32,000 nt of DNA from Mycobacterium tuberculosis H37Rv (GTDB taxonomy: Bacteria; Actinomycetota; Actinomycetes; Mycobacteriales; Mycobacteriaceae). Below, one piece after another: positions 1 through 32,000 of this stretch (positions within the stretch are counted from its first letter, which is position 1; every line of letters begins with the position of its first letter). The stretch is taken from the NCBI RefSeq assembly GCF_000195955.2, contig NC_000962.3, forward strand, positions 2,280,001 to 2,312,000, in the 5' to 3' direction. Under the pieces are notes generated by a model that worked only from the letters and a program-made list of their open reading frames with translations, did not search any database and had not been told where the DNA came from. A program made the position numbers and the translations under genes.

Positions 1-124
1 GCCCGCAACTCCGCAAGCCTTGGTTCGCGTCGGTCTGGCCCCGGAGATGGAAGAGCCGCCACCGGCAACGCCTCGGCGACCAATCGATGAAGTGTTTCAC
101 GTTCGGGCTAAGGATCACCGGTAG
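1..124 (+). CDS. acg: 3' end (41 codons) of a plus-strand gene cut by the window edge; probably acg/Rv2032 (DosR-regulon nitroreductase-like protein)
   Basis: Frame 2 is open from base 2 to TAG at 122-124 (PATPQALVRVGLAPEMEEPPPATPRRPIDEVFHVRAKDHR*). The identity comes from synteny with the recognised downstream genes, not from the fragment itself. Confidence 0.5.
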   Translation, partial: PATPQALVRVGLAPEMEEPPPATPRRPIDEVFHVRAKDHR

Positions 125-239
125 CGGGCGCCGCCGGGACCGCGTCTAAGCACCGCAGCTGAATCGGGCGGATGATGTGTCGATGAGCGGATCCGGCGAT
201 GGCGACGGTGTCGCGCGGTTGGGCAGACATCTTCCGCGG

Positions 240-1082
240 CTATTCGTCCCCGGCCGGCTGAGTGACGAAGTCGATCAGTTCTTCCACCCGGCCGATCAAC
301 GCCGGCTCTAGGTCGGTCCAGTCGCGTACTTGCGAACGGATGCGCCGCCACGCCGCGGCGATGTCGGCCTGGTCGGCGTGCGGCCAGCCGAGCGCATCGC
401 ACACGCCGTGCTTCCACTCGATGTGCCGCGGCACCCTCGGCCAGGCGGCCAGCCCAACTCGTTGTGGCTTGACCGCCTGCCAAATGTCGACGTAGGGGTG
501 CCCGACGACCAAAGTGTCGGAGCCGCCCGGTCCGCGGCGCACCACCTCGGCGATGCGCGCCTCTTTCGACCCCGCGACCAAATGGTCAACGAGAACGCCG
601 AGCCGACGCCGCGGGCCGGGCCGGAACTTGGCGACGATCTCCACCAGGTCGTCGACGCCACCGAGATGTTCGACGACGACACCTTCGATTCGCAGGTCCG
701 CTCCCCATACCGCCGCGATGAGTTCAGCGTCGTGTCGGCCCTCGACATAGATCCGGCTGGCCCGGGCCACCCGGGCACGCGCGCCCGGCACCGCGACCGA
801 GCCGGATGCCGTTCGCCTCGGGCCGGCAGCCGCTGCGCACCGCGGCGCGGTGAGGATCACCGGCAGGCCGTCGAGTAGATACCCGGGGCCCAGCGGAAAC
901 CCGCGGGTCTTCCCGTAGCGGTCTTCCAAGTCGATGCGGCCATATTCGACTCGGACCACCGCACCGACGTAGCCGGTCTCGGCGTCTTCGACGACCATGC
1001 CGAGCTCGACCGGGTGCTCAACCGAGCGGGGCCGGCGCCGCCCGCCTGCGGCAAGCACGTCGGTTCCATAGCGATCCAGCAC
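240..1082 (-). CDS. conserved actinobacterial hypothetical protein (Rv2033c-like, DUF3097-type), 280 aa
   Basis: Full 280-aa ORF with GTG start at 1082 and TAG at 240-242. GC3 bias is strong. A -10-like hexamer sits 6 nt upstream of the start. An IYVEGRHDAELI...VLVDHL segment looks Toprim-like. Confidence 0.85.
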   Translation of the reverse strand: MLDRYGTDVLAAGGRRRPRSVEHPVELGMVVEDAETGYVGAVVRVEYGRIDLEDRYGKTRGFPLGPGYLLDGLPVILTAPRCAAAAGPRRTASGSVAVPGARARVARASRIYVEGRHDAELIAAVWGADLRIEGVVVEHLGGVDDLVEIVAKFRPGPRRRLGVLVDHLVAGSKEARIAEVVRRGPGGSDTLVVGHPYVDIWQAVKPQRVGLAAWPRVPRHIEWKHGVCDALGWPHADQADIAAAWRRIRSQVRDWTDLEPALIGRVEELIDFVTQPAGDE

Positions 1083-1088
1083 GCCGCA

Positions 1089-1094
1089 ATACTA
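1089..1094 (-). promoter_or_regulatory. -10 hexamer TAGTAT predicting a leaderless transcript for the 240..1082 gene
   Basis: The minus strand reads TAGTAT-TGCGGC-GTG. This is a TANNNT hexamer whose last T lies 7 nt before the G of the GTG start, which is the typical mycobacterial leaderless geometry. Confidence 0.45.
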
Positions 1095-1270
1095 GGGAGC
1101 CTCTCTGCCGGTCATCGCCGCGACGCGCCGCATGGGTTCTCGGAAAATGCTTGTACCAGTCGACTTTCCGGCGGGCCAACGTCGCCAACCGATACTCGGC
1201 TCCAACGCCATGGGTGACGGGATGCCCGGATCACGTGTCACACCACCCGCGCACCCTTGCGGAAGAATAT

Positions 1271-1290
1271 CCGTAAGTCTAAACTTACGG
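1271..1290. promoter_or_regulatory. perfect 8-4-8 inverted repeat CCGTAAGT-CTAA-ACTTACGG; probable operator of the adjacent ArsR-family repressor
   Basis: This is an AT-rich perfect palindrome in a GC-rich intergenic region, ending 3 nt before the GTG start (1294) of the ArsR gene. It contains a TANNNT hexamer (TAAACT, 1280-1285). Confidence 0.55.
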
Positions 1291-1293
1291 TTC

Positions 1294-1617
1294 GTGTCCA
1301 CTTACAGATCACCGGATCGCGCTTGGCAGGCGCTGGCGGACGGCACTCGCCGGGCCATCGTGGAGCGGCTGGCGCACGGCCCGCTGGCCGTCGGCGAGTT
1401 GGCCCGCGACCTGCCCGTCAGCCGACCCGCGGTGTCACAGCACCTCAAAGTGCTCAAGACCGCCAGGCTGGTGTGCGACCGCCCCGCGGGAACACGCCGC
1501 GTCTACCAGCTCGACCCGACAGGCCTTGCGGCATTGCGCACCGACCTCGACCGGTTCTGGACACGCGCCCTGACTGGCTACGCGCAGCTCATCGACTCCG
1601 AAGGAGACGACACATGA
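1294..1617 (+). CDS. ArsR/SmtB-family winged-helix transcriptional regulator (Rv2034-like), 107 aa
   Basis: The ArsR HTH signature is present (ALADGTRRAIVERLAHGPLAVGELARDLPVSRPAVSQHLKVLKTARLV). I chose the GTG at 1294 inside the longer 1132..1617 ORF because the upstream extension is non-homologous and overlaps the palindrome/promoter. The TGA stop overlaps the next ATG (ATGA). Confidence 0.85.
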   Translation: MSTYRSPDRAWQALADGTRRAIVERLAHGPLAVGELARDLPVSRPAVSQHLKVLKTARLVCDRPAGTRRVYQLDPTGLAALRTDLDRFWTRALTGYAQLIDSEGDDT

Positions 1618-2102
1618 CACGCCCGCGAACCGATGCCATCCACCACCACGTTGTCGTCAACGCCCCGATCGAGCGTGCGTTCGCCGTGTTCACCACGCGG
1701 TTCGGCGACTTCAAGCCTCGCGAGCACAATCTGCTTGCTATCCCGATCACCGAGACGGTATTCGAATGCCATGCGGGAGGCCATATCTACGATCGCGGTG
1801 TTGACGGAAGCGTGTGCAAATGGGCGCGCGTGCTGGTCTATGAACCGCCCAGCCGGGTGCTATTCACGTGGGATATCGGCCCGACTTGGCGGCCGGAAAC
1901 CGATCTGGCCAAGACCAGTGAGGTCGAAGTCCGCTTCACCGCGCAGTCCGCCGAGACGACACGCGTCGACCTCGAACATCGCCATCTCGACCGACACGGT
2001 CCGGGCTGGGAGTCGGTCGCCGACGGCGTTGACAGCGAGGCCGGATGGCCGTTATACCTACGCCGCTATACCGACCTGCTCTGCATCCAGGTGCAGCCAT
2101 GA
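1614..2102 (+). CDS. SRPBCC / AHSA1 (activator of Hsp90 ATPase homologue)-domain protein (Rv2035-like), 162 aa
   Basis: ATG at 1614 overlaps the upstream stop (ATGA). The sequence HHHVVVNAPIERAFAVFTTRFGDF...VRFT...TRVDLEHRHLD is typical of the START-like SRPBCC fold and is commonly paired with ArsR regulators. Confidence 0.85.
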   Translation: MTRPRTDAIHHHVVVNAPIERAFAVFTTRFGDFKPREHNLLAIPITETVFECHAGGHIYDRGVDGSVCKWARVLVYEPPSRVLFTWDIGPTWRPETDLAKTSEVEVRFTAQSAETTRVDLEHRHLDRHGPGWESVADGVDSEAGWPLYLRRYTDLLCIQVQP

Positions 2103-2740
2103 TCGCGGCAGACGACGATACCGAGAAGTCCATGATGGACATGGCCCGCGCCGAGCGGGCCGAACTAGCGGCGTTTCTGACTACCCTCACACTGCAGCAA
2201 TGGGAAACACCCAGCCTGTGCGCCGGGTGGAGCGTCAAAGAAGTTGTCGCACATATGATCAGCTACGAAGATCTCGGCGTTTTCGGGTTGCTCAAGCGCT
2301 TTGCCAAAGGCCGGATCGTCCGGGCCAATGAGGTGGGTGTCGACGAATTCGCTGGGCTCAGCCCACAGGAGTTGGCCGACTATGTCGGCCGGCATCTCCA
2401 ACCGCGTGGGCTGACAGCGGGTTTCGGCGGAATGATCGCCCTCGTCGATGGCATGATCCACCACCAGGATATCCGCCGCCCGCTCGGTCAGCCCCGCACC
2501 ATCCCCGCGCAGCGACTTGACCGCGTGTTGCGGCTGATGCCGAAGAACCCCAGGCTGCGAGCTCGGCCACGCATCAAAGGGCTGCGACTGCGAGCCACCG
2601 ACCTCGACTGGACAATCGGCACCGGGCCCGAAGTAACCGGGCCCGGCGAAGCCTTGCTCATGGCAATGGCCGGCAGGCCAGCGGCGGTCAGCGACCTCTC
2701 CGGCCCCGGAAAGCCCACGCTAGCCGGACGACTCGGTTAA
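2099..2740 (+). CDS. DinB-like / mycothiol-dependent maleylpyruvate-isomerase N-terminal-domain family protein (Rv2036-like), 213 aa
   Basis: ATG at 2099 overlaps the upstream TGA (ATGA). The motif AERAELAAFLTTLTLQQWETPSLCAGWSVKEVVAHM matches the actinobacterial TIGR03083-type DinB domain. Stop is TAA at 2738-2740. Confidence 0.8.
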   Translation: MIAADDDTEKSMMDMARAERAELAAFLTTLTLQQWETPSLCAGWSVKEVVAHMISYEDLGVFGLLKRFAKGRIVRANEVGVDEFAGLSPQELADYVGRHLQPRGLTAGFGGMIALVDGMIHHQDIRRPLGQPRTIPAQRLDRVLRLMPKNPRLRARPRIKGLRLRATDLDWTIGTGPEVTGPGEALLMAMAGRPAAVSDLSGPGKPTLAGRLG

Positions 2741-2746
2741 CGACAG

Positions 2747-3721
2747 CTACAGCGACGGCGTGAACGGGCCGCCGCAGTCAGCCAGACAATCGGCGTAATT
2801 CCAGTTCGCCAAGAACTTTTGACCCGCCTGAAATCCGCGTTGGTAAAGAGCCTCGCGTTGTTCGGCGGTGATGTCGAAGTCGATCGGACTCACGTCGTGG
2901 GCGGGCACGAAGATGGTGCGCCGAACGGTACACGGATCGTCGATGTAGGCGTTGTCCTGATTGCTCACCAGTGTTTCGATCGCCGCGATGCCCAACGACA
3001 CTGGCCCTTGGACCGGCCGGGTAGGTGGAATGCCCGGACGCGCTGACAACCTGATCCCGAACGTGGGCCATCGCGGTTCAGCGTCGGTTCGGTCGAACAG
3101 CGCCACCGGAAAGTTCGACAGCAAGCCACCGTCGACCCAGGTAGCGCCGCGCACCCGAACAGGCTCGAACACAAACGGGATCGCCGATGAGGCGTGCACC
3201 GCACGCGCCACCGAGAAGTCGTCCGGGTGGATGCCGTAGGAGTCCAGGTCCCACGGGATGCGAACGAGTCGGCGACGGGATAGGTCGCTGGCGGTGACCA
3301 CCAGCGACCAGGCGAACTGTTCGGGTGCCTCGCCGGTGCGCAAGTCGCCAAAGGTGTGCACGCCTAGGTCAGCGAGCAAACCGCCGAGCAGCTGTTCCAG
3401 ATAGGCCCCGCGGTAAACGCCGTCCGACAACAGCAGAGAAAGTCCCCCGCCGATCAACGGCACGTGTCCTATCAGATTGCGGTCGAGGAACTTCGGGTAG
3501 TCGATGCTGCGCATCATCTCGGCAAGCCGCGTCACCGGCTCACCGGCCGTTTGTAGGGCCGCGACCAGCGACGCGACGATCGCACCCGCGCTGCTGCCCG
3601 CCACCCTGGGAAATCGGTAACCGGCATCGGCCAGCGCGTCCACCGCTCCAACCAACCCTATCCCCCGGACCCCGCCGCCTTCACACACCAGGTCGACGCG
3701 TGCTGTGCTCACCAGCGCCAC
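2747..3721 (-). CDS. patatin-like phospholipase (Rv2037c-like), 324 aa
   Basis: All three patatin motifs are present: GGGVRG oxyanion hole, GSSAG nucleophile elbow (Ser codon 3590-3592) and VDGG catalytic Asp. The GTG start at 3721 lies 1 nt after the stop of the upstream ABC ATPase gene. Confidence 0.85.
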   Translation of the reverse strand: MALVSTARVDLVCEGGGVRGIGLVGAVDALADAGYRFPRVAGSSAGAIVASLVAALQTAGEPVTRLAEMMRSIDYPKFLDRNLIGHVPLIGGGLSLLLSDGVYRGAYLEQLLGGLLADLGVHTFGDLRTGEAPEQFAWSLVVTASDLSRRRLVRIPWDLDSYGIHPDDFSVARAVHASSAIPFVFEPVRVRGATWVDGGLLSNFPVALFDRTDAEPRWPTFGIRLSARPGIPPTRPVQGPVSLGIAAIETLVSNQDNAYIDDPCTVRRTIFVPAHDVSPIDFDITAEQREALYQRGFQAGQKFLANWNYADCLADCGGPFTPSL

Positions 3722-3722
3722 G

Positions 3723-4796
3723 TTAGCCCGGAATCCGACGCCCGTCGACGGCGAAGAAGTGCAGGTGTCCCGGTGTGGGACATAGCCGCACGCGACTACC
3801 CCGCTCGGGCGGGCCGCGGCCGTCCACTCGAGCGACGATTGACTGGTCCATTTCGCAGCCGCCCGACACGATTCGGCCATACAAGTAGGCGTCCGCTCCA
3901 AGTTCTTCGACCATGTCGACGTCCATCTCGATGCCGGCGCCGCCCAGCTCCAAATGTTCGGGGCGAACACCGATAATGACCTCGGCTGCCGTACCGACGA
4001 CCGCACGCGGCAGCAGGATCTGCCAATCACCCAGTGACACCGTGGAATCGGCGATGGAAAGCCTGAACAGGTTCATCGCCGGGGAACCGATGAACCCCGC
4101 GACGAACACGTTGCCCGGGTTGCGGTAGAGCTCTCGAGGCGAAGCACACTGTTGCAGCACACCGTCAGACAGCACCGCGACGCGGTCACCCATCGTCATG
4201 GCCTCGACCTGGTCGTGAGTGACATACACGGTGGTCGTACCCAGTTGCCGTTGTAACGCGGCGATCTGATTGCGGGTTTGCCCGCGAAGTTTGGCGTCAA
4301 GATTGGACAGCGGTTCGTCCATCAGGAATACCTGTGGGCGCCGCACGATCGCACGACCCATCGCCACCCGTTGCCGTTGGCCGCCGGAGAGATCTTTCGG
4401 CTTGCGATCCAGATAAGATTGCAGATCAAGCAATTTCGCTGCGGCAAGCACCCGCTCGCGGATCTCGGCCTTGCCGATCTTGGCGACCTTCAACGCGAAG
4501 CCCATGTTCTGCGCCACCGTCATGTGCGGGTAGAGGGCGTAGTTCTGGAACACCATGGCGACATCACGATCCTTGGGATCGACCTCGGTGACGTCGCGCT
4601 CGCCGATCCGGATACGCCCACAGTCCAGCGTCTCCAAGCCAGCCACCATCCGTAACGACGTCGTCTTGCCACATCCGGACGGCCCCACCAGGACAACGAA
4701 CTCGCCATCGCCGACGATCAGGTCGAGCCGATCCAGGGCCGGTCGGTCCGTGCCGGGATAGCGCCGGGTTGCCTGCTCAAAACTCACCGAAGCCAT
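3723..4796 (-). CDS. sugar ABC transporter ATP-binding protein, MalK/UgpC-like (Rv2038c-like), 357 aa
   Basis: Walker A GPSGCGKTT, signature LSGGQRQR and Walker B VFLMDEPLSNLD are present, plus a C-terminal MalK-type regulatory domain. Start is the ATG at 4796 (MASVSFEQATRRYPG) inside the longer ORF. Confidence 0.9.
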   Translation of the reverse strand: MASVSFEQATRRYPGTDRPALDRLDLIVGDGEFVVLVGPSGCGKTTSLRMVAGLETLDCGRIRIGERDVTEVDPKDRDVAMVFQNYALYPHMTVAQNMGFALKVAKIGKAEIRERVLAAAKLLDLQSYLDRKPKDLSGGQRQRVAMGRAIVRRPQVFLMDEPLSNLDAKLRGQTRNQIAALQRQLGTTTVYVTHDQVEAMTMGDRVAVLSDGVLQQCASPRELYRNPGNVFVAGFIGSPAMNLFRLSIADSTVSLGDWQILLPRAVVGTAAEVIIGVRPEHLELGGAGIEMDVDMVEELGADAYLYGRIVSGGCEMDQSIVARVDGRGPPERGSRVRLCPTPGHLHFFAVDGRRIPG

Positions 4797-4798
4797 GG

Positions 4799-5641
4799 TT
4801 ACCCGCCGAGCCCAGTCACCGCGATACCACGGACAAAGGAACGTTGTGCGACCGCATAAAGGATGACCAACGGCACCAGCATCAGCATCGACGCCGCCAT
4901 CAGCACCGGCCACCGGGCGACGTATTCGCCCCGCAATCGGACCAGGCCAAGGGTGAGCGTCGCCAGGCTGTTTCGCTGGATCATCAGCAGCGGCCACAGA
5001 AAGTCGTTCCACACGTTGACCCAGGTGAGCACACCCAGCACCAGCACCGCGGGACGTGAATGCGGCAGCAGAATCCGCCAGTAGATCTGCCACGGCGAGC
5101 AACCGTCGAGAATCGCGGCTTCCTCGAGATCGGTCGGCAGCGTGCGGAAGAACTGCCGCATCAGGTAGGTACCGAACGCGCTACCGAACAATCCCGGCAC
5201 GATCATCGCCCACGGCGTATCCACCCACCCCACGATCCGCATGAGAATGACCTGTGGGATGACGGTCACCGTCAACGGCACCATCAAAGTGCTCAAGTAC
5301 AAGACGAACAACGTATCGCGGCCCCGGAACTGCAGTCGCGCGAAGGCATAACCGGCCAACGAGCAGAAGAAGACCTGCCCGGCGGTGACACATCCGGCAT
5401 ACAGCACGGTGTTGAAGAACATCCGCCAGAACGGCATCAACGCGAACACCTCGCGGTAGTTGGACCATTGCGGATGCGACGGGAACAGCGTCGGCTCGGT
5501 CACCTCGCCGTCCGCCTTCAGGGAGCCCGACAGCGCCCAGATGATAGGGAACAGCGCGCACCAAGCGATCCCGATCAGTCCCGCGTACAGGGCAAGCCCA
5601 CGAATGAAGTGGCGGTGGACTATTCGATCAGCCCAGCCCAC
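4799..5641 (-). CDS. sugar ABC transporter permease (Rv2039c-like), 280 aa
   Basis: Polytopic membrane protein with the EAA loop (EEAAILDGCSPWQIYWRILLP). The GTG start at 5641 overlaps the upstream permease gene by 14 nt. Confidence 0.9.
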   Translation of the reverse strand: MGWADRIVHRHFIRGLALYAGLIGIAWCALFPIIWALSGSLKADGEVTEPTLFPSHPQWSNYREVFALMPFWRMFFNTVLYAGCVTAGQVFFCSLAGYAFARLQFRGRDTLFVLYLSTLMVPLTVTVIPQVILMRIVGWVDTPWAMIVPGLFGSAFGTYLMRQFFRTLPTDLEEAAILDGCSPWQIYWRILLPHSRPAVLVLGVLTWVNVWNDFLWPLLMIQRNSLATLTLGLVRLRGEYVARWPVLMAASMLMLVPLVILYAVAQRSFVRGIAVTGLGG

Positions 5642-6530
5642 GGGACGCCTCCCAGGAGCGCCGGTGCGTAATTCGCAACTGCAGCACGGTCAACACCAGC
5701 AAGATGGCGAACATCACCCACGCCAACGCGGACGCATAGCCGAATTCCAGGAACGAAAACGCGTGCTGGAACAGCATGATGCCCAAAACATAGGTAGCCG
5801 TCTCGGGACCACCGTTGGCACCGGTAAGGACGTAGACAAGGTCAAACGCCTGGAACGCGTGGATGATCGATATGACAACCACGAATGACAATGCCCCCCG
5901 GATCAGCGGTACCGTGATGGACACGAACTGGCGAATCTCGCCGGCACCATCGATCCTGGCCGCCTCGTACACAGTCTCCGGAACCCCCTGCATCGCGGCC
6001 AGCAGGACGACCGTGGCGAAGGGCACACTGCGCCAGACGCTGACCAGGCAAAGCGAGACCATGGCCCATCGGGGTTCGATTAGCCATGGGATGGGGCCGA
6101 TTCCCAGCCAGCCGAGCATGATGTTGAGTAGGCCATTGTCGGTGTTGAAGACGAACTGCCAGACGACCGCCATCACCACCGAGGAAATCGCCAACGGCAA
6201 GAAGACGACCGTCCGAAAGAGGCTGATGCCTTTGATTTTCCGGTTTAGAAAGGCGGCGACGACGAGGCTGACGATAACGGTCGGTACCACGGTGCCGACG
6301 GTGTAAACCGCGGTGTTGACCACGGCGATGAGAAACAGCGGATCAGAAGTGAAGAGGTTTCTGAAATTGTCCAACCTCACGAACGTCGCATGCGTAAACA
6401 AGTCCCACTTCTGAAAGCTCATGTACAGCGAGAATCCCAGCGGAAACAGCATGAACACCACAACGGCAGCCAAGTTCGGCGCGACGAACATACGCCCCGC
6501 CCACGCGCGTCGCCCCCTGCGCCGTGTCAT
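5628..6530 (-). CDS. sugar ABC transporter permease (Rv2040c-like), 300 aa
   Basis: Polytopic membrane protein with the EAA loop (YEAARIDGAGEIRQFVSITVP). Its ATG overlaps the upstream stop (ATGA at 6527-6530). Confidence 0.9.
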   Translation of the reverse strand: MTRRRGRRAWAGRMFVAPNLAAVVVFMLFPLGFSLYMSFQKWDLFTHATFVRLDNFRNLFTSDPLFLIAVVNTAVYTVGTVVPTVIVSLVVAAFLNRKIKGISLFRTVVFLPLAISSVVMAVVWQFVFNTDNGLLNIMLGWLGIGPIPWLIEPRWAMVSLCLVSVWRSVPFATVVLLAAMQGVPETVYEAARIDGAGEIRQFVSITVPLIRGALSFVVVISIIHAFQAFDLVYVLTGANGGPETATYVLGIMLFQHAFSFLEFGYASALAWVMFAILLVLTVLQLRITHRRSWEASRGLG

Positions 6531-7846
6531 GGATTGCGCAGCACTTCATCGACGGCCTGTGATAGCCCGGTCAGCGAGGTCGCCGGCCGGGATCCACGCA
6601 GCACGGGTCCGAAGTAGCGGTCCATCAGGGCGGCGATCTTCTCCCAGGCCGGGGTCACCGGCAAGCCTTCCGAATAGGCCGGCCCCTCGCTGAGCACGGC
6701 AAGATTGCCTACCCTGCGGTGGGCGTTGGCGAATCCGTGCGAGTTGATCGCCGATCTCAGCACCGGCACGAACAGGCGGGATTCGCCGATCAATGCCTGC
6801 CCCACCGGGCCGGTCGCGAACTTTACGAATTCCCACGCCTGGTCCTTGCGTCGACTGGTCGCCGCAATGGCCAGCCCGGTGACACCGATATCTGAACAGG
6901 CGGCTCGTCCGCGCGGACCGATGGGCAGTGGGGCGACGTCGAAGTCCAGACCGTCGGCACGGTCGAACGTCTGATATCGCCAGTGCCCGGCCAACGCGAT
7001 CCCGGCCTTGCCCACAGAAAACAGGTCCGCCGTCGACATCGACTGCTGCTCAGCAGCGCTGGGGGCCACCTTGTGCTTGTTGGTCAGGTCGGCGTAGAAC
7101 TGCACCGCTTCGAGGAACCCATCGTGGTCGAAATTGAGGTGGGTGGGATTCATCCGCGGAACCGACCACGGTACACCGTTATTCATGGCGAACAACCCGG
7201 CAGCGTAGAACGAGACCCACGCGTTGACGAAGCCCCATTGCCTGTCCCGTCCCGACCGGCCCTGCTTGGTAAGCGCCTGGGCGGCATCCAGGAATTCGGC
7301 GAAGCTCCATGGCCGTTCCCAGCTACCGGGCGGCGGTGGCACGCCGGCGTCGTCGAATAGCTGTTTGTTGTAGAACAAGAAGTTGCCGGACCATTGCTCC
7401 GGAAAGGCGTACTGGCCTCCGTTGAACGTGAAAGTCTCATACAGGGCCCCGATGCTGTCCGATTTCAGCTCCGCGGCGAAAGCCTGGTCGCGCGCCAATA
7501 GCGTGTTCAGGTCAAGCAACACCCCCCGGTCGGCCAGTTCGGCATAGGTCAGTTCCCATGCCATCAGCACATCCGGACACTTGCCACCCGCGCAAAACGT
7601 TGCGAGCTGCTGCATGACGCCGGGTCCGGACAACAGGGCCCGTACCTTGATATCGGGATAGCGCCGCTGGAATTCGTTGACGACGCGCATCCGGGGACGG
7701 AGCTCGTCCGGATTGGCTGCAAAAAAGAAAGTCAACGCGTCATCGTCATCGGCAGCACACCCAGCGGCCCAGGGAGCCAGCGAGGCCGCAGTAAGCGCGC
7801 CCGCACCCCGTAACAGACTGCGCCGCTCGAACGGCTTATTGACCAT
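6527..7846 (-). CDS. sugar ABC transporter substrate-binding lipoprotein with a Tat-type signal (Rv2041c-like), 439 aa
   Basis: ATG at 7846 is preceded by GGGAG 5 nt upstream. The N-terminus MVNKPFERRSLLRGAGALTAASLAPWAAGC carries a twin-arginine motif and a lipobox Cys. The body is a family-1 solute-binding protein. Confidence 0.85.
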   Translation of the reverse strand: MVNKPFERRSLLRGAGALTAASLAPWAAGCAADDDDALTFFFAANPDELRPRMRVVNEFQRRYPDIKVRALLSGPGVMQQLATFCAGGKCPDVLMAWELTYAELADRGVLLDLNTLLARDQAFAAELKSDSIGALYETFTFNGGQYAFPEQWSGNFLFYNKQLFDDAGVPPPPGSWERPWSFAEFLDAAQALTKQGRSGRDRQWGFVNAWVSFYAAGLFAMNNGVPWSVPRMNPTHLNFDHDGFLEAVQFYADLTNKHKVAPSAAEQQSMSTADLFSVGKAGIALAGHWRYQTFDRADGLDFDVAPLPIGPRGRAACSDIGVTGLAIAATSRRKDQAWEFVKFATGPVGQALIGESRLFVPVLRSAINSHGFANAHRRVGNLAVLSEGPAYSEGLPVTPAWEKIAALMDRYFGPVLRGSRPATSLTGLSQAVDEVLRNP

Positions 7847-7883
7847 CGTGCTCCCGATTTTGGGTCCTGTGGTACAACGACCG

Positions 7884-8681
7884 TCAGGCTGGGAAGTACC
7901 GAATCCGATTGATCCGGTTGCCGCGCCACGGCACGTCGGCGAACATGATGCCGCGCCGGTGGTCCGACGCGAGCGACACCGCGACGGTGGATCCGGCACC
8001 GGTCACCTTGGTCCAGCTAGCCCCGCGCAGCTGCTCGAACAGCTCGACAATGTCGAGTAGCTCATCCTCGCCTAAAGTCATTGTGGCAGTGCGTGATAAC
8101 GCGTGATACGCAGCGGACTTGTCTGCCCGGGACGCGGCGTTGAGGAACGTTTCCACCAGCTTCTTGTGCCGCCGGCCCGCCCGGCGAAAGCCGGTCAGGA
8201 ATCCTGCGGTGCCGCCCAACCCTTGATTGCCTAGCAGCGCTCGCGACAGTTGCAGGGCGGGTCTTGTGGCCCCCGATCCCGTGCGCAGAAACTGCAGCAT
8301 CATCGCCGGCAACTCCCAGTACGCCCGCAGTGCGGCAATCTGCCACTCGCCGGTAACCGGTCGTAGGTCATAGCGTAGGAAGGCGGGAATGAACACCGTC
8401 ACAGCCGAGTCCATCGCGACCTCGAGTTCGAGATCGCGCAGCACCACCGTGCCGGAGACGATATCCAGATCGCGATGGAACGTGATATCCCGCGGCCCGA
8501 TGAAGGTGTCGTAGAAGCGGCCGATGGCCTCATGCCCCACCTGCGGCTGCGAACCCACCGGGTCTTCGACCCGCGCGTCACCGGTGAACAACCCGACCCA
8601 GCCGGCGCGGTCGTGCGCGGCGGCCGCTTGCGGCGAGCGCTCCACCGCCGCCAACAGTTCATCCCGGTTCGGCGGTGCCAT
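7884..8681 (-). CDS. SnoaL-like / NTF2-fold (ketosteroid-isomerase-like) domain protein (Rv2042c-like), 265 aa
   Basis: The N-terminal 130 aa (ELLAAVERSPQAAAAHDRAGWVGLFTGDARVEDPVGSQP...) matches the SnoaL/NTF2 pattern. The ATG at 8681 shares one base with the pncA stop (TGATG). Confidence 0.75.
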   Translation of the reverse strand: MAPPNRDELLAAVERSPQAAAAHDRAGWVGLFTGDARVEDPVGSQPQVGHEAIGRFYDTFIGPRDITFHRDLDIVSGTVVLRDLELEVAMDSAVTVFIPAFLRYDLRPVTGEWQIAALRAYWELPAMMLQFLRTGSGATRPALQLSRALLGNQGLGGTAGFLTGFRRAGRRHKKLVETFLNAASRADKSAAYHALSRTATMTLGEDELLDIVELFEQLRGASWTKVTGAGSTVAVSLASDHRRGIMFADVPWRGNRINRIRYFPA

Positions 8682-9241
8682 CAGGAGCTGCAAACCAACT
8701 CGACGCTGGCGGTGCGCATCTCCTCCAGCGCGGCGACGGTGGTATCGGCCGACACACCCGCTGTCAGGTCCACCAGCACCCTGGTGGCCAAGCCATTGCG
8801 TACCGCGTCCTCGGCCGTCTGGCGCACACAATGATCGGTGGCAATACCGACCACATCGACCTCATCGACGCCGCGTTGCCGCAGCCAATTCAGCAGTGGC
8901 GTGCCGTTCTCGTCGACTCCTTCGAAGCCGCTGTACGCTCCGGTGTAGGCACCCTTGTAGAACACCGCCTCGATTGCCGACGTGTCCAGACTGGGATGGA
9001 AGTCCGCGCCGGGAGTACCGCTGACGCAATGCGGTGGCCACGACGAGGAATAGTCCGGTGTGCCGGAGAAGTGGTCACCCGGGTCGATGTGGAAGTCCTT
9101 GGTTGCCACGACGTGATGGTAGTCCGCCGCTTCGGCCAGGTAGTCGCTGATGGCGCGGGCCAGCGCGGCGCCACCGGTTACCGCCAGCGAGCCACCCTCG
9201 CAGAAGTCGTTCTGCACGTCGACGATGATCAACGCCCGCAT
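8681..9241 (-). CDS. pncA: pyrazinamidase/nicotinamidase PncA, 186 aa, apparently the wild-type M. tuberculosis allele
   Basis: The protein MRALIIVDVQNDFCEGGSLAV...ELVCSS is recognised. The catalytic residues Asp8, Lys96 and Cys138 and the metal ligands Asp49, His51, His57 and His71 are present. Codon 57 is CAC (His), at 9071-9073. Confidence 0.97.
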   Translation of the reverse strand: MRALIIVDVQNDFCEGGSLAVTGGAALARAISDYLAEAADYHHVVATKDFHIDPGDHFSGTPDYSSSWPPHCVSGTPGADFHPSLDTSAIEAVFYKGAYTGAYSGFEGVDENGTPLLNWLRQRGVDEVDVVGIATDHCVRQTAEDAVRNGLATRVLVDLTAGVSADTTVAALEEMRTASVELVCSS

Positions 9242-9247
9242 ACGTCC

Positions 9248-9253
9248 ACCATA
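9248..9253 (-). promoter_or_regulatory. -10 hexamer TATGGT at positions -12..-7 of pncA; predicts a leaderless pncA transcript
   Basis: The minus strand reads G-TATGGT-GGACGT-ATG. This is a TANNNT hexamer whose last T is 7 nt before the A of the ATG. Position -11 is the wild-type A, which is the site of the well-known A-11G resistance mutation. Confidence 0.5.
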
Positions 9254-9281
9254 CGTTCGGGCGACTGCCCGGGCAGTTTGC

Positions 9282-9599
9282 CTACCGACGCGGCAGCCAC
9301 AGATATAGGGTCCATGACGCCGCGACGATCGCGAACATGACCAGCTGAGCGGCGGCCACCCAACCGGCGGGATAGATCACGCCGGTGATGTAGTGAGCGA
9401 CAAATCCGTCCGGTGACAGAGGTGTCATCGCGGCCTTGGTGCGAGCCCAGCGCTCCACCCAGGTCAGCGGGCAGTCGACCCGCTTAGCGGCGATGCCGAT
9501 CCCCCATATCACCGCCGGAACATGCAGCCACATCGTGCGTCGCCACCGCAGGGCAAGGAAACCGCCGGCAAGGACGTAAGCGATGAAAGCGAAGTGCAT
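9282..9599 (-). CDS. small integral membrane protein, DUF2784-like (Rv2044c-like), 105 aa (alternative ATG at 9632 would give 116 aa)
   Basis: There are three hydrophobic helices (MHFAFIAYVLAGGFLAL, LHVPAVIWGIGIAA, VAAAQLVMFAIVAASWTLYLW). The upstream part of the 199-aa ORF is low-complexity. GC3 drops between 9600 and 9632, which favours the shorter form. Confidence 0.7.
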   Translation of the reverse strand: MHFAFIAYVLAGGFLALRWRRTMWLHVPAVIWGIGIAAKRVDCPLTWVERWARTKAAMTPLSPDGFVAHYITGVIYPAGWVAAAQLVMFAIVAASWTLYLWLPRR

Positions 9600-9684
9600 T
9601 ACCACCGTTGATACAACGACGGTTTCGTACATCTCTCGGGTTGCCTTTCCAGGTCGCGGCGCTCCGGCCACTGACAGAAAAGGT

Positions 9685-11220
9685 TCAATTCGCCAGCGAA
9701 AACCCGTCCCATGCGATCCGGCGGTGCTGATGCGGATCGAACTCGATGCGGCACCTGCGGTCGAAAACCAGGACGGCACGGTCGTCTTGGGTGTAAGCCG
9801 GCCAGTCGTCGCCCGGAACACCAATTTGGCTGAAACAACGCCAGCGGCGTTGCACCTCGTTGCTGACCCGAAGGGCGGCACGGCGGTCGGCGGCGGCGGT
9901 CAGCAATGCGCCAAATCTGGTGCGATAGATGTCGAAGACGGCAAACAGTTCGGTGGCATGGGTGGCGCCGAAACCCGACCAGCGCAGCGTCCGTGGCGCG
10001 TAGTCATATCGGTATAGGTAGGTGGGCGCATTGGCGCCGTGAGCCTCGGCGATCTGCCAGGCCGCCGAGCTAAAGGCGAAGTCACCACCGAGCTGGATGC
10101 ACGCCGAGGGCGCAGGGTAATTCGGGTAGGCGGCGGTAATGCGTTCACGATCGGCCGGTTTCATGCCCGACAGTAGCTCTTCAACCATCGGTTCGTTGGT
10201 CGGCAGCATCCCCAGAAAGCGGGTGAACAACCGACCCTCTTCGGCGTTGGTTCCCACGATCAGCGGAACCGCGTGCACCCGGCCGGACCGCATCGCCTCG
10301 ACGGGGTCCATGGGCAGGTAGTCGTCGCCGAACACCGGACCAATCGGGAAGGCGCCCAGCCTTTTCCGCATTCCCTGGCGAATCAGGTGGTGTTGGGCTT
10401 CCACCAGCTGCGCGGGGGACGCCTGCATCAACGCATTGGCGGCATCCTGGGTACGCGCGCCGATCAGATTGGCAAAGCGTGCCGCGAACTCGGCGGCCAC
10501 CTCGCGCGAACGCACCATGCCCGCCGCTGGGCTTTCCGAGATCGCCCTGGCGAATAGGCCTTTGGCGGCTGGCACCGCCAACAGTGTGGCGGTGATATGC
10601 GCGCCCGCGCTTTCGCCGAAAATGGTGACATTGCCTGGGTCACCGCCGAACTCCGCGATGTTGTCGTGGACCCAACGCAACGCCAACACCAGGTCGCGCA
10701 GGTACACGTTGCTGTCGAGGGTGATCTGCGGTGTCGACAAGGACGACAGGTCAAGACACCCCAACGCGCCCAGCCGGTAGTTGACCGACACGTACACGCA
10801 GCCGCGGCGTGCCAACGCTGCGCCGTCGTATATCGGGGTTGCCGAGCTGCCCAGGATGTAGCCCCCACCGTGGATGAACACCATTACCGGCAGCGGCTGG
10901 GTGGCTGGCTCTTCGGGTGTGACGACGTTGAGGGTGAGACAGTCCTCGCTGCGGGTCTGGTACCTGCCGATGCCCATCACGGTGTAGCGGCGCTGCTGAG
11001 GAGCACAGTTGGCAAACGTGTGGCAGTGCCGTACGCCCGGCCAGGGCTGCGCTGGCTGCGGCGCCCGGAATCGCAGCGAGCCCACCGGCGCCCTGGCGTA
11101 AGGGATTGATCGCCAACGGTGCACACCGTCGCGCGTGAAGCCTTCAACGATGCCGGTGGCCGTGCGGGCGCGCACGGTGCGCTCGTGCATAGACCCGACG
11201 GTAGCCGACTCCAGGGCCAC
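9685..11220 (-). CDS. lipT: type-B carboxylesterase/lipase LipT, 511 aa
   Basis: The carboxylesterase type-B signature is present, with the nucleophile elbow FGESAGA, the oxyanion HGGG region (VFIHGGGYILG) and the N-terminal FRAPQP motif. The full ORF starts with GTG at 11220. Confidence 0.9.
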   Translation of the reverse strand: MALESATVGSMHERTVRARTATGIVEGFTRDGVHRWRSIPYARAPVGSLRFRAPQPAQPWPGVRHCHTFANCAPQQRRYTVMGIGRYQTRSEDCLTLNVVTPEEPATQPLPVMVFIHGGGYILGSSATPIYDGAALARRGCVYVSVNYRLGALGCLDLSSLSTPQITLDSNVYLRDLVLALRWVHDNIAEFGGDPGNVTIFGESAGAHITATLLAVPAAKGLFARAISESPAAGMVRSREVAAEFAARFANLIGARTQDAANALMQASPAQLVEAQHHLIRQGMRKRLGAFPIGPVFGDDYLPMDPVEAMRSGRVHAVPLIVGTNAEEGRLFTRFLGMLPTNEPMVEELLSGMKPADRERITAAYPNYPAPSACIQLGGDFAFSSAAWQIAEAHGANAPTYLYRYDYAPRTLRWSGFGATHATELFAVFDIYRTRFGALLTAAADRRAALRVSNEVQRRWRCFSQIGVPGDDWPAYTQDDRAVLVFDRRCRIEFDPHQHRRIAWDGFSLAN

Positions 11221-11256
11221 GCGGCATGCGCAGTGCAGGAATGGGGGCGGGGCGGC

Positions 11257-11262
11257 TAGCCT
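11257..11262 (+). promoter_or_regulatory. -10 hexamer TAGCCT predicting a leaderless lppI transcript
   Basis: TAGCCT-GTCGGG-ATG. This is a TANNNT hexamer whose last T is 7 nt before the A of the lppI ATG (11269). No Shine-Dalgarno sequence is present. Confidence 0.4.
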
Positions 11263-11268
11263 GTCGGG

Positions 11269-11925
11269 ATGCGGATCGCCGCGCTGGTCGCAGTGTCGTT
11301 GCTGATTGCGGGGTGCTCGCGCGAGGTCGGCGGTGATGTAGGGCAGTCGCAGACCATCGCCCCGCCGGCGCCCGCCCCGTCGGCGGCGCCGTCAACACCA
11401 CCGGCCGCAGGAGCGCCGATCACCACTATCGTGTCTTGGATTGAGGCGGGTCACCCGGTTGATCCCGCCGCCTATCACGTCGCCACCCGCGACGGCGTCA
11501 CCACCCAGCTTGGCGACGACGTCGCGTTCAGCGCTTCGTCGGGCACGGTGGCCTGTATGACGGATGCCAGGCACACTAGCGGCACCCTGGCCTGCCTGGT
11601 CCGACTCGCGAACCCACCACCCCGGCCCGAGACGGCCTACGGCGAATGGAAGGGCGGCTGGGTCGACTTTGACGGCATCCACCTGCAGGTCGGGTCCGCC
11701 CGCGCCGACCCGGGCCCGTTCGTCTACGGCAATGGACCCGAGCTGGCCAACGGGGACACGCTGTCGATCGGGGACTACCGCTGCCGCTCCTATCAAGCGG
11801 GCCTGTTCTGCGTGAACTACGCCCATCAGTCCGCGGTCCGGTTCGCCAGCGCCGGGATCGAGCCGTTCGGCTGCCTGAAGCCGGCGCCGCCACCCGACGG
11901 CGTGGGCGTTGCGTTCGGCTGCTGA
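11269..11925 (+). CDS. lppI: lipoprotein LppI, 218 aa
   Basis: The signal peptide and lipobox MRIAALVAVSLLIAGC are followed by a Pro/Ala-rich linker and a Cys-containing globular domain. Confidence 0.9.
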   Translation: MRIAALVAVSLLIAGCSREVGGDVGQSQTIAPPAPAPSAAPSTPPAAGAPITTIVSWIEAGHPVDPAAYHVATRDGVTTQLGDDVAFSASSGTVACMTDARHTSGTLACLVRLANPPPRPETAYGEWKGGWVDFDGIHLQVGSARADPGPFVYGNGPELANGDTLSIGDYRCRSYQAGLFCVNYAHQSAVRFASAGIEPFGCLKPAPPPDGVGVAFGC

Positions 11926-11961
11926 GGTGCACCCGTCACAAGCTGACACGACGAACTAGGT

Positions 11962-14526
11962 TCAGCGACTGAGATCGCTTCCCGGAAGCGCCGGCCCATC
12001 TTCGGACGCCAGCTCAACCACATGAATTTCCCCGGTAGCCCCGTCGACCTCCACCAATGCTCCTGGTGGCAGAAACCGGGTAGCTCCCTGGGCGTCGACC
12101 ACGCAAGGGAATCCGAACTCGCGGGCGACCACCGCGGCATGTGACATCGGGCCGCCGAGCTCGGTCACCACGGCGGCGGCGTAGCAGAAGGCCGCGGTGT
12201 ATCCGACGTCGGTGACCTCGGCGACCAGAATCTCGCCGGGCTGCAAATCGTCGATGGTCTCCGGACGCACGATCCGCACCCGGCCGCGCACCCGTCCGCC
12301 GCAGACGCCGACTCCGCGTAGAGTGTCCCCGGCTGCCAGCGCCGCCGCCGACGAAGGCGACGGTTCCCAGCTTCCGCTGAACACCGTGGGCGGAACGATG
12401 CCGGCAAGCCTGCGCTGTTCGGCACGGCGCCGAGCCACCAGCCCCGACACGTCTGCCGGCAGCGCATCGATTTCATCGACCAAGAGGTAGAACACATCGT
12501 CCGGGGTGTCGAAGACGCCGGCCTCGGTCAGCCGGCGCCCGTACTCCCGCAGCAGAGCACGCAGCACCCAGATGGCACGCACCATCCTGTCGCGGCGGAC
12601 CTCGCGGTCGCGGAGCTGGCGGGCCGCCAGCAACGCAACGGGCTTGGCCCGCAACGGAATCACCGGCGTCGGCGGTTGCGGCGCTGGCACCGCACGTAGC
12701 GTCTTGGCTACCATCCGCACCAGCAACTCGGGGTTGTCGGCATAGCTGGTGGCGGCCATCTCGACTTCCGCCGGACCGCGGTGCCCGATCAGCGTCAGCT
12801 CGGCCAGCACCGCGGAATGGAACTCCGGCGCCTCGACAGCTAGCTTGTCCAGACGCTCCCCCGGCTCGGCCAGCAACCGAATCACGACCGGATCCCGCCG
12901 TGCCGCGGCCACCAGCCGCTGCACCGCCTCCACCGATCGCGCGCTGACCAACTCCGGCCCGGCCGCCGGTGCGGTGTCCCGCCCGCACAATCCTCGCAAC
13001 AACACGTTGAACGCCGCACACAGCATGAACGACCCCGAGGCCAGCACCCAGCCGTGCACGACGTGGTCACGTGCCAACAAGATCAGGCTCAACAACCGGC
13101 GGTCGTCGTGGGTAGCGAGGTTATCGAAGGCGAGACGCTCCAGGCGATCGACGTCGGCGACATAGGCATCGGTGTCGCGGGGTGAGCCGGCGGACAGGCC
13201 CACCAGGTTGACGCCGAACACCCCGATATTGCGTAGCGTACGTAACCACCTGCGGGCACGGCTGGATTCCGATGGCGGTCGCTGCGCGCCAAAGATGGGC
13301 AGCGAAGCCATGCTGGGTCCGAAGAACCCGCTGTTGCTGACGATCGTCGCCGGCTTGGCGAAGGGGACGGTTGCTGCCATGAAATGCGCCGACGTGATGG
13401 CCCCGTACAGCCGGTGGGCGAACACCGCGACGGTCCGCATGGCGATTTCGCGCTGGATCACCCCGCTGGGCCGCAGCCGCTCGGCGATGCCCACCCCGCC
13501 GGCACGCAGGCCCCGCACAGTCACCGATGCCGACGACGGCGAGAACGGGCCGGGCAGCGCCTCCGAGAGGTTGGTGGCCAGATAGGTCGGGAAGCGCGGG
13601 TCGATCGGCGTGTCGAACTCGCCGTTGGCCCCTTCTGGGCCGGCCAATCTGGGTGCGACACCGTCGTCTGCCGGGGAGTCGACCGCCGGAAGGTCCTGGA
13701 TGTTAGCCAGCCGCCAAGGCAGGGAAAATGTTCGCTTTCCCAGACCGATCCGGCCACGCACCGCCAGGGTGAAGTCTTCGAGACACTCCTCGGCGTTCCA
13801 GGCCGGCTGGAATCCCCAGCGGTCACGCAGGAGCGTGACATCCATCAATGGCGCGCTGTGCAGGAGTTCGAGTTCGGCGAACGAGGTGACACGTCGTAGC
13901 ACTGGGGAGCCAATAGGCACCATGGGCCGCCCGAGCGCGGCCGCAATGCGCCGAAACGTCAACTCGCCAGGGGCGGCGAGATTAACAGGGCCGCTGTCGA
14001 TTACCGTGTCCAGTAGCGCGCGAACCAACAGCCGCTGCGCGTCGTCGGAGTGGACGACTTGTACGACGCGATCAGCATACCCGGCGGGTAACACCGGCAG
14101 AGCAAACAGCCGCTGCACCCAGTTGTCGACATTTCGACCGAAAATGAGCGCGCAGCGCACGGCGACCCATTCCAGGCCGCAGTCGGCCAGCATCTGCTCG
14201 ACGCGGGGTTGGTGACCGCTGGACGTGAAAACGATGCGCCCGGTTCCGGTCTCGGCCATCGCCTTGAGGACATTGGCGGTGCCGTCGATATTGATGTGGT
14301 CGTTTCGGCCACGCACCCACGCACAATGCGCGACCACATCCGCACCTGTCATAGCACTTTCGACGGCGGTGGCATCCCGGATATCGGCCGCAATGAAATC
14401 CGCTGAGCTCGGCCAGCTGTCCGGTCGATGACGTGCGATTCCGACGACCTCGTGACCCTGACTCAGCAATCTGGCGGTCAGGCCGCGGCCGAGAACTCCG
14501 CTGGCCCCGGTGACGGCGATTCTCAC
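11962..14526 (-). CDS. chimeric protein (Rv2047c-like), 854 aa: N-terminal NAD(P)-binding Rossmann (atypical extended SDR/epimerase-like) domain, a large middle domain, and a C-terminal PEP-utilising-enzyme mobile (phosphohistidine swivel) domain
   Basis: The GTG at 14526 lies 4 nt after the pks12 stop. Motifs are VRIAVTGASGVLGRG (GxxGxxG) and GGPMSHAAVVAREFGFPCVV (swivel-His signature, His codon 12139-12141). The longer 1039-aa ORF extension overlaps pks12 and is rejected. Confidence 0.9.
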   Translation of the reverse strand: MRIAVTGASGVLGRGLTARLLSQGHEVVGIARHRPDSWPSSADFIAADIRDATAVESAMTGADVVAHCAWVRGRNDHINIDGTANVLKAMAETGTGRIVFTSSGHQPRVEQMLADCGLEWVAVRCALIFGRNVDNWVQRLFALPVLPAGYADRVVQVVHSDDAQRLLVRALLDTVIDSGPVNLAAPGELTFRRIAAALGRPMVPIGSPVLRRVTSFAELELLHSAPLMDVTLLRDRWGFQPAWNAEECLEDFTLAVRGRIGLGKRTFSLPWRLANIQDLPAVDSPADDGVAPRLAGPEGANGEFDTPIDPRFPTYLATNLSEALPGPFSPSSASVTVRGLRAGGVGIAERLRPSGVIQREIAMRTVAVFAHRLYGAITSAHFMAATVPFAKPATIVSNSGFFGPSMASLPIFGAQRPPSESSRARRWLRTLRNIGVFGVNLVGLSAGSPRDTDAYVADVDRLERLAFDNLATHDDRRLLSLILLARDHVVHGWVLASGSFMLCAAFNVLLRGLCGRDTAPAAGPELVSARSVEAVQRLVAAARRDPVVIRLLAEPGERLDKLAVEAPEFHSAVLAELTLIGHRGPAEVEMAATSYADNPELLVRMVAKTLRAVPAPQPPTPVIPLRAKPVALLAARQLRDREVRRDRMVRAIWVLRALLREYGRRLTEAGVFDTPDDVFYLLVDEIDALPADVSGLVARRRAEQRRLAGIVPPTVFSGSWEPSPSSAAALAAGDTLRGVGVCGGRVRGRVRIVRPETIDDLQPGEILVAEVTDVGYTAAFCYAAAVVTELGGPMSHAAVVAREFGFPCVVDAQGATRFLPPGALVEVDGATGEIHVVELASEDGPALPGSDLSR

Positions 14527-14530
14527 GGTC

Positions 14531-17500
14531 CTACTCGTCGTCGTTCCGAAACGCCGCGTTGACCAGGTCGTCGAGGTCCATGTCCGCGATCTCTTGTTCT
14601 GCGGTCGGCGCCAACGCCGGGTCCTGGCCGCTGGTTTCGGTTTCATTTGCCAGCGCGAGCAACAGATCCAGCACTCCCGCCTGCCGTAAGCGCTTGACCG
14701 GAATGGACGCCACAATGCGTTGTAGTTCGGCTTCCCCGGCCGCCACGGCTGAAGTGTCTTGCGGTGATGAGCCGAGCAGTTCTCGACGCATATAGCCGGC
14801 CAGCGCCGCGGAGTTGGGGTAGTCGAAGATGAGCGTGGGTGAAAGCGCCAGGCCGGTGGCGGATTTGAGCCGGTTGCGCATTTCGACCGCGGTGAGCGAG
14901 TCGAAACCCAACTCCTGGAATGCCCTATCCGGGTCGATGGCTTCGGGGCTGGCGCTACCCAGCACGGTGGCGATGTGCGAGCGCACCAGGTCCAGCAGGA
15001 CGGCGTGTTGCTCGTCTTCGGGCAGTCCTTCCAGGCGTTGCAGCAGAGCCGATTTCGATTTCGCCGCGGCCAACGAGTCATCGACCTGGCGCCTGGTCGG
15101 CGCGTTGATCAGATCGACGAACATCGGCGGCAACGTGCCGCCATCGAACTTGACCTTCAACGCCGCAAAGTCGATGTGGGCGGGCAGCATGAATGGCTCG
15201 TCGACGATCATTGCGGTGTCGAACAATTGCAGGGCGTCAGCAGACGACATCGCCACGATGCCGTCGCGGGCGAAGCGTTTGAAGTCCACCGTCGCCAGGC
15301 CGCCGGTCATGGCGCTGGCCTGATCCCACAGACCCCAGCCCAGGGAGATGGCCGGCAGCCCATGGGCCCGCCGGTGGGCGGCCAGCGCATCCAAAAACGA
15401 ATTGGCGGCCGCATAGTTGGCCTGGCCCGACGATCCGACCAGCCCGGCCATCGACGAAAACATGACAAACGCCGACACATCCAGGTCGCGAGTCAACTCG
15501 TGCAGGTGCCACGCCGCGTCCACCTTGGACCGCAACACCACATCCACCCGATCCGGTGTCAGTGACATCACCACCGCGTCGTCGAGTGCGCCGGCGGTGT
15601 GGATCACGCCCGACAATGGATGCTGAACCGGAATATCGGCGATCACCTTGGCCAACGCCGCTCGATCCGCCGCGTCACAGGCCACCACCTGCACCTGCGC
15701 ACCGGCGGCGGCCAACTCGGCCACCAGCTCCGCAGCCCCGGGAGCATCCGGGCCGCGCCGGCTCACCAACACCAGATTGCGCACCCCATGACGAGCCACC
15801 ACGTGACGGGCCACCGCCGAACCCGCCATCCCGGTGCCACCGGTGATCAACACCGTGCCCGCCGCCCACGAGCCGGGCATCAGCATGACGACCTTGCCGG
15901 TGTGGCGCGCCTGGCTCAGATAACGCAACGCCGCAGGCGCGCACCGCACGTCAAAAGTGGTGACCGGCAACGGCCGCAGCACCCCATCGCCGAACAGCGT
16001 GGCGAGCTCGGCAAGGATCTGCGCAATGCGGTCCGGTCCCGGTTCGAATAGGTCGAAGGCGCGGTAGCGCACGCCCGGGTACTGCTGGGCGATCACGCCG
16101 GGGTCGCGGATGTCGGTCTTGCCCATCTCCAAGAACACCCCACCCGGTGCCACCAGACGCAGCGACGCATCCACGAATTCACCGGCCAGCGAGTCCAACA
16201 CCACGTCGAACCCTCGACCGCCAGTGGCCGCGCGGAACTTGTCCTCGAACTCTAGGCTACGTGAATCGGATATGTGGTCGTCGTCAAAGCCCATGGCGCG
16301 CAAGGTGTCCCACTTACCCTTGCTCGCGGTCGCGAACACCTCCAACCCCAGATGCCGAGCCAGCTGCACCGCCGCCATGCCCACCCCGCCGGTGCCGGCA
16401 TGGATCAACACGCGCTGGCCCGACCTAGCAGCGGCCAAATCCACCAGCGCGTAGTGGGCGGTGGCGAACACCACCGAGGTGGTGGCGGCGGCCGTGTGCG
16501 ACCACCCCGCCGGCACCTTGACCAGCAGCCGCTGGTCGGTGCTGGCGACGGTTCCGGTGCCCTCGGGGAACAGGCCCATTACCCGGTCTCCGACCGCGAA
16601 AGATCCCTTGTTCAAGCTGGTTTCGATAACGACGCCGCAGGCCTCAACGCCCATGACCGCGTCCGGATCGGGATACAGACCCAGCGCGATCATGACGTCG
16701 CGGAAGTTGGCGGCAATCGCGGACACCGCAACTCGAACCTGCCCGGGGCCCAGCGGCGCGTCGGCATCGGGAATCAGCTCCAGCCGCAGATTCTCGAAGG
16801 TGCCGGCGGTGCTCATCGCCAACCGCCACGGCCGGTCACTCGGAGGAACCAACAGCCCGCCCACCGCGCGGCTACCGTGCACCCGCGCCGTATAAACCTC
16901 CCCGCGCCGCCACAACACCTGCGGCTCGCCTGTCGTCACTACCGCCGCCAGGGCCGAATCGTCGAGCGGCGCATCGGAATCGACCAGCACGATCCGGCCC
17001 GGATGCTCGGTCTGCGCCGACCGCACCAATCCCCATACGGCGGCACCCGCCAAATCGGTGACATCTTCGCCCGGCAATGCCACCGCACCGCGGGTCATCA
17101 CCACCAAAACCCCTGCCCCATCACGGGTTAGCCACGACTGCAACACATCAAGCACCGAACTCGTGGCGGCATACACGCCCGCCACTACGTCACCGGCCAG
17201 AGGCACCGACTCAAACACCACCGCCGCCGAGTCCTCCGTTGTCCCCCAGGCGCACACCGGTAGCGGCTCCACCGCGGCCGATGGCTGCGGCGACCAGGTG
17301 ACCTCGAATAGCCGGTCCGGACCCGAGCTCGACACCGCCGCCCGCAATTGCTGATCGGTCACCGGTCGGGCCAGCATGGAAGCGACTGACAACACCGGCA
17401 ATCCCAACCCATCGGCCAGCTCGATCGACACCGCCGACGGACCCACTGGCGCGATGCGGGCCCGCACCGCCGACGCCCCCGCTGCATGCAACGAGACCCC

Positions 17501-20500
17501 CTGCCAGGAGAACGGGACCAACACCGAACCTTGGCCACGCTCGGCGCTTTCCGCGCTCAACACCACCGCGTGCAAGGCCGCATCCAGCAGCACCGGATGC
17601 ACCCCGAAGCCGGTGACCGAGACCCCGGCATCGGCGGGCAACGCCACCTCCGCGAACACCTCATCACCCCGGCGCCACATCGCGGTCAGTCCCCGAAACG
17701 CCGGCCCGTAGCCGTATCCGCGCTCGGCCAGCTGCTGATAGCCGTCCGCCACCTCAACCGGGACGGCGCCCGCCGGCGGCCACATCGCTAGATCCGCGGT
17801 CGGTTCCGCCGACCCGGCGCGCAGCGCGCCCTCGGCGTGCAACACCCAGCCGGTACCGACGTCACCACGCGAATACACCGACACCCCGCGCACGCCGGAC
17901 TCGTCGGGACCATTGACGACCACCTGAACCGCCACCGAACCGGATGCGGGCAACACCAACGGCGCGGCCAGCGTTAATTCGTCGACAACGCCACAACCCA
18001 CTTCGTCGCCGGCGCGGATCGCCAACTCCACAAATCCCGCTCCCGGGAAGATCGTCACGCCGGCAACGGAGTGGTCGGCCAACCAGCCCTGCACGCTGGG
18101 CGACAGCCGACCCGTCAACACCACCCCGCCCGAGGCCGGCAGATCGATCACCGCGCCCAAGAGCGCGTGCTCACTGGCCGCCAACCCCAAGCCGGCCGCG
18201 TCCGCCGCGACACCATCACCGGACAGCCAAAACCGCCGCCGTTGGAAGGCATACGTCGGCAACTCGACAAACTGCGCCTCGCCTACCACAGCGCGCCAAT
18301 CCAGGTCCATACCGGTGACAAACCCTTGCGCGACGGCGTTGGTCAACGTCGCCGGCTCGGGGCGATCCTTGCGCAGCGCAGACATCGTTGTCACCGCAAC
18401 GTCGGGCAACGACTCTTCGATCGACGCAACAAGGCCACCGCTGGGCCCGACTTCGAGGAATCGGCTGCCTCCGGCCGCCTGCGCGAAGCGCACACTGTCG
18501 GCGAACCGCACGGCTTGCCGGATGTGACGTCGCCAGTAGGCCGCTGATCCGAAATCGTCGCCCGCCAACTGCCCGGTCACGTTGGAGATGACTCCGATGG
18601 TGGGCCGGCCGATGGCGATTCCGGCAGCGACGGCTGCGAATTCGTCGATCATCGGATCCATCAACGGCGAGTGGAACGCGTGGGAAACCGCCAGCTGGTG
18701 GACTCGTCGTCCGTCGGCGCGCAGCTGGTCGGCCACCGCGGCCACGGCGTTTTGTGCACCCGAAATCACCAGTGACGCTGGACCGTTGACCGCAGCGATG
18801 TCAACCTCAGCGCTCAGCAGCGGCCGCACCTCTTCCTCGGCGGCTTGCACGGCGACCATCGCCCCACCGGCCGGCAACGCCTGCATGAGCCGGCCGCGGG
18901 CAGCCACCAACACCGCAGCGTTCTCCAACGACAGGACACCGGCGACATGTGCCGCAGACAACTCACCGATCGAGTGGCCCATGACAAAATCCGGTCGTAC
19001 ACCCCAGGATCCCAGCAACCGGAACAGGGCAACTTCCACCGCGAACAGCGCGGGCTGCGCGAATTCCGTGCTGTTCAGTAGGTTTTCGTCGTGACCCCAC
19101 ATCACTTCGCGCAGTGGGCGCAGCAGATGCCGGTCAAGTTCGCCCACTACGGTGTTGAACGCCTCGGCGAACACCGGGTATCCGGCGTGCAATCCCATTC
19201 CCATGCCCAGCCATTGGGAGCCTTGGCCGGGGAAGACGAACACCGTCTTACCCGCCGCAGTCGCCGTGCCCCGAACAACCGAGCCGCCCAACTGGTCACC
19301 CGCCAGCTCATCGAGCCCGGCCAACAACCGATCACGGTCCCCGCCAACCACCACCGCCCGATGCTCAAAAACCGAACGACCCGCCAACGACCACCCCACA
19401 TCGGCAACATCGAGGCCATCATCGCCACGCACGTACGCGGCCAACCGAGCCGCCTGCCCCCGCAACGCCGACTCCGACTTCGCCGACACCACCCACGGCA
19501 CCACCGGCCCCGCCCAACCAGCCTCCCGCCGCGGCACCACCGGCACCGCCTCGATAATCACATGCGCATTAGTGCCACTAATCCCAAACGACGACACCCC
19601 CGCACGACGCGTCCGAGCACCAGCAGGCCACACCCGCGGCGCGGTCAACAACTCCACCGCCCCCGCCGACCAATCCACATGCGGGCTAGGCACATCCACG
19701 TGCAACGTCGCCGGCAACAGCTCATGGCGCATCGCCAACACCATCTTGATCACCCCGGCCACCCCCGCCGCGGCCTGCGTATGACCCATATTCGACTTCA
19801 CCGACCCCAACCACAAAGGTTCTCCCGGCTCCCCCCGATCTTGCCCATAAGTGGCCAACAACGCCTGAGCCTCAATCGGATCCCCCAACGTGGTCCCGGT
19901 CCCATGCCCCTCCACCACATCCACCTCGGCCGCGCTCAACCCGGCATTGGCCAACGCCGCCCGCACCACCCGCTGCTGCGAAGGACCATTAGGCGCGGTC
20001 AACCCATTCGACGCCCCATCCTGATTAACCGCCGACCCGACCACCACCGCCAACACCGGATGACCCAACCGCCGCGCATCCGAAAGCCGCTGCAGCACCA
20101 ACATCCCACCGCCCTCGGAGAATCCGGTGCCGTCGGCCGCCGCGGCGAATGCCTTGCAGCGCCCGTCCGGGGATAATCCGCGCCAGCGGCTGAATTCCAC
20201 GAAGATGTCGGGTGTGGCGTTGACGGTGACGCCGCCAGCCAGCGCCAGATCGCACTCCCCCGACCGCAGCGATCCCACCGCCATATGCAACGCCACCAAC
20301 GACGACGAACACGCCGTATCCACCGACACCGCCGGACCCTCCAACCCCAGCACATAGGCCACCCGACCCGAGGCGACGCTGGACAATTGGCCGGTCAGCC
20401 GGAAGCCTTCTACCGGCTCGGCGGCGAACATGCCGTAGCCTTGCGTCATTACCCCGGCGAATACCCCGGTGGCGCTGCCGCGCAATCCGGTCGGATCGAT

Positions 20501-23500
20501 ACCGGCCCGCTCCAACGCCTCCCAGGACAACTCCAGCAACATCCGATGCTGTGGATCCATCGCGAGGGCCTCGCTCGGCCCCACCCCGAAGAAGGCGGGG
20601 TCGAAGTCGCCGACCCCGTCCACAAAGCCGCCGGTGCGGGTGTAGCACGCACCCGCGGCGTCGGGGTCGGGGTTGTATAGCCCGGCCAGGTCCCACCCGC
20701 GGTCCGCCGGGAATTCGGAGAGCACGTCGCGGCCCTGGATCAGCATGTCCCACATGTCGTCCGGGGAATTCACCCCGCCGGGATAGCGGCACGCCATGCC
20801 CACGATCGCGATCGGATCCTCGCTCGTGGTGCGTACCGCGGGTGTGTGCTTGATTTCCTGTGGGAGGCCGGCAAGTTCGGTGCGGATATAGGAGGCCAGC
20901 CGATTGGGTGTCGGGTAGTCGAAGATGAGCGTGGGTGAAAGTGAAAGGCCGGTGGCGGATTTGAGCCGGTTACGCATTTCGACCGCGGTCAACGAGTCAA
21001 AACCCAGGTCCTGGAACGCCTTGTCGGGGTCGATGGCTTCTGGCGTGATGTTGCCCAGCACGGTGGCGATGTGCAAACGCACCAGGCCTAGCAAGACGGC
21101 GTGCTGTTCGGCTTCGGGCAGCCCGTGCAGGCGATGCGCGAGCGCCGATTTCGACTTTGCGGCGGCCACGGAGTCGTCGACCTGACGGCGGGTCGGCGCG
21201 CTGGCTAGGTCGGAGAACATGGGCGGCACCGCCACCGCATGGGCTCGCAGTGCGGTGAGGTCAATGCGGGCGGGCGCCAGGAATGGCTCGTCGACGATCA
21301 TTGCGGTGTCGAACAGTTCCAGCGCCTCAGCGGTGGACAGCGCCAGCACCCCTTCACGACCCAGCCGGGCCAGGTCTGCGGCGTCCAGGCCGCCGGTCAT
21401 GGCGCTGGCCTGATCCCACAGACCCCAGCCCAGGGAGATGGCCGGCAGCCCATGGGCCCGCCGGTGGGCGGCCAGCGCATCCAAAAACGAATTGGCGGCC
21501 GCATAGTTGGCCTGGCCCGACGATCCGACCAGCCCGGCCATCGACGAAAACATGACAAACGCCGACACATCCAGGTCGCGAGTCAACTCGTGCAGGTGCC
21601 ACGCCGCGTCCACCTTGGACCGCAACACCACATCCACCCGATCCGGTGTCAGTGACATCACCACCGCGTCGTCGAGTGCGCCGGCGGTGTGGATCACGCC
21701 CGACAATGGATGCTGAACCGGAATATCGGCGATCACCTTGGCCAACGCCGCTCGATCCGCCGCGTCACAGGCCACCACCTGTACCTGCGCACCGGCGGCG
21801 GCCAACTCGGCCACCAGCTCCGCAGCCCCGGGAGCATCCGGGCCGCGCCGGCTCACCAACACCAGATTGCGCACCCCATGACGAGCCACCACGTGACGGG
21901 CCACCGCCGAACCCGCCATCCCGGTGCCACCGGTGATCAACACCGTGCCCGCCGCCCACGAGCCGGGCATCAGCATGACGACCTTGCCGGTGTGGCGCGC
22001 CTGGCTCAGATAACGCAACGCCGCAGGCGCGCGCCGCACGTCAAAAGTGGTGACCGGCAACGGCCGCAGCACCCCATCGCCGAACAGCGTGGCGAGCTCC
22101 AGCATGTACTGATGCATCCGGGGACGTCCCGGTTCGAATAGGTCGAAGGCGCGGTAGCGCACGCCCGGGTACTGCTGGGCGATCACGCCGGGGTCGCGGA
22201 TGTCGGTCTTGCCCATCTCCAAGAACACCCCACCCGGTGCCACCAGACGCAGCGACGCATCCACGAATTCACCGGCCAGCGAGTCCAACACCACGTCGAA
22301 CCCTCGACCGCCAGTGGCCGCGCGGAACTTGTCCTCGAACTCTAGGCTACGTGAATCGGATATGTGGTCGTCGTCAAAGCCCATGGCGCGCAAGGTGTCC
22401 CACTTACCCTTGCTCGCGGTCGCGAACACCTCCAACCCCAGATGCCGAGCCAGCTGCACCGCCGCCATGCCCACCCCGCCGGTGCCGGCATGGATCAACA
22501 CGCGCTGGCCCGGTTGTACGTCGGCCAAATGTATGAATGCGTAGTACGCGGTGGTGAAGACAGCCGAGATGGCGGCGGCTTCGGCGTAGGACCAGTCGGC
22601 GGGCATCGGCAGCAGCAGCCGGACGTCGCCGGCCACCAGGGTGCCGCTGCCGTCGGGGAAGAATCCGAACACCGAATCACCGACCGAGAATTCGGTGACA
22701 CCGGGGCCGACCTCGACGACCACGCCCGCGCCTTCGCCGCCGAGCAGCGCGTCGTGGGTGAACATGCCTAGGGTGATCATGATGTCGCGGAAGTTCGCGG
22801 CGATGGCGCGCATGGCCACCCGGACCTGGCCGGGCCCCAACGGTGCGTCGGCGTTGGGAACCGGCTCGAGCCGCAGATTTTCGAAGGTGCCCGCGCTGCC
22901 CAGACCCAACCGCCATGGCCCATCGCCCGGCGGCACCAAGATGGCATCCGCCGCGCGGCTGCCGCGCACGCGCGCGGTGTACACCTGTCCGCCCCGCAGC
23001 ACTACCTGCGGCTCGCCAGTCGCCAACGCCATCGCGATCGCCGCGTCGTCGGTGGCCGCATCGGAATCGACCAGCACGATCCGGCCCGGATGCTCGGTCT
23101 GCGCCGACCGCACCAGCCCCCACACGGCCGCGCCCGCCAGATCGGCGACGTCTTCGCGGGGCAGCGCCATCGCGCCCCGGGTCGCCACCACCAGCACCCC
23201 GGATTCATGGTCGGTCAGCCACGACTGCACTGCGGCCAGAGCCTGGTGGCTGCGCACGTAGCTGCCGGCTACCGGATCTTGGTCAGCCGCAACCGATTCA
23301 AAGATCTGGTAGGCGGGGGTAGGCCCCGGGGACGTGGCCGCCGACGCGGGCGACCAGATCACTTCGAACAGCCGGTCGGGACCCGAGCCCGACACCGCCG
23401 CCAGCAGCTGCCGCTCGGTCACCGGGCGGGCCACCATCGAGGCCACCGACAATACCGGCAGACCCAGCCCGTCCGCCAACTCCACCGACACCGCCGACGG

Positions 23501-26500
23501 CCCCGCCGGCGCGATCCGGGCCCGCACCGCCGAGGCCCCCGTGGCATGCAACGACACGCCCTGCCAAGCGAACGGCAATGCGAGTTCGTCCGGGTCGCCG
23601 GCGATCACGACCGCATGCAAGACGGCGTCCAACAAAGCCGGATGCACACCGAACCCACCGACTCCCCCGGCCGCCTCCGGCAGCCTCACCTCGGCGAATA
23701 TTTCCTCGCCGCGGGCCCACATCGCGGTCAGCCCGCGAAACGCCGGTCCGTACCGGTAGCCGCGTGTCGCCAACCGCTCATAGCCATCGGCCACGTCCAC
23801 CGTCACGGCACCTGCCGGTGGCCACACCGATAGGTCCGCGCCTGGTTCAACCGACCCGGGCCGCAGGATACCCTCGGCATGCAAAAGCCAGCCCGCTTGC
23901 GCGTCAGCTCGGGAAAATATCGACACACCACGGGAATTCGAATCCCGGCCAGCGTCGACTACCACCTGCACCGCAACGGAGCCGGTGGCGGGCAACAGCA
24001 GGGGTGCGGCCAGCGTCAGCTCGTCAAGCACCGAGCAGCCGACTTCGTCGCCGGCGCGGATCGCCAGCTCCACGAATCCGGTGCCCGGGAACAGCACCAC
24101 GTCTGAAACGGCGTGGTCGGCCAACCACGGCTGCACGTTGGGCGACAACCGACCCGTCAACACCACCCCGCCGGAGGCGGGCAGGTCGACCACCGCGCCC
24201 AGCAACGGGTGTTCGCTCGCACCCAACCCCAAACCGGATACGTCGGCGCCTGAGCCCTCGGCCGAGAGCCAAAACCGGCGCTTGTCAAAGGCATACGTCG
24301 GCAGCTCCACATAGCCCGCTCCGTCCAGCGTGCCCCGCCAGTTCACAGCCACCCCCGCCACAAACGCGGACGCCGCCGAGAGCAGGAATCGGTGCAGCCC
24401 ACCATCTCCACGCCCCAGCGTGGGGACGACAATGGCCTCGCTGTCACCGTCGGTGCACGCGGCGAATGTTTCCTCGACACCGGTAATCAACGCCGGATGC
24501 GGGCTGGATTCGATGAACGTGCGGTAGCCCTGCTCGCAGGCGTTGCGCACCGCCTGGTCGAATAGCACGGTCTGGCGGACGTTGCGGTACCAGTAGTCGG
24601 CGTCCAAACCAGCTGTATCCAAACGATTTCCGGTCACCGTAGAGAAGAAGACGGTACGCGTGGATCGCGGTTCGATGCCGGACAGAGCTTCGGCGAGTGG
24701 GCCACGGATCGCCTCGACCTCCACCGAATGCGAGGCATAGTCCACCTCGATCCGGCGGGTCCGCAGTTCCTTGGTGGAGCACACCGCGATCAGCTCCTCC
24801 AGCGCGCCCACTTCGCCCGACACCACCACCGCCGAGGGGCCGTTGACGACGGCGATGCTGACCCGATCGCCGAAGGGCGCCAACAAATCCCGCGCCTGGT
24901 CGGCACCGCACGCGATGGACACCATGCCGCCCGGGCCGGCCAGTCCGGCCAGCAACTTGCTGCGCAGCGTGACCACCCGTGCGGCGTCGCGCAGCGACAG
25001 CGCGCCGGCAACGTAGGCGGCAGCGATCTCGCCTTGCGAATGACCGATCACCGCATCCGGATGCACTGCGACCGACTTCCACAGCTCGGCCAGTGACACC
25101 ATCACCGCGAACAGCACGGGCTGCACCACATCCACGCGATCCAGTCCCGGTGCACCGGGGGCGCCACGCAGCACGTCCACCAGCGACCAGTCGACAAATT
25201 CCGCGAACGCCTCGGCACACGCGTCGATCTGCTGCGCGAATGCCGGTGCGGTATCGAGCAGTTCGATTCCCATGCCCAGCCATTGGGAGCCTTGGCCGGG
25301 GAAGACGAACACCGTCTTACCCGCCGCAGTCGCCGTGCCCCGAACAACCGAGCCGCCCAACTGGTCACCCGCCAGCTCATCGAGCCCGGCCAACAACCGA
25401 TCACGGTCCCCGCCAACCACCACCGCCCGATGCTCAAAAACCGAACGACCCGCCAACGACCACCCCACATCGGCAACATCGAGGCCATCATCGCCACGCA
25501 CGTACGCGGCCAACCGAGCCGCCTGCCCCCGCAACGCCGACTCCGACTTCGCCGACACCACCCACGGCACCACCGGCCCCGCCCAACCAGCCTCCCGCCG
25601 CGGCACCACCGGCACCGCCTCGATAATCACATGCGCATTAGTGCCACTAATCCCAAACGACGACACCCCCGCACGACGCGTCCGAGCACCAGCAGGCCAC
25701 ACCCGCGGCGCGGTCAACAACTCCACCGCCCCCGCCGACCAATCCACATGCGGGCTAGGCACATCCACGTGCAACGTCGCCGGCAACAGCTCATGGCGCA
25801 TCGCCAACACCATCTTGATCACCCCGGCCACCCCCGCCGCGGCCTGCGTATGACCCATATTCGACTTCACCGACCCCAACCACAAAGGTTCTCCCGGCTC
25901 CCCCCGATCTTGCCCATAAGTGGCCAACAACGCCTGAGCCTCAATCGGATCCCCCAACGTGGTCCCGGTCCCATGCCCCTCCACCACATCCACCTCGGCC
26001 GCGCTCAACCCGGCATTGGCCAACGCCGCCCGCACCACCCGCTGCTGCGAAGGACCATTAGGCGCGGTCAACCCATTCGACGCCCCATCCTGATTAACCG
26101 CCGACCCGACCACCACCGCCAACACCGGATGACCCAACCGCCGCGCATCCGAAAGCCGCTGCAGCACCAACATCCCACCGCCCTCGGACCAGCCGACCCC
26201 ATCAGCCCGCCCGGCGTAAGGCTTGCACCGGCCGTCGGGTGCCAGCCCACGATGCCTGCTGAATTCCACGAAGACCGTCGGTGTGGCGTTGACGGTGACG
26301 CCGCCAGCCAGCGCCAGATCGCACTCCCCCGACCGCAGCGATCCCACCGCCATATGCAACGCCACCAACGACGACGAACACGCCGTATCCACCGACACCG
26401 CCGGACCCTCCAACCCCAGCACATAGGCCACCCGACCCGAGGCGACGCTGGAGGTCATCCCGGTCAGCCGGTAGCCCTCGATCTCCTCGGCCAACATTCC

Positions 26501-26986
26501 GTAGCCGCCGACGATGAGCCCGGCGAATACCCCGGTGGCGCTGCCGCGCAATCCGGTCGGATCGATACCGGCCCGCTCCAACGCCTCCCAGGACAACTCC
26601 AGCAACATCCGATGCTGTGGATCCATCGCTAACGCCTCGCTGGGCGAAATACCGAAGAACGCGGGATCGAAATCCGCGACGCCATCCACGAAGCCCCCAG
26701 TGCGCGCGTACGACTTATGGCGCACGTCGGGATCCGGGTCGAACAACCCGGCCAGATCCCACCCACGGTCGGTGGGAAATTCTGACATCACGTCCCTGGC
26801 GTCGGCCACCATCTGCCACAGCCCTTCCGGGGAATCGACGCCCCCCGGGAAGCGACACGACATGCCCACGATCGCGATCGGCTCGCTCGAGCGCTCCAGC
26901 AACGCACGGTTGGTGCGCTTCAGGCGTTCCACCTGGACCAGCGCTTTGCGCAGCGCTTCGGTCGCATGCTGGAGTTGATCAACCAT
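14531..26986 (-). CDS. pks12: bimodular type I polyketide synthase Pks12 (mycoketide synthase), 4151 aa: [KS-AT-DH-ER-KR-ACP] x2 with N- and C-terminal docking segments and no TE/R domain
   Basis: ATG at 26986 is preceded by GAGG; TAG at 14531-14533.
Module 1:
- KS about 25618-26884, Cys203 codon 26378-26380
- AT about 24480-25312, GHSQG Ser650 codon 25037-25039, YASH at 24728-24739
- DH HPLLG His926 codon 24209-24211
- ER about 21965-22850
- KR about 21400-21950
- ACP Ser1998 codon 20993-20995
Module 2:
- KS about 19549-20821, Cys2226 codon 20309-20311
- AT about 18400-19243, GHSIG Ser2672 codon 18971-18973, HAFH at 18671-18682
- DH HALLG His2940 codon 18167-18169
- ER about 15875-16755
- KR about 15310-15860
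- ACP Ser4030 codon 14897-14899. Confidence 0.97.
15295..16422. repeat. intragenic direct repeat copy A (ER C-terminal half plus KR of pks12 module 2), 1128 bp, partner at 21385..22512 (offset 6090 bp)
   Basis: A base-by-base reading shows identity except two SNPs (15692 c vs 21782 t, synonymous; 15943 a vs 22033 g, Cys/Arg) and one 27-nt substituted patch (16010-16036 vs 22100-22126). Confidence 0.9.
19197..20119. repeat. intragenic direct repeat copy A (KS C-terminal part, KS-AT linker and start of AT of pks12 module 2), 923 bp, apparently 100% identical to 25266..26188 (offset 6069 bp)
   Basis: Line-by-line comparison shows no differences. Identity resumes after short divergent patches at 20191-20383 / 26260-26452 and, after a 3-bp indel, from 20453 / 26519. 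Confidence 0.9.
21385..22512. repeat. intragenic direct repeat copy B (ER C-terminal half plus KR of pks12 module 1), partner of 15295..16422
   Basis: Same as copy A. The identical antisense ORF translations in the six-frame track (15417..15626 = 21507..21716; 16110.. = 22200..) confirm it. Confidence 0.9.
25266..26188. repeat. intragenic direct repeat copy B (KS-AT junction of pks12 module 1), partner of 19197..20119
   Basis: Same as copy A. The antisense ORFs 19152..19784 and 25272..25853 give identical translations. Confidence 0.9.
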
Positions 26987-27008
26987 TACTAACCTCGCCT
27001 AACTCTCG

Positions 27009-27239
27009 CTAATATTGGCCGTCGCCGACCGCCGGATGCGGCTCCCGCCGAGTCACCGAAGTTGCTGCACAAAACGACGCCGTCGTACGGCGCTCTGGCG
27101 CAAGTTCGCTGGTGAGTATTGCCAACTCCGGCAGGATTTCAAAGCGTCCAATACTCCCTGGGCACCAGTGCGCCCGTGCAAAGCCTGCCGTCCATGGCGC
27201 GACTGTACCCGCCCGCCCGTCAACGCCGGATGGGCGCAT
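27009..27239 (-). CDS. doubtful 76-aa hypothetical ORF (Rv2049c position) just upstream of pks12
   Basis: There is an open frame, but GC3 is only about 64% (27 of 76 codons end in A/T). I found no recognisable motif and no clear Shine-Dalgarno sequence or -10. The region may instead be the pks12 promoter/leader. Confidence 0.25.
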   Translation of the reverse strand: MRPSGVDGRAGTVAPWTAGFARAHWCPGSIGRFEILPELAILTSELAPERRTTASFCAATSVTRREPHPAVGDGQY

Positions 27240-27292
27240 GTCAATGCGGTGCTAGCGGTGGTCTTCACAACACAGCCGCACGAATGCAGCGA

Positions 27293-27655
27293 CTAGGCGC
27301 CGGCTCGGCGCCACCCATCGGCAGCCCTGGCGGCCCGGATCAGCTCGTCGCACAGATCGCGCAGTTCGGTCGCCGCGGCTCCTTCGTCGAGCGCGGTGAC
27401 GACATCCTCGGCGGCGCATCGCACCTGGTAAACACGATCCGACAGATCGGCCGCGTCGTCGGCTGACAACACGACCGCATCGGCGGGCAGCGCCCTCACC
27501 TCACCCCGGGTCAGCATGGCGCGCTGCTCGTAAGCCCGCTGCCGGCAAGACTGCCGGCAATACCGGCGGCGACGGCCCATGCCGACGTCGGTCACGTCAC
27601 GGCCACACCACCCGCACGGCTGCGGACGGGCACGACGAGTCATGCCTGCAGACAT
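27293..27655 (-). CDS. 120-aa Cys4 zinc-ribbon protein with an Arg-rich YCxxxCRxRAY motif; to my recollection not in the classical H37Rv gene list
   Basis: The full ORF has GC3 of about 77%, which is coding-like for this genome. The N-terminal motif is C14GWC17-x15-YC33RQSC37RQRAYEQR, followed by an acidic/Ala-rich helical tail. It is divergent from rbpA. Alternative starts are at M5 and M26. Confidence 0.6.
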   Translation of the reverse strand: MSAGMTRRARPQPCGWCGRDVTDVGMGRRRRYCRQSCRQRAYEQRAMLTRGEVRALPADAVVLSADDAADLSDRVYQVRCAAEDVVTALDEGAAATELRDLCDELIRAARAADGWRRAGA

Positions 27656-27716
27656 TAGTCCGCCCGGGTGTCCGATCCCGGTATCATTGATGGTCGCGCC
27701 GCGCGCGTCGCGTGCC

Positions 27717-27743
27717 GGGAACTACGCAGACGGCCGCAGCGTT
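27717..27743 (+). promoter_or_regulatory. ECF sigma (SigE/SigH/SigR-type) promoter GGGAACT-N16-CGTT upstream of rbpA
   Basis: GGGAAC is at 27717-27722 and CGTT at 27740-27743, which matches the mycobacterial GGGAACY-N16-17-CGTT consensus. It lies about 78 nt upstream of the rbpA ATG. The Shine-Dalgarno AAGGAG at 27807-27812 follows. Confidence 0.55.
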
Positions 27744-27820
27744 TGCCAACCGGAGCCAGTCGCCAGTACGCAACCTACCAGCAGAGCCCAGGGCTCACAG
27801 GACCTAAAGGAGTAGCGCCC

Positions 27821-32000
<4,180 letters not shown>

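What the first reader, a model, noticed from the sequence alone, without database searches (positions are those of the whole stretch)
11962..14526. Rossmann plus phosphohistidine-swivel chimera coupled to pks12: candidate for the unassigned steps between the Pks12 product and phosphomycoketide
The 854-aa ORF starts (GTG 14526) 4 nt after the pks12 stop, so co-transcription is almost certain.

Domain evidence:
- N-terminus: a GxxGxxG Rossmann fold of the extended-SDR/epimerase type (VTGASGVLGRG...DIRD...). After the TSSG strand I do not see the catalytic YxxxK (FTSSGHQPRVEQML), so it is an atypical SDR that may only bind nucleotide.
- C-terminus: an unmistakable PEP-utilising-enzyme mobile-domain signature, GGPMSHAAVVAREFGFPCVV (His796, codon 12139-12141).
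- Middle: the roughly 450-aa region (…TNLSEALPGPFSP…) reminds me of the substrate-binding domain of rifampicin-phosphotransferase-like enzymes. The ATP-grasp domain those enzymes carry is replaced here by the Rossmann domain.

Pks12 has no thioesterase or reductase release domain. Its C32 product must be released, reduced to an alcohol and phosphorylated before mannosylation to give the CD1c antigen mannosyl-phosphomycoketide. To my knowledge these steps have no assigned enzymes. A nucleotide-binding, His-phosphotransfer protein encoded immediately downstream is the obvious candidate.
Basis: partly seen in the sequence, partly recalled or inferred. Interest (0 to 1): 0.75.

Follow-up and report, generated by a model that had tools for sequence, protein, structure and literature searches.

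The report
Pks12-coupled phosphotransferase lacking its ATP domain
The gene just after the tuberculosis polyketide synthase pks12 encodes the substrate-binding and phosphate-carrying half of a rifampicin-phosphotransferase-type kinase fused to a dead reductase domain, which makes it the best, already proposed but still untested, candidate for the enzyme that puts the phosphate on the CD1c lipid antigen phosphomycoketide.

Summary
The 854-aa ORF (11962-14526, minus strand) is M. tuberculosis Rv2047c. It starts 4 nt after the pks12 stop. It has an N-terminal extended-SDR fold without YxxxK, a middle domain homologous to the rifampin-binding domain of rifampin phosphotransferase (RPH), and a C-terminal phosphohistidine swivel domain (His796).

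Chopra 2008 and Zhang 2020 already proposed Rv2047c for mycoketide release and phosphorylation. The phosphotransferase was still called "unknown" in 2026.

New here:
- The pks12-Rv2047c junction (2-31 nt) is conserved in every ortholog examined, in both directions.
- Every pks12-linked ortholog has lost the SDR catalytic Tyr, and often the Lys or even the Gly loop, so reductive release by this protein is unlikely.
- The RPH second-step catalytic residues (R641/E642/R645 and H796) are invariant.
- No ATP-grasp domain is present, as in the two-component dikinases HpeHI, CreHI and PpsAB, so a phosphodonor must act in trans.
- VadK-family genes (ATP-grasp plus swivel, Rv1127c type) cluster with Rv2047c-family genes in other actinobacteria. 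ppdK/vadK also shares the Rv2047c/pks12 TnSeq profile.

Best reading: this is the acceptor-side half of a split dikinase that phosphorylates the Pks12-derived alcohol. A VadK partnership is the novel, unproven extension.

The parts
11962..14526 (-). CDS of the 854-aa protein (M. tuberculosis Rv2047c; NCBIfam NF004520)
   Evidence: start supported by the conserved M/V-R/K-I-A start in 21 orthologs
14527..14530 (-). 4-nt spacer (GACC) between the pks12 TAG and the GTG start; implies translational coupling
   Evidence: the gap is 2-31 nt in 21 orthologous loci; no promoter-like site at the junction
13717..14526 (-). N-terminal extended-SDR-like domain (aa 1-270), catalytically degenerate
   Evidence: Pfam Epimerase/NAD_binding_10/NmrA; Foldseek hits to GalE, SimC7 and SwaQ2; least conserved domain among pks12-linked orthologs
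14488..14511 (-). Gly-rich dinucleotide-binding loop T6-G-A-S-G-V-L-G13
   Evidence: kept in most orthologs but broken in L008, L021 and L023
14203..14223 (-). Remnant of the SDR active-site region (S102-S103-G-H-Q106-P-R108). About 31 residues, including the Tyr of YxxxK, are deleted here, and Lys is replaced by Gln
   Evidence: alignments
12337..13641 (-). Middle domain (aa ~296-730) homologous to the rifampin-binding domain of RPH (Pfam PF27448 'Rph_4th' in precomputed annotation)
12589..12606 (-). R641-E642-V-R-R645-D646, aligned with RPH-Lm R666/E667/K670, the residues needed for the second phosphotransfer
   Evidence: profile alignment; mutagenesis in Stogios 2016; invariant in all homologs
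12013..12336 (-). C-terminal phosphohistidine swivel (PEP-utilizers mobile) domain, aa 731-838
   Evidence: Pfam PF00391, E 7e-22; PDB matches to RPH, PEPS and PPDK
12139..12141 (-). Codon of His796, the predicted phosphocarrier (motif T788-E-L-G-G-P-M-S-H796, with Met at His-2 as in RPH/HpeH)
14531..26986 (-). pks12 (4151 aa, two KS-AT-DH-ER-KR-ACP modules, no TE or R domain), the upstream operon partner
9685..11220 (-). lipT-type carboxylesterase (511 aa), co-directional and downstream. Linked in about a third of ortholog loci. A candidate release enzyme only
   Evidence: the proposal is from Chopra 2008
28131..30755 (-). ppm1 (Lnt + GT2 polyprenol-phosphate mannose synthase), the next step of the pathway. 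The maximal ORF runs to 31271; the 874-aa start is from my knowledge of Rv2051c and was not tested

Best explanation
Rv2047c is the acceptor-side component of a split, RPH-type small-molecule dikinase. This component carries the substrate-binding domain and the phosphohistidine swivel. It is fused to a decayed extended-SDR domain and is co-translated with Pks12.

Proposed mechanism:
1. His796 on the swivel domain is phosphorylated by an ATP-grasp module supplied in trans.
2. The swivel docks onto the RIF-BD-like domain.
3. There the invariant R641/E642/R645 cluster positions the phosphohistidine.
4. The phosphate is passed to the hydroxyl of the Pks12-derived C30-34 alcohol, giving phosphomycoketide. 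Ppm1 then mannosylates this to MPM.

The N-terminal SDR-like domain is not the reductase of the pathway. It probably survives as a structural or NADP(H)-binding/regulatory module, or as a docking module. Release and reduction must be done by other proteins.

Shown here:
- the domain homologies;
- conservation of the catalytic residues;
- decay of the SDR catalytic site;
- strict pks12 linkage;
- absence of a donor domain.

Inferred:
- the identity of the acceptor (the mycoketide alcohol);
- the identity of the trans donor. The most likely one is VadK/Rv1127c, an autophosphorylating ATP-grasp + swivel protein.
For: Architecture and fold: (RPH-Lm at E 1e-21 by Foldseek and 4e-49 by profile). PF27448 'Rph_4th' is found on all family members.

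Catalytic apparatus: R641/E642/R645 align with RPH R666/E667/K670. R666A and E667A abolish the second phosphotransfer in RPH. These residues, together with T788/G791/G792/H796/R802, are invariant in all swivel-bearing homologs. Met at His-2 matches the RPH/HpeH type rather than the Thr of PPDK/PEPS.

Precedent for a trans ATP-grasp: in HpeHI, CreHI and PpsAB, HpeH (RIF-BD-like + swivel) needs the separate ATP-grasp protein HpeI. HpeH alone transfers phosphate between substrates.

Linkage with pks12: 21/21 ortholog loci with at least 48% identity lie 2-31 nt downstream of a pks12 ortholog. In the reverse direction, 4/4 further pks12 C-termini are followed by the ortholog.

Gap in the pathway: release, reduction and phosphorylation are unassigned. 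The enzyme is still an 'unknown phosphotransferase' in 2026.

Genetics: the delta-rv2047c mutant is poisoned by mycobactin and is complemented. pks12 and ppdK show the same conditional TnSeq profile.

SDR decay.

VadK as donor:
- VadK autophosphorylates His422 with ATP/Mg and has no small-molecule acceptor domain.
- VadK-family genes (NF004531, 862-872 bits) lie within 10 kb of Rv2047c-family or HpeH-like genes in L018, L025, L028, L046, L057, L062 and L072. About 0.3 such loci would be expected by chance among 80.
Against: - No lipid phenotype of delta-rv2047c has been reported, and no biochemical assay exists.
- No ATP-grasp gene lies in the window or next to any pks12-linked ortholog. The donor is therefore conjecture.
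- VadK carries its own swivel domain, unlike HpeI.
- The published VadK co-IP list (PrpC, PrpD, Mfd, Rv1179c, PpsE) does not include Rv2047c. The VadK paper reports no change in cell-wall lipids (section heading), although trace MPM would probably not have been seen.
- The shared pks12 TnSeq phenotype could be a polar effect on rv2047c.
- Known acceptors of this enzyme family are rifamycins and phenols, not long-chain primary alcohols.
- In many non-tuberculous clusters an APH/EcKL-like kinase gene follows lipT. This offers an alternative kinase there.
Confidence: 0.5

Rival explanations
1. Bifunctional release enzyme (Chopra 2008 and the first reader). The SDR domain reductively releases the Pks12-bound acyl chain to the aldehyde or alcohol, and the swivel part then phosphorylates it.
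For: An N-terminal SDR fold with an intact Gly loop in most orthologs, plus DxxD and HxAA-type cofactor motifs. Some atypical SDRs without the canonical triad are active reductases; SimC7 is among the structural neighbours. Pks12 lacks a release domain.
Against: The Tyr of YxxxK is absent in every pks12-linked ortholog. The Lys position is unconstrained (Q/R/K/L/V/T/A). There are large deletions in Mtb, L008, L019, L021 and L023, and the Gly loop is broken in L008, L021 and L023. The domain is the least conserved part of the protein in the linked set, whereas unlinked homologs keep S/YxxxK strictly. The match to thioester-reductase R domains (PF07993) is marginal: E 0.035 over residues 5-29.
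Confidence: 0.08
2. Carboxylate or carbonyl activation rather than alcohol phosphorylation. As in PigC/RedH/HapC-type relatives, the phosphohistidine activates an oxygen of the Pks12 product, for example forming an acyl phosphate. This would drive release, transfer or subsequent reduction by another enzyme.
For: The C-terminal 200 aa match RedH and PigC models at E 1e-38 and 7.5e-26. Ancestral homologs combine an intact SDR with the phosphotransfer module, and they neighbour aldehyde dehydrogenase, AMP-binding and HAD phosphatase genes. This fits chemistry at the acid/aldehyde oxidation level.
Against: The scores against RedH and PigC are far below their cut-offs (133 vs 1350 bits). The end product of the pathway is a stable alkyl phosphate, which needs an O-phosphorylation anyway. 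No data bear on this.
Confidence: 0.12
3. The protein's real substrate is unrelated to mycoketide, for example mycobactin or another toxic small molecule that it phosphorylates and detoxifies. The pks12 phenotype in TnSeq would then reflect polarity.
For: The delta-rv2047c strain is killed by 1 uM mycobactin, and the effect is stronger than for pks12 insertions (ES vs GD). The RPH family includes drug-inactivating and phenol-phosphorylating kinases. Mycobactin carries a phenol (my knowledge).
Against: The pks12 junction is strictly conserved over wide divergence, including species where the rest of the neighbourhood differs. Zhang et al. themselves favour an indirect envelope effect. pks12 loss alters the envelope globally.
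Confidence: 0.1
4. Another kinase phosphorylates the mycoketide alcohol. In non-tuberculous clusters this would be the APH/EcKL-like protein encoded after lipT; in Mtb, a paralog elsewhere. Rv2047c would be an accessory, regulatory or scaffold protein of Pks12, for example an NADPH-sensing pseudo-enzyme.
For: A ~670-aa APH/EcKL + DUF7064/7065 gene follows lipT in L002, L008, L010-L014, L087 and L088. Rv2047c lacks a donor domain. Its SDR domain is a pseudo-enzyme.
Against: The APH-like gene is absent from this window and from most linked loci, whereas Rv2047c is always present. The invariant catalytic His and R/E dyad argue for real phosphotransfer chemistry.
Confidence: 0.12

Closest known systems
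Rifampin phosphotransferase (RPH-Lm; PDB 5FBS/5FBT/5FBU/5HV1)
   Same: A RIF-binding-domain-like fold plus a C-terminal swivel His. The R-E-x-x-K/R cluster and the T-x-x-G-G-x-M-x-H motif are conserved.
   Different: There is no ATP-grasp domain; a degenerate extended-SDR domain sits at the N-terminus instead. Sequence identity is only about 17-19%. The predicted acceptor is a lipid alcohol, not a rifamycin. The score of 107 bits is far below the NF041857 cut-off of 999.
Two-component small-molecule dikinases HpeHI, CreHI and PpsAB (phenylphosphate synthase)
   Same: The acceptor-side subunit (HpeH/CreH/PpsA) consists of a RIF-BD-like domain plus a swivel His and depends on a separate ATP-grasp protein. 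Rv2047c likewise lacks the ATP-grasp.
   Different: Rv2047c carries an extra N-terminal SDR-like domain. No partner gene is adjacent. The candidate partner (VadK) carries its own swivel domain, unlike HpeI. The context is biosynthetic (PKS) rather than catabolic.
VadK / Rv1127c (truncated PPDK: ATP-grasp + swivel His422)
   Same: It belongs to the same swivel-domain superfamily. It has the same conditional TnSeq profile in the mycobactin screen. Family members are clustered with Rv2047c-family genes in other actinobacteria.
   Different: The domain content is complementary: VadK has the donor side and Rv2047c has the acceptor side. VadK's published partners are PrpC and PrpD.
PigC / RedH / HapC prodiginine ligases
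   Same: Homologous C-terminal region and swivel His.
   Different: They carry an N-terminal PPDK_N ATP-binding domain and catalyse ATP-driven condensation. Scores are about 10-fold below their model cut-offs.
Atypical or extended SDRs (GalE-type epimerases, NmrA-like, SimC7) and PKS/NRPS terminal R domains
   Same: The N-domain has a Rossmann fold with TGxxGxxG, DxxD and HxAA-like motifs.
   Different: There is no Ser-Tyr-Lys triad in the pks12-linked clade. The Pfam Epimerase match stops at profile position 117 of 240. The R-domain family PF07993 is not matched significantly.

Membership tests
RPH-type small-molecule dikinase superfamily | C-terminal phosphohistidine swivel domain with T/S-x-x-G-G-x-x-x-H | tested here: met
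   PF00391 at E 7e-22. The motif T788-ELGGPMS-H796 is invariant across homologs.
RPH-type small-molecule dikinase superfamily | Second substrate-binding domain with the RIF-BD fold (not the PEP/pyruvate TIM barrel) | tested here: met
   Foldseek to 5FBT/5FBU/5FBS/5HV1 at E 1e-21 to 4e-19 over 600-665 columns. Profile vs RPH at E 4e-49. PF27448 Rph_4th is precomputed. No PF02896 hit.
RPH-type small-molecule dikinase superfamily | Arg-Glu dyad (RPH R666/E667) that positions the phosphohistidine for transfer to the acceptor | tested here: met
   R641/E642 (and R645 = K670) are aligned with high posterior probability and are invariant.
RPH proper (single-chain rifamycin-inactivating phosphotransferase) | N-terminal ATP-grasp (PPDK_N) domain in the same polypeptide | tested here: not met
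   No PF01326 hit. The N-terminus is an SDR fold. NF041857 scores 107 bits against a cut-off of 999.
Two-component dikinases (HpeHI/CreHI/PpsAB type) | A separate ATP-grasp component is required for phosphorylation of the swivel His | not testable with these tools
   No ATP-grasp in the window. The candidate VadK rests on gene clustering elsewhere and on TnSeq. Biochemistry is needed.
Two-component dikinases (HpeHI/CreHI/PpsAB type) | Partner genes adjacent in one operon | tested here: not met
   None of the 21 pks12-linked loci has a PPDK_N gene within 10 kb.
Catalytically active extended SDR / thioester reductase | Ser-Tyr-Lys catalytic triad (YxxxK) | tested here: not met
   The Tyr is deleted and Lys is replaced by Gln106 in Mtb. 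The Tyr is absent in all pks12-linked orthologs.
Catalytically active extended SDR / thioester reductase | TGxxGxxG dinucleotide-binding loop | tested here: met
   TGASGVLG is present in Mtb and most orthologs, but broken in L008, L021 and L023. Actual NAD(P) binding was not tested.
Mannosyl-phosphomycoketide biosynthetic locus | Conserved co-location with pks12 | tested here: met
   21/21 in the forward direction and 4/4 in the reverse direction. One non-linked paralog exists (L018).
Mannosyl-phosphomycoketide biosynthetic locus | Loss of MPM/PM when the gene is deleted | not testable with these tools
   The mutant exists (ML2256), but no lipidomics were found in the searched literature.

The most novel reading that the evidence does not exclude
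Rv2047c and VadK (Rv1127c) are the two halves of one split dikinase. VadK's ATP-grasp charges a swivel histidine, either its own His422 with relay or Rv2047c His796 directly. Rv2047c then delivers the phosphate to the Pks12-derived alcohol to make phosphomycoketide. This would tie the recently described virulence kinase VadK to the Pks12/MPM/MPMMM envelope pathway. More generally, 'SDR-RIF-BD-swivel' proteins paired with VadK-type proteins would form a previously unrecognised actinobacterial two-protein kinase system.
Probability: 0.25. Interest if true: 0.85.

Novelty: new variant of a known kind. Interest (0 to 1): 0.55.

Why it matters
Mannosyl-phosphomycoketide is the classic CD1c-presented M. 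tuberculosis antigen. A 2026 preprint reports that pks12 is among the genes most strongly preserved in more than 50,000 clinical isolates, and that MPM is the precursor of an abundant mycolylated surface lipid. Yet it still lists the phosphotransferase as unknown.

Pinning that step on Rv2047c would complete the pathway and give a drug or vaccine-relevant target. It would also be the first RPH-type dikinase shown to act on a lipid alcohol in biosynthesis.

Showing that the SDR domain is dead redirects the search for the reductase elsewhere. A VadK partnership would connect two independently discovered virulence determinants. It would also supply VadK with a small-molecule output.

Tried and rejected
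- Reductive-release role. Rejected on the catalytic-site alignment of 22 proteins plus 45 genomic homologs and on the marginal PF07993 match.
- A donor domain hidden in the protein or nearby. No PPDK_N or PEP-binding hit in the protein. No VadK-like ATP-grasp in the 32-kb window by tblastn.
- Direct published evidence for a VadK-Rv2047c interaction. None was found in the VadK paper's text, its co-IP table or its 13 supplements.
- Evidence that the function is already solved. Searches for Rv2047c and for mycoketide plus phosphotransferase found only proposals. The supplements of the 2026 pks12 preprint are not held.
- Conserved downstream partners. lipT is present in only about a third of linked loci, and the other neighbours vary.
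- Promoter and terminator scan of the junction. Nothing above chance.
- The Serafini 2019 mention of Rv2047c is a typographical error for the Sdh1 genes. The co-essentiality preprint mentions pks12 only in a cholesterol module.
- The model coordinates could not be inspected, so pocket shape and the His796-R641 geometry were not evaluated.
Full report
**What is there**

The window is the M. tuberculosis pncA-lipT-lppI-Rv2047c-pks12-ppm1 region.
- Pfam identifies an isochorismatase (pncA-type), a type-B carboxylesterase (lipT-type), a 4151-aa two-module fully reducing PKS, and an Lnt+GT2 fusion (ppm1-type).
- The 854-aa protein matches NCBIfam NF004520 end to end at 1894 bits.
- The ORF is at 11962-14526 on the minus strand. 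Its GTG lies 4 nt after the pks12 TAG.

**Domains**
- Pfam finds the PEP-utilizers mobile domain at aa 762-832 (E 7e-22). It finds only the first half of the Epimerase profile at aa 3-105.
- phmmer against PDB aligns aa 641-837 with residues 666-866 of Listeria rifampin phosphotransferase.
- An AlphaFold2 model built on 22 family members is confident (pLDDT 86.5, pTM 0.89).
- By Foldseek its best matches are the six RPH-Lm structures (E 1e-21 to 3.5e-16, 599-665 aligned columns). GalE-type extended SDRs, SimC7 and SwaQ2 follow for the N-domain.
- A family profile hits RPH at E 4e-49.
- Precomputed annotation places Pfam PF27448 'Rph_4th' on the whole family.

**Catalytic residues**
- In RPH-Lm the second phosphotransfer (His825 to rifampin) needs Arg666 and Glu667, with Lys670 in the same hydrogen-bond network. 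R666A and E667A abolish rifampin inactivation (Stogios 2016).
- The profile alignment puts R641/E642/R645 of this protein on those positions.
- Across 45 genomic homologs, R641, E642, R645, D646, T788, G791, G792, H796 and R802 are invariant wherever a swivel domain exists.
- The residue two before the His is Met, as in RPH and HpeH. It is not the regulatory Thr of PPDK/PEPS.
- The acceptor-side chemistry therefore looks intact.

**The SDR domain is a pseudo-enzyme in the pks12-linked clade**
- More distant homologs (33-57% identity, about 870-890 aa) keep a textbook extended-SDR active site: SS..AYG....E.....P....Y..HK.
- The M. tuberculosis protein has a deletion of about 31 residues exactly there (TSSG|HQPRVEQ). 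It removes the Tyr and leaves Gln106 at the Lys position.
- In the genomic survey every pks12-linked ortholog lacks the Tyr. The Lys position is Q, R, K, L, V, T or A.
- Mtb, L008, L019, L021 and L023 have large deletions. L008, L021 and L023 even have a broken Gly loop.
- Within the linked set, residues 101-270 are the least conserved part: 52% mean pairwise identity, against 66% for the middle domain and 81% for the swivel. In the SDR-intact, unlinked set the SDR is relatively the better conserved part.
- The match to thioester-reductase R domains (PF07993) is marginal, at E 0.035 over residues 5-29.
- Reductive release by this protein is therefore unlikely.
- The cofactor-binding motifs that remain suggest, at most, a nucleotide-binding or structural module. 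This is inference.

**Linkage with pks12**
- A scan of one genome per GTDB species returned 80 loci.
- All orthologs with at least 48% identity (Mycobacterium and Mycolicibacterium species and MAGs) lie directly downstream of a pks12 ortholog.
- In 21 loci the distance from the pks12 stop to the conserved M/V-R/K-I-A start is 2-31 nt.
- The one exception, L018, is an SDR-intact paralog in a genome that also has a pks12-linked copy (L008).
- Homologs at 40% identity or less (Gordonia, Nocardia, MAGs) are not PKS-linked.
- In the reverse direction, four further pks12 C-termini were checked: M. shimoidei, a Mycobacterium sp. and two long-read contigs. Each is followed by the ortholog.
- lipT is linked in only about a third of loci, and the other downstream genes vary.

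**What is already known**
- Chopra et al. [quoted passage not shown]
- Zhang et al. 2020 built delta-rv2047c and showed that it is killed by mycobactin and complemented. [quoted passage not shown]
- A September 2026 preprint on pks12 still speaks of 'an unknown phosphotransferase'.
- No paper in the library reports lipidomics of the mutant.

**Where does the phosphate come from?**
- The protein has no ATP-grasp and no PEP-binding barrel. None is encoded in the window.
- There is direct precedent for split enzymes of this family. In HpeHI, CreHI and PpsAB the subunit with the RIF-BD-like and swivel domains needs a separate ATP-grasp protein. HpeH alone can move phosphate between substrates (Dexter 2025).
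- Rv2047c corresponds to HpeH with an added N-terminal pseudo-SDR.

**VadK as candidate donor**
- M. tuberculosis VadK (Rv1127c, annotated ppdK) is a truncated PPDK made of an ATP-grasp domain plus a swivel domain. It autophosphorylates His422 with ATP/Mg and has no acceptor domain of its own.
- *TnSeq evidence.* In the Zhang TnSeq tables ppdK has the same conditional profile as Rv2047c and pks12. Mean insertion counts over the six iron conditions are:

| Gene | Mean insertion counts over the six conditions |
|---|---|
| ppdK | 2 / 9.8 / 4.5 / 62.1 / 59.3 / 3.1 |
| Rv2047c | 0.2 / 25.6 / 0.5 / 86.9 / 81.3 / 0.9 |
| pks12 | 3 / 17.3 / 12.3 / 50.2 / 50.2 / 6.4 |

- *Gene-clustering evidence.* VadK-family genes score 862-872 bits on NF004531 (cut-off 456). 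They lie within 10 kb of SDR-intact Rv2047c-family genes in L018, L025, L028 and L046. They also lie next to a 655-aa protein with a RIF-BD-like C-terminal part and a swivel domain in L057, L062 and L072.
- With one such gene per genome, about 0.3 hits would be expected among 80 loci of 20 kb (my estimate).
- In L028 the cluster reads: HAD, 2x acyl-CoA dehydrogenase, enoyl-CoA hydratase, SDR, AMP-ligase and VadK-like, divergent from Rv2047c-like and aldehyde dehydrogenase.
- This supports a family-level partnership. It does not show one in M. tuberculosis.
- Against it: VadK has its own swivel domain. Its published co-IP partners are PrpC, PrpD, Mfd, Rv1179c and PpsE. Rv2047c appears nowhere in that paper or its supplements.

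**Caveats and rivals**
- The pks12 TnSeq phenotype could be polar on rv2047c. It is therefore weaker evidence for a shared pathway than it looks.
- Mycobactin sensitivity could in principle reflect a direct role on siderophores.
- PigC/RedH-like carbonyl activation, or acyl-phosphate chemistry, cannot be excluded from sequence alone.
- In several non-tuberculous clusters lipT is followed by a ~670-aa APH/EcKL-like kinase with DUF7064/7065. That gene is absent from this window, but it is an alternative kinase there.

**Verdict**
- The idea is already in the literature.
- The added value here is fourfold: the demonstration that the SDR domain is dead throughout the pks12-linked clade; the strict conservation of the acceptor-side catalytic set; the two-way operon conservation; and a concrete, testable candidate for the missing ATP-grasp partner.
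- I rate the overall finding as moderately interesting (0.55). It concerns a real open question with an existing mutant. The VadK link is the high-value but unproven extension.

Noticed in passing
L002 17998-20037; also L008, L010-L014, L087 5697-, L088 6722-: In many non-tuberculous pks12 clusters, lipT is followed directly by a ~670-aa protein with an APH/EcKL kinase-like domain plus DUF7064/DUF7065. No homolog is detectable in this M. tuberculosis window. It is a possible alternative lipid kinase of the cluster.
   Followed up: partly
L018 10001-12676, L025 9986-12673, L028 10001-12607, L029, L030, L052, L081-L086: A subfamily of Rv2047c homologs with an intact SDR triad is not PKS-linked. 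Its members sit next to HAD phosphatase (often translationally coupled), patatin, aldehyde dehydrogenase, AMP-ligase, acyl-CoA dehydrogenases and P450/ferredoxin genes. This suggests a catabolic or lipid-modifying kinase-reductase of unknown substrate.
   Followed up: partly
L057 8750-13781; L062; L072: An operon-like pair: a 655-aa protein (RIF-BD-like C-terminal part + swivel, no SDR) and a VadK-family protein (ATP-grasp + swivel), separated by two small ORFs with no family match. It may be another split dikinase that uses a VadK-type partner.
   Followed up: partly
L041-L055 (e.g. L047 10001-12094): Paralogs of about 700 aa (NF008972/PRK12320-like) keep the SDR-like and RIF-BD-like domains and the R-E dyad but lack the swivel domain entirely. 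They lie in conserved synteny with a double CoA-transferase III, a thiolase-like TLP1 protein, a ferredoxin reductase and Lon protease. A protein such as VadK could in principle supply the swivel in trans.
   Followed up: partly
literature, Zhang 2020 supplementary tables: Rv1126c, the small gene next to ppdK/vadK, shows the same mycobactin-conditional TnSeq profile as ppdK, Rv2047c and pks12. This could be polarity or a further pathway member.
   Followed up: no
window 14527-15081 (minus strand): The Rv2047c reading frame stays open for 555 nt upstream into the 3' end of pks12, so the ORF is listed as 1039 aa from ATG 15081. This is most likely a high-GC artefact, since the conserved start is the GTG at 14526.
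   Followed up: yes
window 11269-11925 (+): The lppI-type ORF is convergent with Rv2047c (36-nt gap) and has no Pfam match. It is present between the Rv2047c ortholog and lipT only in some species; in others lipT follows directly on the same strand.
   Followed up: partly
L089 and L090: In two long-read metagenome contigs both pks12 and the Rv2047c ortholog are split into several called genes. This is probably frameshift sequencing errors rather than pseudogenes.
   Followed up: no
literature, PMC6851703 figure legend: The legend lists succinate dehydrogenase Sdh1 as 'Rv2047c-Rv2049c', apparently a typo for Rv0247c-Rv0249c. It is a trap for text mining on this gene.
   Followed up: yes
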